Assembly: GCA_036149055.1 (NCBI GenBank)
Contig: JAYZQJ010000079.1
Span: forward strand, 9,669 to 73,668
Origin: Myxococcota bacterium
GTDB lineage: Bacteria > Myxococcota_A > Polyangia > Polyangiales > Sandaracinaceae
Length of the DNA stretch: 64,000 nucleotides
Reading direction: 5' to 3'
How positions within the stretch are numbered: position 1 is the stretch's first letter; the number at the start of each line of letters is the position of its first letter. The notes beneath the pieces are model-generated. The model had not been told where the DNA came from, ran no database searches, and saw only the letters and a list, made by a program, of their open reading frames with translations. Of the stretch, positions 1 to 64,000 are shown piece after piece. The position numbers and the translations under genes are program-made.

Positions 1-3000
1 CGTCGAGGAGGCCGGTCTCGAGCGCCTCGCTCTGGCGGCTGAGCTTGCGCTGCGTCTTGAGGAGCTGCGGGAGATCGACCCGCTCGAGGTCGTCGGCGTA
101 GCCCTGGCTGAGCGCGCGCGCCTCCTCCGCGAGCCGCGCCGCGTGCTCCTCGATGCGGTTCTCGTGGAGGCGCACCAGCTCGTGGAGGCGCTCCTTGGCG
201 ACCTCGCGCTCCGCCTCGACGAAGGTGCCGCGCGCGTCGTCGCTCTCGCTGCTGCCCTGGATGAGGGTCAGGCTCGTGCGCGACGCGTGGAAGACCTTCA
301 GGAGCTGCACCGCGAGGTGCCAGCTGTCGGTCACGAAGGCGCGCACCGTGTCGTCGACCGTCTCGACCGCCGCGTGGCTGACGTACCAGCGCTGGAGCGG
401 CGCGGTCTCGACCTCCACCTTCACGATCCCGCCCTTGGCCTTGTCCCGGCGCGCGCGCTTGATCCGCGCCACCTCGCGCGAGTCGCTCGGGCTCGGCGCG
501 AAGTCGCTCACCGGCCGCTCGAGCGTGACCATCCCGTGGGGCTCGACGAGGGTGGCGTCTCCGAGCAGGGCGCGGACACGCCCCTCGAGGATGTCGCGCT
601 GGTCGGGCAGGTCCTGGCGCAGGTAGTCGTCGATGAGCTTGCGGCACTCGAGGAGGAACGCGCTCTGCACCCGGTTGACGTGGCGCCGGCGCTTCACCGG
701 GTTGGGGATGGCGAGGCCCTCGGCGAGCACCCCGAAGTGGCGATCCACCATCGCCTCGGTGCGGGCGAGCAGCTCGAGGTTCCGGGCCCCGAGGCGGGCG
801 CAGCTCTTGGCGTAGAAGTCCTGCAGCGTGCCCTCGAGGCGGTCGGCGAACGCGCGGGCCTCGTCCGCGAGCGGCTCGAAGGCCGGCGGGCGCAGCGACG
901 TCAGCTCGATCGAGTCCCGGACGTCCGCGGCCTCCTCGGCGCCCTCGGCGGCCTCCTCGACCGGCGCCCGCACCACGCGCCCGACCGACTCGAACTGCGA
1001 GCTCGGCGCGACGAAGAGCACGGTCGGCACCGAGGTCCGCACCGTGTCGAGCGCCTCGAGGTGCTCACGCGTCGGCGGCGGGGGCAGCTCGACCACCGCC
1101 AGGGTCGCGTCCGCGGACCGGTCGCAGACGTGCCGCTCGAGCGGCTTCGGGTCGACGGTGTCGAGGATCACCTCGACGTCGGCGCTCACCCGCGCCTCCT
1201 CGAGCATGCGCCGGGTCGCGTTCCGGAGGCCGTCGCTCAGCGAGCTGTCGCGGCTGACGGTGATGAAGCGGACGTCGCTCTTGCGGTGCTCGGCGCTCGA
1301 GGTGATGAACCGGATCAGCGAGATGGAGAGCGCGGGCGTGCCGTCCGCGCGCCACCACACGTCGATGCGGGGCGGCGTGCCCGGCGGCGGCTCGTGGGTC
1401 GCGTCGGTGAAGAGCAGGGTGTTGAGGTCGAGCGCGCGCAGCTGATCGATGAGCTCGCTCAGGCGCGCGCCGTCCTCTGCGAAGCCGTCCCAGTCGATGA
1501 GCGCGGTGTTGGGCTCGATGCCCGAGTAGCCGTGGTGCGCGGCGAAGCGCTCCATCGTGCCGTACGGATCGTCGGTCTCGACCTCGCGCGAGAACACGCC
1601 TACCACCGGGCCCTCGTCGAGCGCGGCCGGCTCGTCCTGCGCGGCCCGCTCGCCTCGGGCGCGGAGGCGGATGTCGGTGAGCATGCCGTTGCCGGTGATC
1701 AGCGAGCCGGCGGTGCGCCGCAGGGCCTCGTGCCCCGAGCCGTCGTCGGGGCGGAACATCAGGATGTTCGGGCGCCAGTTCCGCTGCTGACGCTGGGCGA
1801 GCGCCAGGCGATGCAGGCCCGCGCGCACGAGCGTCGACCAGATGCCCTCCCACGCGTCGCCGGACTCGAGCTGGAGCTGGCGGCGCTGCAGGTAGACGAA
1901 GAGCGCGCTCATCACGACCAGCGCACCCGCCATCGCCGCGAGGTCCATCTGGATCATCAGCAGCAGGCAGACGAACGCGCCGACCACGCTGATGGTCTTC
2001 GGGATGCGGAAGTCGGGGCGGAAGTCGGGGCTGACCCAGCTCTCGATGGCGGCGGCGAGGTTCAGGAAGCCGTACGTGGCCATGAAGACCATCGAGACGA
2101 CCCGGGCGATCACGTCGAGCTCCGCGATCAGGATGCCGGCCCAGCCGATGGCGAAGGCGAGCAGCAGCGCGTTCCGCGGCTCGTTGGTCTTGCCGTGGCC
2201 CTTCGCGAACCAGCGCGGCGTGATCCCGTCGCTGCTGATCGTCTGGAGGATGCGCGGCGCGCCCAGGATGCTGCCGAGCGCCGAGGACAGCGTCGCGCCC
2301 CAGATGCCCGCGGTGACGAGCGGCGCCCACAGCGACATCTCCTCGAGGATGCGCGGGTTGTCGGTCAGCGACGCGGCCGGCACCCGGAACGCGAGGAACG
2401 CGGCCAGCGCGAGGTAGACGGCGAGGCCCACGAAGATCGCGGCCATGGTCCCCGTCGGGATCGACTGCTTCGGGTCGCGGAGATCGCCCGACATGTTGAC
2501 GCCGGCGGTGAAGCCGGTGACCGCCGGGAAGAAGATGCCGAAGAGCACCGCGAACGACGCGCCCTCGGGCGGCGTGCCGATGAGCGGCTCCGGGTTCTCG
2601 GGGGGCGAGCCGAAGAAGATCGAGATCAACGAGAGCGCGATCGCGCCGAGGATCAGGTACTGCGTCTTGATCGCGAGCGACGTGCTGATGAACGTGATCA
2701 CGGTCAGCAGGACGACGGTGATCGTGCCGCAGACCCGGATCGCGGTCGGCGTCACCTCCATGCCGACCACGGCGAGGAAGCTCTCGGAGAAGCCGATGAT
2801 GTAGAGGCTGATGCTGAACGAGAGCCCGAGGAAGAGCGCGAGCCCGAGCGTGCCGCCGATCGGGAGCCCGAGGCTCCGCGAGACGATGTAGTACGGACCG
2901 CCGGCGCCGACGCTCTTGTCGGTGGCGATCGAGGAGATGCTCAAGCCGGTGCACACGCTGACGATGTGCGCGAGCACGATGATCGCGAAGGCGAGCGCGA

Positions 3001-3118
3001 GCCCCGAGTTGCCCACCACCCAGGGCAGGCGCAGGTACATGATGACGCCGAGGATCGTCAGGATCGACGGCGTGAAGACGCCCCCGAACGTGCCGAACTT
3101 GCTGTCGCTCTTCGCCAC
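1..3118 (-). CDS. Cation-chloride cotransporter (SLC12/CCC)-like amino acid permease with very long C-terminal extension; 3' end beyond window
   Basis: Manual translation from GTG 3118: MAKSDSKFGTFGGVFTPSILTILGVIMYLRLPWVVG, later FFPAVTGFTAG and NWRPNIL. The frame appears to stay open to base 1 (>1030 aa). It is missing from the ORF track because there is no stop in the window. Confidence 0.88.
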   Translation of the reverse strand, partial: MAKSDSKFGTFGGVFTPSILTILGVIMYLRLPWVVGNSGLALAFAIIVLAHIVSVCTGLSISSIATDKSVGAGGPYYIVSRSLGLPIGGTLGLALFLGLSFSISLYIIGFSESFLAVVGMEVTPTAIRVCGTITVVLLTVITFISTSLAIKTQYLILGAIALSLISIFFGSPPENPEPLIGTPPEGASFAVLFGIFFPAVTGFTAGVNMSGDLRDPKQSIPTGTMAAIFVGLAVYLALAAFLAFRVPAASLTDNPRILEEMSLWAPLVTAGIWGATLSSALGSILGAPRILQTISSDGITPRWFAKGHGKTNEPRNALLLAFAIGWAGILIAELDVIARVVSMVFMATYGFLNLAAAIESWVSPDFRPDFRIPKTISVVGAFVCLLLMIQMDLAAMAGALVVMSALFVYLQRRQLQLESGDAWEGIWSTLVRAGLHRLALAQRQQRNWRPNILMFRPDDGSGHEALRRTAGSLITGNGMLTDIRLRARGERAAQDEPAALDEGPVVGVFSREVETDDPYGTMERFAAHHGYSGIEPNTALIDWDGFAEDGARLSELIDQLRALDLNTLLFTDATHEPPPGTPPRIDVWWRADGTPALSISLIRFITSSAEHRKSDVRFITVSRDSSLSDGLRNATRRMLEEARVSADVEVILDTVDPKPLERHVCDRSADATLAVVELPPPPTREHLEALDTVRTSVPTVLFVAPSSQFESVGRVVRAPVEEAAEGAEEAADVRDSIELTSLRPPAFEPLADEARAFADRLEGTLQDFYAKSCARLGARNLELLARTEAMVDRHFGVLAEGLAIPNPVKRRRHVNRVQSAFLLECRKLIDDYLRQDLPDQRDILEGRVRALLGDATLVEPHGMVTLERPVSDFAPSPSDSREVARIKRARRDKAKGGIVKVEVETAPLQRWYVSHAAVETVDDTVRAFVTDSWHLAVQLLKVFHASRTSLTLIQGSSESDDARGTFVEAEREVAKERLHELVRLHENRIEEHAARLAEEARALSQGYADDLERVDLPQLLKTQRKLSRQSEALETGLLD

Positions 3119-3167
3119 CCGGGGCCGAGCATATCGTGATCTGGCGTCGGGATTGTCCCCGAAACGC

Positions 3168-3202
3168 GAACGCGCCCGCTCCGGGAGGAGCGAGCGCGTT
3201 CG
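3168..3202 (-). terminator. Intrinsic terminator-like hairpin after sigma factor gene
   Basis: GAACGCGCCCGCTCC-GGGA-GGAGCGAGCGCGTTC stem, followed on the minus strand by GCGTTT. Confidence 0.55.
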
Positions 3203-3235
3203 AGCGGACGGAGCGCGCGAGCGCCAGGCCCCTAC

Positions 3236-4957
3236 TCAGACCTCGGCGAAGTCCTCGAGGATGCCGCCGCGCGCCTCGCGGAGCTTCTTGAGGGCCTGCA
3301 CCTGGAGCTGACGGATCCGCTCGCGGCTGAGGCCGAACTTGTCGCCCACGTCCGTGAGGGTGTGCTCCTCCTCGCCGTCCATGCCGAACCGCATCCGGAG
3401 GATCTCCTTCTCGCGGTCCGTCAACGTCTCGAGCACCGCGCGCATGGTCATCTCGAGCGAGTCGTCGACCAGCGGCTGCATGGGCGTCGCCTGATCGGGG
3501 TCGACCACCAGGTCACCGAGGGTGGACGAGCCGTCCTCGCCGACCGGGATGTCGAGGCTCACGGTGTCCCGCATCGCCTCGAGCAGCTCCTGCACCCGGC
3601 GCTCGGGCATCTGGAGCTTCTTGCCGATCTCCTTGGCCGTCGGCGCGCGCCCCAGCTTCGGGGACATCTCGCCGATCGTGCGCATCACGCGGTGGAAACG
3701 CTCGAGCGCGTTGACCGGGATGCGGATGGTGCGCCCCTGCTCCTGCGTCGCGCGGTTCATCGACTGCCGGATCCACCAGCCCGCGTAGGTCGAGAGGCGG
3801 AAGCCCTTGTGGTAGTCGAACTTCTCGACCGCGCGCATCAGGCCCATGTTGCCCTCCTGGATGAGGTCCAGGAACGGCAGGCCACGGTTGCGGTACTGCT
3901 TGGCGATGCTGACGACCAGGCGGAGGTTCGCCTCGACCATCTCGCTCTTGGCGTGGTCGACGTCGGCGAGCGCTCGGCGGAGCGCCTTCACCGTGTCGCG
4001 CACCACAGCGAGCGGCTGGCCGGCGTCCTCCTCGATGCGACGCACGACGCGGCGGGCGTCACGGATGGCGCGCACCGCGCCCTCGTCGGCGCCGCGCTTG
4101 CGGAGCCGATCGATCTGCGCCGGCGTGAGCTGCACCGCCTCGTCGAACCCGATCGCGAGGCGACCGACCGCGCGTCGGATGGTGCGCTCGCTGCGCTCGA
4201 CCTGGCGGAGGTAGTTCTCGAGCCGGTTGGTGATCCGCTCGAGGCGCTTCTCGTGGAAGTCGATCGAGCAGAGGACCTGCGCGCGCTCCTCGACCAGCGC
4301 CTCGCGCTTGCTGCCGCGGGCCGATCGCATGCGATGCTCCACGTCCATGACGCGGCGCAGCTTGGCGACGGTGTCCTCGAACGCCTGAGCCTCCTCTTCG
4401 GTGCCCTTGCGCAGGTTCTCCGCCACGACCTCGCGCACGCTCATCTCGCCGTTCTCCATGCGCTGGAGCATCTCGCTGAGCTCCGGCATGCGGATCGACG
4501 TGCGCCACAGGAGATCGAGCACGACCGCGCGGCCCTTCTCGATCTGCCGCGCGAGCTCGATCTCGCCGTCACGCGTGAGCAGCGCGACGTCACCGAGCTT
4601 GCCGAGGTAGCGCTCGATGCTGTCGAGCTGGTTCTTCGACGACCGGTAGCCGCGGCTCTGACCGCGCGCCTTGTCCGGCTTGGAGCCGTCCGTCACCGAG
4701 AGCCCGATCCCGAGCTCCTCGAGCTCGCGAAGGGCGCGCGGAACGGCACGCTCGAGGTCCGGCTCCCCCGCCAAGGAGGCCGACACTTCGTCGTAAGTCA
4801 AAAAGCCACGGTTCTTTCCCTTGGCGAGGAGGGCCTCACCGAGGATGGTCGCGTTGGGCTTTCGGTTGTACTGCTTCAAGGGGTCCCTGCCTTCCTCCAC
4901 GCCCCCGCCGAGACGGTGACGGGACGAATGGTTGTTGGGTCGACGATGCTCCGACAT
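3236..4957 (-). CDS. RpoD/SigA-family RNA polymerase sigma factor (probable paralogue)
   Basis: Region 1.1 ([13 protein letters not shown]), 1.2 ([15 protein letters not shown]), 2 ([42 protein letters not shown]) and 4 (LSRERIRQ). ATG 4957 is preceded by GGGGGAAG. Confidence 0.93.
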
Positions 4958-5199
4958 GTTCTTCCCCCATGATCCTTGGGGCCGAAACGGGGGACGCACA
5001 GTCCTGAGACGGACGATGCGCCTTGGCGTTCCAACGCGCTGGTCTCGAAGGGGATGTAAGCTCCGTGGGGGCCACGCCAAATCGGGCGGCTGTGGCGTAT
5101 CCGCACGGCGCGCCAGGCCTCCGCCACCCCCGATTTCTTCGGAGGGGTCCTCATCGTGGGACTCGAAGACGGATTCCTCGGCGTCTGTTCAGTGGTGAC

Positions 5200-5228
5200 A
5201 ACGTAAGAACGCAAACGGCGCCTGTAAA
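5200..5228 (-). promoter_or_regulatory. Putative sigma70-type promoter for the sigma factor gene
   Basis: Minus strand TTTACA-N17-TACGTT in an AT-richer intergenic stretch. Confidence 0.5.
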
Positions 5229-5375
5229 CCCCCCGGCCCGATGTGGGCCACGAGAGGAGTACGGGCGAGCAACCGGATCGTTTCACGCCCACGTCCGCGG
5301 ATTCATCCGCCACCCACCCTCAACCGGGGTGGAGGCGGCCCTGTTCCCCTGGAGGGGTCAGTTCCCCTGCCGGGG

Positions 5376-5963
5376 TCAGCGGCGCTCGACCGCGATCACG
5401 TAGCGCGCGGGGTCGAGGCTGTGGTCGGTGAAGACGAAGAGCGTTCCGTCGGCGCAGCGGTAGCGCTCGCCGCCGCCCTCGGTCCACACGCAGGAGCCGA
5501 TGGCGTCCCGCATCGCGTGGATGTGAGCGTCGACGTCGAACACCTGACCGCCGAGGCGGACGCGCTCGAGCGCGCCCAGGTGCGCCTCGACGCGCCTCAC
5601 GCCCTCGTCGTCGAGCCAGACTCGGTAAGGGCCGAACCTGGCGCTCCGCGAGTCACGCGCTCCCTCCGGGAGCCCGAGCGCGCGCACGTCGTCTTCGCTC
5701 ATCCCGATGCGGATCGGGCCGAGAGACGTCCCCGCCTCCACGGCCACCGGCTCGGGAGCGGGCGGCGCGGGGGGCGGGCTCTCCGGGGTCGCGACCTCCG
5801 GAGGTGGCTCCTCCGTCGGCGTCGGCCCCGGCGGCTGGGGCTCGGTGGGGTCCTCGGTCTCGACGCGCGGCCGGGACGGCTCGGGCTCGGGGGTCTCGGG
5901 CGCGCCGCAGCCGATCGCGGTGATCAGCGCGAGCGCGAAGACGTGGAGCGAGGCGGGCCGCAT
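5376..5963 (-). CDS. Hypothetical lipoprotein with Pro/Glu-rich linker
   Basis: Signal peptide with lipobox AIGC followed by a PEPEP-rich linker. Confidence 0.75.
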   Translation of the reverse strand: MRPASLHVFALALITAIGCGAPETPEPEPSRPRVETEDPTEPQPPGPTPTEEPPPEVATPESPPPAPPAPEPVAVEAGTSLGPIRIGMSEDDVRALGLPEGARDSRSARFGPYRVWLDDEGVRRVEAHLGALERVRLGGQVFDVDAHIHAMRDAIGSCVWTEGGGERYRCADGTLFVFTDHSLDPARYVIAVERR

Positions 5964-6033
5964 CGAGGGCGACTCATACCGCGGCGTGCAGTCGAACGCA
6001 CGCGCCGGCGACGAGCCGAGAGCCCGACCGCGT

Positions 6034-6342
6034 TCAGGCGAACGCGGCGCGCACGGAATCGTCGTAGTTGAGCCAGCTGTCCTTCTCGGTCAGCAGCTCC
6101 TCCGCGATCTCTTGCACCTTCTCCTGCGCTTGATCGACTTCGGGGAGGGTGAAGACTTCGGAGGGGCCCGTGCGGTTGGGATTCCACTTGATGAACACGT
6201 TGGCCTTCGGGAACTCGTCCTTCAGGCGCTTGCGAAGCTCGATCTGGAAGTCACGCGCGCTGACGTCGCGCAGAAGCCCGACGGGGTCCACGTCGCGGAA
6301 GAGATCGGCGTTGGCGGTGTAGTCGATGGTGGTGAGAGACAA
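6034..6342 (-). CDS. Small hypothetical protein, possibly DinI-like fold
   Basis: 102 aa with AGGAG SD; ELRKRLKDEFP...KVQEIAEELLTEKDSW resembles the DinI pattern. Confidence 0.65.
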   Translation of the reverse strand: MSLTTIDYTANADLFRDVDPVGLLRDVSARDFQIELRKRLKDEFPKANVFIKWNPNRTGPSEVFTLPEVDQAQEKVQEIAEELLTEKDSWLNYDDSVRAAFA

Positions 6343-6436
6343 ACTCCTGATTCCTTTCGTAGTCGAGTCTCCGTACTAACTCCATGACCGCGCTTTCGCA
6401 ATGATTCGCGTGCGACACACCACGCGCGAACGCGGC

Positions 6437-7246
6437 TCAGAGATCGTCGTCGACGTCGGCGATCGCCGCGAGAGACGCGAGCCCCAATCGCAACGCAGCT
6501 TGCAGGACGGCCGCCTCGGGAGAGCGACGGGAGCGCGCGGGGTCGACCACCTCGCGGGGGAGGGTGGGAGCGAGCGCGCGCGCCCGGTCGACGAGGTTGC
6601 GCGGGACCTCGAGCTGCAGCGTCCCCGGGTCGGCGGGGATCCGCACGAGCTCCGACGGCGCGCTGATCACGGTGTCGTGAGGCGCCATCTCCGTCGCGCC
6701 GGCGGGATCGACGGGGACCTTCAGCGGCTTGCGCTTGCGGCGCGCGTGCGGCTCGGGCGTCGGCGGCTGCGCTCGCAGAGGCTGGGCCCGGGGAGGCTGG
6801 GGCCTGGGAGAAAGGGGCCGCGACGGGGCGGCGATCGGCCGCTTGGGCGGGGGCGGCGCGCTGGGCTTCGGGTTGCTGGGCGGCGGGATGGAGTCGAACA
6901 CCGGCAGCGGCGGCGCCTCCTCTTCCTTCGGGAGGATCGGCTGGCTCCCGGTGACCTCTCCGCCCTGCCGCGCGAGCAGGACGCGCTCGTACATGATCTC
7001 GTTCTTCTCGTCGAACTGGAGCAGCGAGAGCGTCAGTCGTCCGTTCTGCCGTCCCTGCGCGCGGCCGACGCCCTCGAGCACCGAGGTGCCGTCGGCGAGC
7101 TGCACGGCGAAGCGGACCCACTCGCCGTCGGCGATCGAGCGCTCGCACGGGAGCCGCACCGCGGTGTCGTCGACGTGGTTGGCGAGCTCCTCGACCGCGT
7201 CGGCCACCTCCGACCATCGAGTGCGGTGCTCGAGGACCTCGCTCAC
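6437..7246 (-). CDS. Hypothetical protein (PilZ-like N-domain, Pro-rich linker, possible RHH C-domain)
   Basis: Real C-terminal part of ORF 6437..10027; the GTG overlaps the upstream gene's stop (GTGA). Confidence 0.7.
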   Translation of the reverse strand: MSEVLEHRTRWSEVADAVEELANHVDDTAVRLPCERSIADGEWVRFAVQLADGTSVLEGVGRAQGRQNGRLTLSLLQFDEKNEIMYERVLLARQGGEVTGSQPILPKEEEAPPLPVFDSIPPPSNPKPSAPPPPKRPIAAPSRPLSPRPQPPRAQPLRAQPPTPEPHARRKRKPLKVPVDPAGATEMAPHDTVISAPSELVRIPADPGTLQLEVPRNLVDRARALAPTLPREVVDPARSRRSPEAAVLQAALRLGLASLAAIADVDDDL

Positions 7247-8382
7247 GCGTCGGACTCCGGCGCGAGCTCCGGCAGGATCGCCCACAGCGCGGCGATGCAG
7301 TCGGAGGCGAGGTTGCGGCAGCGGGCGGGCGACCACCCGAAGACCGGATCCGGGTGATTGGACGCGTCCTTGAACGGCTGCTCGAGCGTCATCGCGAGGC
7401 CGCCGAAGCGCTCCGCCACCCAGTTGGTGCACAGGCGCAGGTTCGCTTGTCCGGGCGCGGCGGGCGCGTAGCCGTGCTGCGTCTGGAAGTCGGGGCTGAT
7501 GCGCGCGAGCGCGCTCCGGTACTCGGTCAGCCAGCCCGCCTGGCGCTCGGTGAGCGAGGGCACGCCGTCCGCGCCGGCGATGAAGTTGAACGGCAGCTCC
7601 TCGTCGCCGTGCACGTCGAGGCAGAAGTGGACGCCGGTCGCCTCCATGCGCTGCCGCACGAGGTACACCTCGGGGCTCTTCTCCATCGACGGCTCCATCC
7701 AGGCGCGGTTGAGGTTCTCGCCGGCCGCGTTGGTGCGGAGGTGCCCGCGGCGGCTGCCGTCGGGGTTCATGTTGGGCACGACGTGGAAGGTCGCGGCCTC
7801 GCGGAGTCGGCGGGCGACCGGATCGGCGTCGTCGAGCATGCGGGCGAGGAAGCCCTCCATCCAGTGCTCCGCCATGGTCTCGCCCGGGTGCTGTCGCGCG
7901 ATCACCCAGGCCTGGAGCGGGCCCTCGCCGAAGCGGAGCAGATCGAGATCCTGCCCGTCGAGGGTGTGCCCGAGCGACTCGAGCGTGACCGAGGGGTGCT
8001 GCTGACAGCGGGCGATCAGATCGGCGTGGCGCTCCATCGAGAACGGCGCGAAGTAGGCGAGCCAGACCGCGTCCGCCCCGCCCGGGTGGCGGATGGTGAG
8101 CTGGGTGCCGTCGTACTCGGTGGGCACCCGCACCCACTGCTTGCGGTCGGTCGAGGCCACCGCCCGGTAGCCCTCGTAGCCGGCGCGGTAGCTCCCCTCG
8201 TGCGCGTTGACGATGCGCACCGTCAGGGGCGCGCCCGCGTGCCCGGTCACCCGGAAGTAGAACCACTGCATGAAGCGGTCGCCGACGTCCTTGACGATCC
8301 GGACGCGCACGTCGTCCGGGCTGTCGGTCTGGACCGCTTCTCCGTTTCCGCCGTCGAAGGCGCTGCTCACTCTGATCGACAC
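7243..8382 (-). CDS. M14-family zinc carboxypeptidase (cytosolic carboxypeptidase-like)
   Basis: SSAFDGGN N-domain, QWFYFR, ARQHPGE (HxxE), NPDG, RTNAAGENLNR, DVHGDEE, LEQPF; start could be 8394. Confidence 0.9.
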   Translation of the reverse strand: MSIRVSSAFDGGNGEAVQTDSPDDVRVRIVKDVGDRFMQWFYFRVTGHAGAPLTVRIVNAHEGSYRAGYEGYRAVASTDRKQWVRVPTEYDGTQLTIRHPGGADAVWLAYFAPFSMERHADLIARCQQHPSVTLESLGHTLDGQDLDLLRFGEGPLQAWVIARQHPGETMAEHWMEGFLARMLDDADPVARRLREAATFHVVPNMNPDGSRRGHLRTNAAGENLNRAWMEPSMEKSPEVYLVRQRMEATGVHFCLDVHGDEELPFNFIAGADGVPSLTERQAGWLTEYRSALARISPDFQTQHGYAPAAPGQANLRLCTNWVAERFGGLAMTLEQPFKDASNHPDPVFGWSPARCRNLASDCIAALWAILPELAPESDA

Positions 8383-8413
8383 GAGCGCGAGCATGCCACG
8401 TAAGCTGTGGTCC

Positions 8414-8764
8414 ATGCCCACCGCGCACGTCCACTCCGACGCCCAAGTCTCCGACGAGGTCCGGGCCCGGTTCGCCACCGAGCTCTCCCGCGCCGTCGCC
8501 GAGGTCACCGGCAAGCCCGAGAAGTGGGTGATGACCGTGCAGACCCCGGCCGCGCTCATGACCTTCGGCGGGGCCTCCGGCGCGAGCTGCTACGTGCGGG
8601 TCGTGAGCATCGGCGGCTTCTCGGCCGAGAAGGCGGCGACGCTGGTCGAGCGCATCTGTGCGCTCGTCGAGGCTCACCTCGAGGTGCCGGGCGCGCGGAC
8701 GTACGTGGAGCTCTCGGACGCCGAGGCCCACCTCTTCGGTCACGCCGGTCGAACGTTCGCCTGA
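8414..8764 (+). CDS. MIF / phenylpyruvate tautomerase family protein
   Basis: Met-Pro start (catalytic Pro1), TGKPEKWV, MTFGG, VSIGG; 116 aa. Confidence 0.88.
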   Translation: MPTAHVHSDAQVSDEVRARFATELSRAVAEVTGKPEKWVMTVQTPAALMTFGGASGASCYVRVVSIGGFSAEKAATLVERICALVEAHLEVPGARTYVELSDAEAHLFGHAGRTFA

Positions 8765-10008
8765 AGCCGCCGCGGCATCTCCGGCAGCGGGAGCGGGTCC
8801 GCGAGCAGGATCCCGCGATCGAGCCCGCACATCGTGCGGAGCATGCGGGTGCGCACGTAGGGCAGGCGGCAGGCGAGGCCCATGAACGCGTCGCGGAGCC
8901 AGCCCAGCGGGCGCAGGTCGCTCTGGAAGAACGGCGTCAGGAAGCGCGTCGCCCACTGGTAGTAGCCGAGGTGGTGGCGCCTCGTCCGCGAGTAGCGGGC
9001 CAGCCCGGAGGCGACGTCCTCGGCTCCCTCGAGCGCGTCGGCCAGCGCGAGCGCGTCGACCAGCGCGAGGTTGGCGCCCTGACCCAGCTGCGGGCTCGTC
9101 GCGTGCGCCGCGTCGCCCAGGTACACGACGCGCTCGGCGTGCCACGGAGAGAGCACCACGTCCCAGTAGCGCGCGAAGAGCACCTCGGAGACGTCGCCGA
9201 TCTGCGCGAGGACCGGAGCCGCGCGCGGCTCGAGCGCCTCCAGCTCGGCCCGCCACGCGTCGAGCCCCGCGTCGCGGACGCGGTCGACCTGGTCGGCGCG
9301 CACCGACCAGAACAGGCTCACCCGCGGGGTCTCCCCGTGCGGCCCGAGCCCCGACGGCAAGAGCCCGAGCATCTGCCCGGTGCCGTCGACCCGCTGGAAG
9401 AGCTCGCGGTCGAACTCGCCTTCGGCGTCCTCGCCGATGAACCACAGCGCGCCCCACGGGTAGGCGGTGGCGCGCCGGGTCAGCCGGGTGTCGTCGCGGA
9501 GCTGCGAGCGCGCGCCGTCGGCCACGACCACCAGATCGTGCGGCCCGTGCCGCTCTCCGGCGCGATCCACCACGACGCGCCGGTCTCCGTCGAGGGCGAG
9601 GTCCTCCACCGCGACCCCGCAGCGAAGCGTGACTCCGTCCTCTTCTCGGGCGGCGCCGAAGAGGGTCTCGAACAGCACGCCGCGGTGCAAGCCGAGCCCG
9701 AACGCGAGCGGGTGGAAGTCCGCGTAGCGGAGGTCGAGCACGGTGCGCCCGCGCCGGGTGAGGCAGCGCAGCCGGTCGATGGGGGCGCCGCGCGCGATCA
9801 CCTGGTCCAGCAGCCCGAGCCGCGCGAGCGCGCCCATCCCGGTCGGCTGCACCGTGATCCCCGCGCCCACCGGCTCGGGCTCCGGCACCGCCTCGTACAG
9901 AGTCACCCGATGCCCCTGACGAGCGAGCGCGATCGCGGCGGCGGCCCCCGCCGTGCCCGCCCCGATCACGCCCACCTCGAGAGAAAGCTTCCTTTTCGTC
10001 GCGCTCAC
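8740..10008 (-). CDS. FAD-dependent monooxygenase (UbiH/group A-like)
   Basis: GAGTAG, ADGARS, GDAAHATSPQLGQGANLAL motifs. Confidence 0.9.
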   Translation of the reverse strand: MSATKRKLSLEVGVIGAGTAGAAAAIALARQGHRVTLYEAVPEPEPVGAGITVQPTGMGALARLGLLDQVIARGAPIDRLRCLTRRGRTVLDLRYADFHPLAFGLGLHRGVLFETLFGAAREEDGVTLRCGVAVEDLALDGDRRVVVDRAGERHGPHDLVVVADGARSQLRDDTRLTRRATAYPWGALWFIGEDAEGEFDRELFQRVDGTGQMLGLLPSGLGPHGETPRVSLFWSVRADQVDRVRDAGLDAWRAELEALEPRAAPVLAQIGDVSEVLFARYWDVVLSPWHAERVVYLGDAAHATSPQLGQGANLALVDALALADALEGAEDVASGLARYSRTRRHHLGYYQWATRFLTPFFQSDLRPLGWLRDAFMGLACRLPYVRTRMLRTMCGLDRGILLADPLPLPEMPRRLQANVRPA

Positions 10009-10123
10009 TTCTCCGGTAGGATCGCACAACCGGGGCCCGCCCGTCCCGATGGGCGGCAGGAGGGGAGAGATGCTTGGACGAGCGGTGAGCACGGCCGCCC
10101 GGAGCGGCCGTTCTCGGTTCGCG

Positions 10124-11860
10124 TCAGGGCGCCGGCGCGCAGATGCTCGACCCACCGAACGGCTGGCACGAGTAGTCGGGCGTGCGGCAGTCGATGGCGA
10201 CACGGCAGTCGTCGAAGCAGAGGTTGTTTCCCCCTGCCGCGAGGCAGGACGAGCCCGTCGAACAGGTACGCGTGGAGCACGTCTCGGTGCAGTATCCTCC
10301 GATCCAGTCCACCGACGGGCCGATGCATGCGCCGAACTGTCCGCCCGCGCAGTCGGTCTGCCAGCGGCAGGGGGTGCCGACGGCGCCGGTGCCGGTCGCC
10401 GCGGGCCAGCACTCGCTGACCGTGTCGCTGTCGCCGGTGTCGTAGCAGCGGTAGCCGTCCATGCGACAGTCGGCGTCGCTGCCGCAGGAGTCGACGCAGA
10501 TGCCTTCGGTGGCCATCGCGCCGATGCTGCAGTGGCTGCCGGCCGGGCAGCTGGCCGGGCCAGTGCCGCCCGTCATGCAGCCGGTCAGGATGCAGTAGCC
10601 CTCGTTGAAGTCGTTGCGCGGGCGGCGGACGCAGACCGCGCGGTCACCGCCGGCGCAGTCGGAGACGCCGGTGCACGGGGCGCCGACGGCGGCGGTGCCG
10701 GTGCCGGCGGGCCAGCACTCGTCGCGCCCATCCGCGTTCGCGTCGAAGCAGGCGTAGCCAGGGCTGCGGCAGTCCGCGTCGCTCGTGCAGTCGGGCACGC
10801 AGGCGAGGAACGGCTCCATCGCGGTCCCGATGTCGGAGCAGTGGGTGTTCGTGGGGCAGTCGGTATCCACCATGCAGCCCGCCTGGTAGCAGTAGCCGTC
10901 GAGCCAGTCGCCGCCCTCGACGCAGCGCGCGTCGCCTCCGCCCGCGCAGTCCCAGACGCCGAGGCACGCGTCGCCGGGCGTGCCCAGGCCGGTGCCGGCC
11001 GGGCCGCACTCGTCCACGCCGCCTGCGTCTTCGTCCGCGTTGAAGCAGAGATAGCCGTCCGTGCGGCAGTCGGCGTCGCTCGTGCAGTTCAGGACGCAGG
11101 CGCCTTCGCCGCCGCCCTCCGGGATGAAGCCGCAGTGCTGGCCCGAGCCGCACTCGGAGTCGACCACGCAGCTGCGCGAGCAGTAACCCTGACGCCAGCC
11201 GATCGACTCACGGATGCAGAAGCCGTCGGCGGCGCCAGCGCAGTCGCTGTGGCTGGAGCAGGGGTCGCCAGTGGCGCCGGTGCCGCTGGCGATCGGCGCA
11301 CACTCGCGAGTGCCGGCCTCGTCGTCGTCCTGGCAGGCGTAGCCGGGAGCGCGACAGTCGGCGTCGGTCGTGCAGTTGGCGACGCATGCCCCCAGCCGGG
11401 TGATGTCGTCGACGTAGGCGCAGTGCGAGCCCATGCCGCAGTCGCCGTCGACGCGGCAGGTGTCGGTGCAGTAGCCGCCGTCCCAGGCGGTGTCGGCTTC
11501 GGTGAGGCACTCGCCGCGGCTGCAGCCGGTGTCGTCGCTGCAGGGGCCGCCGATGGGGCAGGGGCCGCAGTCGAGGGGCATGCCGCAGCCGTCGTCGCGC
11601 ACGCCCACGCCGCACTCGCCGGCCGCGCACACGTCCGGGACGCAGCCCGCGTCGGGCACGCCGGTGTCGGGGGCGCCGGAGTCGGTGTCGACGCCGGAGT
11701 CGGTGTCGACGCCGGTGTCCGGCGTGTCGCCGTCCTGCATCATCATCGTGCCCGAGTCGGTCGGCGTGACGCCGCTGTCCGCCGGGACGGACTCGCCGTC
11801 GCAGCCGGCCGCGCCGAGCGCGACACAGATCGAAGCCAAGAGCGCAGCGCGCTTGCTCAT
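10124..11860 (-). CDS. Cysteine-rich repeat lipoprotein
   Basis: Lipobox AAGC, DSG/DAG linker, 4 full plus 1 partial CxxDADCRxxGYxC...ECxPxxTG repeats. Confidence 0.85.
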   Translation of the reverse strand: MSKRAALLASICVALGAAGCDGESVPADSGVTPTDSGTMMMQDGDTPDTGVDTDSGVDTDSGAPDTGVPDAGCVPDVCAAGECGVGVRDDGCGMPLDCGPCPIGGPCSDDTGCSRGECLTEADTAWDGGYCTDTCRVDGDCGMGSHCAYVDDITRLGACVANCTTDADCRAPGYACQDDDEAGTRECAPIASGTGATGDPCSSHSDCAGAADGFCIRESIGWRQGYCSRSCVVDSECGSGQHCGFIPEGGGEGACVLNCTSDADCRTDGYLCFNADEDAGGVDECGPAGTGLGTPGDACLGVWDCAGGGDARCVEGGDWLDGYCYQAGCMVDTDCPTNTHCSDIGTAMEPFLACVPDCTSDADCRSPGYACFDANADGRDECWPAGTGTAAVGAPCTGVSDCAGGDRAVCVRRPRNDFNEGYCILTGCMTGGTGPASCPAGSHCSIGAMATEGICVDSCGSDADCRMDGYRCYDTGDSDTVSECWPAATGTGAVGTPCRWQTDCAGGQFGACIGPSVDWIGGYCTETCSTRTCSTGSSCLAAGGNNLCFDDCRVAIDCRTPDYSCQPFGGSSICAPAP

Positions 11861-11941
11861 CGTCATCCTCCCCTGCGCCGGTCCACCCACCGGCGTCTGC
11901 ACGGGCTCCACACACGAGCCCTCGACCCCGGATACGCAAAG

Positions 11942-11965
11942 AGGGACGCGGGAGCCCACGTCCCT
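11942..11965 (-). terminator. Hairpin downstream of VWA gene pair
   Basis: AGGGACGTGGG-CT-CCCGCGTCCCT followed by CTTTG on the minus strand. Confidence 0.4.
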
Positions 11966-11975
11966 GTGAGCGAAC

Positions 11976-13043
11976 TCAATTGCAGGTGATGTTCGCGCGG
12001 ACCGCGCCGCCGGTGGCGATGGCGCGCTCGCAGGCGGCGCCGAAGAGGCTGAGCTGGGCGCGCCGATCGCTCGTCCAGTCCCAGCCGTCGGCGCGGGTCA
12101 CGTCGCGCGGCACGGTCTCGCCGCCGACGAGCACCTCGACGACGTCGTCCTCGTCCGGAGGGATCGGGACCGCGAACACGCACTGCACGAGATCGCGGGT
12201 GATCTCGGAGAGCAGGGACTCGAGCAGGCCCGGGTCGCTCGCGTCGTAGAAGCGGCGAGGCTCGCTGTCCGGGCGCGGCCGGCCGCCGGTGACCGCCATG
12301 ACGTCGAGCAGCATCACCTCGGGCTCGGTGCTCGCGATGCCGACCACGTAGACGTCGATGCCGTGGTCCTCGTGCGCCTCGCGGATCACCTCGAGCGCCT
12401 CGGAGGTGGGCGACTCGCCGCAGGTCGGCGCGCCGTCGGTGGCGACGACGATGAACTGCGCGTTGTTGTCGTCGGCGCGGGCGAGCAGCGCGTCGAGCGC
12501 CTGGCGGGTGGCCACGGCGACCGGGGTGCCGCCGTTCGGGTTCCAGCGGCTGAACTGGCTGATCACGCCGGGCGCCCGGCCGGGGCCGATGTTCACGTCG
12601 AGGCCGCTGAACACGTCGCAGGGGCCCTCGTCGGCCCGGATCGACTGCGAGGGGAAGAACTTCGCGCCGACGCCGATCCGGTCGTCGAACACGCTCAGCG
12701 CGCTGCCCATGGCGCCCTCGAGGATCTCCCACCGCGAGCGCTCGCCGCCGACCGGCGGGCTGCCGTCGAACGCCGCGAGCATCGAGCCCGAGCGATCGAC
12801 GACGAAGACGACCTCGACCGTCGACGGGTCGAGGGCGACGATGCCGGGCACGCAGACGGGGGCCGCGTCGACCCCGGTGTCCACGCCGGAGTCGCGGATC
12901 ACGCCGGCGTCCATGCCCGCGTCTTCTTCGGGCGGCACGGTGGCGTCGGGGAGCTCGAGGCCGAGGCCGGTCTTCGAGCCGCACGCGCCGAGGGCGGCGA
13001 GCCCGAGCAGGCACGCCGCGATCCGGGGGAGGGGGTCGCTCAT
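11976..13043 (-). CDS. VWA-domain lipoprotein (CglB-like)
   Basis: Lipobox LGAC; MIDAS DRSGSM, GGTP, VATDGAPTC. Confidence 0.85.
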   Translation of the reverse strand: MSDPLPRIAACLLGLAALGACGSKTGLGLELPDATVPPEEDAGMDAGVIRDSGVDTGVDAAPVCVPGIVALDPSTVEVVFVVDRSGSMLAAFDGSPPVGGERSRWEILEGAMGSALSVFDDRIGVGAKFFPSQSIRADEGPCDVFSGLDVNIGPGRAPGVISQFSRWNPNGGTPVAVATRQALDALLARADDNNAQFIVVATDGAPTCGESPTSEALEVIREAHEDHGIDVYVVGIASTEPEVMLLDVMAVTGGRPRPDSEPRRFYDASDPGLLESLLSEITRDLVQCVFAVPIPPDEDDVVEVLVGGETVPRDVTRADGWDWTSDRRAQLSLFGAACERAIATGGAVRANITCN

Positions 13044-14197
13044 TCTTCGTCGCAGAGGATGTCGGCGGTGACCGTACCACCGGTCTCGGTCACGCGGGCG
13101 CAGGCGCCGCCGAAGAGCGTGACCTCGCGGCGATCGGGCCGGGTGAAGTCCCAGCCCTCGGTGCGGGTGCGGTCCTGCGGGATGAAGACGCCGTCGACCC
13201 GGAGCTCCACCGTCGCGTCGGCCGGGGGCACCGGGTCGAGATCGAAGACGCAGCGCGCGATGCTCTCGGTGATCGTGGTCAGCGCGCCGCTGAGGTCGTC
13301 GATGTCGCGCACGCTGTAGAAGCGCCGTCCGTCGCCGTCGTCCCGCGGGCGCCCGCCGGCGACCGCCATCTCGTCGAGCACGTCGGCGAGGTCGGGGCGG
13401 CTCGGATCGTCGATGCCGATCACGTAGACCGGGACGCCGAGGTCCTCGAACAGCGCGCGCACCACCTCGACCGAGCGCACGTCGTCGAGGCAGTTGTAGG
13501 GCGCGAAGGGCGACGCCGGATCGCAGAAGCGGTCGCGCGGGGTGCCGGTGCAGACGCAGCGCGAGGGCGGGACGCCGGTGTCCGGGTTGCAGTTGGGGCC
13601 GCCGTCGGTGGCGAGCACCACGAAGCGCGGGATGCCGGGCGCCGGGCGGCTCTCGTAGAAGGCGCGGATCTCCTCGAGGGCGGCCGCGGTCGGGGTGCCG
13701 CCGGCCGGCAGGGTGGTGTCGAAGAACGAGAGCACGCGGGCGGCGTTGCCGCGGGCCGGGGTCACGTCGACGCCGTCGTCGACCACGCAGGCCTCCTCGG
13801 GGGTCTCGGCGCCCATGGAGTCGACGCCGGGATAGAACTTCGCGCCGAGCTCCAGCAGCGGATCCTCGTCCGCGAGCAGGACCTCGCCGAGCACCTGCCC
13901 GAGCACCTCCCACCGCGAGGGCTCGAAGGGGGTCGGGTCTCCGCCGGCGAGGTTGTTCTCCATCGAGTTCGAGCGGTCGATCGCGAGGAAGACCTGAGCC
14001 CCGCGGCGCTCGAGGGCGATCGGCTGGGGCATGCAGACCTGGGCGTCGGGGCCGCTGTCCATCGGCGCGTCCATGCCGGCGTCCTCCGGGAGGTCCGCGT
14101 CGGGGATCAGGAGCCCCGTCTTGGCGCCACACGACGTGTCGAGCAGCACGCACGACGTGATCAGCAGCATCGACCCGAGCGCGGCACCCCTTCGCAT
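13040..14197 (-). CDS. VWA-domain lipoprotein (CglB-like), paralogue of adjacent gene
   Basis: CGAKTGL N-terminus; DRSNSM, GGTP, LATDGGPNCN; ATGA overlap with the next gene. Confidence 0.85.
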   Translation of the reverse strand: MRRGAALGSMLLITSCVLLDTSCGAKTGLLIPDADLPEDAGMDAPMDSGPDAQVCMPQPIALERRGAQVFLAIDRSNSMENNLAGGDPTPFEPSRWEVLGQVLGEVLLADEDPLLELGAKFYPGVDSMGAETPEEACVVDDGVDVTPARGNAARVLSFFDTTLPAGGTPTAAALEEIRAFYESRPAPGIPRFVVLATDGGPNCNPDTGVPPSRCVCTGTPRDRFCDPASPFAPYNCLDDVRSVEVVRALFEDLGVPVYVIGIDDPSRPDLADVLDEMAVAGGRPRDDGDGRRFYSVRDIDDLSGALTTITESIARCVFDLDPVPPADATVELRVDGVFIPQDRTRTEGWDFTRPDRREVTLFGGACARVTETGGTVTADILCDEE

Positions 14198-14277
14198 GCT
14201 GCGAGCATAGAGGGTGATGAACGCGGGAGCACGCGGACGCTTGCCGCCGCTCACGGCGACGGACTAGCTTCCGCCGG

Positions 14278-15972
14278 GTGAGCAAAGACAGCCGCGAGAC
14301 GGACGAGAGCGCCGGCAACTTCGTGCGGGACATCGTCCTCGAAGACCTCGAAGCGGGGCGACGGGAGCGCGTGGTGACGCGGTTCCCGCCGGAGCCGAAT
14401 GGCTACCTCCACATCGGCCACGCGAAGAGCATCGTGCTGAACTTCGGGCTGGCCCGCGAGCTCGGGGGCCAGTGCAACCTGCGCTTCGACGACACCAACC
14501 CCGAGAAGGAGAGCGTCGAGTACGTCGAGTCGATCCAGCGGGACGTGAAGTGGCTGGGCTACGACTGGGGCGAGAACCTCTTCTTCGCCTCCGACTACTT
14601 CGAGCAGCTCTACGCGTGGGCCGAGCAGCTGATCCGCGACGGTAAGGCGTACGTGGACAGCCAGAGCCCCGAGCAGATCAAGGCGGGCCGCGGCTCCTTC
14701 CACGAGCCGGGCGTGGAGAGCCCCTACCGGGACCGGTCGGTCGAGGAGAACCTCGCGCTCTTCGCGAAGATGCGCGCCGGCGAGATCGGCGAGGGCGAGG
14801 CGGTGCTGCGCGCCAAGATCGACATGCAGTCGAAGGATCTGAAGCTGCGCGACCCGCTGATGTACCGGATCCGCAAGGTCCACCATCACCGGACCGGCGA
14901 CGCGTGGTGCATCTACCCGATGTACGACTGGGCGCACGGTCAGTCGGACGCCATCGAGGGCGTCACGCACTCGATCTGCACGCTCGAGTTCGTCAACCAC
15001 CGCGCGCTCTACGACTGGTTCCTGGAGGCGCTCGGCCAGCCCGAGCCCCCGAAGCAGTACGAGATGGCGAAGCTCCAGCTCGACCACGTCGTGCTCAGCA
15101 AGCGGCGCCTGCTGCAGCTGGTGGAGGAGGGGCACGTCGACGGCTGGGACGACCCGCGCATGCCGACGATCAGCGGGCTGCGTCGCCGCGGCTACCCGCC
15201 GGAGGCCATCGTGGCCTTCTGCGAGCGCATCGGCGTCAGCAAGAACAACACGACCGTCGATGTCGGCCTGCTCGAGCACTCGGTGCGCGAGGAGCTCAAC
15301 GCCAAGACCCCGCGCTACATGGGCGTGCTCGATCCGGTGAAGCTCGTGATCGAGAACTGGGAGGAGGGCGAGGTCATCGACTTCGAGATGGACTTCCATC
15401 CCGAGGATCCGAGCTTCGGCAAGCGGAAGGTGCCCTTCAGCGGGGAGCTGTGGATCGAGCGCGAGGACTTCCTCGAGGAGGCGCCGCGCAAGTGGTTCCG
15501 GCTCTCGCCGGGCAAGGAGGTCCGCCTCCGCTACGCGGCGCTCGTGACCTGCACCGGGTTCGAGAAGGACGAGGACGGCAACGTCACGCTCATTCGCTGC
15601 ACCTGGGACCCGGAGAGCAAGGGCGGCCGCTCCCCGGACGGGCGCAAGGTGAAGGGCACGCTGCACTGGGTCAGCGCGGCGCACGCGGTCGACGCGGAGG
15701 TGCGGCTCTACGACCGCCTCTTCACCGACCCGAACCCCACCGGCCACGGCGACAAGTCGTTCCTCGAGTTCCTCAACGCCGACTCGAAGGAGGTGCGCCC
15801 CGGCTGCAAGCTCGAGCCGGCGGCGGCGGAGCTCGAGGCGGGGACGCGCTTCCAGCTCGAGCGGCTGGGCTACTTCGTGGCCGACGAGGTCGACCACCAG
15901 AAGGGCGCGCCGGTCCTCAACCGCACGATCACGCTCAAGGACACCTGGGCGAAGATCAAGGGCCGGCGCTGA
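14278..15972 (+). CDS. glnS: Glutamine--tRNA ligase
   Basis: [50 protein letters not shown]. Confidence 0.97.
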
Positions 15973-16567
15973 GGCGCGCGGCCTCCACCCGGTCGCGGAG
16001 CTGAGGCGCCCGCTGCTCGAGCAGCGGGAGCAGCGACGGCAGCGTCTCCGAGACCAGCTTCGCGTAGCTGATGGCGAAGAAGTAGGTGAGGTGCTGGAGG
16101 ATCCAGGCGTCGAGCGCGGCGCCCGGGTCTCCGCCGCCCGCCTCGAGCTCGGCGAGCGCGGCGCGGCTCTCGCTCCGGAACAGCTCGACCTCGCGGAAGC
16201 CGAGCTCGGCGTGGAGCAAGAGGTGCATCCCCGCGCCGACGAGCTCGCGGTAGGTCGTCATCTGCGAGCGGACCATCAGGGCGGCGAGCTCCCGCGCCTC
16301 CGCGTCGTCGAGGCCCTCGTCGAAGCGGTACCGGCACGCGCCGTCGTCGTCCTTGGCGCGGAAGATCAGGAAGTGCGCGTCCGGGTGCCGCCGCGCCTGG
16401 TGAAGGATGGTCTCGTCGATCGCGCCCGGCTCGGTCGCGCCTCGCCGGGCCGCGCCCCGCAGCGCCGAGAGGCGATCCCGGCCGACGACGACCTCGCGGT
16501 CCGGCGTCACGATCAGCGCCTCGCGCGGCCCCCGCCGCGTCTCGATGACCTCGACTCGTAGGTCCAA
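15956..16567 (-). CDS. Hypothetical protein
   Basis: 203-aa ORF with normal composition filling the gap after glnS. Confidence 0.65.
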
Positions 16568-16618
16568 GCGACCCCCCGAGGGTCAGGATGACGCAAGACC
16601 CCCTCACCGACAAACCCC

Positions 16619-17587
16619 TCACGGGCAGCGCGCGGACCGCGCGTACGATCGGCCGTCGGCCTCCCACGCCATCCAGAGCCGCTCGGCGTCGCCCCGGAGC
16701 TGCCCCGCGCGCGGCCCCTGGGCCACCACCACCGGGTCGGCGCGCACGCCGAGGTCGGTGACCCGGCTGAGCCAGAGATCCCGCTCCGAGACGTAGAGGA
16801 GCGCGGTGGCGTCCGGCAGGCCGCGGGCGTCCACGTCGCGGGGGCGAGCCCGCGGCTCGGTGGCGCGGGCGGTCGCGCTCCCCACGTGCAGCCACAGCCC
16901 GGTGCGGTCGCGCGCGCGGGCGACGAGGCGCGGGGTCTCGCCCACCGCGAGGGCGCGCGGGGTGTCGGGGGCCGCGGTGACCTCGACGGGCTCGCCGCCG
17001 CGCAGCGTCCAGAGCTCGGCGCCGGGCGCGGTCCAGGACGCGAACGCGCGCCGCCCGTCCGCGGCGAGCAGCGCGACCGCGCGCGGACCGACGCGCACCC
17101 GCCGCACCTCCTCGACGCTCGCGGTGAGCAGCTCGGCGCGCAGGAGCAGCAGCTCTCCTCCGGCGCGACCGAAGAGCCAGGCGCGATCGCCGGAGACCCG
17201 GAGCTGCGCGTCGACGAGCGCGTGGGGGAGCGACATCCGGCGTCGCTCGGCGCCGTCTCGCCCGAGCGAGACGAGCACGCCTCCGTCGGCCACGCGGCCG
17301 GCGAGCAGCCACCCGTCGGCGGCGTCGTCGAGCGCGTCGACCCGGTCGAGCGGCACGGGGATCGGGGGGCGCTCCGCGTCGAGCACGTGGAGGGTGGGCG
17401 ACGGGGCGTGGGTCACGAGCGCGTCGTCACCGAGCGCCGGGGCCTCGCCGTCGAACCCGCGCGTCGCCGACAGCGCGCAGCCCTCGAGCCGGGCCCGCGC
17501 GGCGGGGGGCTCGGGCTCGGCCACGTCCGGCGGATCCGGCTCGCACGCGGCGAGACAGAGCAGCGAGCAGGCGAGGGCGAGGCGCAC
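16619..17587 (-). CDS. Hypothetical lipoprotein (beta-rich)
   Basis: VRLALACSLLCLAAC lipobox. Confidence 0.6.
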   Translation of the reverse strand: MRLALACSLLCLAACEPDPPDVAEPEPPAARARLEGCALSATRGFDGEAPALGDDALVTHAPSPTLHVLDAERPPIPVPLDRVDALDDAADGWLLAGRVADGGVLVSLGRDGAERRRMSLPHALVDAQLRVSGDRAWLFGRAGGELLLLRAELLTASVEEVRRVRVGPRAVALLAADGRRAFASWTAPGAELWTLRGGEPVEVTAAPDTPRALAVGETPRLVARARDRTGLWLHVGSATARATEPRARPRDVDARGLPDATALLYVSERDLWLSRVTDLGVRADPVVVAQGPRAGQLRGDAERLWMAWEADGRSYARSARCP

Positions 17588-17659
17588 CCGCGCATGGTCG
17601 GCGCAGAGGCGCGGCGACTTCAAGTGGACGCGGCTCCGGGTCGGTCCGAAGGTGTCGGC

Positions 17660-18214
17660 ATGACGAAGCCCGACTTCGAGGTCCGCGTCCCCGAGGGGGA
17701 CGACCGCGAGCGCGCGGTGTGCAATCGCTGCGGGTTCATCCGCTACGACAACCCCCGCATCGTCGTGGGCTCGGTGGCCACCTGGGAGGGCAAGGTGCTG
17801 CTCTGCCGTCGGGCGATCGAGCCGCGGCGCGGCTACTGGACGCTCCCGGCCGGCTACCTCGAGCAGAACGAGACGCCCGAGGAGGGCGCGCGGCGCGAGG
17901 CCCGGGAGGAGGCGCGCGCGGAGCTGGTGATCCGAGATCTGCTCGCCGTCTACACGGTGCGCCGGCTCAGCCAGGTCCAGCTGATGTATCGCGCGTCGCT
18001 CGCCTCCCCCGACATCGCGGCCGGGCCCGAGAGCGAGGCGGTCGGGCTCTTCGACTGGGACGAGATCCCGGAGGACGAGATCGCCTTCCCGACGGTGCTC
18101 TGGGCGCTCGCGTGCTTCCGCCGCGCCGAGGGGAGCGAGGTCTGGGTGCCGGCCACCAACCCGGAGGGCGAGAGCACCCGCATCTCCGACCTGGTGGACC
18201 GACAGCGTCGGTGA
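17660..18214 (+). CDS. NUDIX hydrolase
   Basis: Nudix box GYLEQNETPEEGARREAREE; CNRCG..YDNP N-terminal motif. Confidence 0.92.
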   Translation: MTKPDFEVRVPEGDDRERAVCNRCGFIRYDNPRIVVGSVATWEGKVLLCRRAIEPRRGYWTLPAGYLEQNETPEEGARREAREEARAELVIRDLLAVYTVRRLSQVQLMYRASLASPDIAAGPESEAVGLFDWDEIPEDEIAFPTVLWALACFRRAEGSEVWVPATNPEGESTRISDLVDRQRR

Positions 18215-18279
18215 CGCGGCGCGTCGTCGCCACCCTGGAACGTTTCCTGCCCTCCTGAACCTCGGAAAAGGAGAGCCGT

Positions 18280-18633
18280 ATGGAGATTCGAACAGGGAGA
18301 GGCGTGATCATCGCGCACCCGAGCCCAGGGCTGAGGATGCGCCTGGCGATGGCGTTCATCGATCGTCACCCGGTGTTCCTGTCCAACGGGATCGCGGGCC
18401 TGCGACGGCAGGTGGCCGAGATCCTCGCGGGTCGGGCCCGCGCGCCGGAGGCCTTCGTGCTGGGCGAGGCCGCGCTGAGCGCGCTGGAGGCGCACGAAGG
18501 CTGGGAGCTGATCGCGGCCGCGTGCCCGAAGATCATCGTGATCGGGGGACGGCCCGCGGCGGCGCGCCCGCGCCATCACGCGTTCGCCCGGGCGCCCCAC
18601 CCGGCGCGGATCCTCGAGCTGATCGCCGCGTGA
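18280..18633 (+). CDS. Hypothetical protein, degenerate receiver-like fold
   Basis: AAGGAG SD; alternating beta/alpha pattern (IIAHP, FVLG, PKIIVIG) without the receiver Asp. Confidence 0.5.
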   Translation: MEIRTGRGVIIAHPSPGLRMRLAMAFIDRHPVFLSNGIAGLRRQVAEILAGRARAPEAFVLGEAALSALEAHEGWELIAAACPKIIVIGGRPAAARPRHHAFARAPHPARILELIAA

Positions 18634-18661
18634 CGGACTGACCCGGTCGATGCACCGGGCC

Positions 18662-19114
18662 TCAGGGGGCCGACGCAGCTTCTGCGTGGGCGCGCGTCGA
18701 CGCGGCGCGTAACAGGCGCCCGTCACTCGAGCTGACGAAGCCGCGACCGCGAAGCCAGGCGAGCAGCCGATCGGCGTCCGGGTGAGCGGGCCGCACCACG
18801 TTGTAGAGGTAGTTGAGGCCGAGCCCTCGCGCCTCCCGCGCCAGGTGCTCCAGCACGTAGGAGCCGACGCCGCGCTCGCGATGCGCGGGGTCGACCGCGA
18901 GCAGGATCTCCGCGTCGCCCCAGTTCACGTCGAGCCACCCGTAGCCGACCGTCCGGCCGTCCCGCTCCACGCGCCACCACTCCCCCGGCGCGAGCTGCCC
19001 CGGCGTCATCGCCCGGTAGCTCGGATCGAAGATGCCCGGGGCCGCCTCGCCCACGATCCGCGCCTTGTCGGCGTCCCAGACCGGGGGGCTCTCGTGAACC
19101 CAAGTCATGCCCAT
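18662..19114 (-). CDS. GNAT-family acetyltransferase
   Basis: LAVDPAHRERGVGS motif A; strong GAGGAGG SD. Confidence 0.88.
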   Translation of the reverse strand: MGMTWVHESPPVWDADKARIVGEAAPGIFDPSYRAMTPGQLAPGEWWRVERDGRTVGYGWLDVNWGDAEILLAVDPAHRERGVGSYVLEHLAREARGLGLNYLYNVVRPAHPDADRLLAWLRGRGFVSSSDGRLLRAASTRAHAEAASAP

Positions 19115-19181
19115 CGGACCCTCCTCCTCTTTCACCATGAGCCCTGGGCGGCGGCGCGGTCAACCGTGCTAGACGTCGAGG

Positions 19182-19952
19182 GTGGCGCTGATCGAGATCC
19201 GCGGCCTGGTGAAGCGATTCGGCGACGAGACCGTGCTCGACGGCGTGGACCTCGACGTGAACGCGCGGGAGCTGCTGACGCTCATCGGCCCCTCCGGCTG
19301 CGGCAAGAGCGTGCTGCTCAAGTGTCTGATCGGGCTGATCCGCCCGGACGCGGGCTCCATCGTCTTCGACGGCGAGGAGCTGACGAAGCTGCCGGAGCCC
19401 GAGTGGGTCCGGGTGCGCAAGCGCATCGGCATGCTCTTCCAGGAGGGCGCGCTCTTCGACTCGCTCTCGGTCGAGGACAACGTCGCGTACGGGCTCCGCG
19501 AACATCGTCTGCTGCCGGAGCCCGAGATCGCGGAGCGCGTCTCGGAGGCGCTGGCGCAGGTCAGCCTGCCGGGCATCGAGAAGATGTGGCCGTCGAGCCT
19601 CTCGGGCGGCATGCGCAAGCGGGTCGCGCTGGCCCGCGCGTTCGCCATGCATCCGGACGTGGTGCTCTACGACGAGCCGACCGAGGGCCTCGACCCGATC
19701 AACGTCACCCGGGTCAATCGCCTCCTCGACCGGCTGCGCACCGAGCAGGGCGTCACCACGGTCGTCGTCACCCACAACATGCAGAGCGCGTTCGGAGTCA
19801 GCGAGCGCCTCGCGTTCCTGCACGGGGGCAAGATCGTGCTCGAGGGCCCTCCCGCCCAGCTGAAGGCGTCGGGCGACGCGCGGCTCGCGCCCTTCGTCCG
19901 GGCCTCGGAGCTGTCGGCGAAGACCCGCCCGAGCACGCCGGGGCTACAGTAG
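19182..19952 (+). CDS. ABC transporter ATP-binding protein (MlaF/Mkl-like)
   Basis: GPSGCGKS, FQEGALFDSL, LSGGMRKRVALARA, LYDEPT. Confidence 0.9.
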   Translation: MALIEIRGLVKRFGDETVLDGVDLDVNARELLTLIGPSGCGKSVLLKCLIGLIRPDAGSIVFDGEELTKLPEPEWVRVRKRIGMLFQEGALFDSLSVEDNVAYGLREHRLLPEPEIAERVSEALAQVSLPGIEKMWPSSLSGGMRKRVALARAFAMHPDVVLYDEPTEGLDPINVTRVNRLLDRLRTEQGVTTVVVTHNMQSAFGVSERLAFLHGGKIVLEGPPAQLKASGDARLAPFVRASELSAKTRPSTPGLQ

Positions 19953-19956
19953 GGGC

Positions 19957-21063
19957 GTGCCCCGATCCACCTTCTCGCCGCGTACGCTCCCCTTCGGCCC
20001 GCCGGTGGCGCCGATGCTCGCCAAGGTCGCCGAGGCGATCCCTCGAAAGGGCGGCCACCTCTTCGAGCCCAAGTGGGATGGCTTCCGGACGCTCGTCTTC
20101 CGCGACGGCGATCAGCTCTACCTCCAGAGCCGGGATCAGAAGCCGATGCTCCGCTACTTCCCGGAGCTCGAGGCGCCCCTGCTCGCGCAGCTGCCCGAGG
20201 CGTGCGTGCTCGACGGCGAGCTCATCGTGGCGGTGGACGACCGCCTCGAGTTCGAGACCCTCCAGATGCGCATCCACCCGGCGAAGTCCCGGGTGCAGGA
20301 GCTGTCGGAGAAGACCCCGGCGAGCTTCGTCGCGTTCGACCTGCTCGCCCTCGGGGGCGAGGACCTGCGCGGCGCCCGCATGACCGAACGGCGCGAGCGG
20401 CTCGAGCGCGCGCTCGCCGACGTGCGCGACCCGGTGTTCGTCACGCCCGTGACTCGCGATCCGGACGAGGCGCAGCGCTGGTTCCGCCGCTTCGAGGGCG
20501 CGGGGCTCGACGGGGTGATCGCCAAGCCCGAGTCGCTGACCTACCAGCCGAAGAAGCGCGCGATGCTGAAGATCAAGCACGTGCGCACCTGCGACTGCGT
20601 GGTGGCCGGCTTCCGCTGGCACAAGAAGGGCCCGGGGGAGCTGGTCGGCTCGCTCCTGCTCGGCCTCTACGACCTCGAGGGGCAGCTGCACCACGTGGGC
20701 GTCACGAGCAGCTTCAAGATGGACCAGCGCCGGGCGCTCGCGGAGGAGCTCGAGCCGCTGCGCGAGGGGGCCCTCGACGACCACCCGTGGGCCGGCTGGG
20801 CCAAGGCGATGGAGGGCGAGACCCGCCAGCCCGGCATGCAGAGCCGCTGGAGCGCGGGCAAGGACCTCTCGTGGGAGCCGCTCCGGCTCGAGCGGGTCTG
20901 CGAGGTGAAGTTCGACCACCTGCAGGGCGGGCGCTTCCGGCACGCGGCGACCTTCCGCCACTGGCGGCACGACAAGCCGCCCGAGGCCTGCCGCTTCGAC
21001 CAGATCGCCGACGTGCCGCCGTACGACCTGGAGCGGATCTTTGCCGGCGCACCCGATCTATGA
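19957..21063 (+). CDS. ligC: ATP-dependent DNA ligase, LigC type
   Basis: PMLAK, FEPKWDGFR, LDGE, GLDGVIAK, MLKIKH, GSLLLGLYD, SRWSAGKDLSW. Confidence 0.88.
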   Translation: MPRSTFSPRTLPFGPPVAPMLAKVAEAIPRKGGHLFEPKWDGFRTLVFRDGDQLYLQSRDQKPMLRYFPELEAPLLAQLPEACVLDGELIVAVDDRLEFETLQMRIHPAKSRVQELSEKTPASFVAFDLLALGGEDLRGARMTERRERLERALADVRDPVFVTPVTRDPDEAQRWFRRFEGAGLDGVIAKPESLTYQPKKRAMLKIKHVRTCDCVVAGFRWHKKGPGELVGSLLLGLYDLEGQLHHVGVTSSFKMDQRRALAEELEPLREGALDDHPWAGWAKAMEGETRQPGMQSRWSAGKDLSWEPLRLERVCEVKFDHLQGGRFRHAATFRHWRHDKPPEACRFDQIADVPPYDLERIFAGAPDL

Positions 21064-21072
21064 TGGGAGGCC

Positions 21073-23724
21073 ATGCGCTTCTTTCCGCTCCTGATCCTCC
21101 TCTTCGCTTCTCCCGCCGCCGCCCAGGACACCACCGTCTTCGACTTCTCCGCCCCGTCTGACGGGCAGACGGGGGAGTACGCCGCCAGCCCGGGCGCCGA
21201 GCTCGCCGAGGGCCGCGGCCGCCTCGAGGCGAGGGCCGGCTGGGACGAGCGCGGGCAGCCTCTTCGGGCCCGCCTCGACGTCGACAACCTCGGCCTCGAG
21301 ACGCCGCGCGCCGTGCTCTCGATCCCGGTCGCGGCGCTGCCGCGCGAGCTGAGGCGCGGGCTCTCGGTCGACGGCTTCGACGTCACCGCGTGGCAGGACG
21401 GCGCGGCCCTCGACCGCCCGCTGGCCTCCGGGGTGTCGACCCCGAGCGCGCTCGGCGTCTACCACGTGCGCGTCCCGCTCCTGCCCGCCGGCGCCTCCTC
21501 GGTGGTGCTCTACGGCGGCGACCGAGGCGGCGCGGCGGTGGACGAGCTCGCCTTCTTCACCGACCCGAGCCCGGTCGTGCGGACCTTCGTGACCGGCGAC
21601 TTCCTCGCCACCGACGCGACGATCGTGAGCCTCGTCGCCTCCAACGACGTCGTGATCGACGGCGCGGCGGACTTCTTCGGCGGCGCGCTCGAGGGGCGCA
21701 ACCGGACGCGCGCGATGCTCGGCTCCGAGATCGTCTCGGCGGGCCCGATCGCGGCGAGCTGGTTGGGCGCCGGGGGGGACGCGCTCCCGCCCGAGTCGTT
21801 CGCCGGGCAGGCGTTCGTGATCCCCTCGCCGCGCTTCGACGAGGCGCTCTTCGTCGTCGCCCCGTTCGGCGACGCGACGCTGACCTTCGGGCAGCCCGGC
21901 CTCGCGCCCGAGACGGTGACCGGCGGTAGCGCGCGCCGGATCCCCACCCTCGTCGGCGACGCCGCGAGCGTCCACTTCACCAGCGACGCGCCGGTGGTGG
22001 TCGTCCGGGGCAGCGACGATGGCGACATCACGCCGATCCCGCCCGCCGCGACCACGCTGATCGGGGTCGGGAGCGGCAACATCCGGGTGGCCGCCGGCGC
22101 GAGCGCGGCGAGCCTGACGTACTACCGATCGGGCGGCGCGACCTCCACCGCCACCGTGCCCGCGGGAGGCGAGCTGACCCTGACCGGCGGCGCGGCGCAG
22201 GGGGCGGGCGAGGCCGTCCGGATCGTCAGCGACACGCCGATCGGGGTGATCACCTACGGGGACGGAGACGGCGGCGAGGCGGTGACCTTCCTGCCGCCCT
22301 CGCTCCTCGGGCGGGAGCTGGCGCTGCCCTTCGGCGCGCAGTTCGTGGCCATCGCCACCGCGCTGCCCAGCACGACCTGTCGCCTCGTGGCGCCGGACGG
22401 CGCGGAGCTCGCCCGCGGGACGAGCAGCGCCTTCGCGCCGCCGGTGCCCGGCAAGCTGTTCTTCGGGAGCGCGACCAACGGCGTGGCGCTCGCGGGCCCG
22501 GCGGCGCTCCGGTGCGACGCGGCGGTCTACGCGCTCGCCGAGGACGCCTCGACCGAGACCGAGAAGCTGCTGATGCCCGCGACCGCCCATCGCCCGCACC
22601 CGGGCGGCGAGGTGACGCTCGCGGTCGGGGCCGCCGAGACCCGCTTCGACGCCGGGGTCGCGACGGTGACCACGCCGTCCTTCGTGCCCTCCCGCCCGTT
22701 CGTCGGCCTGACCGCGCTCGAGGCGGTCGACGAGACGAGCGGCTTCGGGGCGGAGGTGGGCTATCAGCTCTCGCTCGACGACGGCGCGAGCTGGTCGGTG
22801 CCCGAGGGGACCGGCCTCCGCCCGGCAGCGGACGGGGAGGCGGCGCCGGCGTCGTCGTTCACCGGCGTGCGCTTCGCCGAGGCGCGCGCCCTCCGACTCC
22901 GCGCGGTCCTGCGCACCGACGGAGAGGCCGACGCGTCGGTGGACGCGCTCACGGTGGAGCCGACCCTCGTGCCCCCGCCGGTCCGGATCGAATTCGATCC
23001 GGTCTCCAGCCCGCAGCGGGTCGGGGCGGCGCACGAGGTGGCGCTGCGGCTGGTGGACGCGAGCGGCGAGACGGTGCGGGTCGGCGGGTCGGCGACGCTC
23101 GGCAGCGATCCGGCCGGCGTCTACCCGGCCCTCGACGTGAGCCTCGAGGACGGCGAGGCCATGGCGACCGTGACGCCGGAGGCGGGGGCGTCGATGGTCT
23201 TCCTGGTCGCCACCACCGACGGTGGCGTCACCGGGAGCAGCGCCCCGTTCGAGGTGATCGCGGCCTCGTCGACCCGGGCGCTCGTGGTCGAGAGCGGCGA
23301 CGGTCAGACGGCGGCGGCGGGGGCCTCGCTGCCGACGCCGGTGGTGGTGCGGGTGACCGACGCCGAGGGAGCGCCGGTCTCCGGCGAGGCGATCACGCTG
23401 ACCGTCGAGGGGGGCGGCGAGGCGGATCCCGAGGGCGGCGTCACCGACGCCGACGGGCGCCTCTCGGTGGCCTGGCGGCTCGGCGACGAAGGCGCGCAGC
23501 AGCTCCGCTTCGCGCTCGCCGACGACCCGAGCGTGGCCGTGCTGGCGACGGCGCGGATCGCGAGCGGGGGCGGCTGCGACTGCGCGGCGGTCCCGGGTCG
23601 AGGACGCGGGCCGGCCGCGCTCCTCTGCGTCGGGCTCCTGGCGATCATTCGCTCCAGGGGTCGTAGTCGGGGTCGGGCAGCTCCTGGGCGGGGCGCTCGC
23701 CTTCGGGCACGTGCCGGAGGTTGA
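21073..23724 (+). CDS. Secreted surface protein with Ig-like domains and MYXO-CTERM
   Basis: Signal peptide; IgGFc-binding-like repeats; SGDGQT..PVVVRVTD Ig-like domain; C-terminal GGGCDC-hydrophobic-Arg tail. Confidence 0.8.
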   Translation: MRFFPLLILLFASPAAAQDTTVFDFSAPSDGQTGEYAASPGAELAEGRGRLEARAGWDERGQPLRARLDVDNLGLETPRAVLSIPVAALPRELRRGLSVDGFDVTAWQDGAALDRPLASGVSTPSALGVYHVRVPLLPAGASSVVLYGGDRGGAAVDELAFFTDPSPVVRTFVTGDFLATDATIVSLVASNDVVIDGAADFFGGALEGRNRTRAMLGSEIVSAGPIAASWLGAGGDALPPESFAGQAFVIPSPRFDEALFVVAPFGDATLTFGQPGLAPETVTGGSARRIPTLVGDAASVHFTSDAPVVVVRGSDDGDITPIPPAATTLIGVGSGNIRVAAGASAASLTYYRSGGATSTATVPAGGELTLTGGAAQGAGEAVRIVSDTPIGVITYGDGDGGEAVTFLPPSLLGRELALPFGAQFVAIATALPSTTCRLVAPDGAELARGTSSAFAPPVPGKLFFGSATNGVALAGPAALRCDAAVYALAEDASTETEKLLMPATAHRPHPGGEVTLAVGAAETRFDAGVATVTTPSFVPSRPFVGLTALEAVDETSGFGAEVGYQLSLDDGASWSVPEGTGLRPAADGEAAPASSFTGVRFAEARALRLRAVLRTDGEADASVDALTVEPTLVPPPVRIEFDPVSSPQRVGAAHEVALRLVDASGETVRVGGSATLGSDPAGVYPALDVSLEDGEAMATVTPEAGASMVFLVATTDGGVTGSSAPFEVIAASSTRALVVESGDGQTAAAGASLPTPVVVRVTDAEGAPVSGEAITLTVEGGGEADPEGGVTDADGRLSVAWRLGDEGAQQLRFALADDPSVAVLATARIASGGGCDCAAVPGRGRGPAALLCVGLLAIIRSRGRSRGRAAPGRGARLRARAGG

Positions 23725-24949
23725 CCCGGATCCGGGTCCAGGTCGTGTAGCGGCCGCGCATCGCGTCGACGAGCACGTCGGCCGGCTCGAGGTGTGAGGC
23801 CGCGACCGGGTGGCGGAGCTTCCAGCGCTCGAGGCCGTCGAGCGCGTCCTCCTTCTTGGCCGCCTTGGAGATGGTGAGGAGCGGGAACTTCGGCTTGCGT
23901 CGCCCCGTCTTGGGCGCGGGCTTCTCTGCCTCCGGCTTCCCGGGCTTCTTCGCGCGGGAGGGCTGGACCCGCTTCGGCTCGTCGGCGCGCTTCTGGTAGT
24001 GGGGCGGCCACGGGGCGTCGCCGAGCCCGTCCGCCTCGTGTCGCGCCGACAGCTCCAGCAGGGCCTCGAGCGAGCCGGGGTTCTCGTCGATGGCCGCGTG
24101 CGGATCGCCGCGCTCCGCGAAGCGCGCGGGCGCGGTGACGAGGTTGAAGTCGCGCGGGTCGCACTCGAAGAGCTCGTCCCAGGTGAGCGGCATCGAGACC
24201 CGCGCGTCCTTGGTGGGGCGCACCGACCAGGCGCTCGCCACCGTGCGGTCCTTGGCGTTCTGGTTGTAGTCGAGGAAGACGCCGTGACGCTCCTCCTTCC
24301 ACCACTTGCTCGTCGCGATCGAGGGCGCGCGCCGCTCGACGTCCCGCGCCAGCGCGAGGGCCGCGCGCCGCACCTCGTCGAAGCTCCAGCGCGGGTGGAT
24401 CCGGACGTTCACGTGCACGCCGCGGGAGCCGCTCGTCTTGGGCCAGCCGACCAGGCCGAGCGCTTCGAGCGCCTCCTGCACCACCTTCGCCACCTCGATG
24501 ATCTGCGGCCACTCGACGCCGGGCACCGGGTCGAGGTCGACCCGCAGCTCGTCCGGGTGATCGAGATCCTCCGCGCGCACCGGGTGGGGGTTGAGGTCGA
24601 TGTTGCCGAGGTTCGCCATCCAGGCGAGGTCGGCCGCCTCCCGGGGCACGACCTCCTCGGCGCTGCGTCCGCTGGGGAAGCGCAGGACGACGGTGTCGAG
24701 CCAGGCGGGGCGGGGCTTCGGGGCCCGCTTCTGGAAGAAAAACTCCTCCTCGACGCCTTTGACGTAGCGCTTGAGCACCGTGGGGCGGCCGCCGGCGCCG
24801 CGCAGGGCCCCCTCGGCCACCGCCACGTAGTAGCGCACGAGGTCCATCTTGGTGTGACCGGCGTGCGGGAAGTAGACGCGGTCCGGGCTCGAGATGGAGA
24901 CCTCGCGGCCCCCGACCTCGAGGGTGGCTCTCTTCTTCGCGGCCCCCAT
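23645..24949 (-). CDS. LigD-type primase-polymerase domain protein (Prim-PolC-like)
   Basis: TKMDLVRYY, FFQKRAP, DELRVDLDP, KTSGSRGVH, VFLDYNQNAKDRT. Confidence 0.9.
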   Translation of the reverse strand: MGAAKKRATLEVGGREVSISSPDRVYFPHAGHTKMDLVRYYVAVAEGALRGAGGRPTVLKRYVKGVEEEFFFQKRAPKPRPAWLDTVVLRFPSGRSAEEVVPREAADLAWMANLGNIDLNPHPVRAEDLDHPDELRVDLDPVPGVEWPQIIEVAKVVQEALEALGLVGWPKTSGSRGVHVNVRIHPRWSFDEVRRAALALARDVERRAPSIATSKWWKEERHGVFLDYNQNAKDRTVASAWSVRPTKDARVSMPLTWDELFECDPRDFNLVTAPARFAERGDPHAAIDENPGSLEALLELSARHEADGLGDAPWPPHYQKRADEPKRVQPSRAKKPGKPEAEKPAPKTGRRKPKFPLLTISKAAKKEDALDGLERWKLRHPVAASHLEPADVLVDAMRGRYTTWTRIRVNLRHVPEGERPAQELPDPDYDPWSE

Positions 24950-25047
24950 CGTCCAGAACGATAGAGCGTCTGGCGCGTCCGGTCTCCTTCGTGAGGCTCC
25001 ATGACGGGAACGTGACGGTTTCTGGTGCTACCGTGTCCGGCGGGGGC

Positions 25048-26178
25048 ATGGACGAACGGGAGCGCGACCGTCTGCAGCTGGCCGCGGCGTGGAGCCGCGT
25101 GGTGCTCGGGGGCGTGGCCTTCGCGCTGATGCCGCTCGTGCACCCCGCCCTCGCCGAGCACCGCTGGGTCTTCGGCGTGTACGTGGGCCTCGCCCTGCTC
25201 GGGCAGCTGTTCATCTGGAAGGGCATCGGCGGCATGGGCCGCGCGGTGCTGGGCGGCGTCGTCGACATGGCGGTGCTCACCTTCCTCGTGCACCGCGTGG
25301 GCAGCACCGCGACGATGATGGTCTCCATCTACTTCTTCGCGGCCATCCTCAACACGCTGGTGGTCGGCCGCCGGGTCGGCGTGTCCCTCGCGCTCTGCGG
25401 CGCGGCCTTCTACTCGGCGGTGGTGGTCGCCGAGGCCAACGGCTGGATCCCCTACGGGCCGGACGCGCCCTCGCTCGCGAGCGCGGCGCCCGGGCGGGTG
25501 GAGGCGGCCGTCACCACCGGGCTGCTCTCGACGCTCCTCGTCCTCTCCGCGGCGGTGGTCGGGCTCCTCGTCTCGCGCATCCGGACCCGGGAGGCGGAGC
25601 TGCTCGCGGCGAACACCAAGCTCGAGGAGCTGAGCCTGCGCGACCCGCTCACCCAGCTCTTCAACCGCCGTCACCTCATGGCCCGCCTCGAGGACGAGCT
25701 CGCCCGGGTGCGGCGGGGGGCCGATCTCGCGGTGGTCATGATCGACCTCGACCGCTTCAAGCGGGTGAACGATCTGCGCGGCCACCAGGCCGGCGACGAG
25801 GTGCTGCGCCAGATCGCGCACGCGCTGGCGTCGGCGACGCGCGAGGTCGACGTGCCCGGGCGCTACGGCGGCGACGAGTTCGTCGTCCTCCTGCCCGACA
25901 CCGACTCGGTCGCGGCGATGCCGGTGGCCCGTCGCCTCGCCGAGGCGGTCCGCGCGGTCGGCGAGGCGTTCGACGCCGAGCAGCCGGTCACCGCGAGCGT
26001 CGGCGTCGCCACCGCCCGCACCACCGACGAGGCCCGCGGCCTCATCCAGCGCGCCGACGAGAACGCGTACCGCGCCAAGAAGTCGGGCGGCGACCGCGTC
26101 TCCCTCGAGACGGTCATCGGCACCTCCGGCGAGTGGGACGCCCCGGTCTCCACCGGCGTCCGGCCCAAGACCGGTTAG
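25048..26178 (+). CDS. Membrane diguanylate cyclase (GGDEF)
   Basis: N-terminal TM helices; RDPLTQLFNRR, DLDRFKRVND, RxxD I-site (REVD), RYGGDEF. Confidence 0.93.
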   Translation: MDERERDRLQLAAAWSRVVLGGVAFALMPLVHPALAEHRWVFGVYVGLALLGQLFIWKGIGGMGRAVLGGVVDMAVLTFLVHRVGSTATMMVSIYFFAAILNTLVVGRRVGVSLALCGAAFYSAVVVAEANGWIPYGPDAPSLASAAPGRVEAAVTTGLLSTLLVLSAAVVGLLVSRIRTREAELLAANTKLEELSLRDPLTQLFNRRHLMARLEDELARVRRGADLAVVMIDLDRFKRVNDLRGHQAGDEVLRQIAHALASATREVDVPGRYGGDEFVVLLPDTDSVAAMPVARRLAEAVRAVGEAFDAEQPVTASVGVATARTTDEARGLIQRADENAYRAKKSGGDRVSLETVIGTSGEWDAPVSTGVRPKTG

Positions 26179-28145
26179 AAGCGCAGCAGGGCGACGAGGG
26201 CGCGGCGGAGGGCGCGCATGGCGGCGGGCACGCTCGGCTGGCCGGCGGCGGCGGCGCACTCGGGCCAGGGCCGGCGCTCGAGCACGCGCGCGCGCACCAG
26301 GGCGGCGTCGGCCTCGGGCAGGGTCTCGACGCGGTCGCGGTGGGCCTCGACCAGCGCGGTGAGGGCGTGGGCGGCGGCCTCGTAGGGCCGCGGTCCGGAC
26401 AGGTAGGCGCGGGCGTCGGCCTCGATCTTCTCGGGCGCGGCGGGGGTGGGCGCGGGGAGGCCGTCGGCCAGCGCCTCGGCGAGGGCGGGATCGAGGCGGA
26501 GGTCGCCGGCCCCGTCGAGCAGCTCGCGCTGCAGCGGCCACTCCCGCGCGAGGTCGACGCGCAGGCCGTCCACGAGCGCGCGCGCCTCGGGCGTCACCGG
26601 GCGGATCATCACCGCCGACGGCTCGCCGGTGCGCGCGCCGCGGGAGCTGCCCACCCGGACGAGCGCGTACCCGACGCTGCGGCGGAAGGCGAGCAGCTCC
26701 CGGGTTACGCCGAAGAGGGTGCCGAAGAGCGCGGGCGCGTGGACCTCGTGCACGTGCGCGATGAGGCGGGTGGCGAGGCCGCGGCGGCGGAGCGCGGGGT
26801 GGGTGGCGATGCGCACGCTGCGGATCATCGGCAGCTCTCCCGCGCGCACCCGGCCGGCGTGCGAGATGAGCGTGTCGGGGAGGGCGTGACCGCGGATCCG
26901 CCCCTCGCCGCGGGCGATGGCCTCGCAGCGCGCGGCGGGGAGGGCGCCCTCTCGGGCCGCGAGGGTGGCGGCGACGATCCGCCCGCGGGCGCGGAGCCCG
27001 TGCACGACGAGGTTGGGCGCGTCGAGCAGGCGCTGCAGATCGCTCGGCGTCGTCCGGTAGTGGGCGTGCACCAGCAGGCCGAAGGTGTCGCGGAGGGCTC
27101 GCTCGTCGGCGGCGAGCGCGTCGGGGTGCAGCACCACCGCCTCCACGTCCTCCAGCCCGACGTCGTCGACGCCCTCGGCGGGCTCCGCGTCGAGCGCGAG
27201 CGCGGCGAAGACGGCGCGCTCCAGCGGATCGTCCGGCGCCCAGCGGATCGGGGCCTCGAGCGTGAGCTCGTGGAGGGGGCGGGGGCCGCCGCGGAGCTCG
27301 TCGACGAAGCGGAGCACGAAGCCGCGTCCCGTGCCCTCGTAGCCGTGCGCGGTCGAGGCGAAGGCGAGCCGCGCGCGCGGGTGGGCGGCGGCGATGGCGC
27401 GGAGCAGCGGCACGGGGATCTGCGCCGCCTCGTCCACCACGATCACGTCCGCCTCGACGTCGAGCAGGGCGGCCGGCGCGACGTGGGTGAGCGCGCGGTC
27501 GCCCGCGAAGCGGAAGAGCTCGGCGGCGGCCTCCCGGCTCGGCGCGCTCACCACCGCCTTCACCTCGGGCGGGAGGCCGGCGAGGGCGAGGCCGAGCGCG
27601 CTCGACTTGCCGCGGCCGCGATCGCTGAGCAGCACCGTCGCGCTGGGCCGCGGGGCGGCGAGCGCGCCCCTCAGCGCCTCGACCACCCGGGCCTGCTCCG
27701 GCGTGCCCCGGACCGCGCGATCGGCGGGCGCGAGGGGGGCGGGGCTCTGGCCCGAGAGCGTGGAGAGGTGACGCTCGAGCCGCGCGAAGAAGCGGGTGCC
27801 CACGTCCTCGGGGCCGAAGGGGTGCGCCGCGAGCCGCTCGCGCCCGGCGAGGGGAGGGGCGTCCGGCCAGCGCAGCACGAGCGCGCCGCCGCCCCGCACG
27901 AAGCCGTGCGCTTGCCCGATCACGTCGGCGTCGAGCGCCACGTGCGCGTCGATCACCACCGCGTCGAACGCGCCGCCCAGCCGCCGCCGCACCCGGCCGG
28001 GCGTGCTGTGCTCGAAGCCCGCCGGGGCGGGCGCGTCGCTCACCCACAGCACGTCGGCGGGCGACAGCGCCGCGCACAGGGCGACGGCCGCGCGCCGCGT
28101 CTCGTCGGGCGCGCCCCGGAGAAACACGCAGCGGCGGGGACGCAT
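26175..28145 (-). CDS. tmcA: tRNA(Met) cytidine acetyltransferase TmcA
   Basis: DRGRGKSS, VDEAAQIP, GYEGTGRGF, PIRWA, AHYRTTPSDL, RSVRIATHP. Confidence 0.88.
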   Translation of the reverse strand: MRPRRCVFLRGAPDETRRAAVALCAALSPADVLWVSDAPAPAGFEHSTPGRVRRRLGGAFDAVVIDAHVALDADVIGQAHGFVRGGGALVLRWPDAPPLAGRERLAAHPFGPEDVGTRFFARLERHLSTLSGQSPAPLAPADRAVRGTPEQARVVEALRGALAAPRPSATVLLSDRGRGKSSALGLALAGLPPEVKAVVSAPSREAAAELFRFAGDRALTHVAPAALLDVEADVIVVDEAAQIPVPLLRAIAAAHPRARLAFASTAHGYEGTGRGFVLRFVDELRGGPRPLHELTLEAPIRWAPDDPLERAVFAALALDAEPAEGVDDVGLEDVEAVVLHPDALAADERALRDTFGLLVHAHYRTTPSDLQRLLDAPNLVVHGLRARGRIVAATLAAREGALPAARCEAIARGEGRIRGHALPDTLISHAGRVRAGELPMIRSVRIATHPALRRRGLATRLIAHVHEVHAPALFGTLFGVTRELLAFRRSVGYALVRVGSSRGARTGEPSAVMIRPVTPEARALVDGLRVDLAREWPLQRELLDGAGDLRLDPALAEALADGLPAPTPAAPEKIEADARAYLSGPRPYEAAAHALTALVEAHRDRVETLPEADAALVRARVLERRPWPECAAAAGQPSVPAAMRALRRALVALLRF

Positions 28146-28267
28146 GCCGCATCATCGCGCGGCGCCGCCCCGCGGCAAGGGGTGGGGCGATGGTCCGTAA
28201 AGCCGAGCTTTGATCCGGGCGGGGCGCGCGTGCAGAATGGCGCACCCCGAGCGCCAGGAGGCCACGC

Positions 28268-30016
28268 ATGAGCACCGAGAAACATGGCGGAGACATCGTC
28301 GCGGACGTCCTCACGCGACACGGCATCCGTCAGATCTTCACCCTCTGCGGCGGGCACATCTCGCCGATCCTCACCGGCGCGAAGGCGCGCGGCATCGACA
28401 TCGTCGACGTGCGCCACGAGGCGAGCGCGGTGTTCGCGGCGGACGCGGTCGCGCGCATGACCGGCGTGCCGGGGGTCGCGGCCGTCACCGCCGGCCCCGG
28501 CGTGACCAACACGCTGACCGCGGTGAAGAACGCGCAGCTGGCGCAGACCCCCTTGCTGATCTTCGGCGGCGCCACCGCGACCCTGCTCAAGGGGCGCGGC
28601 GCGCTGCAGGACATCGACCAGCTCTCGATGGTGAAGTCCGCGGTGAAGTGGGCGACCGCGGTGAGCACCGTGCCCGCGCTCGGGCCGACGGTGCAGAAGG
28701 CCCTCGAGATCGCGCAGAGCGGCGTGCCCGGGCCGGTGTTCGTCGAGGTGCCCGTCGACCTCCTCTACCCGGAGTCGGTGGTCAAGGGCTGGTACATCAG
28801 CGAGAGCGGGGTGGAGAACGCCAAGGGCCTCGGCGCCAAGGCGCTCGAGCTCTACCTCAAGGGCCACCTCTACAAGCAGTTCCACCTGCCCCACGTCGAC
28901 CTCGACCTGCCGGAGGTGCGGCTGCCGCGGCGCAACGACGTGCACGGGCAGATCGACCAGGTCGTCGAGCGGCTGCGGCGCGCGGAGAAGCCGGCGCTCG
29001 TGATCGGCAACCAGACGATGGTGAGCTGCCACGACCCGCGCTCGCTCGCCGACGCGGTCGACAAGCTCGGCATGCCGGTGTGGCTCGGCGGCGCGGCGCG
29101 CGGGCTGCTCGGCCGCGACAGCGACATCCAGTTCCGGCACAAGCGCGGGCGCGCGCTCAAGGAGGCCGACGTCGTCATCGTCTGCGGCTTCCCCTTCGAC
29201 TTCCGCCTCAAGTACGGCCGCAGCATCGGCAGCAAGGCCACGGTGGTGCACGCCAACCTCGCCGAGGACGAGCTGCGCAAGAACCGGCGCCCGGAGATCG
29301 CGGTGCACACCCACCCCGCCGACTTCCTGCGCGGCCTCGCGGAGGCGTTCGGGACCGGGCGCGGGCGCTGGGACAGCTGGATCGCCGCCTGCCGCGAGCG
29401 CGAGCAGAAGCGCGACGACGAGATCGCCGCCCAGGCGACCACCGAAGGGGAGCTCGTCGACCCCATCTACCTCTTCCAGCGCATCGAGGAGAAGATGGCC
29501 GACGACTCGGTCATCGTCGCCGACGGCGGCGACTTCGTGGCCACCGGCGCCTACGTGCTCAAGCCGCGGCGCCCGCTCTCGTGGCTCGATCCGGGCGTCT
29601 ACGGCACCCTCGGGGTCGGAGGCGGCTTCGCGGTCGGCGCCGCCTGCGTTCGCCGCGAGGCCGAGGTCTGGCTCATCTGGGGCGACGGCTCGAGCGCGTA
29701 CAGCCTCGCGGAGTTCGACACCTGCGTGCGTCACGGGCTCGCGCCGATCGCGGTGGTCGGCACCGACGCCTCCTGGCAGCAGATCGCGCGCGACCAGGTG
29801 GAGCTCCTCGGAGACGACGTGGGCACCACCCTTCTGCGCACGCCGTACCACACCGTCGCCGAGGGTTACGGCGGGGTGGGGCTCCTGCTCACGGACGCCT
29901 CGAAGGTGGACGAGACGATCGATGAGGCAAAGCGACTGTCCAAGGAAGGGAAGCCCGTGCTGGTGAACGTTCACCTCGCGGCGAGCGACTTCCGCAAAGG
30001 ATCCATCTCGATCTGA
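28268..30016 (+). CDS. Thiamine-diphosphate enzyme, ILVBL/2-hydroxyacyl-CoA lyase-like
   Basis: [49 protein letters not shown]. Confidence 0.88.
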
Positions 30017-30129
30017 GACGGCGTGCGCTTCCGCTGCGCCCTTCGGTCGCGGCTGCGCAAAACCTTCGTCGCGCCGGCTCCAGCGGCCACGCGGCGGGGG
30101 CTGGCCCTCCTCTTGCTCCCAGTTGGGGC

Positions 30130-30393
30130 ATGCAGGATGCGGTCAGCACGCCGGACAGCGAGGGGGAACGTCCGGACACCGTGCAGTTCCTCTGCGAGCG
30201 CGCTCAGAGACGCGCGCGCCGCGTCAGCGAGCAGTGCATGCGCACCGTCTCGACGTTCCGTGCGCCGGCCCCGGGGCCGGTCGAGCACGTCGATCCGAGG
30301 CGGCTCGCGCGCCTGCACGAGGCCCCGCGCGACGTCCCGAACGAGGACCGGTACGCGCAGGACCTCGCGACGCGGGTGGGGCGCTGGGGGTAA
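30130..30393 (+). CDS. Small hypothetical protein
   Basis: 87-aa ORF filling an intergenic gap; no motif. Confidence 0.35.
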   Translation: MQDAVSTPDSEGERPDTVQFLCERAQRRARRVSEQCMRTVSTFRAPAPGPVEHVDPRRLARLHEAPRDVPNEDRYAQDLATRVGRWG

Positions 30394-30435
30394 TCGGGGA
30401 GGGGAGCTCCCAGCGCCCCCGGTCGGGAACGAGGG

Positions 30436-31278
30436 TCACAGCACGAGCGAGGCGTAGCCGACGAAGCTCTCGTCGGGGCGCACGTCGAAGCTGAGGTAGT
30501 GATCGACGAGCACCGGCGTCAGGCCGCCTTCGAAGGCGCGCACCGCCTCCATCGTGGCGACCGCCGCGCCGGGACAGCACGCGCTTCGGTGCTCGACGCC
30601 ATGGCTCAGCGCCATCTCTGCGTCGGCGCCGAGCACCGCGTCGAGGAAGCCGCGGTCGTTCTGGCTGCGCACCCACTCGACCGCGTCCGGCCCGCGACCG
30701 CGCGGCGCGAAGGCGTAGTTGGGTCCGTAGTGGGTGAGGTCCGTGGATCCCACGAACACGGGATCCTCCCCCGCCTCGCGGAGCCGCCCGCCCACGTGCC
30801 GTCCGATCTCGAGCGCGACCTTCGCCATCGCGATGCCCATCATGATCATCGGGGTACCCGGGAAGTGGTGGGCGACGAACGGCAGGTGCAGCTCGACCGC
30901 GTTGTCCGGGCGCAGCGGCTGCACCGGCTCCTCGTCCAGCGACAGCTCGGCGGCGAGCGTCTCCGCCAGCGGGTGGGTCGGGATGCGGCCGAGCGGGGTC
31001 TCCCAGCCGTCCCCCACGAACGCGGTGTTCGGCCCCTCCGGGCCGCGGTGCGAGCCGAAGAGTACCACCACCGAGGGGCTCGGGTGCGCGGCCGCGAGCC
31101 AGCGATAGCCCCGCCCCGCGCAGTCGCCGGAGAAGGCCCACCCGGCGTGGGGCGCCAGCAACCCACGTTGCGCCGCCACCTTCGGCTCGGCGTCGGCGCC
31201 GTAGCGTCCGACCGCGTCGCGGCAGGCGCCGGGGTCTCTCGGGTACCATCTTCCTGCGAGCTGGGCGGGGCGATCCAT
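30436..31278 (-). CDS. amrB: AmmeMemoRadiSam system protein B (MEMO1 family)
   Basis: AGRWYP, PHAGWAFSG, WETPLG, ELHLPF, STDLTHYG, SFVGYAS. Confidence 0.88.
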   Translation of the reverse strand: MDRPAQLAGRWYPRDPGACRDAVGRYGADAEPKVAAQRGLLAPHAGWAFSGDCAGRGYRWLAAAHPSPSVVVLFGSHRGPEGPNTAFVGDGWETPLGRIPTHPLAETLAAELSLDEEPVQPLRPDNAVELHLPFVAHHFPGTPMIMMGIAMAKVALEIGRHVGGRLREAGEDPVFVGSTDLTHYGPNYAFAPRGRGPDAVEWVRSQNDRGFLDAVLGADAEMALSHGVEHRSACCPGAAVATMEAVRAFEGGLTPVLVDHYLSFDVRPDESFVGYASLVL

Positions 31279-31470
31279 GCGGAACAAGCTATTCACGGTG
31301 GCGGTGATGACCAAGCTCGCGCTCCTCGCGCCGGGCTGCATCGAGGTCGATCCGACCCTCGACGGCGCGGCCCGCGACGCGGGGCCGAGCGACGCGAGCA
31401 CGACGGGGGCGGAGGAGGGGCTCCGGGCGGAGGACGGGGCGGAGGAGTGAACGGAGAGGCGGGGGCGGAT

Positions 31471-31613
<143 letters not shown>

Positions 31614-31640
31614 ACGCTCTGCAGCGTGCTTTGCACGCTG

Positions 31641-32720
31641 CTAGAGCGTCAGGGCAAAACCGACACGCAACGCCGTCGCCAACCCCGTCGTCGCCACCAC
31701 CGGCTCCGGGCCGGCGAGGCCGCGGTGGCCCAGCAGGGTGACGCCCAGGTCCAGGTCTCCGAAGATCGCGAAGCGCTCGGACGGAGACACGGCCACGCGC
31801 GCGGTGGCGGCGAGGGCGACGCTCGCGCCCTGTCCTCGGCGGGTGCTTCCTTCGGTGGGGCGGCCGGCGAGGGTCGCGTAGCCGACGTCGACGCGCACGC
31901 CGGGCGCGAGCGCGAGCCAGGGGGTCGGCTCGAGGCGAACGGCGGCGAGCAGGCCCGCGGTCAGGAGCCAGAGCTCGGCCTGCCCGCTCGGGTGGTCGCC
32001 CGACGCGAAGCTCGCGCCCACGTCGAGGCCGAAGCGGAGCGGGCGCGGGAGATCGAAGACCGCCCCGACCCGGGCCCCGAGCGGCCAGGTCCCCGACTCC
32101 GGGAAGCCGCGGGCCTCGAAGGCGATCCAGAAGGCGCCGAGCCGCTCGGGCGGGGGCGGCGGCGCCTGCGGCTCGGGCGGGGGCGGAGACGGCAGGGGCA
32201 CCACGAGGCTCCGGGTGGCCGGCGGGCGGGCGGGCTCGGCCGAGGGAGCCTCGGGGGTGGGCGTGGCCGGGCGCCCGGTCTCCCGCTCCCGCTCCGCGAT
32301 CAGGTGCTGGAGCCGGGCCTGCTCGGCCGCGGCGACCGCCATCGTGCGGGGGCGCATCTCGGCGGCGAGCTCGGTCATGTCGACCGACTGATGCACGCTC
32401 GGGCCCCCGGCGGCCGCGACCACCACGAGCACCGTGCCCGTCTCCCCGCAGCCGGCGCGGAAGTGCACGATCAGCGGCGCCTCGGGCGCCGTCTCCTCGG
32501 GGCCGAGGGTCACGACGGTCACCTCCTCGATGCCGGCGAGGCCGAGCTCGAGGCGGAGCAGGCGGGCGAAGCGGGGGCCGCCGAACGGCGGGTCGCAGCG
32601 CGGCACGAGCACGGTGGCCGCGCGCGCGGGGGCCTCCGCCTGGGCCAGTGCCGAGGTGTGCGAGAGGAGCGCGGCTACGGCGAGGAGGCCGGCGCCCAGT
32701 GCGTGACTTGTTCCGCCCAA
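31641..32720 (-). CDS. Exported protein with probable C-terminal outer-membrane beta-barrel
   Basis: Signal peptide ending ALAQ; Pro-rich linker; amphipathic beta strands ending RVGFALTL. Confidence 0.7.
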   Translation of the reverse strand: MGGTSHALGAGLLAVAALLSHTSALAQAEAPARAATVLVPRCDPPFGGPRFARLLRLELGLAGIEEVTVVTLGPEETAPEAPLIVHFRAGCGETGTVLVVVAAAGGPSVHQSVDMTELAAEMRPRTMAVAAAEQARLQHLIAERERETGRPATPTPEAPSAEPARPPATRSLVVPLPSPPPPEPQAPPPPPERLGAFWIAFEARGFPESGTWPLGARVGAVFDLPRPLRFGLDVGASFASGDHPSGQAELWLLTAGLLAAVRLEPTPWLALAPGVRVDVGYATLAGRPTEGSTRRGQGASVALAATARVAVSPSERFAIFGDLDLGVTLLGHRGLAGPEPVVATTGLATALRVGFALTL

Positions 32721-33916
32721 CGTCCGTCCGGGTGGCGGTCATGATACTCGGCGGCCGCCGCGCGCGCCTCCGTGGCCCGGCCCGCCCGGGTCAGCGCCTC
32801 GACCCGCATCGCGCGTGCGTCCTCCGCGAGCGCGCCGGGCAGGCCGAGCGCGAGGGCGCGGGCGAGCGCCTCGGCCGCCTCCGCCGGCTGGTCCAGGCGC
32901 CGCAGCGCGAGCCGGCCGAGGGTGACCGCGGCCATCGCGCTCCGGGCGTCCCGAGGGTGCTCCGCGAGGAGGCGGCGCAGCGCCGCGGCCGCGTCCGAGG
33001 GATCGCCCCCGGCGCGCGCGGCGTCGGCCCGCTCCCAGAGCGCGTCGGCGCTCGGGCCCCGAGGCCGCCGCGTGGAGGGGCGCGGCGGCGCGGGCTCCGC
33101 CTCGACGAGCGCCTGCTCGGCGTGGACGGGCGTCGCCTCGTCCGCCGCCGCCTCGTCCGCGGCCGCCTCGTCCGCCGCCGCCTCGTCCGCGGCCGCCTCG
33201 TTCGCCGCCGCCTCGTCCGCCGCCGCCTCGTCCGCGGCCGCCTCGTCCGCCGCCGCCTCGTCCGCCGCCGGCTCGTCGACCATCGTGCCTTCGCGCGGCG
33301 CGTCGGCCGCCTCTCCGGCGAGGGCCAGGGGCTCCGTGTCGCCCACCCGGACCGACTCTCCGGCCGTCAGCCGGGTCACGCCGTCGTCCAGGTCCTCGTG
33401 GCGGACCAGGACCACCCCGCGCTCGACCTCGACGTCCACCCGGTCGCCGTCGCGCCGGACCGTGAACACGGTGCCGACGACCTCGACCCGGGCGCCGGCC
33501 TCGATCACCCAGCGCCGGGGCCCGCCCGGGGTCACCTCGAAGCGGGCGACGCCGTGGGCCAGCCGGAGCGCGACCCGCTGACCCGAGCTCTCGAGCACCT
33601 CGAGGTCGGCGTCGGCGCCGAGCTGCAGGCGCGAGCCGTCGGACAGGTCGACCACCGGGCCCTCGACGCGATCGAAGGCGCCGCCGTCGACGAGGGTCAG
33701 CGCCTCGGGCGCGTCCTCCCGCCCGAGCACGAAGAGGGCGACCGCGGCGGCGGCGGCGAGCGCGCCGGCGACCTTCCAGCCGGCCCGACGAGGGGGCGAG
33801 GTGCGGCGCCGGGCCGCGATCGCGCGCCAGTTGTCGTTCAGGCGCGCCTCGTCGACCGCGTCCTCGGTGAGCGCGCGCAGCGTCGGCGTCTCTCGGTCAG
33901 GGCTCACGTCGTCCAT
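32675..33916 (-). CDS. FecR-family anti-sigma factor with acidic repeat linker and TPR-like C-terminus
   Basis: TM helix; LSDGSRLQL, VEVVGTVFTV, VERGVV FecR motifs; helical C-terminus ending YHDRHPDG. Confidence 0.85.
   Translation of the reverse strand: MDDVSPDRETPTLRALTEDAVDEARLNDNWRAIAARRRTSPPRRAGWKVAGALAAAAAVALFVLGREDAPEALTLVDGGAFDRVEGPVVDLSDGSRLQLGADADLEVLESSGQRVALRLAHGVARFEVTPGGPRRWVIEAGARVEVVGTVFTVRRDGDRVDVEVERGVVLVRHEDLDDGVTRLTAGESVRVGDTEPLALAGEAADAPREGTMVDEPAADEAAADEAAADEAAADEAAANEAAADEAAADEAAADEAAADEATPVHAEQALVEAEPAPPRPSTRRPRGPSADALWERADAARAGGDPSDAAAALRRLLAEHPRDARSAMAAVTLGRLALRRLDQPAEAAEALARALALGLPGALAEDARAMRVEALTRAGRATEARAAAAEYHDRHPDGRWAEQVTHWAPASSP
33135..33277 (-). repeat. 15-bp coding tandem repeat (ADEAA, about 10 units) inside fecR
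   Basis: GCCTCGTCCGC(C/G)GCC units. Confidence 0.9.
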
Positions 33917-34530
33917 CCTCTCCCCGAGCGCGCGACGTCGATCGCGCTGTCCGCGGCGCTCAGGCGTCGCTTCATCGTCGCGGTGGAGCAGTCGACCGCG
34001 TCGGCGGTCTCGCGGATCGACCAGCCCTCGACGCGGTGGAGGAGCCAGACCAGGCGCTGCTCCACCGGCAGGGTCGCCAGGATGCGATCCAGCTCTGCCA
34101 GCTCCGCCCGCAGATCCGGGCGCGTCCCGTCGACCGCCCGGGCCGCGAAGCCCGCGTCGTCGACCCCGCGGTCGAGGTGCACCAGCTGCAGCAGCTTGCG
34201 GCGCCGGAGATGCCGTCGGACCTCGTTCAGCGCGATCCGCGAGACCCACGCCCGGAACGCGCTCCCCGCCCGGAGCGTCTCGAGCCGCCCGAAGGCGATG
34301 ACGAAGGTGTCCTGCACGATGTCGTCGGCGTCCGCGTGCCGACCGACCAGGCGCACGACGGCGGAGGTCACCGCGGCCGCGTGGCGACGATAGAGCGCCT
34401 CCTCGGCCCAGCGATCGCCGCCCCGGGCGCGCTCCACGAGCGTTTCGTCATCGATACCCTCGGCCACCGCGGCGGGCCTCCCTTCGCGGGAGACCAGCGC
34501 GAGCATCCTCGGGCGCTCAGGGTCGGTCAC
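33904..34530 (-). CDS. ECF RNA polymerase sigma factor
   Basis: DADDIVQDTF, FRAWVSRIALN, LPVEQRLVWLL..EG.S..ETA. Confidence 0.92.
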   Translation of the reverse strand: MTDPERPRMLALVSREGRPAAVAEGIDDETLVERARGGDRWAEEALYRRHAAAVTSAVVRLVGRHADADDIVQDTFVIAFGRLETLRAGSAFRAWVSRIALNEVRRHLRRRKLLQLVHLDRGVDDAGFAARAVDGTRPDLRAELAELDRILATLPVEQRLVWLLHRVEGWSIRETADAVDCSTATMKRRLSAADSAIDVARSGRGWTT

Positions 34531-34538
34531 GACGTCAG

Positions 34539-34566
34539 GATGCGCGGCGGCGCGCGAAATGGCTCA
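34539..34566 (-). promoter_or_regulatory. Putative ECF promoter for the sigma/fecR operon (TGAGCC-N16-CGCATC)
   Basis: Same motif and spacing as the divergent copy; ends 8 nt before the GTG start. Confidence 0.65.
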
Positions 34567-34578
34567 TATTCTCGAAAG

Positions 34579-34606
34579 TGAGCCAGCCCCGGCCCATCGC
34601 CGCCTC
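34579..34606 (+). promoter_or_regulatory. Putative ECF promoter for the lipoprotein operon (TGAGCC-N16-CGCCTC)
   Basis: Mirror copy of the minus-strand motif; ends 10 nt before ATG 34617. Confidence 0.65.
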
Positions 34607-34616
34607 CTCCCCTCGG

Positions 34617-36575
34617 ATGCTCAGGACTCTCCTCCTCGCCCTGCTGCTGGGCGGCTGCGCGGTCGATCACGACCTGCTGGCGGTCGACGCCGGGCGCGGG
34701 GACGCGGGCCCGATGGCCGACTCGGACGGAGACGGGATCCGCGACCTCGACGAGGGCGCGCCCGAGCGGGACACCGACGGCGACGGCACCCCCGACTTCC
34801 TGGACCTCGACAGCGACGACGACGGCATCCCCGACGCGCGCGAGGCCGGGGACGACCGCCTCGCCACCCCGCCGCGGGACTCCGACTACGACGGCGAGCC
34901 GGACTTCGTCGACCTCGACAGCGACGACAACGGCATGCCGGACGCGGTCGAAGGGGAGGGCGACTACGACCTCGACGGGGTCCCGAACTACGCCGACCTC
35001 GACGACGACAACGACCTGGTGCTCGACCGGGTGGAGCTCGACGGCGTGCTCGACCCGCCGATCGACTCGGACGGCGACGGCCGGCCGAACTTCCGCGACA
35101 ACGACAGCGACAACGACCGCATCCTCGACGGCGACGAGCACGGCGCCGACACCGACGGCGACAGCCTCGACGACTCCGAGGACCTCGACTCCGACGGCGA
35201 CGGGATCTCGGACATGCGCGAGGCGGGAGACGACGATCTCTTCTCGCCGCCGTTCGACACCGACGGCGACGGCATCCCCGACTTCCGCGACCTCGACAGC
35301 GACGCCGACGGGCTGACCGACCTCAGCGAGGTCGAGCGCGGCACCAGCCCGACCGACGCCGACACCGACGGCGACGGAGTCTCCGATCTCATCGAGCGCG
35401 CGGCGGGCACGGACCCGAACGACCCGCGCGTCAGCCCGCTCACCCGCGGCGACTTCGTGTTCGTCGTCGACTACATGGCGGAGCCCGATCCCCCGGTCGA
35501 CACCCTCGAGTTCCGGACGAGCATCCAGTTCGCCGATCTCTACTTCCTCTTCGACGTGACCTCGTCGATGCGGACCGAGCTGTCGACTCTGCGCGCCGCG
35601 ACCACGAGCCTCCTCTCGAACCTCACCTGCAACGAGACCGGCTTCTCCTGCGACACCGACGCCGACTGCGCGGCGGGGCTCGTGTGCAGCCTGACCGGGA
35701 GCTGCACCGAGGACCCCACGCGCGGCTCGTGCATCGCCAGCCCCTGGAGCGGCGGCGGCTACTTCACGTCCACCTTCGTCAACCTCCTGCCCCTGCAGGC
35801 GGTGCCGGAGGCGACCCGGGCGGCGCTCGAGACGACGGCGACCGGCTCGGTGGAGGAGCTCTTCGGCGCGGCCTGGTCGGTCGTCGACCCCGGGGGCTCG
35901 CCGGGGAGCGAGTCGGGCTGCGTGAGCGGCGCCGCCAGGCTGGGCTGCGTGGGCTTCCGGCCGCAGGCGGTGAAGATCCTGGTGGCCTTCACCGACGAGG
36001 ACAGCGACGGCCTGGTGACCGCGACCCAGGCCGGGCGCGCGCTCCGCGACGCGGGGGTCACCCTGCTCGGGGTGTGGAGCGGGGACCCGGCGAGCGCCGA
36101 GCGCGCCGACCTCGAGGCGCTGGCCCGGGAGAGCGGCTCCCTCGACGCCAGGGGCGCGCCGCTGGTGTTCGACGGCCGGGACGCGGCGGTGGTGCCGGCG
36201 GTGGCCGACGCCATCCAGGAGCTCGTGCGCGGGGTCCCGCTGCGGGTGCGCATCGAGGCGAGCGAGGAGGACGGCGACGACGGCGACGCGCTCCAGTTCA
36301 TCGACCACCTCGAGGTCAACGTCGGCGGCGGAGCCTGTTCGGCCGTGGCTCCGGTGGAGGACGGCGACGGCGACGGGCGCCCCGACGTGTTCGGGGCCCT
36401 GGTGCCCGGCACGCCGGTCTGCTGGGACGTGCATCCGGCCCGCAACGACGCGGTGCCGCGGCAGATCGAGCCCCAGGTGTTCCGGGCGAGGCTCACCGTC
36501 TACGGCGACGACTCTCCGCTGGACTCGCGCATCGTCTACTTCCTGATCCCGCCGCGCATCGCGCTCCCGGGGTGA
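34617..36575 (+). CDS. Lipoprotein with thrombospondin-3-like Ca-binding repeats and VWA-like domain
   Basis: Lipobox LGGC; many DxDGDGxPDxxDLDSDxDG repeats; DLYFLFDVTSSM MIDAS-like motif. Confidence 0.85.
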   Translation: MLRTLLLALLLGGCAVDHDLLAVDAGRGDAGPMADSDGDGIRDLDEGAPERDTDGDGTPDFLDLDSDDDGIPDAREAGDDRLATPPRDSDYDGEPDFVDLDSDDNGMPDAVEGEGDYDLDGVPNYADLDDDNDLVLDRVELDGVLDPPIDSDGDGRPNFRDNDSDNDRILDGDEHGADTDGDSLDDSEDLDSDGDGISDMREAGDDDLFSPPFDTDGDGIPDFRDLDSDADGLTDLSEVERGTSPTDADTDGDGVSDLIERAAGTDPNDPRVSPLTRGDFVFVVDYMAEPDPPVDTLEFRTSIQFADLYFLFDVTSSMRTELSTLRAATTSLLSNLTCNETGFSCDTDADCAAGLVCSLTGSCTEDPTRGSCIASPWSGGGYFTSTFVNLLPLQAVPEATRAALETTATGSVEELFGAAWSVVDPGGSPGSESGCVSGAARLGCVGFRPQAVKILVAFTDEDSDGLVTATQAGRALRDAGVTLLGVWSGDPASAERADLEALARESGSLDARGAPLVFDGRDAAVVPAVADAIQELVRGVPLRVRIEASEEDGDDGDALQFIDHLEVNVGGGACSAVAPVEDGDGDGRPDVFGALVPGTPVCWDVHPARNDAVPRQIEPQVFRARLTVYGDDSPLDSRIVYFLIPPRIALPG

Positions 36576-36608
36576 CGGTGACCGATCGGTGCGTCATGGT
36601 GACGGCCG

Positions 36609-37796
36609 ATGTCTCTCCCTCGCGGCGCGCTCGCTTGCCTCGCGGCGCTCGTCGTCGGCTGCGTGGACGCCCCCGACACCGAGCCCGCGCCGCTCGACGC
36701 AGGCTGGCCCGACGCGCGGCCGGTGACCCACGGCGCCGTGGTGGTCGGCGCGGTCCGCTACGAGGATCGCGTCTTCGACGAGGGCGGCTTCACCGGGGCG
36801 CTCGAGGCCCGGCCCGCGCGGCGGGTGCGCGTGCAGCTCTGGCGCGACGACGCGCTGCTCGCGGAGGGCTTCACGGAGGACGACGGCGGCTTCGTGCTGC
36901 CGCTGGGGGACGAGACGCGCGCCGACGAGACCCTGCGGGTGGTGGCGCGGGCCGAGGCGGCCTACGAGGGGCACACGGTGCGGGTCGCCGACCGGGCGCG
37001 CGCCGCCTCGGTGTACGCGCTCGAGGCCGAGGGGAGGGCGGACGCGCGCTTCGAGCTGATCGCGCGCGCCGACGACGTGGGGGGCGCCTTCAACGTGGTC
37101 GACGTCTCGGTCGACGCCTTCGCGCTCTACGCGCCTCACGTGGCCGCGCCCGCGCCGACGCTCACCTACCGCTGGGAGCGGGGGCGCGCGTACGACTGCG
37201 GCTCCTGCTACGGGGACGACGAGATCAGCCTCGGCGGCGGCTTCGACGACACCGACGAGTACGACGACGACATCGTGCTGCACGAGCTCGGTCACTACTT
37301 CGTCGACCACTACGGCCGGGACACCTCGCCGGCGGGGGCGCACCGGGACCGTCAGGTCGAGCCGGAGCTCGCCTACGGCGAGGGCCTCGCCTACTTCTTC
37401 GCGGCGATGGTCACCGGCCGGCCGATCATCGTCGACACCTTCCGCGGCTCGAACCGGGTGATCGACCTCGAGCGGCTGCTCCAGAACGGCGAGGCCAAGT
37501 CGGACTTCCGAGGGGTGACCGCGGACGGCCGGCTCCGCGAGGAGATCGTGGCCGGCGTGCTCTGGGACGCCTACGACGCCGACAGCGCCGAGGAGCCCTT
37601 CGACCGGGTGGCGATCGGCCGGGACGGAATGATGCGGGTGCTGGTCGACCACTTCGGCGCGGACCGCGTCTGGCGCTCGATCGTGCTCGACGACTTCCTG
37701 GAGGCGCTGGTCTGCGTGGCCGGCGTGCCGGAGGACGACGCGGAGGCGCTGGCCGCGGATCGGGCCTACCCGTGGTCCCCAGCCGGGTGTCCGTGA
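36609..37796 (+). CDS. Lipoprotein zinc metallopeptidase
   Basis: Lipobox VVGC; VLHELGH (HExxH) plus downstream AYGEGLA. Confidence 0.75.
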   Translation: MSLPRGALACLAALVVGCVDAPDTEPAPLDAGWPDARPVTHGAVVVGAVRYEDRVFDEGGFTGALEARPARRVRVQLWRDDALLAEGFTEDDGGFVLPLGDETRADETLRVVARAEAAYEGHTVRVADRARAASVYALEAEGRADARFELIARADDVGGAFNVVDVSVDAFALYAPHVAAPAPTLTYRWERGRAYDCGSCYGDDEISLGGGFDDTDEYDDDIVLHELGHYFVDHYGRDTSPAGAHRDRQVEPELAYGEGLAYFFAAMVTGRPIIVDTFRGSNRVIDLERLLQNGEAKSDFRGVTADGRLREEIVAGVLWDAYDADSAEEPFDRVAIGRDGMMRVLVDHFGADRVWRSIVLDDFLEALVCVAGVPEDDAEALAADRAYPWSPAGCP

Positions 37797-37822
37797 GAGG
37801 GTTTCGTGGTACGGCCCCGTCG

Positions 37823-38689
<867 letters not shown>

Positions 38690-38734
38690 TACCCTCCTGG
38701 CTCGCGGCGGCGCCGCGCACGAGGATGGAGAGGG

Positions 38735-40381
38735 ATGGGGCTGCTCGATCCGGAGCCGACGCCGTACGATCCGCTCGCCTGGCGTCGGATGCCGCTCGCC
38801 GAGCGGGGCCGGCTGGTGTGCGAGGCCTGGGCGATGCAGGGCTACGGCGCGCCCCTCGGCATCTACCTCGCGTACGGGCTCAAGGTGCTCGCCTACGTGG
38901 GCGGCTGGGTCTTCTTCTGCGGCTTCTCGCCCAGCCTCGGGCCGCCGCTCGAGATCGCCTCGTGGTGGCTCGCGCCGCTCGCGTTCCAGAAGGCGATCCT
39001 CTGGAGCATGCTCTTCGAGGTGCTCGGGCTCGGCTGCGGGAGCGGCCCGCTCACCGGGCGCTACTTCCCGCCGGTCGGCGGCTTCCTCTACTTCCTCCGC
39101 CCCGGGACGACCAAGCTGCCGCTCTTCCCGCGGGCGCCGCTCGTCGGCGGGGTGACGCGCAGCTGGCTCGACGTCGGGCTCTACGCGGCGCTCGTCGGCG
39201 TGCTCGTCGCGCTGCTCACCGCGCCCACCCTCGAGCCGCGGCTGCTGATGGCGGTGGCCGCGCTCGTCCCGATCCTCGGCGTGCTCGACCGCACGCTCTT
39301 CCTCGCGGCCCGCGCCGAGCACTACTGGGTCACCGTCGTCGTCTTCCTCTTCGCCGGCGACTGGATCGCGGGGGCCAAGGCGGTGCAGCTCGCGCTCTGG
39401 TTCTTCGCCGGGTTCTCCAAGCTCAACCATCACTTCCCCACCGTGGTGTGCGTGATGACCAGCAACGGCCCGCTCACCCGCTTCCGCTGGCTGCGCCGCC
39501 GCATGTACCGCGACTTCCCGCGCGACCTCCGCCCGTCGCGGCTCGCGGTCGTGCTCGCGCACCTCGGCACCGCGCTCGAGCTGGGCGTGCCCCTCGTGCT
39601 CGTCTTCGCGCCCGCCGGTGACCTCCTCGTCGTCGGCATGATCCTCATGCTCCTCTTGCACGGCTACATCACCAGCAACGTGCCGATGGGCGTGCCCATC
39701 GAGTGGAACGTGATGGTCGTCTACGGCGCGTTCGCGCTCTTCTGGGCGCACCCCGACGTCACGATCCTCGACCTCGGCTCGGCGCCGCTCGCGGTCTTCC
39801 TCGCGCTCGCGCTCGTGGCGCTGCCGCTCGCCGGCAACCTCCTGCCCGAGCGCCTCTCGTTCCTGCTGTCGATGCGCTACTACGCGGGGAACTGGGCCTA
39901 CTCGGTCTGGCTCCTGCGCGAGGGCAGCCACGTGAAGCTCGCCAAGCTCCGAAAGTCGTCCGGCTGGATCTACGACCAGCTCGCCCGCTTCTACGACGAG
40001 GGCACCGCCGTCGGCCTCGTCGGCAAGGTGCTCGGCTTCCGGCTGATGCACCTCCACGGCCGGGCCCTGCCGCTGCTCATCCCGAAGGCGGTCGACCGCT
40101 TCGAGGACTACGAGTACCTCGACGGCGAGCTGATCGCGGGCATGGCCCTCGGCTGGAATTTCGGCGACGGCCACCTCCACGACGAGCGCCTCCTGTCGGC
40201 CATCCAGGCGCAGTGCGGCTTCGAAGAGGGCGAGCTCCGATGCGTCTTCGTCGAGTCGCAGCCGCTGGGCCGCGGGCGCCTCGCCTACCGCATCGTCGAC
40301 GCGAAGACCGGGGAGCTCGAGCGCGGCGCCCTCGACGTCGCCGAGCTCCGTACCCGTCAGCCCTGGGCGGCCGAGGCGTGA
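38735..40381 (+). CDS. DUF3556-family membrane protein
   Basis: FEVLGLGCGSGPLTGRY, FLAARAEHY, SKLNHHFP, PMGVPIEWN, SMRYYAGNW, GWNFGDGHLH. Confidence 0.82.
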   Translation: MGLLDPEPTPYDPLAWRRMPLAERGRLVCEAWAMQGYGAPLGIYLAYGLKVLAYVGGWVFFCGFSPSLGPPLEIASWWLAPLAFQKAILWSMLFEVLGLGCGSGPLTGRYFPPVGGFLYFLRPGTTKLPLFPRAPLVGGVTRSWLDVGLYAALVGVLVALLTAPTLEPRLLMAVAALVPILGVLDRTLFLAARAEHYWVTVVVFLFAGDWIAGAKAVQLALWFFAGFSKLNHHFPTVVCVMTSNGPLTRFRWLRRRMYRDFPRDLRPSRLAVVLAHLGTALELGVPLVLVFAPAGDLLVVGMILMLLLHGYITSNVPMGVPIEWNVMVVYGAFALFWAHPDVTILDLGSAPLAVFLALALVALPLAGNLLPERLSFLLSMRYYAGNWAYSVWLLREGSHVKLAKLRKSSGWIYDQLARFYDEGTAVGLVGKVLGFRLMHLHGRALPLLIPKAVDRFEDYEYLDGELIAGMALGWNFGDGHLHDERLLSAIQAQCGFEEGELRCVFVESQPLGRGRLAYRIVDAKTGELERGALDVAELRTRQPWAAEA

Positions 40382-41808
40382 CGGACGCGGTCGTCATCGG
40401 CTCGGGGCCGAACGGGCTGGCCGCCGCGGTCTCCCTCGCGCAGCAGGGCGCCGAGGTGCGGGTGATCGAGGGGCACGCGCAGATCGGCGGGGGCACCCGC
40501 ACGGCGGAGCTCACGCTGCCCGGCTTCCATCACGACGTCTGCTCGGCCGCGCACCCGATGGGCATCCTCTCGCCCTACCTCCGCACGCTGCCGCTCGAGG
40601 CGCACGGGCTGCGGTGGATCCAGCCGCCGATCAGCGTGGCGCATCCGCTCGACGACGGGCCGGCGGTGCTGCTCCACCGCGACCTCGAGGCGACGATGGC
40701 CCAGCTCGGGCCGGACGCCGGCGCCTACCGTCGCCTCATCGCGCCCTTCCTCTCGAACCCTCACGGCCTGCTCGAAGACCTGCTCGCGCCGCTCGGCATC
40801 CCGAAGCACCCGATCCAGATGCTGCGCTTCGGTCTGCGCGCGATCCGCTCGGCCACCGGGCTCTCGAAGCGCTTCCGCGAGGACCGCGCCCGGGCGCTGA
40901 TCGCGGGCTGCGCCGCGCACGCGATCATGCCGCTCGACCACAAGCTCACCGCGGCGCTCGCGGTCGTCTTCCTCCTCACCGGGCACACCGCCGAGTGGCC
41001 GGTGGCGGAGGGCGGGAGCCACGCGATCACGAAGGCGCTCGCCTCGCTGCTCGAGAGCCTCGGCGGGCGGATCGAGACCGGCCGCTGGGTCCGCTCGCTC
41101 GCCGACCTGCCGCCCGCGCGGATCTATCTCTTCGACACCGCGCCCCGCGGGCTCGCCGACATCGCGGGCTCGGTCCTCCCCGACCGCTACCTGCGCCGCC
41201 TCTCTCGCTTCCGCTACGGCCCCGGCGTCTTCAAGCTCGACTGGGCCCTCGACGGACCCATCCCCTGGCGCGATCCGCGGGCCCGCGAGGCGTCGACCGT
41301 GCACGTCGGCGGCACGCTCGAGGAGATCGCGGCCAGCGAGGCGGCGATGTGGCGGGGCGAGCACCCCGAGCGCCCCTTCGTGCTCGTGGTGCAGCAGAGC
41401 GAATTCGACCCGTCCCGGGCCCCGGCCGGCAAGCACACGGGCTACGGCTACTGCCACGTGCCGCACGGCTCCACCGTCGATCACACGGCCGCGATCGAAG
41501 CCCAGATGGAGCGCTTCGCGCCCGGGTTCCGGGACCTGGTGCTCGCGCGCCACGCGATGACGGCCGCCGACTTCGAGGCCTACGATCCCGCCTACGTCGG
41601 CGGCGCGATCACCGGCGGCGTCGCCGACCTCTTCCAGCTCTTCACCCGGCCGGTCGCGCGCCTCAGCCCCTACACCACGCCCAACCCGCGCGTCTTCCTC
41701 TGCTCGGCCTCCACCCCGCCCGGCGGCGGTGTCCACGGGATGTGCGGCTTCCACGCCGCGAAGGTGGCCGCCCGCCGCCTCTCGCGCTTCCCGGTCTCGC
41801 CGCTCTAG
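40378..41808 (+). CDS. Phytoene desaturase-like NAD(P)/FAD oxidoreductase (COG1233)
   Basis: GSGPNGLAAA, HDVCSAAHP, CSASTPPGGGVHGMCG; GTGA overlap with upstream gene. Confidence 0.9.
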   Translation: MTDAVVIGSGPNGLAAAVSLAQQGAEVRVIEGHAQIGGGTRTAELTLPGFHHDVCSAAHPMGILSPYLRTLPLEAHGLRWIQPPISVAHPLDDGPAVLLHRDLEATMAQLGPDAGAYRRLIAPFLSNPHGLLEDLLAPLGIPKHPIQMLRFGLRAIRSATGLSKRFREDRARALIAGCAAHAIMPLDHKLTAALAVVFLLTGHTAEWPVAEGGSHAITKALASLLESLGGRIETGRWVRSLADLPPARIYLFDTAPRGLADIAGSVLPDRYLRRLSRFRYGPGVFKLDWALDGPIPWRDPRAREASTVHVGGTLEEIAASEAAMWRGEHPERPFVLVVQQSEFDPSRAPAGKHTGYGYCHVPHGSTVDHTAAIEAQMERFAPGFRDLVLARHAMTAADFEAYDPAYVGGAITGGVADLFQLFTRPVARLSPYTTPNPRVFLCSASTPPGGGVHGMCGFHAAKVAARRLSRFPVSPL

Positions 41809-41869
41809 CAGTGCGCGGCGAATATGCGCGTGATGGATCGGCGAGCGCAGTCATTTTCGCCGCGGGCTG

Positions 41870-42484
41870 CTAGACGTCCAGATCCCAGCTGGCGGCGACG
41901 CGGACGAGCTCGGCCTGGGTGCGCACGCCGAGCTTGCGGCGGATGCGGTCGCTGTAGGTGTAGACGGTGCTCGCCGAGAGGCCGAGCGCGAAGGCCGCCT
42001 CCTTGGTCGTCTCGCCGGTGGCGAGGCGCTCGAAGACCTGGAGCTCGCGCGGGGTCAGGATCTCGTCGGGGGCCTGCGCCGCCGGCGCGTCGAGCAGGGC
42101 CTGGAGCTCGGGCGGGAGGCGTCGCTCGCCGCGGTGCAGGGCGTGGAGCGCGTCGACGTAGTCCTCGAGCGAGCTCGACTTGGGCAGGTAGCCGCGCGCG
42201 CCGGCGTGCACGAGCGCGGCGATGGCGGCGTCGATCGGGTGCAGCGTGAAGAGCAGGATCGGGGCGCCGAAGCGGGCCACCGCCTCCACCGTGCGCGGCC
42301 CGGCCATCCCGGGCATCTGGACGTCGAGGCTGATGACGTCCACCTCGTGCGCCTGGGCCAGCTCCAGCAGCGCCTCGACGCCGCCCGCCGACGCGGTGAC
42401 CTCGAAGGAGGGCTCCACCTCGGCGAAGCGCGTGATGCCCTGCACGACGATCGGGTGGTCGTCGGCCACGAGCACCCGGATCAC
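41870..42484 (-). CDS. NarL/LuxR-family response regulator
   Basis: VADDHPIV, LDVQMPG, LTPRE..HTH. Confidence 0.92.
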   Translation of the reverse strand: MIRVLVADDHPIVVQGITRFAEVEPSFEVTASAGGVEALLELAQAHEVDVISLDVQMPGMAGPRTVEAVARFGAPILLFTLHPIDAAIAALVHAGARGYLPKSSSLEDYVDALHALHRGERRLPPELQALLDAPAAQAPDEILTPRELQVFERLATGETTKEAAFALGLSASTVYTYSDRIRRKLGVRTQAELVRVAASWDLDV

Positions 42485-43794
42485 GCCGACGCCTCCAGCC
42501 GGGGCGCGGGGGCGAGGGGCACGTGCAGGCGGATGGCGGTGCCGCCCGCGCCGCTCTCGATGTCGAGCTCCCCGCCCAGCGCCGCCGCTCGCTCGCGCAG
42601 CCCGCGCAGCCCGTAGCCGGTCGCGGCGATCCGGGGGTCGAAGCCCCGGCCGTCGTCGACCACCTCGGCGGTCACGCGGCGCGCGTCGCCGTCGACCGAG
42701 ACCCGCACGCTCGAGGCGCGGGCGTGCTTGAAGGCGTTGGTGAGCGCCTCCTGCACGAGGCGGTAGATGGCCTCGCGCTCCCGCGGGGGCAGCGGCGTCT
42801 CCAGCCGCACGGACGTGCTGAGGGCGAGCTCGGAGCGCGCCCGCAGCGGCGCCACCAGCTCCTCGAGGCTGCGCGACAGCGGCGGGAGGCTCCGGGGCTC
42901 TCGGAGGCGGTCGATGAAGCGCCGCACCGAGCCGTCGAGCGTCTCGACGACGTTGGACAGGTAGTCGAGCTTGGGGCCGTCGCCGGCGGGCACGTCGGCG
43001 AGCCGCCGCTCGAGGTGGGCCAGCTCCATGCGCACGCCGACGATCAGCTGGCCGAGGTCGTCGTGGAGCTGGCGCGCCACGTCCGCGCGCTCGGTGGTGG
43101 CCGACTCCAGCGCGGTGGCGAGATCCCCGAGGGCGCGCGAGCGATCGTCGACCTCGCGCTCCAGCCGCGAGGCGTGGGCGGCGAGCTGCGCCTGCTGCCG
43201 CTCGAGCCGGCGACCGAAGAGAAACCGGTCTCGCATGATCCGGTGCACGTTGTGCCCGAGCACCACGCTGATCACCGTCACCGCGGTCAGCACCACCATC
43301 GGCACGTGGATCATCGGGTGATCCAGGTAGGCGGGGCTCCGCGCGAAGTAGGTGACGGCGAAGGTGCCGGCCCCCGCGAGGGTCATCAGGATCCGCGCGC
43401 GCAGCCGCAGCGGGAGGCTGATCGAGAGCGGCGGGAGGGTGTAGACGACGTAGAAGAAGGGGCTGTCGAGGGCGCCCATCCGGCTCACGTGCATCGCCGC
43501 GCCCCACGCGGTCGCCGTGTGCATGACGAGGGCGAAGACGAGGGGGCGGCGGCCGGCGAGCGGCAGGTAGCGGAAGATCAGCCAGGACGCCGCGGCCACG
43601 CCGGTGAGCACCCCGAGCCAGAGGCGGCCCGGGCCCTCGAGGGGCTGCCCCGCCAGCGCGATCCTGCCGATGATCCAGGCGCCCGCGAACAGGCCCACGC
43701 AGACCGCCGCGGTGCGCTCCATGCGCCGGCGGATCTCCTCGAGGGTGAACTGTTCGAAGGCGCGGGCGTCGGCCGCCGTCGTCCTCTCGTCCAC
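42481..43794 (-). CDS. Membrane sensor histidine kinase (HisKA_3)
   Basis: ARQLHDDLGQ, QEALTNAFKHA, DDGRGF, GYGLRGLRERA. Confidence 0.92.
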   Translation of the reverse strand: MDERTTAADARAFEQFTLEEIRRRMERTAAVCVGLFAGAWIIGRIALAGQPLEGPGRLWLGVLTGVAAASWLIFRYLPLAGRRPLVFALVMHTATAWGAAMHVSRMGALDSPFFYVVYTLPPLSISLPLRLRARILMTLAGAGTFAVTYFARSPAYLDHPMIHVPMVVLTAVTVISVVLGHNVHRIMRDRFLFGRRLERQQAQLAAHASRLEREVDDRSRALGDLATALESATTERADVARQLHDDLGQLIVGVRMELAHLERRLADVPAGDGPKLDYLSNVVETLDGSVRRFIDRLREPRSLPPLSRSLEELVAPLRARSELALSTSVRLETPLPPREREAIYRLVQEALTNAFKHARASSVRVSVDGDARRVTAEVVDDGRGFDPRIAATGYGLRGLRERAAALGGELDIESGAGGTAIRLHVPLAPAPRLEASA

Positions 43795-43846
43795 GGTGAG
43801 GACACCCTAGCACCTGGCCTCGCCGAGGGGCCATTTCGCCCCGGTT

Positions 43847-44194
43847 TCAGTACCTCTTCTGGAAGAGCTCGACGCGCACGTTCCCGGGCATGCGGAAGTG
43901 GATCACGAGGCCGTAGCCCTGGTCCTGGATCTCGTCGTCGAACTCGACGCCGCGCTCCTTCAGCTCCGCCACCGTCTTCTCGATGTCGTCGCAGATGAAC
44001 GACACGTCGTGGGTGCCCGACGGCGGCGCGCCCTCGTGGTCGACCGGGTGCACGCCCATGTCGGCCATCGGCAGGTCGAAGATCAGCCAGCCGCCGCCCA
44101 CGTCGCGCGCCGGGATCTTCAGCTTGTCGCGCATGAACGCGCGCAGCGCCTCCGCCTCTTCCGAGAAGTACATGCCGTGAATGCCGGTGATCAT
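43847..44194 (-). CDS. VOC/glyoxalase family protein
   Basis: FICDDIEKTVAELKERGVEF..QGYG..PG.VRVELFQ. Confidence 0.85.
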   Translation of the reverse strand: MITGIHGMYFSEEAEALRAFMRDKLKIPARDVGGGWLIFDLPMADMGVHPVDHEGAPPSGTHDVSFICDDIEKTVAELKERGVEFDDEIQDQGYGLVIHFRMPGNVRVELFQKRY

Positions 44195-45144
44195 CGCGTC
44201 CCCTCCTTCTGCGCGAGCTTGTGTCGCGCCTTCTTCACCGCGAACGCCACGCCCTGGGCGTTCAGCTCCATGTCGGTCTTCAGGATCTCTCTCGCGCCGC
44301 CGTCGTCGGCCAGCCCGTGGGTCTCGAGCAGCTGGTCGAAGAGCGCGCGGACCCGAGCCTCGCAGAACGCGTCGAGCGCGTCCTCGTCGATCTCGTCCGC
44401 GAGCGCCTGCGCCACGATGCCGCCGTAGACGTCGAGCTGCCGATGCAGCTGCCCGGCGATGCCCTCGAGCTGCTCGTGGCCGCCGAAGTGCGTGAGGTAG
44501 GCGCGGTCGGCGCCGGTGGCGACGATGCGGTCGAGGCTCGCCTTGGCCGCCGGCGCGTCGAAGTCGGTCGGCGACGTCGAGGGGATGGCGAACAGCCCGT
44601 GGTGCTGGAGCCGCGGGTAGACGAGGCCGAAGGCGTCGCCGGTGAAGATCGCGTTCGTCTTCGAGTCGAGCACGCAGAAGTGATGGTTGGCGTGCCCGCG
44701 GGTGTGCAGGAACGTCAGGGTCCGCGCTCCCCACCGCAGGGTCTCGCCGTCGTCCATCGTGCGGACCCGGGCCTCGTCGATCGGCCGGATCTCGCCGTAG
44801 AGCGAGGCGAAGGTCTCCTCGCCGTAGACCTGCTGCGCGCTGGCCACGAGCTTGCTCGGATCGATGGCGTGGCGGGCCGCGCGCGGGTGGGCCAGGAGCG
44901 TCGCGTTGGGGCACGCCTCCATCAGCGCGGAGGCGCCGCCGGCGTGGTCGAGGTGCACGTGGGTGATGATCACCCAGTCGACCGCCTCGGGCTGCAGGCC
45001 CTCGGCCTCCAGGGCCGCGAGCAGCTTCGGGACCGCGTGCGTCGTGTTCGTCTCGACGAACGCCGCGCGGTCGCCCTCGCGCATCAGGTAGGCGGCGGCG
45101 AAGCCCTCGCCCAGGTAGTCGCAGTCGATGGTGGTGACGCTCAT
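44191..45144 (-). CDS. MBL-fold metallo-hydrolase
   Basis: THVHLDHAGG, GHANHH, FTGDAFG, LTHFG. Confidence 0.9.
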   Translation of the reverse strand: MSVTTIDCDYLGEGFAAAYLMREGDRAAFVETNTTHAVPKLLAALEAEGLQPEAVDWVIITHVHLDHAGGASALMEACPNATLLAHPRAARHAIDPSKLVASAQQVYGEETFASLYGEIRPIDEARVRTMDDGETLRWGARTLTFLHTRGHANHHFCVLDSKTNAIFTGDAFGLVYPRLQHHGLFAIPSTSPTDFDAPAAKASLDRIVATGADRAYLTHFGGHEQLEGIAGQLHRQLDVYGGIVAQALADEIDEDALDAFCEARVRALFDQLLETHGLADDGGAREILKTDMELNAQGVAFAVKKARHKLAQKEGTR

Positions 45145-45177
45145 GTGCGGGAGTCTGCCGAGCGCCGCCCCGAACGC

Positions 45178-45212
45178 AAACGCCCCCGGAGCGGGCAGCT
45201 CCGAGGGCGTCG
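45178..45212 (-). terminator. Intrinsic terminator after fusA
   Basis: Minus strand GACGCCCTCGGAGC-TGCCC-GCTCCGGGGGCGTT followed by T-rich bases. Confidence 0.55.
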
Positions 45213-45233
45213 CGTGTGAGGCGAGGGCGGGAG

Positions 45234-47324
45234 CTACTTGCGCTGCTCCTGACGCGCCTTCACCTCCTCCTTGACCTTCTCGACGATGTTGTTCGGCACC
45301 GGGGAGTAGTGGCTGAACTCCATCGAGAACTGGCCGCGGCCCGAGGTGGTCGAGCGGAGGTCGCCGATGTAGCCGAACATCTCGGCGAGGGGCACGTCCG
45401 CCTTGATGCGCACGTTGGTCGGGCCCTGCTCCTGGCTCTTGATCATGCCGCGCCGACGGTTGAGGTCGCCGATGACGTCGCCGACGTTGTCCTCGGGCAC
45501 GAAGACGTCGACCTTCATGATCGGCTCGAGCAGCTGCGGGCCGCACTTCGGCATGGTCTGCCGGAACGCCGCGCGGGCCGCCGCCTCGAAGGCCATCTGC
45601 GAGGAGTCGACGGCGTGGAAGCCGCCGTCCGTGAGGATGAGCTTGAAGTCGAGGAGCGGGAAGCCGACGAGCGGGCCCTTGTCGATCTGGCTCTTGAAGC
45701 CCTTCTCGACCGAGGGGATGTACTCCTTCGGCACGTTGCCGCCGGTGACCTTCGACTCGAAGACGAAGCCGGTGCCGGCCTCGCCGGGCTCGACCGTGTA
45801 GTCGATCTTCGCGAACTGGCCGGAGCCGCCGGTCTGCTTCTTGTGGGTGTAGCTGTCGGTGACGGTCTGGGTGATCGTCTCGCGGTAGGCCACCTGCGGC
45901 TTGCCGACGTCGGCCTCGACGCCGTGGGTCCGCTTGAGGATGTCCACCTTGATGTCGAGGTGGAGCTCGCCCATGCCCTTCATGATCGTGTCGCCCGACT
46001 CCTCGTCGACCTCGACGTGGAAGGACGGATCCTCGGCGACCATCTTGCCGAGCGCGGCGTTGAGCTTCTCGCTGTTGGCCTTGTCGCGCGGGATGATCGC
46101 GACCGAGATGACCGGGTCGGGGAAGACCATCGGCTCCAGCGTCGCCGGGTTCTTCACGTCCGCGAGGGTGTGACCGGTGCGCACGTTCTTGAGGCCGACG
46201 GCGGCGACGATGTCACCGGCCTGGGCCACGTCGAGCATGGTGCGGTCGTTCGCGTGCATCTCCACCATGCGGCCGATGCGCTCGGTCTTGCCGGTGAAGG
46301 TGTTGAGCAGGGTGTCGCCCTTGTTGATGGTGCCCGAGTAGACGCGGATGAAGGTCAGCGCGCCGAAGCGGTCGTCCATGATCTTGAAGGCGAGCGCCCG
46401 GACGGGACCGGTCGGGTCGACGACCGCGTGACCGCCGGTCTCGTTGCCCTCGAGGTCGATCTCGGGCTGCGGCGGGACCTCGGTGGGGTCGGGGAGGTAG
46501 TCGACGACCGCGTCGAGCACCTGCTGCACGCCCTTGTTCTTGAACGAGGAGCCGCAGTAGGTGGGGAAGAACGCGAGGTCGCGCGTGCCCTTGCGGATGC
46601 AGCGCTTGATGGTCGCGACGTCGGGCTGCTCGCCCTCGAGGTACTTCTCGAAGACCTCGTCGTCCTGCTCGATGGCGGTCTCGACGAGCTCGGTGCGGTA
46701 CTTCTCGACGTCCGCCTTCATGTCCTCGGGGACGTCCTTGACCTCGTAGTTCTCGGGGAGACCGGTGTCGTCCCAGATGTAGGCCTTGCGCTCGAGGAGG
46801 TCGACGACGCCGACGAAGTCACCCTCGGTGCCGATCGGGAGCACCATGACGAGGGGCTTGGCCGCGAGGACGGTCTTGATCTGGTCGACCACGCGGTAGA
46901 AGTCGGCGCCGAGGCGGTCGAGCTTGTTCACGTAGATGATGCGCGCGACCTTGGAGTTGTTGGCGTAGCGCCAGTTCGTCTCCGACTGGGGCTCCACGCC
47001 ACCCGAGCCGCAGAAGACGCCCACGCCGCCGTCGAGCACCTTGAGCGAGCGGTAGACCTCGATGGTGAAGTCGACGTGCCCGGGGGTGTCGATGATGTTC
47101 AGGCGATGATCCTTCCAGAAGCAGGTCGTGGCGGCCGACTGAATCGTGATGCCGCGCTCCTGCTCCTGCTCCATGAAGTCGGTCGTGGCGGCACCGTCGT
47201 GCACCTCGCCGAGCTTGTGGATCTTACCGGTGAGCTTGAGGATCCGCTCCGTCGTGGTCGTCTTGCCCGCGTCCACGTGGGCGAAGATCCCGATGTTGCG
47301 GTACTTGCTGAGGTCCTTCGTCAT
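45234..47324 (-). CDS. fusA: Elongation factor G (stand-alone copy)
   Basis: [41 protein letters not shown]. Confidence 0.96.
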
Positions 47325-47544
47325 CGCCTGTCCATTTCGTCCGGCCTGCTGCCGGGCATGCACTTCGGAGGCCGCTTCCTAGCGAAGAAAAGCCCGGTCC
47401 GCCAGTGGACGGATCGGGCACGTCGGCCCGCGCGCCCCGGGAGCGCGCTCCGGGCGCGTTATGCCCGGAAAAAGCTGGCCCCGCCACCGAATCCGGAATG
47501 ACGGATCGGGGCGGGGCCGAGACTGCCTCGGGCGGCCGGCGGGA

Positions 47545-48381
47545 TCAATCGTCGTCGTCACCGCGACGGCGCCGACGGTGACCGCGGTCGTCGTCGTCAC
47601 CGCCGCGTCGGGCGCGCACCCGAGCGCGGGGCCCCCGGTGCTCCACGACCACCCGCGCGCCGGGCGGCCGGGGGGCGTGGGCGCGGACCTCGACGCGCGG
47701 GGGCTCCGGGCGCCGGACCACCACGCGCGGCCGGGGCGGCTCGGGGGCGCGGACCCTCACGTCGACCCGCGGCGGGCCCGGGCGCTCGACGACCACGGTG
47801 GCGCCGGGCGGGCGCGGGCGCTCCACCACGATGTTGGCCCGCGGCGGCTCCGGGCGCTGGACCACGACCTCGGCGCGCGGGTTGGCCCGGGCGCGCCGCT
47901 CCACGACCACGTCGGGCGCGGCGGGGGCCTCGATGATGACCACGGTCGGCGCGCGGCCGCGGTAGGTCTGGCCCTGCACGAGGAGCGAGACCTCGACCGG
48001 GCCCGGGGCCACGGTCGCCCCGGTCAACGATCCGCGGAAGCGGGCCTGTCCGGGATCCCAGACGAGCATCACCGGCCGCGGCCCCGCGTCGGTCGCGACC
48101 TGCACGGTCAGCTGGGCCGAGGCGGGCTCTGGCGCGGCGTCGGCCACGAAGTAGGCCTCCACGGCGCCGTCCTGGTGCGGCACCACCTCCACCGGGTGCG
48201 GCCCTGCGACGACCACGGTCCCGCCGTGCTGGGGCGCGGGCGCGGGCCCGGCGGCGACCTGCACCGTCGTCGGCTCACCGATCGGAGCGATCTCGGCTTC
48301 CGCGGTCTCTTCCCCGCCGCAGCCGGCGAGCGCGAGAGCGGCCATCCAGGTCAGATGCGAACAGATCCGAATCGAGCGCAT
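47545..48381 (-). CDS. Hypothetical lipoprotein with Val/Pro/Arg-rich repeats
   Basis: Lipobox LAGC; repeated VVVERPxPP units. Confidence 0.7.
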   Translation of the reverse strand: MRSIRICSHLTWMAALALAGCGGEETAEAEIAPIGEPTTVQVAAGPAPAPQHGGTVVVAGPHPVEVVPHQDGAVEAYFVADAAPEPASAQLTVQVATDAGPRPVMLVWDPGQARFRGSLTGATVAPGPVEVSLLVQGQTYRGRAPTVVIIEAPAAPDVVVERRARANPRAEVVVQRPEPPRANIVVERPRPPGATVVVERPGPPRVDVRVRAPEPPRPRVVVRRPEPPRVEVRAHAPRPPGARVVVEHRGPRARVRARRGGDDDDRGHRRRRRGDDDD

Positions 48382-48472
48382 GACACGTTCCTCTCTTCCG
48401 GCCGTCGGGCCCACCTGCACGGCGGGCAGTGTATAACGCTCTTTGTACCCGCGCGTAGGGGGAACCCCGTCA

Positions 48473-49801
48473 GTGGCGAACGTGTTGGCCGAGTGGTCGA
48501 GATCACTGAGGAAACGAGCGGCCGAGCCGGTGGACGGAGCCTCGCTGGGGCTGGTTCGGGTGGCTTTCGGCCTCCTGGTGGCCGATCGGTGCTGGTCCGA
48601 TCTGCGGGACGGCTTCGTGGACGGCGCGCTCCTCGAGCCGGCCCACCGCCTCACCTACGACGGCTTCCACTGGGTCGCGCCGTGGCCGGGGGTGGGGCTG
48701 CACGTGCACGTCGTGATCACCGCGCTCGCGGGCCTGCTGCTCGCGGCCGGGGCCCTGCACCGGGTCGCCGCGCTCGTGTTCACGCTCGGGCACGCCTACC
48801 TCTTCCTGCTCGACGAGACCCACTACCTCAACCACGACTACCTCATCGGGCTGCTGGGGCTCTTGCTCGCCGTCCTCCCGGCCGACCGCGCGCTCTCGGT
48901 GCGGGCCCTCCGCCGCGGCGCCGAGACCATCCCCCGGGGCGCGATCTGGCTGCTCCGCGCGCAGATCGGGCTCGTCTACTTCTACGCCGGCGTCGCGAAG
49001 CTCAACGCCGACTGGCTCAGCGGCTGGCCGCTCCGGATCTGGCTCGCGGATCGGAGCGCGATGCCCCTGGTCGGGCCCTGGCTCGAGGAGCCGTGGCTCG
49101 CGGTCCTGATGTCGTGGTCGGGCGCGGCGATCGATCTGGCCGCCTGGCCGCTGCTGTCCCATCGCCGCACCCGGCCGTGGATGTTCGGCGTCCTGCTCTC
49201 GTTCCACTTCCTCAACGCGCAGCTCTTCGACATCGGCGTCTTCCCGATGCTCTCGGTCGCGGTCACCACGATCTTCTTCGCGCCCGACTGGCCGCGGCGC
49301 TGGCTCCGCCTCGGGGAGGCGCGCACCCACCGGCCGAGCCGACGTCCCGGGGCGCTCTTCTCGCTCGGCGCCCTCTGGCTCGCCGTGCAGCTCGCGCTCC
49401 CGCTGCGCCCGTTCTTCTACCCCGGCGACCCGTCGTGGACCGAGGAGGGGCACCGCTTCTCGTGGCACATGAAGCTGCGCGACAAGGACGGCGAGGCCCG
49501 CTTCTTCGCCCGCGACCCCGAGAGCGGCGCGGTGTGGGAGCTCGACCTGCGCGCGCTCTTCACCGAGCCCCAGATCTCCGAGCTGAGCGGGCGGCCGCAT
49601 CTGCTCCATCAGGCCGCCGCCATCGCGCGGGCCGACGTGCGCGCGCGGCTCGGCGTCGACCCCGAGATCCGGGTCGAGGCCCGCGTCTCCCTCAACGGTC
49701 GCGCTCCCCAGCTGCTCGTCGATCCCGCGGTGGACCTCGCGCGCGCCGAGCGCCCGGTGTTCGGTCACACCCCGTGGATCCTCCCCCTCGAGGACCGATG
49801 A
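48473..49801 (+). CDS. HTTM / vitamin K-dependent gamma-carboxylase-like membrane protein
   Basis: DGASLGLVRVAFG, YLNHDYL, VYFYAGVAKLNADW, IGVFP, WTEEGHRFSWHMKL, SLNGR..LVDP. Confidence 0.88.
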   Translation: MANVLAEWSRSLRKRAAEPVDGASLGLVRVAFGLLVADRCWSDLRDGFVDGALLEPAHRLTYDGFHWVAPWPGVGLHVHVVITALAGLLLAAGALHRVAALVFTLGHAYLFLLDETHYLNHDYLIGLLGLLLAVLPADRALSVRALRRGAETIPRGAIWLLRAQIGLVYFYAGVAKLNADWLSGWPLRIWLADRSAMPLVGPWLEEPWLAVLMSWSGAAIDLAAWPLLSHRRTRPWMFGVLLSFHFLNAQLFDIGVFPMLSVAVTTIFFAPDWPRRWLRLGEARTHRPSRRPGALFSLGALWLAVQLALPLRPFFYPGDPSWTEEGHRFSWHMKLRDKDGEARFFARDPESGAVWELDLRALFTEPQISELSGRPHLLHQAAAIARADVRARLGVDPEIRVEARVSLNGRAPQLLVDPAVDLARAERPVFGHTPWILPLEDR

Positions 49802-49843
49802 ATCTGCTGCATGCGGGCTTCGGGCGTCATACTGTCGCCGGAC

Positions 49844-51367
49844 ATGAGCGAGGACTCCGCCGACGAAGCATCTGGCGAGGCCCCGGCGCACGCCGACTGG
49901 ATCGGCCGCGTGATCGAGGACCGCTACCGGATCGAGGCGCTGCTGGCCGAGGGCGGCATGGGCGCGGTGTTCGAGGCCACGCACCTGCGCATGGACCGGC
50001 GGGTGGCGCTCAAGATCGTGCACCCCGACCACATGGACAACCGGGTGGTGGTGCAGCGCTTCCAGCGCGAGGTGAAGGCGCACGGTCGGCTCGATCACCC
50101 GAACGTGGTCGCGGCCCTCGACTGCGGCCGCACCAAGACCGGCGAGGCGTACCTCGTCACCCAGCTCGCCCAGGGCGAGAACCTGGCCGACGTGCTCGAG
50201 GTGGGCGCGCTCGGGTGGCGTCGGGCCTGCGAGCTCGGCGCGGAGATCGCCGACGCGCTCCACGCCGCGCACCAGGCGGGGGTCGTGCACCGCGACCTCA
50301 AGCCGAGCAACGTCATCCTGGTGCCCGACGACGACGGGGTGGAGCACGCCCGCCTGATCGACTTCGGCATCGCGCGCTTCATGGACGAGGAGGAGGCGGC
50401 GTCGCCCAAGGCCGAGGGGAGGTCGCTGACCGAGATCGGCACCGCGGTCGGCACGGTGGGCTACATGGCGCCGGAGCAGGGGCTCGGGCAGCCGGTCGAC
50501 GCCCGGACCGATCTCTACGCGCTGGGCGTGCTGATCTTCGAGATGGTGACCGGGGAGCCCCTCTTCGACCGGCGCTCCCTGACGATGACCACGTACATCA
50601 CCCGCCAGCTGACCGAGGATCCGCCCCGGCTCGGCGAGCGGGTGGAGGGCGTGCCCGACGGGCTGAGCGCGCTGGTGGAGCAGCTCCTCCAGGGCAAGCG
50701 CGCCGAGCGGCTCGACGACGCGCGCGAGGTCCGCGAGCGGCTCCGCGAGCTCGCCGTGTGGGTGGAGCCGGAGCCGGCCGAGACGGTGACCGAGGAGACC
50801 GAGGCGGTGGCGCTGCCGTCCGCCGCGAGCGAAGCACCGTCGAGCGCGCGGCCGAGCCGGCCACGGCTGCCGGGCGCGAGAGCTCGCGGCGCCGAGCCGC
50901 TGCTGGAGCGGGTGCGCGCGCGGCCGTGGGGGTTCGCGATCGCGGTGACCGTCGTCGCGGTGGTGGGCATCGTGTGGCTCGCCGTCGGGGGCGACGAGGG
51001 GCCGGGCAAGCCGCCCAAGGCCGAGCAGGCGGCGCCCGCCGCGCCGGTGAGCCCCGCGCCCGCGCCGATGCAGGCGGAGCTCGCGCAGCTCCTCGCCGAC
51101 GAGGTGGACTGGCGCGCCCGGCGCGAGGCCGCTCGGGCCATCTGGGACTTCACGCCGCGCGAGGCGCTCGACCCGCTGACCCTCAACCTCGCGCGCCTCC
51201 AGCTGGTGGCCGACTGCGACGCCCGCCGCCGCACCATCCGGGACCTCGCGGAGCTCGGCGACCCGCGAGCGCTCGGGCCGCTCGCGCGTCACCGGCGCAA
51301 CCGGCGGGATCGCTGTCGCCTGCAGGACGAGTTCATGCAGGCCGAGCGGACGCTCCGCGCGCCCTGA
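49844..51367 (+). CDS. Hanks-type Ser/Thr protein kinase with TM helix
   Basis: EGGMG, VALK, HRDLKPSN, DFG, YMAPEQ, DLYALG. Confidence 0.93.
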   Translation: MSEDSADEASGEAPAHADWIGRVIEDRYRIEALLAEGGMGAVFEATHLRMDRRVALKIVHPDHMDNRVVVQRFQREVKAHGRLDHPNVVAALDCGRTKTGEAYLVTQLAQGENLADVLEVGALGWRRACELGAEIADALHAAHQAGVVHRDLKPSNVILVPDDDGVEHARLIDFGIARFMDEEEAASPKAEGRSLTEIGTAVGTVGYMAPEQGLGQPVDARTDLYALGVLIFEMVTGEPLFDRRSLTMTTYITRQLTEDPPRLGERVEGVPDGLSALVEQLLQGKRAERLDDAREVRERLRELAVWVEPEPAETVTEETEAVALPSAASEAPSSARPSRPRLPGARARGAEPLLERVRARPWGFAIAVTVVAVVGIVWLAVGGDEGPGKPPKAEQAAPAAPVSPAPAPMQAELAQLLADEVDWRARREAARAIWDFTPREALDPLTLNLARLQLVADCDARRRTIRDLAELGDPRALGPLARHRRNRRDRCRLQDEFMQAERTLRAP

Positions 51368-51370
51368 CGA

Positions 51371-52234
51371 TCAGGCGGCGCGGAGCTGCAGGATCTCGCG
51401 CGCCTCCTCGGGCGACGCGATCTCGCGGCCGGCGTTGCGCGCGCACTGGGCGAGGGCCTCGATGAGCTGACCGTTGCCGGTCGTGCGCTCGCCGTCGGGC
51501 AGGTAGAACGTGTCCTCGACCCCGGTACGCAGCATCCCGCCCAGCTCCGCCGCGCGCTGATGGGTCGCCCAGATCTCCTGACGACCGATCAGGGTGCACT
51601 GCCAGGTCGACTCCGGCATCTTGTACTTCAGGAGCAGCTCGAGCAGGTCGTCGTCCACCGGCATGCCGGACGCGACGCCCATCACGAAGTTGTACTGGGC
51701 GGTCTCGGTCATGCCGGCGCCTCGGTAGAGCGCGACCGAGCGCACGATGCCGACGTCGAAGCACTCGAACTCGGGCAGCGCGCCGGTCTTCTGCATGGCC
51801 TTCAGCATGCTGTCGACCTTGCCGACGGGGTTGTCGAAGAGCATCGGCGGCCACGCCCACTGCCCGCCCTTGCGCAGCTTCAGGTAGTTGAGGCTGCCGG
51901 CGTTGCAGGCCGCGATCTCGGGCTCGATGCGATCGATGCAGGCGATGGGGCCGGAGACGTCCGGGCCGACGACGCCGGTGGTCTGGTTGATGATCGCGCC
52001 GGGGCAGGCGTCGCGGATGGCGTCGCTGCAGGCCTTGGCGACCTCCGGGTCCCAGGTCGGCATGTGACCCATGCCGTCGCGCTGGTCGCGGAAGTGGATG
52101 TGGAAGATGGCGGCGCCCGCGTCGAACGCCTCCTTCGCCGAGGCCGCCATCTCCTCGGGGGTGACGGGCACCGGGTGCTGCTTCGGGTTGGTGAGCACGC
52201 CGTTGAGCGCGCAGGTCAGGATCGCCTTGTCCAT
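51371..52234 (-). CDS. Beta-keto acid cleavage enzyme (BKACE/DUF849)
   Basis: PVTPEEMA, HIHFRD, PEFECFD, RTGVEDTFY. Confidence 0.9.
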   Translation of the reverse strand: MDKAILTCALNGVLTNPKQHPVPVTPEEMAASAKEAFDAGAAIFHIHFRDQRDGMGHMPTWDPEVAKACSDAIRDACPGAIINQTTGVVGPDVSGPIACIDRIEPEIAACNAGSLNYLKLRKGGQWAWPPMLFDNPVGKVDSMLKAMQKTGALPEFECFDVGIVRSVALYRGAGMTETAQYNFVMGVASGMPVDDDLLELLLKYKMPESTWQCTLIGRQEIWATHQRAAELGGMLRTGVEDTFYLPDGERTTGNGQLIEALAQCARNAGREIASPEEAREILQLRAA

Positions 52235-52243
52235 GAGTCTCCC

Positions 52244-53037
52244 CTACTTCGATGCCCAGGCGGGCGGTCGCTTGGCCATGAAGGCCTGCATCCCCTCCGC
52301 CGCCTCGTCTCCGCGCGCCGCCTCCGAGAAGACCCGCGCGGCGTGATCGATCTGCGCCTCGGTGACGCCCTGGTAGAGCGAGCCGAGCAGGCGCTTGGTC
52401 GCGGCCGTCGCCTTCGGCGCGCAGCGGAGGATCTGGCTCAGCGTCTCGCGCAGCGCGTCGTCGACCTCCTCGGGCGCGCAGACCTGGTGCACGAGGCCCA
52501 CCCCGAGCGCCGCCTCCGCGTCGAGGCGCGCGCCGGTGACCGCGAGGCGCTTGGCCTGCGAGTAGCCGAGCCGCTCGATGAGGAAGGGCGCGATCTGCGC
52601 CGGCACGACCCCGAGCGAGGTCTCCGGCAGCCGGAAGTCCGCGGTCGTCGTCGCGATGGCGACGTCCACCGTGCAGGCGACGCCGAAGCCGCCGCCCATG
52701 ACCGCGCCCTCGAGGATCGCGACCGTCGGCAGCGGGGTGCGCGCCCAGGCGAGCGCGATGCGGCCGAAGAGCGCGTTGAGCTCGGCCACCGGGTCGGTGT
52801 CGCCGCTCGGCGCCATGCGCGCCTTGGCCATGTCCTTGATGTCGCCGCCGGCGCAGAAGTGCCCGCCTTCGCCGCGGAGCACGATGGCCCGCACGCGGTC
52901 GTTCGCCTCGGCGGCCCGCAGCGCGTCGAGCAGCTCCCCGACCATCGCGCGAGACATCGCGTTGCGGACCTCGGGGCGGGCGAGGGTGACGGTCAGCACG
53001 CCGCCCTCGATGGCGGTCCGGATGGGGGCGCCCACGC

Positions 53038-53041
<4 letters not shown>
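52244..53041 (-). CDS. Enoyl-CoA hydratase (AtuE/LiuC-like)
   Basis: PEVRNAMS, FCAGGDI, GGGFG, LPETSLGVVPAQIAPF. Confidence 0.9.
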
Positions 53042-54201
<1,160 letters not shown>

Positions 54202-54220
54202 GGCCGGACTCTGACCGTGG

Positions 54221-54236
54221 TTGACGTATGCGTCAA
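54221..54236. promoter_or_regulatory. LiuR-type operator palindrome
   Basis: TTGACGTATGCGTCAA, one mismatch from TTGACGTnnACGTCAA, between divergent genes. Confidence 0.7.
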
Positions 54237-54297
54237 GCATCGCCTGCTACGTCATCTCGTTGCGCCTCGCGTCACCAAGGGGTAGCTTGCGTCCATC

Positions 54298-54720
54298 ATG
54301 GCCGACTCCGCCCAGTCCTTCGTCCGCGCGCACCGCGAGGGCGCCACGAGCGAGGTGTGGGGCATCGGAGACCTCGCCCGCGAGCTCGAGACCACGGCGC
54401 GCGCCATCCGCTTCTACGAGTCGAAGGGCCTGCTCTCCCCGCAGCGCGTCGGCTCCACCCGCGTCTACGGCCGCCGCGAGCGCGCGCGCCTCCAGCTCAT
54501 CCTCCGCGCGAAGTCCCTCGGCCTCTCACTCCGCGAGATCAAGCAGTACCTCGACCTCTACGGCGAGCACGGCGAGGGCCGGAAGAAGCAGCTCGAGATG
54601 GTCGTCGAGCGCACCGGCCAGATGATCTCCGAGCTCGAAGCGAAGCGCGCCGAGATCGACAAGACCCTCGCCGAGCTCCGCCTCATCCGTCGGGAAAGCC
54701 AGAAGAAACTCTCCCCATAG
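54298..54720 (+). CDS. liuR: MerR-family regulator, LiuR-like
   Basis: TTARAIRFYESKGLL..R..RLQLILRAKSLGLSLREIKQYLDLY; adjacent to the operator and acyl-CoA genes. Confidence 0.75.
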   Translation: MADSAQSFVRAHREGATSEVWGIGDLARELETTARAIRFYESKGLLSPQRVGSTRVYGRRERARLQLILRAKSLGLSLREIKQYLDLYGEHGEGRKKQLEMVVERTGQMISELEAKRAEIDKTLAELRLIRRESQKKLSP

Positions 54721-54771
54721 AAGCGTCAGTCGCTTCCCTCGTTCTGCGTCTTGCGTTGGCCGCAACTAATT

Positions 54772-54798
54772 TCACGCAGAGGCGCAGAGTCGCAGAGG
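54772..54798 (+). repeat. Left inverted-repeat arm, (CGCAGAGG/T)3
   Basis: TCACGCAGAGGCGCAGAGTCGCAGAGG. Confidence 0.85.
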
Positions 54799-54806
54799 GG
54801 GGTGTG

Positions 54807-55190
54807 GTGCACGAGAACGAGATCACGGGGGCGATCGTCGACGCCGCGCTGCGTGTCCACCGGGGGCTCGGGCCAGGGCTGCTCGAGTCGGTCTACGAGA
54901 CCGTGCTCGCCTACGAGCTCGCCAGACGAGGGATGAGTGTCGCCGCGCAGGTCTCGATCGCGATCGACTACGACACGCTTCACATCCCGGCCGCGTTCCG
55001 CGCTGATCTCGTGGTGGAGAGCTGCGTTCTGGTCGAGCTGAAATCCGTGAAGCGAGTCACGGACCTACATCGCAAGCAGGCCCTGACCTACATGCGTCTG
55101 ATGAACATCCGCGTCGGCCTCGTTCTCAACTTCAACGAGCTCCTCATGCGTGATGGGATTCACAGGATCGCGAATGGAGCCCCGGACTGA
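54807..55190 (+). CDS. GxxExxY protein (PD-(D/E)xK nuclease superfamily)
   Basis: LGPGLLESVY, RADLVVE..LVELKSV, GLVLNF. Confidence 0.92.
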   Translation: MHENEITGAIVDAALRVHRGLGPGLLESVYETVLAYELARRGMSVAAQVSIAIDYDTLHIPAAFRADLVVESCVLVELKSVKRVTDLHRKQALTYMRLMNIRVGLVLNFNELLMRDGIHRIANGAPD

Positions 55191-55205
55191 GGCCACCCCG
55201 CATCG

Positions 55206-55232
55206 CCTCTGCGCCTCTGCGCCTCTGCGAGA
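55206..55232 (-). repeat. Right inverted-repeat arm, (CCTCTGCG)3
   Basis: Reverse complement TCTCGCAGAGGCGCAGAGGCGCAGAGG; 25/27 identical to the left arm. Confidence 0.85.
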
Positions 55233-55250
55233 GACCTTTGTCGAGACGTT

Positions 55251-56468
55251 TCAGAACGAGGCGAGGGTGAGGAGGGTGGCGGCGAGGGTGAGGGGGGTGG
55301 CGAAGAGCAGGGTGGTGGCGAGGCGCGGGTGGCGGTCGACGAAGCGGCCGGCTTCGCGGGTGACGCGCTTGGTGAGCGACATCGGGCACTGGACCCGGAC
55401 CCGGCCGGCGAGGGCCGCCTCGAGCTCGTGGATCATCTCCTCGGCGCTGCCCCAGCGGGCGTCGCGGTCCTTCTGCATGCCGCGGCGGAGGAAGTGCACG
55501 TACTCGATGGGGAGGGGGCCCTGGGACGCGTGGGTCCACGCCGGCATGTCGGTCACCGGAGGGAGCGGCGCCTCCATCGCGCCGGAGAGCTGTCCGGGCA
55601 CGTTCTGGGGCCGGTCGGCGAGGTAGTGGCGCAGGGTCATCAGCTCGTGGAACACGACGCACGCCGCGTAGAGATCGCTCCGGACGTCGAGATCCGGGGC
55701 GCCGCGCGCCTGCTCGGGCGACATGTAGGACGGGGTCCCGACGATGGCGCCGTGCTGGGTGTGCACGAGGCGGCGCTGGTAGGCGTCGTCGTCCGCCGGG
55801 AGCTCCGCGCCGCCGATCGGCTTCGCGATGCCCCAGTCCATCAGGACCACCTCGCCCAGGCGGCCGATCATCACGTTGGCCGGCTTCAGGTCGCGGTGGA
55901 GGAAGCCGCGCTCGTGCGCGTGGGCGAGGGCCCGCAGCAGGCCGAGGAAGACGTGGACCCGGGCGTCGAAGTCGAAGCGCTCGTGCGCCTCTCGGTCGCC
56001 CGCGGCGAGGCGCTCGATGACGGTCTCGAGCGTCTCGCCCTCGACGTACTTCATCACGAAGAAGTAGCGGCCCTCTTCGTCGAGCCCGACGTCGTGGATG
56101 GGCACGATGTTCGGGTGCTCGAGCTTGCCGACGGTGCGCACCTCCTCGGCGAAGCGGGCGAGGGCCTGGCGGCTCATGCCCGGGTGCGCGCGCTTCAGGG
56201 CGACGCGGCGGTCGATGTCGTTGTCGTGGGCGAGCCGGACCTCGCCCATGCCGCCTTCCCCGAGGAGCTGGTCGCCCTCGTAGCGGAGCCGGCCCTCGAA
56301 CACGAGCTCGAGGCCATCGTCCCGCGCGTCCACGCGAGGGAGCACGGTGCGGACGGCGCTCCCGCGCGGGTCGGCCGCGGATGTGGCGCTCGGAGAGTCG
56401 GCGCTGCTCGGGTCAGCGAGCGTGTCGGCGTCGGCGGCGGTGGGGGCGGTCCCGAGATCGAGCTGCAC
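55251..56468 (-). CDS. Hanks-type Ser/Thr protein kinase
   Basis: GEGGMG, VALK, HRDLKPAN, DWG, GTPSYMSPEQ. Confidence 0.9.
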   Translation of the reverse strand: MQLDLGTAPTAADADTLADPSSADSPSATSAADPRGSAVRTVLPRVDARDDGLELVFEGRLRYEGDQLLGEGGMGEVRLAHDNDIDRRVALKRAHPGMSRQALARFAEEVRTVGKLEHPNIVPIHDVGLDEEGRYFFVMKYVEGETLETVIERLAAGDREAHERFDFDARVHVFLGLLRALAHAHERGFLHRDLKPANVMIGRLGEVVLMDWGIAKPIGGAELPADDDAYQRRLVHTQHGAIVGTPSYMSPEQARGAPDLDVRSDLYAACVVFHELMTLRHYLADRPQNVPGQLSGAMEAPLPPVTDMPAWTHASQGPLPIEYVHFLRRGMQKDRDARWGSAEEMIHELEAALAGRVRVQCPMSLTKRVTREAGRFVDRHPRLATTLLFATPLTLAATLLTLASF

Positions 56469-56511
56469 CGTGACATCTTCGGGCCTGCGCCCGCCGGCGG
56501 CAATGGCCGGA

Positions 56512-57012
56512 TCAGTAGGGCAGGCCGAGCTTGCGGTAGGCGAAGTGCAGGAGCCAGGCCGGGCCGATCATCAGGAAGGTGAGGTCTTCCAGGAACGAGG
56601 GCTTCTTCCCCTCGATCTTGTGACCCACGAACTGGCCGATCCACGCCAGCACGAAGAGGCCGAGGGCGAAGCCCCAGAGGGGGAGGGCGCCGGCCAGGGC
56701 GCTGCCTTCGAAGGCGAGGATCAGCGCGACCGACGCGCTGGAGTAGAAGGCGAGCCCCACCGCCAGGGGCGGCGAGAGGTAGACGTAGTAGAGCAGCGCC
56801 GCCGACAGCATGATCGTCGCCCAGTTGAGCAGAGGCACGGCCGCGAAGGCGGCGGGCGTCGGGATCGACCAGAAGAGCGCGATCACGGTCCACACGATGA
56901 CCGGGACGCAGAGCCAGTGGATGACCTCGTTGGTCCCGTTCTGGTGGCTCTCGCCGTAGCGGGCGAGCAGGCGGTCGATGGGGCGGGTGGCGTCGAGGGT
57001 GGCGTCCGACAT
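56512..57012 (-). CDS. DUF962 / Mpo1-like membrane protein
   Basis: YGESHQN..N..IHWLCVP, WIGQFVGHKIEGKKPSF. Confidence 0.9.
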   Translation of the reverse strand: MSDATLDATRPIDRLLARYGESHQNGTNEVIHWLCVPVIVWTVIALFWSIPTPAAFAAVPLLNWATIMLSAALLYYVYLSPPLAVGLAFYSSASVALILAFEGSALAGALPLWGFALGLFVLAWIGQFVGHKIEGKKPSFLEDLTFLMIGPAWLLHFAYRKLGLPY

Positions 57013-57092
57013 GGCGGGGCTCCTTGGGGAACGGTTGTTAGGTGACGGGTGTAATGTGACGCTCGTCCCTCGTCAAGGCGTAGGATGCGTCG

Positions 57093-57656
57093 GTGCCCCC
57101 CAAACCACGATTCGACCGGGACACGGTGCTCGACGCGGCGATGGAGGTCGCGCGGCGAGACGGCTTCGCGGCCGTCACCGCGCGCAGCGTCGCCAAGGCG
57201 CTCGGCGCCTCCACCGCGCCCGTGACCTCCTACTTCGACAACATGGAGAGCCTCGGCCGCGCGGTCGTGGGCCGGGTGGTCGAGGCGCTGATCCGCCGCA
57301 TCTCCGAGACGGAGGGCGAGGATCCGCTGCACGTGGCCGCGTTCGCGATGGCGCGCTTCGCGGCCGACGAGCCGCGGCTCTACGAGGCGCTCTTCCTCGT
57401 GCCGCACGCCGCGCCGCCGGACTGGGTGGCGCTGAGGCGCGGCTTCGCGGAGGGCATGGGTGAGGCTCCGCGCTACGCGGCGCTGTCGACGCGGGACCGG
57501 GACGCGGTCGCGTGGCGCGCCTCGGTGGTGACGCACGGCATCTGCATCGAGGTGTGGTCCGGCCGCTGGGCCAAGACCTCGGACGCGGCGCTGCGGCGCC
57601 TGGTGGCCGACCTCGTCGAGCCGGTGGTCGCTCGCTTCCTCGCCGAGCGGGCGTAG
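57093..57656 (+). CDS. TetR-family transcriptional regulator
   Basis: N-terminal HTH GFAAVTARSVAKALGAS. Confidence 0.88.
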   Translation: MPPKPRFDRDTVLDAAMEVARRDGFAAVTARSVAKALGASTAPVTSYFDNMESLGRAVVGRVVEALIRRISETEGEDPLHVAAFAMARFAADEPRLYEALFLVPHAAPPDWVALRRGFAEGMGEAPRYAALSTRDRDAVAWRASVVTHGICIEVWSGRWAKTSDAALRRLVADLVEPVVARFLAERA

Positions 57657-57670
57657 ACTGCGAGCCTCCG

Positions 57671-59116
57671 ATGGAACACTTCGACGTCCTCATCGTCGGC
57701 GCCGGCATCTCCGGCATCGGCGCGGCCTACCACCTCCAGACCCTGTGTCCGGGCCGCACCTACGCCGTGCTCGAGGGGCGCGAGAACATCGGCGGCACCT
57801 GGGATCTCTTCCGCTACCCGGGCATCCGCTCGGACTCGGACATGTACACCCTCGGTTATCGCTTCAAGCCGTGGAAGGAGCAGAAGGCCATCGCCGACGG
57901 GCCGGACATCCTGAAGTACCTGAAGGAGACGGCCGAGGAGAACGGGATCGACCGGCACATCCGCTTCTCCCATCACGTGACGAGCGCGGCGTGGTCGAGC
58001 GAGACCGACACGTGGACGGTCGAGGCGCGCGACGAGGCGAGCGGCGAGACGCGCGTCTTCTCCGCCGGGTTCCTCTTCATGTGCACCGGCTACTACGACT
58101 ACGAGGAGGGCTACACGCCCGACTTCCCGGGGATCGATCGCTTCGAGGGGCGGGTCGTGCACCCGCAGAAGTGGACCGAGGACATCGACTACGAGGGCAA
58201 GCGCGTCGTGGTGATCGGCAGCGGCGCCACCGCGGTGACGCTCGTGCCCGCGCTCGCCGAGAAGGCCGCGCACGTAACGATGCTGCAGCGCACGCCGAGC
58301 TACGTGGTCACCGTGCCGGGCGAGGATCCGGTCGCGAAGCTGCTGCGCCGTCGCCTCCCCCCGAAGGCGCACTACCGCGTGATGCGGTGGAAGAACGTGC
58401 TCGTCAGCCTCGGCCTCTACACCGCCTCGCGGAAGGCGCCGAAGAAGATGCGCGCGCTCTTCAAGAAGGGCGTGCAGAACGAGCTCGGCGAGGACTACGA
58501 CGTCGACACCCACTTCGACCCTCCGTACGACCCGTGGGACCAGCGGCTCTGCCTGGTGCCGGACTCGGATCTCTTCCGCGCGATCAAGAGCGAGCGCGCG
58601 ACGGTGGTCACCGATCACATCGAGACGTTCACCGAGCGGGGCCTGAAGCTGCGCTCCGGCGAGGAGCTCGAGGCCGACATCATCGTGACCGCGACCGGGC
58701 TCAAGCTCTGCTTCATGAGCAACATCGCGCTCCGCGTCGACGGCCGCGAGGTCGAGCCCAGCGAGCTCTGGACGTACAAGGCGATGATGTTCAGCGACGT
58801 GCCGAACCTCGCGCTCTGGTTCGGCTACACCAACGCGTCCTGGACCCTCAAGGCGGACCTCACCAGCGAGTACGTCTGCCGCCTGCTCAACCACATGAAG
58901 GCGAAGGGCTACTCGCGCTTCGTCCCGCGGGCGCACGATCCGACGCTCGAGGAGCGCCCCTTCGTCGACCTCGCCTCGGGCTACATCGAGCGCGCTCAGG
59001 GCATGCTCCCCAAGCAGGGCAGCAAGCGCCCGTGGCGCCTCCACATGAACTACATCCTCGACGTGCTCAGCATCCGCTACAGCAACGTCGACGACCCGGC
59101 GATGGAGTTCCGGTAG
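57671..59116 (+). CDS. Flavin-containing (Baeyer-Villiger) monooxygenase, EthA-like
   Basis: GAGISG, GGTWDLFRYPGIRSDSD, FEGRVVHPQKW, GSGATA, ATG. Confidence 0.92.
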   Translation: MEHFDVLIVGAGISGIGAAYHLQTLCPGRTYAVLEGRENIGGTWDLFRYPGIRSDSDMYTLGYRFKPWKEQKAIADGPDILKYLKETAEENGIDRHIRFSHHVTSAAWSSETDTWTVEARDEASGETRVFSAGFLFMCTGYYDYEEGYTPDFPGIDRFEGRVVHPQKWTEDIDYEGKRVVVIGSGATAVTLVPALAEKAAHVTMLQRTPSYVVTVPGEDPVAKLLRRRLPPKAHYRVMRWKNVLVSLGLYTASRKAPKKMRALFKKGVQNELGEDYDVDTHFDPPYDPWDQRLCLVPDSDLFRAIKSERATVVTDHIETFTERGLKLRSGEELEADIIVTATGLKLCFMSNIALRVDGREVEPSELWTYKAMMFSDVPNLALWFGYTNASWTLKADLTSEYVCRLLNHMKAKGYSRFVPRAHDPTLEERPFVDLASGYIERAQGMLPKQGSKRPWRLHMNYILDVLSIRYSNVDDPAMEFR

Positions 59117-59154
59117 CGGTCGCGCGCGCGGGCTCGGGGCGTACGTCTGCCTAC

Positions 59155-59991
59155 ATGCCCCGCTCCTCCCTCCCGGTCCCGCTGCGCAACCACGTCGCCC
59201 TCCACTACGGCCCCTGGGCGGTCGTCACTGGCGCGTCCGGCGGGATCGGCCGCGCGCTGGCCCGCGGCCTCGCCGACGCGGAGGTCAGCCTGGTGCTCGT
59301 CGCCCGCGGGGAGGAGCGCCTCCGCGCGCTCGCGGAGGAGCTGACCCGGACCCGGGGCATCGAGACGCGGGCCGTGTCGCTCGACCTGACCCGACGGGAC
59401 GCGGCGCGCGCGCTCGACGAGGTCACCCGGGAGCTCGACGTCGGGCTGCTCGTGGCGTCGGCCGGGTTCGGGGGCTCGGGGCTGCTGGTCGACGCGGAGC
59501 TGGACGAAGAGCTCGACATGATCGACCTGAACTGCCGGTCGGTGATGGCGCTCAGTCACCTCTTCGGTCGCCGCCTCGCGCGCCGGGGTCGCGGCGGTCT
59601 GGTGCTGATGAGCTCGCTGCACGCGTTCCAGGGGGTGCCGCGGGCGGCGAACTACGCGGCGACGAAGGCCTACGTGCAGTCCCTCGCCGAGGGGCTCGGG
59701 CACGAGCTGTCGCAGTTCGGCGTCGACGTGCTCGCCTGCGCGCCGGGCCCGGTGGAGAGCGGCTTCGCGGCCCGCGCCGGGATGCGGATCGAGAACGGGC
59801 TGAGGCCCGAGGCGCTGGTGCGCGAGATCCTCGCCGCGCTCGGGCGAAAGCGGGTGGTCCGGCCGGGCCTGCGATCCAAGGCGCTCGAGCTGTCCCTCGC
59901 GCTGCTGCCCCGGTTCGGGCGGGTCCTCGCGCTCCGCGCGCTGATGGGCGGCATGACCAAGCACCAGGCGCCGCGATCCCTGCCCGCCTGA
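59155..59991 (+). CDS. SDR-family oxidoreductase
   Basis: TGASGGIG, YAATK. Confidence 0.9.
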   Translation: MPRSSLPVPLRNHVALHYGPWAVVTGASGGIGRALARGLADAEVSLVLVARGEERLRALAEELTRTRGIETRAVSLDLTRRDAARALDEVTRELDVGLLVASAGFGGSGLLVDAELDEELDMIDLNCRSVMALSHLFGRRLARRGRGGLVLMSSLHAFQGVPRAANYAATKAYVQSLAEGLGHELSQFGVDVLACAPGPVESGFAARAGMRIENGLRPEALVREILAALGRKRVVRPGLRSKALELSLALLPRFGRVLALRALMGGMTKHQAPRSLPA

Positions 59992-60032
59992 CTTCGGGGA
60001 GAGGGCGGGGCGCGCCCGCGTAGACTCGAGCG

Positions 60033-60557
60033 GTGAGGACGCGCTCGAGAGTCCTGGCGGTGCTCGCCTGGGCCGCGGTCGCCTCCGGTTGCGCGCTGAC
60101 GGCCCGGGTGGAGATCGGCCCGACGCTCGACACGGACGGCGCGTTCGGCGTCGAAGCCCGCGTGCGCGCCACCTTCGGGCCGGGCGACGACATCGGCGCG
60201 GTCACGGCGGGCGTGTACGGCGCGGTCGGGGGCGCGGACGCGCCGGGCCGGGAGCTGGCCGGGGGCTTCGGCGGCGTCTTCGGCGCCGAAGGGCTCTTCG
60301 ACGACCACAGCCACGTGCACGCCGAGCTGCTCCTCGGCCCCCGGATCGAGGCGGGGCGGTGGCTCGGGGCGCTCGGACTACAGCTCGGCGCGGGCTACGC
60401 CCTCCTCGACGAGCGGGGGCGGCGGCGCGTGCTCTTCGGTCGGCCTCGCCTGGGGCTCGTGCTCGGCCTCGACCTCCGGGTCGAGTACGTCTGGGGCGAG
60501 GTCGGCGACCGCGCCCTGTTCGCGCTGCCCGTCTACTTCGCCCTGTTTCGGAGCTGA
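60033..60557 (+). CDS. Hypothetical lipoprotein (beta-rich)
   Basis: Lipobox ASGC. Confidence 0.55.
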   Translation: MRTRSRVLAVLAWAAVASGCALTARVEIGPTLDTDGAFGVEARVRATFGPGDDIGAVTAGVYGAVGGADAPGRELAGGFGGVFGAEGLFDDHSHVHAELLLGPRIEAGRWLGALGLQLGAGYALLDERGRRRVLFGRPRLGLVLGLDLRVEYVWGEVGDRALFALPVYFALFRS

Positions 60558-60574
60558 CGTGCTACGTGCACCGA

Positions 60575-61087
60575 ATGCAGACGGTCACCGCGGCGCCGCT
60601 CACCGCCTCCGCCTACGCCCCGTTCGGGGCGGTCGTGGAGGCCAAGGCCACCCCGCCGCGCTCCGCGAACCACGGGCGCGCGGAGGCCTGGGACGATCTG
60701 GCGCCGCTGGTGAACGCGAGGCCCGGCGCGCGCCCCACGGCGAGCCTCTTCCGATGCGCTCCTCTTCAGGGGGCGCGGCTGGAGATCCGGTGGCTGGAGC
60801 GGCACGCGCACAGCACCCAGCTCTTCGTGCCGATGAGCGCGCGGCGTTACCTCGTGGTCGTGGCCGGGGGGCACGACGCGCCCGACCTGGACACCCTCGC
60901 CGCGTTCGTCGCCTCGGGCGCGCAGGCCATCACCTACGCGCCCGGCGTCTGGCACCACCCGATGGTCGCGCTCGACGCGTCGATCGACTTCGTCAACTTC
61001 ATTCACGCGGACGGGAGCGCCGCCGACTGCGACGAGGTCGGCTTCGATCCCCCCGTCGCGACGGTGGTCGTGCCCTCGACGGTCTGA
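60575..61087 (+). CDS. allA: Ureidoglycolate lyase
   Basis: LTASAYAPFG, LERHAHSTQLFVP, YAPGVWHHP. Confidence 0.85.
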   Translation: MQTVTAAPLTASAYAPFGAVVEAKATPPRSANHGRAEAWDDLAPLVNARPGARPTASLFRCAPLQGARLEIRWLERHAHSTQLFVPMSARRYLVVVAGGHDAPDLDTLAAFVASGAQAITYAPGVWHHPMVALDASIDFVNFIHADGSAADCDEVGFDPPVATVVVPSTV

Positions 61088-61989
61088 GCGACGGCGCGCT
61101 CGAGCGAGACGCCGACGGCGGGGAAGCGGGCCCGGAAGCGCGCGTCGTCCGCGAGGAACGGCCGATCCCACTGGTAGAAGGTCTCGAGCAGCTCGCGGAA
61201 GAGCGAGGCGAAGGGCCAGAGGAGCCAGAGCATCCAGCGGCGGATCACGCGCGGGCGGGGCGTGACTCCGAGCTGTCGGCCGAGCATCGCGTAGAGCGCG
61301 GCGGGCGCGACCTGGTGCACCGGGAGGTGGAAGACCGGCTCGCGGAGCTCTGCGTCGCCGAGGGCCGCGAGGCCCTGCGCCACGTCGCGGGTGTAGCTGA
61401 AGGCGTGGGGCGCCTCCGGATCGCCGAGCAGGAGCGGGCGCTCGCCGTTCGCCAGGCCGCGCACCGCGTCCGGCGACACGAGCGCCTGATCGGCGCCCTC
61501 GCCGAAGAAGTCGCCGGCGCGCCCGAGCACGTAGCGCAGGCCGCGCTCCTCGGCGGCTCGCGCGAGCGCCTCGGCGCAGCGCGCTCGGACCTGGCCCTTC
61601 CGTCCCTCGGCCCGCGTCGGCGTCTCCTCCGTGCGCGGTCCGTCGGTCACTCCGTAGGCGTAGAGGTTGTCGAGCACGACGAGGCGCGCGTCGTGGGTCA
61701 CCGCCGCCTCGATCAGCGCCTCCAGCATCGCGGGCAGCTCCGCCGCCCAGGCCTTCGCCGTGTAGCTCGACGGGTTCATGCAGTGATAGAGGGCGCTCGC
61801 CCCCGCCGCCGCGTCGACCGCGAACGCGGGATCGGTCGCGTCGCCGGACCTCGTCTCGAAGCCCTCCACCGGTCGGCTCGAGCGTCGCACCACCCGGACC
61901 CGGTGGCCGCGGCGGGCCAGCTCTCCTGCGAGCAGCGGGCCGATCTGTCCGGCGCCGAACACCACGTGCAGCTGCGTCTCGTCGTTCAT
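61003..61989 (-). CDS. NAD-dependent epimerase/dehydratase family protein
   Basis: VVFGAGQIG, DNLYAYG, KGQVRA, RAGDFFG. Confidence 0.85.
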   Translation of the reverse strand: MNDETQLHVVFGAGQIGPLLAGELARRGHRVRVVRRSSRPVEGFETRSGDATDPAFAVDAAAGASALYHCMNPSSYTAKAWAAELPAMLEALIEAAVTHDARLVVLDNLYAYGVTDGPRTEETPTRAEGRKGQVRARCAEALARAAEERGLRYVLGRAGDFFGEGADQALVSPDAVRGLANGERPLLLGDPEAPHAFSYTRDVAQGLAALGDAELREPVFHLPVHQVAPAALYAMLGRQLGVTPRPRVIRRWMLWLLWPFASLFRELLETFYQWDRPFLADDARFRARFPAVGVSLERAVAQTVEGTTTVATGGSKPTSSQSAALPSA

Positions 61990-62036
61990 CGTGACCTCCA
62001 TGCGGTCACTGTGTGGCTCGGTCTCGAATGCCACCA

Positions 62037-62051
62037 ATGCATCCGTGGTAT
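62037..62051. promoter_or_regulatory. Putative LysR recognition site
   Basis: ATGC-N7-GTAT (T-N11-A) in the AT-rich divergent spacer. Confidence 0.5.
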
Positions 62052-62062
62052 GAAATGCATGC

Positions 62063-63004
62063 ATGAAGGTCATGCATCTCGCGGCTCTCGACCTGAACCT
62101 CCTGCTGGCGCTGGACCGGCTGCTCGCGCACCGGAGCGTCACCGCGGCGGCGGCGGAGCTCGGCGTGACCCAGCCGGCGATGAGCCGGACCCTCGGGCGG
62201 CTACGAGACGCGCTCGACGATCCCCTGTTCGTCCGCGAGGGGAGGGCGCTGGTGCCGACGCCGCGGGCGCTCGCGCTGACGCCCAGGGTCACGGAGGCGG
62301 TGCGGGCCGCGGCCGCCGTCTTCGCGCCGGACGCGCCCTTCGATCCGGCGCGCGAGCGCGGCGTCTTCACCCTGGCGATGGGCGAGGAGACCCAGCGCGC
62401 GCTCGCGCCCGCCATCGTGCGCCGCGTCTGGGAGGAGGCGCCGGGGCTCGACCTCCGTTTCCGCGCGCTGACGGTGGAGAGCGTCGAGGAGGCGCGCCGG
62501 GGCGAGGTCGACCTCTCGATCGCGCCGGACCTCGCGGCGCTGCCCCGGAGCGCGGGCGGGGGCGTGGAGCTGAGCGAGCTGGTCCAGCGCCCGCTCTACG
62601 AGCGTCGGTGGGTCGTCTGCTCCTCAACGGATCGCCCGCGGCGGAGGCTGTCCCTGAAAACCTACGCGAGGCTGGCCCACGTGGTGCCGGGGCCGGACGC
62701 GAGCGGCCGCGGCTTCATCGACGACTACCTGGAGTCGCACGGCCTCTCGCGGCGGGTGGCCGCGTCCGTGGCCACCTTCGACGCCGCGGCGTCGCTGGTC
62801 GCGGGCACCGAGCTCATCGCGACGCTGCCGGACGACGTGGTCCGGACGAGCCCGCACGCGCTGGTGCTGGCGAGCCCGCCGGTCCCCATCCCGGTGGTCT
62901 CGATGCTGCTGCTCTGGATGCCGCGCGACACCACCGACCCGCGCCACCGGTTCGTGCGCGGGCGGGTGGCGGAGGCGGTTCAGGCGACGCTGACCGGCCC
63001 GTGA
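62063..63004 (+). CDS. LysR-family transcriptional regulator
   Basis: LDLNLLLAL..SVTAAAAELGVTQPAMSRTLGRLR..DPLFVR. Confidence 0.93.
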   Translation: MKVMHLAALDLNLLLALDRLLAHRSVTAAAAELGVTQPAMSRTLGRLRDALDDPLFVREGRALVPTPRALALTPRVTEAVRAAAAVFAPDAPFDPARERGVFTLAMGEETQRALAPAIVRRVWEEAPGLDLRFRALTVESVEEARRGEVDLSIAPDLAALPRSAGGGVELSELVQRPLYERRWVVCSSTDRPRRRLSLKTYARLAHVVPGPDASGRGFIDDYLESHGLSRRVAASVATFDAAASLVAGTELIATLPDDVVRTSPHALVLASPPVPIPVVSMLLLWMPRDTTDPRHRFVRGRVAEAVQATLTGP

Positions 63005-63327
63005 TCGTCGCAGTGATCGCCGTGCGGGTGGTGCAGATGCCCGTCGACCAGGTAGTCGTGGTGGTCGCCGTGGGGGACCTGCTCGTGGCCGCACCCGGGG
63101 CCGTGCTCGTGGTCGTCCTCGTGCCCGTCGCAGCTGTGCGCGGGCGTGCACGCGGCCGGGTTCTCGCCGCCCACGGCGATCTTGTGATCGTCGACGTGGT
63201 CGCCGTGCGGGTGATGCAGGTGGCCGTCGTGCAGGTAGTCGACGTGGCCGTCGTGGCGGACCGCGGTGTGTCCGCAGTCCGGCCCGTGCTGATGGTCGTG
63301 CGGGCCCTCGTGCTTGTCGTGGCTCAT
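62980..63327 (-). CDS. Histidine-rich putative metal-binding protein
   Basis: 29 His in 115 aa; two HGPxCGH...DYLxDGHLHHPHGDHxDDH repeats. Confidence 0.85.
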   Translation of the reverse strand: MSHDKHEGPHDHQHGPDCGHTAVRHDGHVDYLHDGHLHHPHGDHVDDHKIAVGGENPAACTPAHSCDGHEDDHEHGPGCGHEQVPHGDHHDYLVDGHLHHPHGDHCDDHGPVSVA

Positions 63328-63671
63328 GCGTGGCTCCCTTCCGCGGCGTGATCGAGCGCCGCTCGCACGAGCTCACCCACGTGATCGTCGGCGAGCTCGT
63401 AGTAGACGTGTTTGCCCTCCCGCCGCCGGCGCACGAGGTGCGCGTCCCGGAGGAGACGGAGGCGCTGGCTGACGGTCGACATGCCCACCCCGGCGGCGTC
63501 GGCGAGCTCGCTCACGCAGTGCGCGCCGCCCGCGGAGAGGCGCTCGAGCAGCCGGAGCCGGCTCGGGTCGCCCATCGCCCGGAGCATCGCCGCGCCGCGC
63601 TCCAGCACCCCGTCGCTCGAGAGCGTCAGGGGCCGGGCGCCGTGCTCGTGATCGCAGCGATCGTCCGTCAC
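63324..63671 (-). CDS. ArsR/SmtB-family metal-sensing repressor
   Basis: GDPSRLRLL, HCVSELA, STVSQRLRLLR; alpha5 motif DDH-x10-HAAE. Confidence 0.9.
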   Translation of the reverse strand: MTDDRCDHEHGARPLTLSSDGVLERGAAMLRAMGDPSRLRLLERLSAGGAHCVSELADAAGVGMSTVSQRLRLLRDAHLVRRRREGKHVYYELADDHVGELVRAALDHAAEGSHA

Positions 63672-63687
63672 TTCATCAACTGATGAA
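63672..63687. promoter_or_regulatory. Putative ArsR/SmtB operator
   Basis: Perfect 7-2-7 palindrome TTCATCA-AC-TGATGAA abutting the start codon. Confidence 0.65.
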
Positions 63688-63724
63688 TCGTTCGGGCGTC
63701 CCCGTCAAGGGGTGACGGAACGGA

Positions 63725-63756
63725 AAGAGCCGATCCGGGCTCCCGGATCGGCTCTT
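63725..63756. terminator. Perfect 15-bp hairpin (probable terminator)
   Basis: AAGAGCCGATCCGGG-CT-CCCGGATCGGCTCTT. Confidence 0.6.
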
Positions 63757-64000
63757 CGAGGTTCGCCGCGCGACCGCTCAGGAGGTGGCAAATAGTGGCG
63801 CCGGGGCACCCCCGCCCGCTTCCACGACTGACCCGACACGACGGCAGGCGACGAGCGCAGCGAGGTCGCCGCGCGCGCCACTCGAGTCGTTCGATCCCGC
63901 GGCAGCGGGCGGCCAGCTCGCGCGCAGCGCGAGCGCGAGCCGCAGGGCCCCCAGCGCCCCGTCGCTGGGGTCGCGGAGCGAGCGCGCAGCGCGAGGCGCC

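Follow-up and report, generated by a model that had tools for sequence, protein, structure and literature searches.

A widespread myxobacterial ECF sigma factor module in which a predicted small outer-membrane barrel may stand in for the TonB-dependent receptor

Information can pass across the outer membrane without TonB, as in the RcsF-OMP-IgaA system, in which it is carried by a lipoprotein and a β-barrel, with general porins serving as the barrel and a phosphorelay as the output. In signaling of the FecI-FecR-FecA type, as described in the parts of the reports on which we drew, the periplasmic part of the anti-sigma factor FecR is made up of a FecR/CJM and an STN subdomain (PMC7186176), FecR cleaves itself at Gly181-Thr182 (PMC12036975), and the signaling domain of FoxA protects FoxR at rest (PMC11637429). 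Among classified ECF sigma factors (Casas-Pastor et al. 2021, PMC7826278), the closest published group to the one studied here is, as a candidate assignment judged by its description, ECF267, which comprises 28 proteins from Sorangium and Chondromyces, with promoter motifs that are "not conserved" and one to three kinases nearby. FecR-TPR anti-sigma factors without a FecA-like receptor have already been noted for ECF267, and the section of that paper describing the group mentions neither a barrel at position +2 nor a lipoprotein. ECF210, with members in Sorangium, Sandaracinus and Chondromyces, is another candidate group for our sigma factor, its entry in the same source describing no anti-sigma factor or motif. 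Neither of the ECF267 genera is found among the listed matches to our module that carry a genus name.

The locus lies in a 64,000-nucleotide stretch of DNA, which we call the window. Its features are as follows.

31641-32720, minus strand: third gene of the module; TTG start, signal peptide, 359 aa
31644-32141, minus strand: predicted OmpA/OmpW/NspA-like eight-stranded barrel, residues 194-359, alternating hydrophobic strands
32271-32630, minus strand: third protein's N-domain, residues 31-150; helix 122-144 is its predicted means of binding to the groove of the TPR
32675-33916, minus strand: FecR-TPR anti-sigma gene; 413 aa, PF04773 at residues 89-169, TPR_6 at residues 291-321
33470-33475, minus strand: Gly148-Thr149 of the anti-sigma factor, invariant in 86/86 aligned homologues
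33904-34530, minus strand: ECF sigma factor gene; GTG start, 208 aa, Sigma70_r2 and Sigma70_r4_2
34531-34616: divergent spacer of 86 bp between the sigma and TSP3/VWA lipoprotein genes
34539-34566, minus strand: predicted autoregulatory promoter; −35 TGAGCC (34566-34561), 17 nt, −10 GCATC (34543-34539), 8 nt to the GTG
34567-34578: AT-rich gap of 12 bp between the two −35 boxes
34579-34606, plus strand: predicted divergent promoter; −35 TGAGCC (34579-34584), 17 nt, −10 GCCTC (34602-34606), 10 nt to the ATG
34617-36575, plus strand: gene for a TSP3-repeat/VWA-like lipoprotein, 652 aa; swappable fourth gene of the module
34656-34679, plus strand: lipid Cys14 and then Leu20-Leu21 of that lipoprotein, a short aliphatic N-terminal tag
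36609-37796, plus strand: lipoprotein gene 33 nt past the TSP3 gene; HExxH motif, weak Ig-like match

The sigma and FecR genes overlap by 13 nt, and the FecR and third genes by 46 nt. All five open reading frames, and the same motif on both strands of the spacer, were found where the initial annotation had placed them. Compared across loci from the window's genome and 53 relatives (103 loci in all), the sigma/anti-sigma/third-gene set is a conserved and widespread myxobacterial module, present in up to eight paralogues per genome; named relatives among the matches listed are Sandaracinaceae, Polyangium fumosum, P. aurulentum, Archangium and Cystobacter. The order sigma, FecR-TPR, third gene is kept in 74 of 87 full-length loci, an anti-sigma factor resembling FecR and fused to TPRs is at +1 in 82, and all four domains were detected in 61. 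The 13 loci in which this arrangement was not detected comprise eight where the third gene was not picked up at +2 and five where FecR or TPR went unmatched; the third gene is missing from paralogue C8.

The 208-aa protein matches Sigma70_r2 (E 7.6e-16) and Sigma70_r4_2 (E 1e-10) but not a sigma3 domain, and is, from this domain content, an ECF sigma factor (group IV sigma-70). Its recognition helix is nearly invariant (S182, A184, T185, K187 and R188 in 97-103 of 103), an invariant sigma-4 helix being paired with an invariant −35 motif. TGAGCC is found no more than 230 nt upstream of the sigma gene in 90 of 101 homologous loci, versus 2-6 of 96-103 in each of eight control windows and six among 65 unrelated ECF loci, a single orthologous acidobacterial site accounting for five of the six. 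With some nine-tenths of the related copies preceded by it, this conserved motif is likely the module's promoter. TGAGCC and the −10 box are 16 nt apart in 85 of the 90 loci and 17 nt apart in the window's four-member clade, with a G 22 nt past the first T in 76/90 and a C at 26 nt in 83/90; the family consensus is TGAGCC(G)-N16/17-G[GC]N[ACT]C, in which the conserved −10 is the pentamer G[GC]N[ACT]C. The two spacer copies had initially been read as TGAGCC-N16-CGCATC (minus strand, 34566-34539) and TGAGCC-N16-CGCCTC (plus strand, 34579-34606), boxes whose leading C proves to be spacer, the conserved −10 starting at G. A scan for TGAGCC-N16-CGCMTC, which had been suggested, is borne out for the TGAGCC core only; the exact two-box pattern shows no genome-wide enrichment (21 matches at N16 vs. 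21 at N14 and 23 at N19, in a 73% GC genome), and it misses most of the family because the −10 box is paralogue-specific.

The −10 box co-varies with residues N102, R105 and R106 in region 2.4 of the sigma factor. A second, back-to-back TGAGCC copy is present in 41 of the 90 loci, the other 49 having a single copy. The middle three −10 bases are identical within the locus in 21/41 cases (null mean 3.5), and in 15/21 after removal of close kin (null 2.1), while a spacer control showed no excess within-locus identity. Residue 105 follows −10 position 3, Arg occurring with a purine in 35/39 and His with a pyrimidine in 37/42, and residue 106, the top column for position 2, corresponds, counted from the conserved Trp, to RpoE Asn84, a tested specificity residue. 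Set against descent, this residue-base code amounts to two or three independent pairs only (sign test p about 1), and it is mismatched in the clade L048-L058, whose own promoters are GGATC-type and whose divergent side has GCATC. The two promoters in the window differ at position 3 (GCATC vs. GCCTC), the plus promoter having a single mismatch to the sigma factor's own −10, a C where Arg105 prefers a purine. An autoregulatory ECF promoter on both strands, as first proposed, is backed by TGAGCC conservation together with within-locus −10 matching. Within a genome, the −35 would be common to the paralogues, and their −10 boxes would insulate them.

On the divergent side, the gene encodes a lipoprotein in 36/39 loci, and its start codon is 8-10 nt past the −10 in 29/39; on the sigma side, this distance is found in only 32/89. 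The sigma-side transcript in the window is likely leaderless, judging from the promoter position. A contig from an RNA run (34520-35009) spans the whole spacer, which strictly leaderless divergent starts would not yield. Cover from this run is present in all 30 bins, suggesting DNA in the library.

The anti-sigma factor has a short cytoplasmic N-domain, Arg43-Arg44, a transmembrane helix (about 49-65), the FecR domain (89-169), an acidic linker of Glu-Ala-Ala-Ala-Asp repeats and a C-terminal region (about 291-410) that matches TPR families, where classical FecR has its STN subdomain. Gly148-Thr149 is likely, by alignment and analogy, the equivalent of the FecR self-cleavage site, and cleavage there is putative. 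No TonB-dependent receptor was found within about 4 kb in any of the 103 loci. The window's genome encodes 11-12 such receptors, none of those found having an STN match; the genome's sole STN match falls in a pilus-type operon, on a secretin-like gene. This is consistent with the receptor-independent layout of the initial annotation. The module fits poorly into the class of FecIRA-type TonB-dependent signaling, as there is a predicted eight-stranded barrel in place of a transducer with an N-terminal STN, and a FecR domain followed by TPRs in place of FecR/CJM plus STN; the Gly-Thr motif of that class is shared.

Across the alignment of the third protein, neither Pfam nor NCBIfam gave a significant family. 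The structural model (pLDDT 91.2, and 94-99 over the barrel) has a signal peptide, a periplasmic α/β N-domain ending in a long helix, a Pro-rich linker and a barrel of eight antiparallel amphipathic strands, as in OmpA/OmpW/NspA-like proteins. The barrel resembles OmpA by Foldseek (E 8.8e-7), and VIA gives a Z of 17.8 with an rmsd of 2.9 over 158 aligned residues. We thus predict a small outer-membrane β-barrel protein, as had been claimed from the sequence. For the N-domain, compared with periplasmic domains of the TolB-N/LptE/PelC/LpoB kind, Foldseek returns LptE (E 1e-4) and PelC (E 5e-4), with TM 0.33-0.44 by query, VIA reaches a best Z of 8.1 among unrelated α/β folds, and Atlas leads score 0.85-0.86 only.

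Modeled together, the N-domain and the TPR obtained a complex score of 0.87, the best of three controls scoring 0.00, with at least 46% contact agreement between runs and a partner pLDDT of at least 78. The mark for this score is reached by 116/157 solved and 2/215 mismatched pairs, counts that are rough for a self-made alignment, and since TPR-helix complexes are common among solved shapes, the pass may partly reflect likeness. The interface holds the most conserved residues of both sides (D298, R301 and R335 of the anti-sigma factor, R125 and E133 of its partner), while, averaged over the whole predicted interface, conservation exceeds that of the remaining residues only slightly (entropy 1.95 vs. 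2.03 and 2.40 vs. 2.53). The periplasmic N-domain is therefore predicted to bind the anti-sigma TPR; of the barrel protein-FecR contact initially suggested, contact with the anti-sigma factor is retained in the model, but via N-domain and TPR rather than barrel or FecR domain.

Since a predicted outer-membrane barrel protein is predicted to grip the anti-sigma factor, surface signaling without the usual TonB-dependent receptor is likely. Comparison of the sequences establishes the gene order, the fixed-spacing motif, the paralogue-matched −10 boxes, the divergent lipoprotein, the invariant Gly-Thr and the lack of a nearby receptor. We consider it reasonably probable that the barrel protein clamps the anti-sigma TPR through its periplasmic domain and that release frees the sigma factor for TGAGCC-N16/17-G[GC]N[ACT]C promoters. 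By analogy with Fec/Fox, the anti-sigma factor would self-cleave at Gly148-Thr149, the bound partner would protect it at rest, a signal would detach its C-terminal fragment, and site-1 and RseP cleavage would set the sigma factor free. The latter would transcribe its own operon and the divergent lipoprotein gene, leaderless transcripts giving positive feedback. The input is most likely the state of the co-regulated lipoprotein at the outer membrane, which is the weakest step of the scheme.

A neighboring lipoprotein was found in only 65/103 loci. The short aliphatic tag of the TSP3/VWA lipoprotein occurs in 24/37 divergent lipoproteins, being absent from 13, vs. 99/1123 genome-wide; among TSP3/VWA homologues, judged by eye, it is present in 3/3 module-coupled and 4/50 uncoupled proteins. 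We infer that it is a candidate docking strand. The HExxH gene is likely co-transcribed with the TSP3 gene, and its motif is presumably that of a metallopeptidase. A lipoprotein of this kind is beside the module in only 2/103 loci, both from one genus, so that it is not part of the module; what had been taken for a target is a local passenger. Tentatively, and with distinctly less confidence than in receptor-free signaling itself, the module may be a four-part myxobacterial surface-sensing platform composed of a swappable tagged lipoprotein, a barrel, a FecR-TPR anti-sigma factor and a sigma factor with phased, leaderless, back-to-back promoters. Any lipoprotein gaining an aliphatic strand after its lipid Cys would dock on the dedicated barrel, whose periplasmic helix would hold the anti-sigma factor; the freed sigma factor would amplify its operon and its sensor, with a shared −35 TGAGCC and a readable −10 code insulating paralogues. 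If true, transmembrane signaling here would be energy-independent and its sensors swappable, and the sigma/promoter pairs would be a naturally occurring orthogonal set.

The same wiring could have a different meaning, namely envelope-quality or export feedback, in which the barrel protein signals that it has itself been assembled or that its lipoprotein has been delivered (RcsF/OMP-like or as a dedicated display pore), and the lipoprotein is output or cargo, with no external ligand. The divergent lipoproteins are mutually unrelated (TSP3, Kazal, FG-GAP, metallophosphoesterase, aspartyl protease), 26/35 having no Pfam match, which leaves the adhesion or predation role first suggested without support and suits a cargo. 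In three genera, a remote GCATC promoter pair drives two exported proteins, one of them START/polyketide-cyclase-like, and RcsF is a precedent for lipoprotein/OMP stress sensing. However, the regulons found are small, and up to eight paralogues per genome with distinct −10 boxes and cargo better fit many specific inputs, and we regard feedback as rather doubtful. Improbable is classical signaling in which a gene elsewhere supplies the TonB-dependent transducer and the small barrel is accessory. The FecR domain, the Gly-Thr site and the twin Arg (56/85 anti-sigma factors) are kept, the genome has receptors to offer, and paralogue C230 is upstream of DUF4856, imelysin, HTTM and a TonB-dependent receptor; but the anti-sigma factor lacks the STN subdomain needed for transducer binding, its TPR has a predicted occupant in the third protein, the receptor and STN searches described above argue against a transducer, and the best Fur-box match in the spacer, scored against the consensus, is 9/19.

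Slightly less probable again is a reading in which TGAGCC serves not as the −35 but as a half-site for a separate activator that dimerizes or loops. Gaps between inverted copies cluster at 11-13, 23, 33-34 and 44 bp, an 11-bp phase (R 0.70, a value reached by 0/3000 jittered sets), and the 14 nt upstream are AT-rich (42% vs. 29%). Against this, gaps range from 0 to 76 bp, more than half of the loci are single-copy, the invariant motif matches the invariant sigma-4 helix, and every copy is accompanied, at a constant 16-17 nt, by a −10 of its own that follows sigma region 2.4; the phasing may reflect a shared co-activator or co-operating polymerases. Least probable of all is that, as has been put forward for ECF267 (PMC7826278), phosphorylation by a Ser/Thr kinase controls the sigma factor, in which case the FecR-TPR protein would not target it: at G000:C81, a kinase gene has a predicted promoter ahead of it, but a kinase is found in only 10/103 loci within about 4 kb (that paper counted 10 genes on each side), and a FecR domain follows the sigma gene in 84/87 full loci.

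The favored receptor-free module resembles RcsF-OMP-IgaA, without any claim of homology, in that a lipoprotein and a barrel are proposed to act together without TonB, and differs in having an anti-sigma output and a dedicated, co-encoded barrel instead of a phosphorelay and general porins. [quoted passage not shown] DdvS-DdvA of Myxococcus xanthus, in the portion of the report used here (PMC11506125), likewise pairs an ECF with a single-pass anti-sigma factor bearing periplasmic TPRs, with RseP-type release (inferred for our module); DdvA, however, combines a zinc anti-sigma domain with a CHAT protease and has no FecR domain, the system controls a CBASS/CRISPR island, and that portion describes no outer-membrane partner. 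Finally, compared with what the consulted accounts say of FecI-FecR-FecA and Pseudomonas Fox/Pup (PMC12036975, PMC7186176, PMC11637429), the module has the same combination of a sigma factor, a single-pass FecR-domain anti-sigma factor with Gly-Thr, and an outer-membrane barrel protein, with contact to the anti-sigma C terminus predicted for its N-terminal periplasmic domain. In contrast to these systems, its barrel is eight-stranded and plug-less rather than a TonB-dependent transporter, no transport function or energy coupling is evident, TPRs replace the STN subdomain, an α/β N-domain with a long helix replaces the STN signaling domain, and the target is a lipoprotein.

The five open reading frames and both promoter-like motifs of the initial annotation were all borne out at the coordinates claimed for them. 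The genes are as follows:

31641-32720, minus strand, third gene ("barrel gene"; predicted periplasmic N-domain and outer-membrane barrel)
32675-33916, minus strand, FecR-TPR anti-sigma
33904-34530, minus strand, ECF sigma
34617-36575, plus strand, TSP3/VWA lipoprotein
36609-37796, plus strand, HExxH lipoprotein

The sigma and FecR genes share 13 nt, the FecR and third genes share 46 nt, and the two motifs, each a TGAGCC -35 element followed by a -10 pentamer, end 8 and 10 nt ahead of their respective start codons. Low-complexity hexamer repeats occupy the intergenic stretch directly past the barrel gene (31470-31610), and further hexamer repeats at 37900-38130 encode the Glu/Thr/Ser tract of a protein that is exported and has a weak glycine-zipper match (37871-38689). 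The neighboring Memo-like protein (PF01875, 30436-31278) and DUF3556 membrane protein (38735-40381) lie outside the module as seen.

When counted genome-wide, the exact two-box motif initially described showed no enrichment, with 21 matches at N16, 21 at N14, and 23 at N19, near-equal numbers that are a codon-phase pattern. The exact pattern alone is not rare, and we built the case on homologues. Close sigma homologues (E ≤ 1e-30) were found in 62 of 151 genomes searched order-wide (a tally that includes G119, a genome left out of the analysis), among them 21 of the 22 genomes of the family. From a listing of 132 places we analyzed the best 100, which lie in 53 other genomes, together with three loci from the genome of the window (G000). 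Of the 101 scorable loci, 90 have TGAGCC no more than 230 nt upstream of the sigma core, whereas each of eight control windows gave 2-6 among 96-103. In 13 loci no exact TGAGCC is usable, and 8 of these have a site with one mismatch ahead of a -10-like box. Among 80 named loci, a FecR or TPR gene lies downstream in 15 (three of these 15 apparently repeat loci counted before), and TGAGCC is present in 12 of the 15 versus 6 of 65 unrelated ECF loci; the latter come from a sigma pattern scan of the named genomes, in which the matches listed were mostly unrelated ECFs and served as negative controls. Alignment on TGAGCC places a G 22 nt downstream in 76/90 loci and a C 26 nt downstream in 83/90, which gives a family motif of TGAGCC(G)-N16-G[GC]N[ACT]C; the spacer is 17 nt in the window and in the three relatives closest to it. 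The observation is real and conserved, in gene order and motif alike, as the statistics of both show. In the open (non-subscription) literature searched, we found neither the barrel partner nor the motif described, nor the lipoprotein tag taken up below, and neither TGAGCC nor GAGCC matches the supplement text of PMC7826278 that precedes its tables. Tables S1-S5 of that paper may bear on the motif, and it may already stand in the datasets of PMC7776599.

The sigma-4 helix is nearly invariant, likewise the -35, and the -10 varies in step with the sigma. Because the -10 follows the sigma and the -35 matches a nearly invariant sigma-4 helix, the motif reads, at the sequence level, as the promoter of this sigma. 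A second, opposite-facing copy is present in 41/90 loci, and the paired -10 boxes have identical middle three bases in 21 of these 41 (null mean 3.5, maximum 12), or in 15/21 versus a null of 2.1 once sigmas more than 62% identical are removed; the spacer positions of the paired promoters, used as a control, show no excess identity. The C149 paralogue in G000 has GGAAC on both strands, and the window has GCATC/GCCTC. Residue 105 of the sigma best predicts -10 position 3 (Arg with a purine in 35/39, His with a pyrimidine in 37/42) and residue 106 best predicts position 2. Counted from the conserved Trp, residues 102 and 106 occupy the positions of RpoE Asn80 and Asn84, the second of which is reported in PMC7776599 to determine the -12 and -13 bases. 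A phylogenetically independent test of this residue-base code offered only two to three contrasts, and was thus underpowered, with significance out of reach. One clade breaks the -10 matching with mismatched promoter pairs, and the plus promoter of the window, which departs from the code at position 3, may therefore be weaker or serve a paralogue as well. Distances between paired -35 elements cluster at 11-13, 23, 33-34, and 44 bp, which amounts to a phase of 11 bp (R 0.67-0.70; 0/3000 jittered sets as high) and might reflect polymerases that co-operate or a co-activator common to both promoters. A palindrome of fixed spacing was rejected.

The divergent gene starts 8-10 nt after the -10 in 29/39 loci, as does the sigma gene in 32/89, distances that would fit leaderless transcripts. 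RNA runs from two studies cover the stretch as contigs without strand, start, or level; their cover is spread across all 30 bins, and one contig bridges the whole spacer. Such a contig either reflects DNA in the library, which is likely, or counts against strictly leaderless starts.

Genes in loci of lower GC escaped the first gene caller, so we took the composition of the module from six-frame HMM searches. FecR and TPR domains follow the sigma in 82/87 full-length loci, the third gene is also present in 74/87, and all four domains are found in 61/87. No TonB-dependent receptor was found in the 103 loci by profile, and the same profile recovers 12 in G000, where the sole STN match is a secretin-like gene of a pilus-type operon. 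Gly148-Thr149 of the anti-sigma is invariant among homologues and probably corresponds to the self-cleavage site of FecR, Gly181-Thr182 (PMC12036975); a twin Arg precedes the membrane helix in 56/85. The C terminus is a TPR, whereas PupR has there an STN subdomain that, according to PMC7186176, is required for binding its transducer. About nine tandem 15-bp repeats (33120-33270) encode the acidic linker from the FecR domain to the TPR; its length differs greatly from one homologue to another and may determine how much of the periplasm is spanned.

The third protein, which belongs to no Pfam or NCBIfam family, was initially taken for a β-barrel, and its structural model agrees (pLDDT 91.2), with an α/β N-domain containing a long helix, a Pro-rich linker, and a predicted eight-stranded barrel like those of OmpA, NspA, and OmpW, whose strands show membrane-type alternation. 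A single-sequence search returned three matches only, so a profile was required; 3604 clusters (50% identity) match at E ≤ 1e-10. The Atlas neighbors are unnamed Myxococcota clusters, and in a sample of the phylum the protein matched 22/201 genomes, all of the same class, about half of them over the barrel part only. The N-domain (residues 31-150) bears a weak likeness to LptE, PelC, and TolB-N, and a PDB sequence search with it gave nothing below E 0.06; a tyrosine-phosphatase Pfam match in 1/64 members was taken as chance. Co-folding this domain with residues 66-413 of the anti-sigma scored 0.87 (best control, 0.00), the mark used being reached by 116/157 solved and 2/215 mismatched pairs and roughly valid here, where we used our own alignments. 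Runs share at least 46% of contacts, with partner pLDDT of at least 78. In the predicted complex, the long helix (122-144) sits in the TPR groove (298-406). The contact proposed between FecR and the third protein is thereby predicted in part, as one between TPR and N-domain, with the FecR domain absent from the confident contacts. The predicted interface holds the most conserved residues of both partners, its mean conservation barely exceeding background, and inter-protein covariation over 60 paired rows was noise-dominated (only 2/25 predicted contacts reached z 2.5). The model supports, and does not prove, binding of the anti-sigma to the N-domain.

The divergent gene encodes a lipoprotein in 36/39 loci, and any adjacent lipoprotein is found in 65/103, the cargo being unrelated between loci. 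TSP3/VWA is the cargo of the clade of the window, and the HExxH peptidase had to be dropped as a conserved part, since it follows the TSP3/VWA lipoprotein in 2/103 loci (a first gene caller count, maybe slightly too low). What recurs is a tag of two aliphatic residues 5-9 places past the lipid Cys, in 24/37 divergent lipoproteins (kin kept; two rows dropped, one with an undetected lipobox and one mis-framed) versus 99/1123 genome-wide. In an independent gene call, the tag is present in 22/31 promoter-paired and 2/11 unpaired divergent genes, in 9/18 lipoproteins directly after the module, and in 0/13 upstream co-directional ones. By eye, it occurs in 3/3 module-coupled TSP3/VWA homologues, which are close kin, versus 4/50 uncoupled ones, several with a doubtful Cys call.

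The regulon is small. A PWM scan of the genome, which yields leads and under whose filter the plus-strand site of the window itself falls, scored 23/5424 TGAGCC sites at 6 or above, and 60 starts lie 34-38 nt past TGAGCC, modestly more than the 11-43 seen with 20 permuted hexamers. TGAGCC lies 35-42 nt before the start of remote TSP3/VWA lipoprotein paralogues at C240:25683, C253:6935, C163:4370, and C167:46075; the C240 site is kept in a same-genus genome, in an orthologue (L297) that our script left unflagged. Of 68 TSP3/VWA homologues examined in relatives, 15 had no callable start, and the script flagged 5 of the 53 scorable, three of them module-coupled and two either wrongly spaced or missing the -10; we therefore rejected a regulon that takes in TSP3/VWA genes broadly. 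One remote target (G000:C57:11240/11241) is well supported:

G000:C57:11214-11267 (loci L223, L304), both strands, abutting back-to-back promoters, gap 0-2 bp across orthologues

With the orthologues L302 (genome G319) and L306 (genome G081), all six -10 boxes are GCATC, orthologous genes are kept, and starts follow 8 nt later in G000 and 8-10 nt later across orthologues. These promoters, presumably under a GCATC-type paralogue of the sigma, drive two exported proteins, one START/polyketide-cyclase-like and the other unannotated; no sigma gene was seen near them in the stretches examined. Lower-confidence motif sites lie at G000:C81:20637, C45:2680, C51:3846, and C74:65800, ahead of what are presumably genes for a Ser/Thr kinase, an ExbB/TolQ-like protein, an MlaC-like protein, and another gene.

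Variants of the module were also seen. At L147 (Polyangium fumosum DSM 14668), all parts and the motif are present. In L101 and L133, the barrel gene is divergent, upstream of the sigma and not at +2; in L136, L137, L141, and L197, the anti-sigma TPR is present and the FecR domain undetected, with an exact TGAGCC in 3/4; and G000:C8:38549-40556 has a family sigma, FecR-TPR, and promoter (GCGTC), with a small upstream gene and no adjacent barrel gene. In G000:C230:1-8600 (L228), whose sigma lies beyond the contig end, a FecR-TPR/barrel pair is followed by DUF4856, imelysin, HTTM, and TonB-dependent receptor genes, which look like an iron-uptake operon. Given this position upstream of an imelysin/HTTM/TonB-receptor operon, a link to iron is possible in the C230 clade. 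More distant sigma/anti-sigma clusters of G000, each with a probable barrel gene, which is often first, are as follows:

C286:26454-29345, distant cluster
C225:4454-7495, distant cluster
C260:39034-41806, distant cluster
C178:25988-28868, distant cluster
C198:12271-15031, distant cluster
C149:57386-60326, distant cluster
C29:24668-29972, distant cluster

No TGAGCC was seen in the upstream stretches examined for them, so other promoters are likely.

For the signal, the direction of control, and the cleavage, we infer the following scheme. At rest, the periplasmic helix of the barrel protein would hold the TPR and shield the self-cleaved anti-sigma, a protection modeled on that of FoxR by the FoxA signaling domain, as described in PMC11637429. 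Some event at the outer membrane, in which the tagged lipoprotein is the most likely intermediary, would release the TPR, leading to site-1 and RseP cleavage of the anti-sigma, and the freed sigma would then exert positive feedback.

Textbook accounts pair FecR-type anti-sigmas with TonB-dependent receptors. The module would act like FecIRA-type signaling, and since it lacks two defining features of that type, we do not class it as a member. The current ECF classification (PMC7826278) contains a myxobacterial FecR-TPR group without receptor, known input, or promoter. Our analysis adds a candidate outer-membrane partner, whose family has no Pfam model, along with a predicted interface in which individual residues are named and a likely promoter whose bases are linked to sigma residues by a candidate code. 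This promoter permits reading the regulons of many paralogues and makes the system directly testable by reporter assays, both in a heterologous host and in carriers that are in culture, P. fumosum for example. For ECF267, the same paper describes regulation by FecR-TPR, no receptor, and no conserved promoter; compared by description, the module resembles it in having FecR-TPR and no receptor, whereas the promoter is conserved here. If the barrel indeed transduces without TonB, it would represent a second wiring of the cell surface to a FecR anti-sigma.
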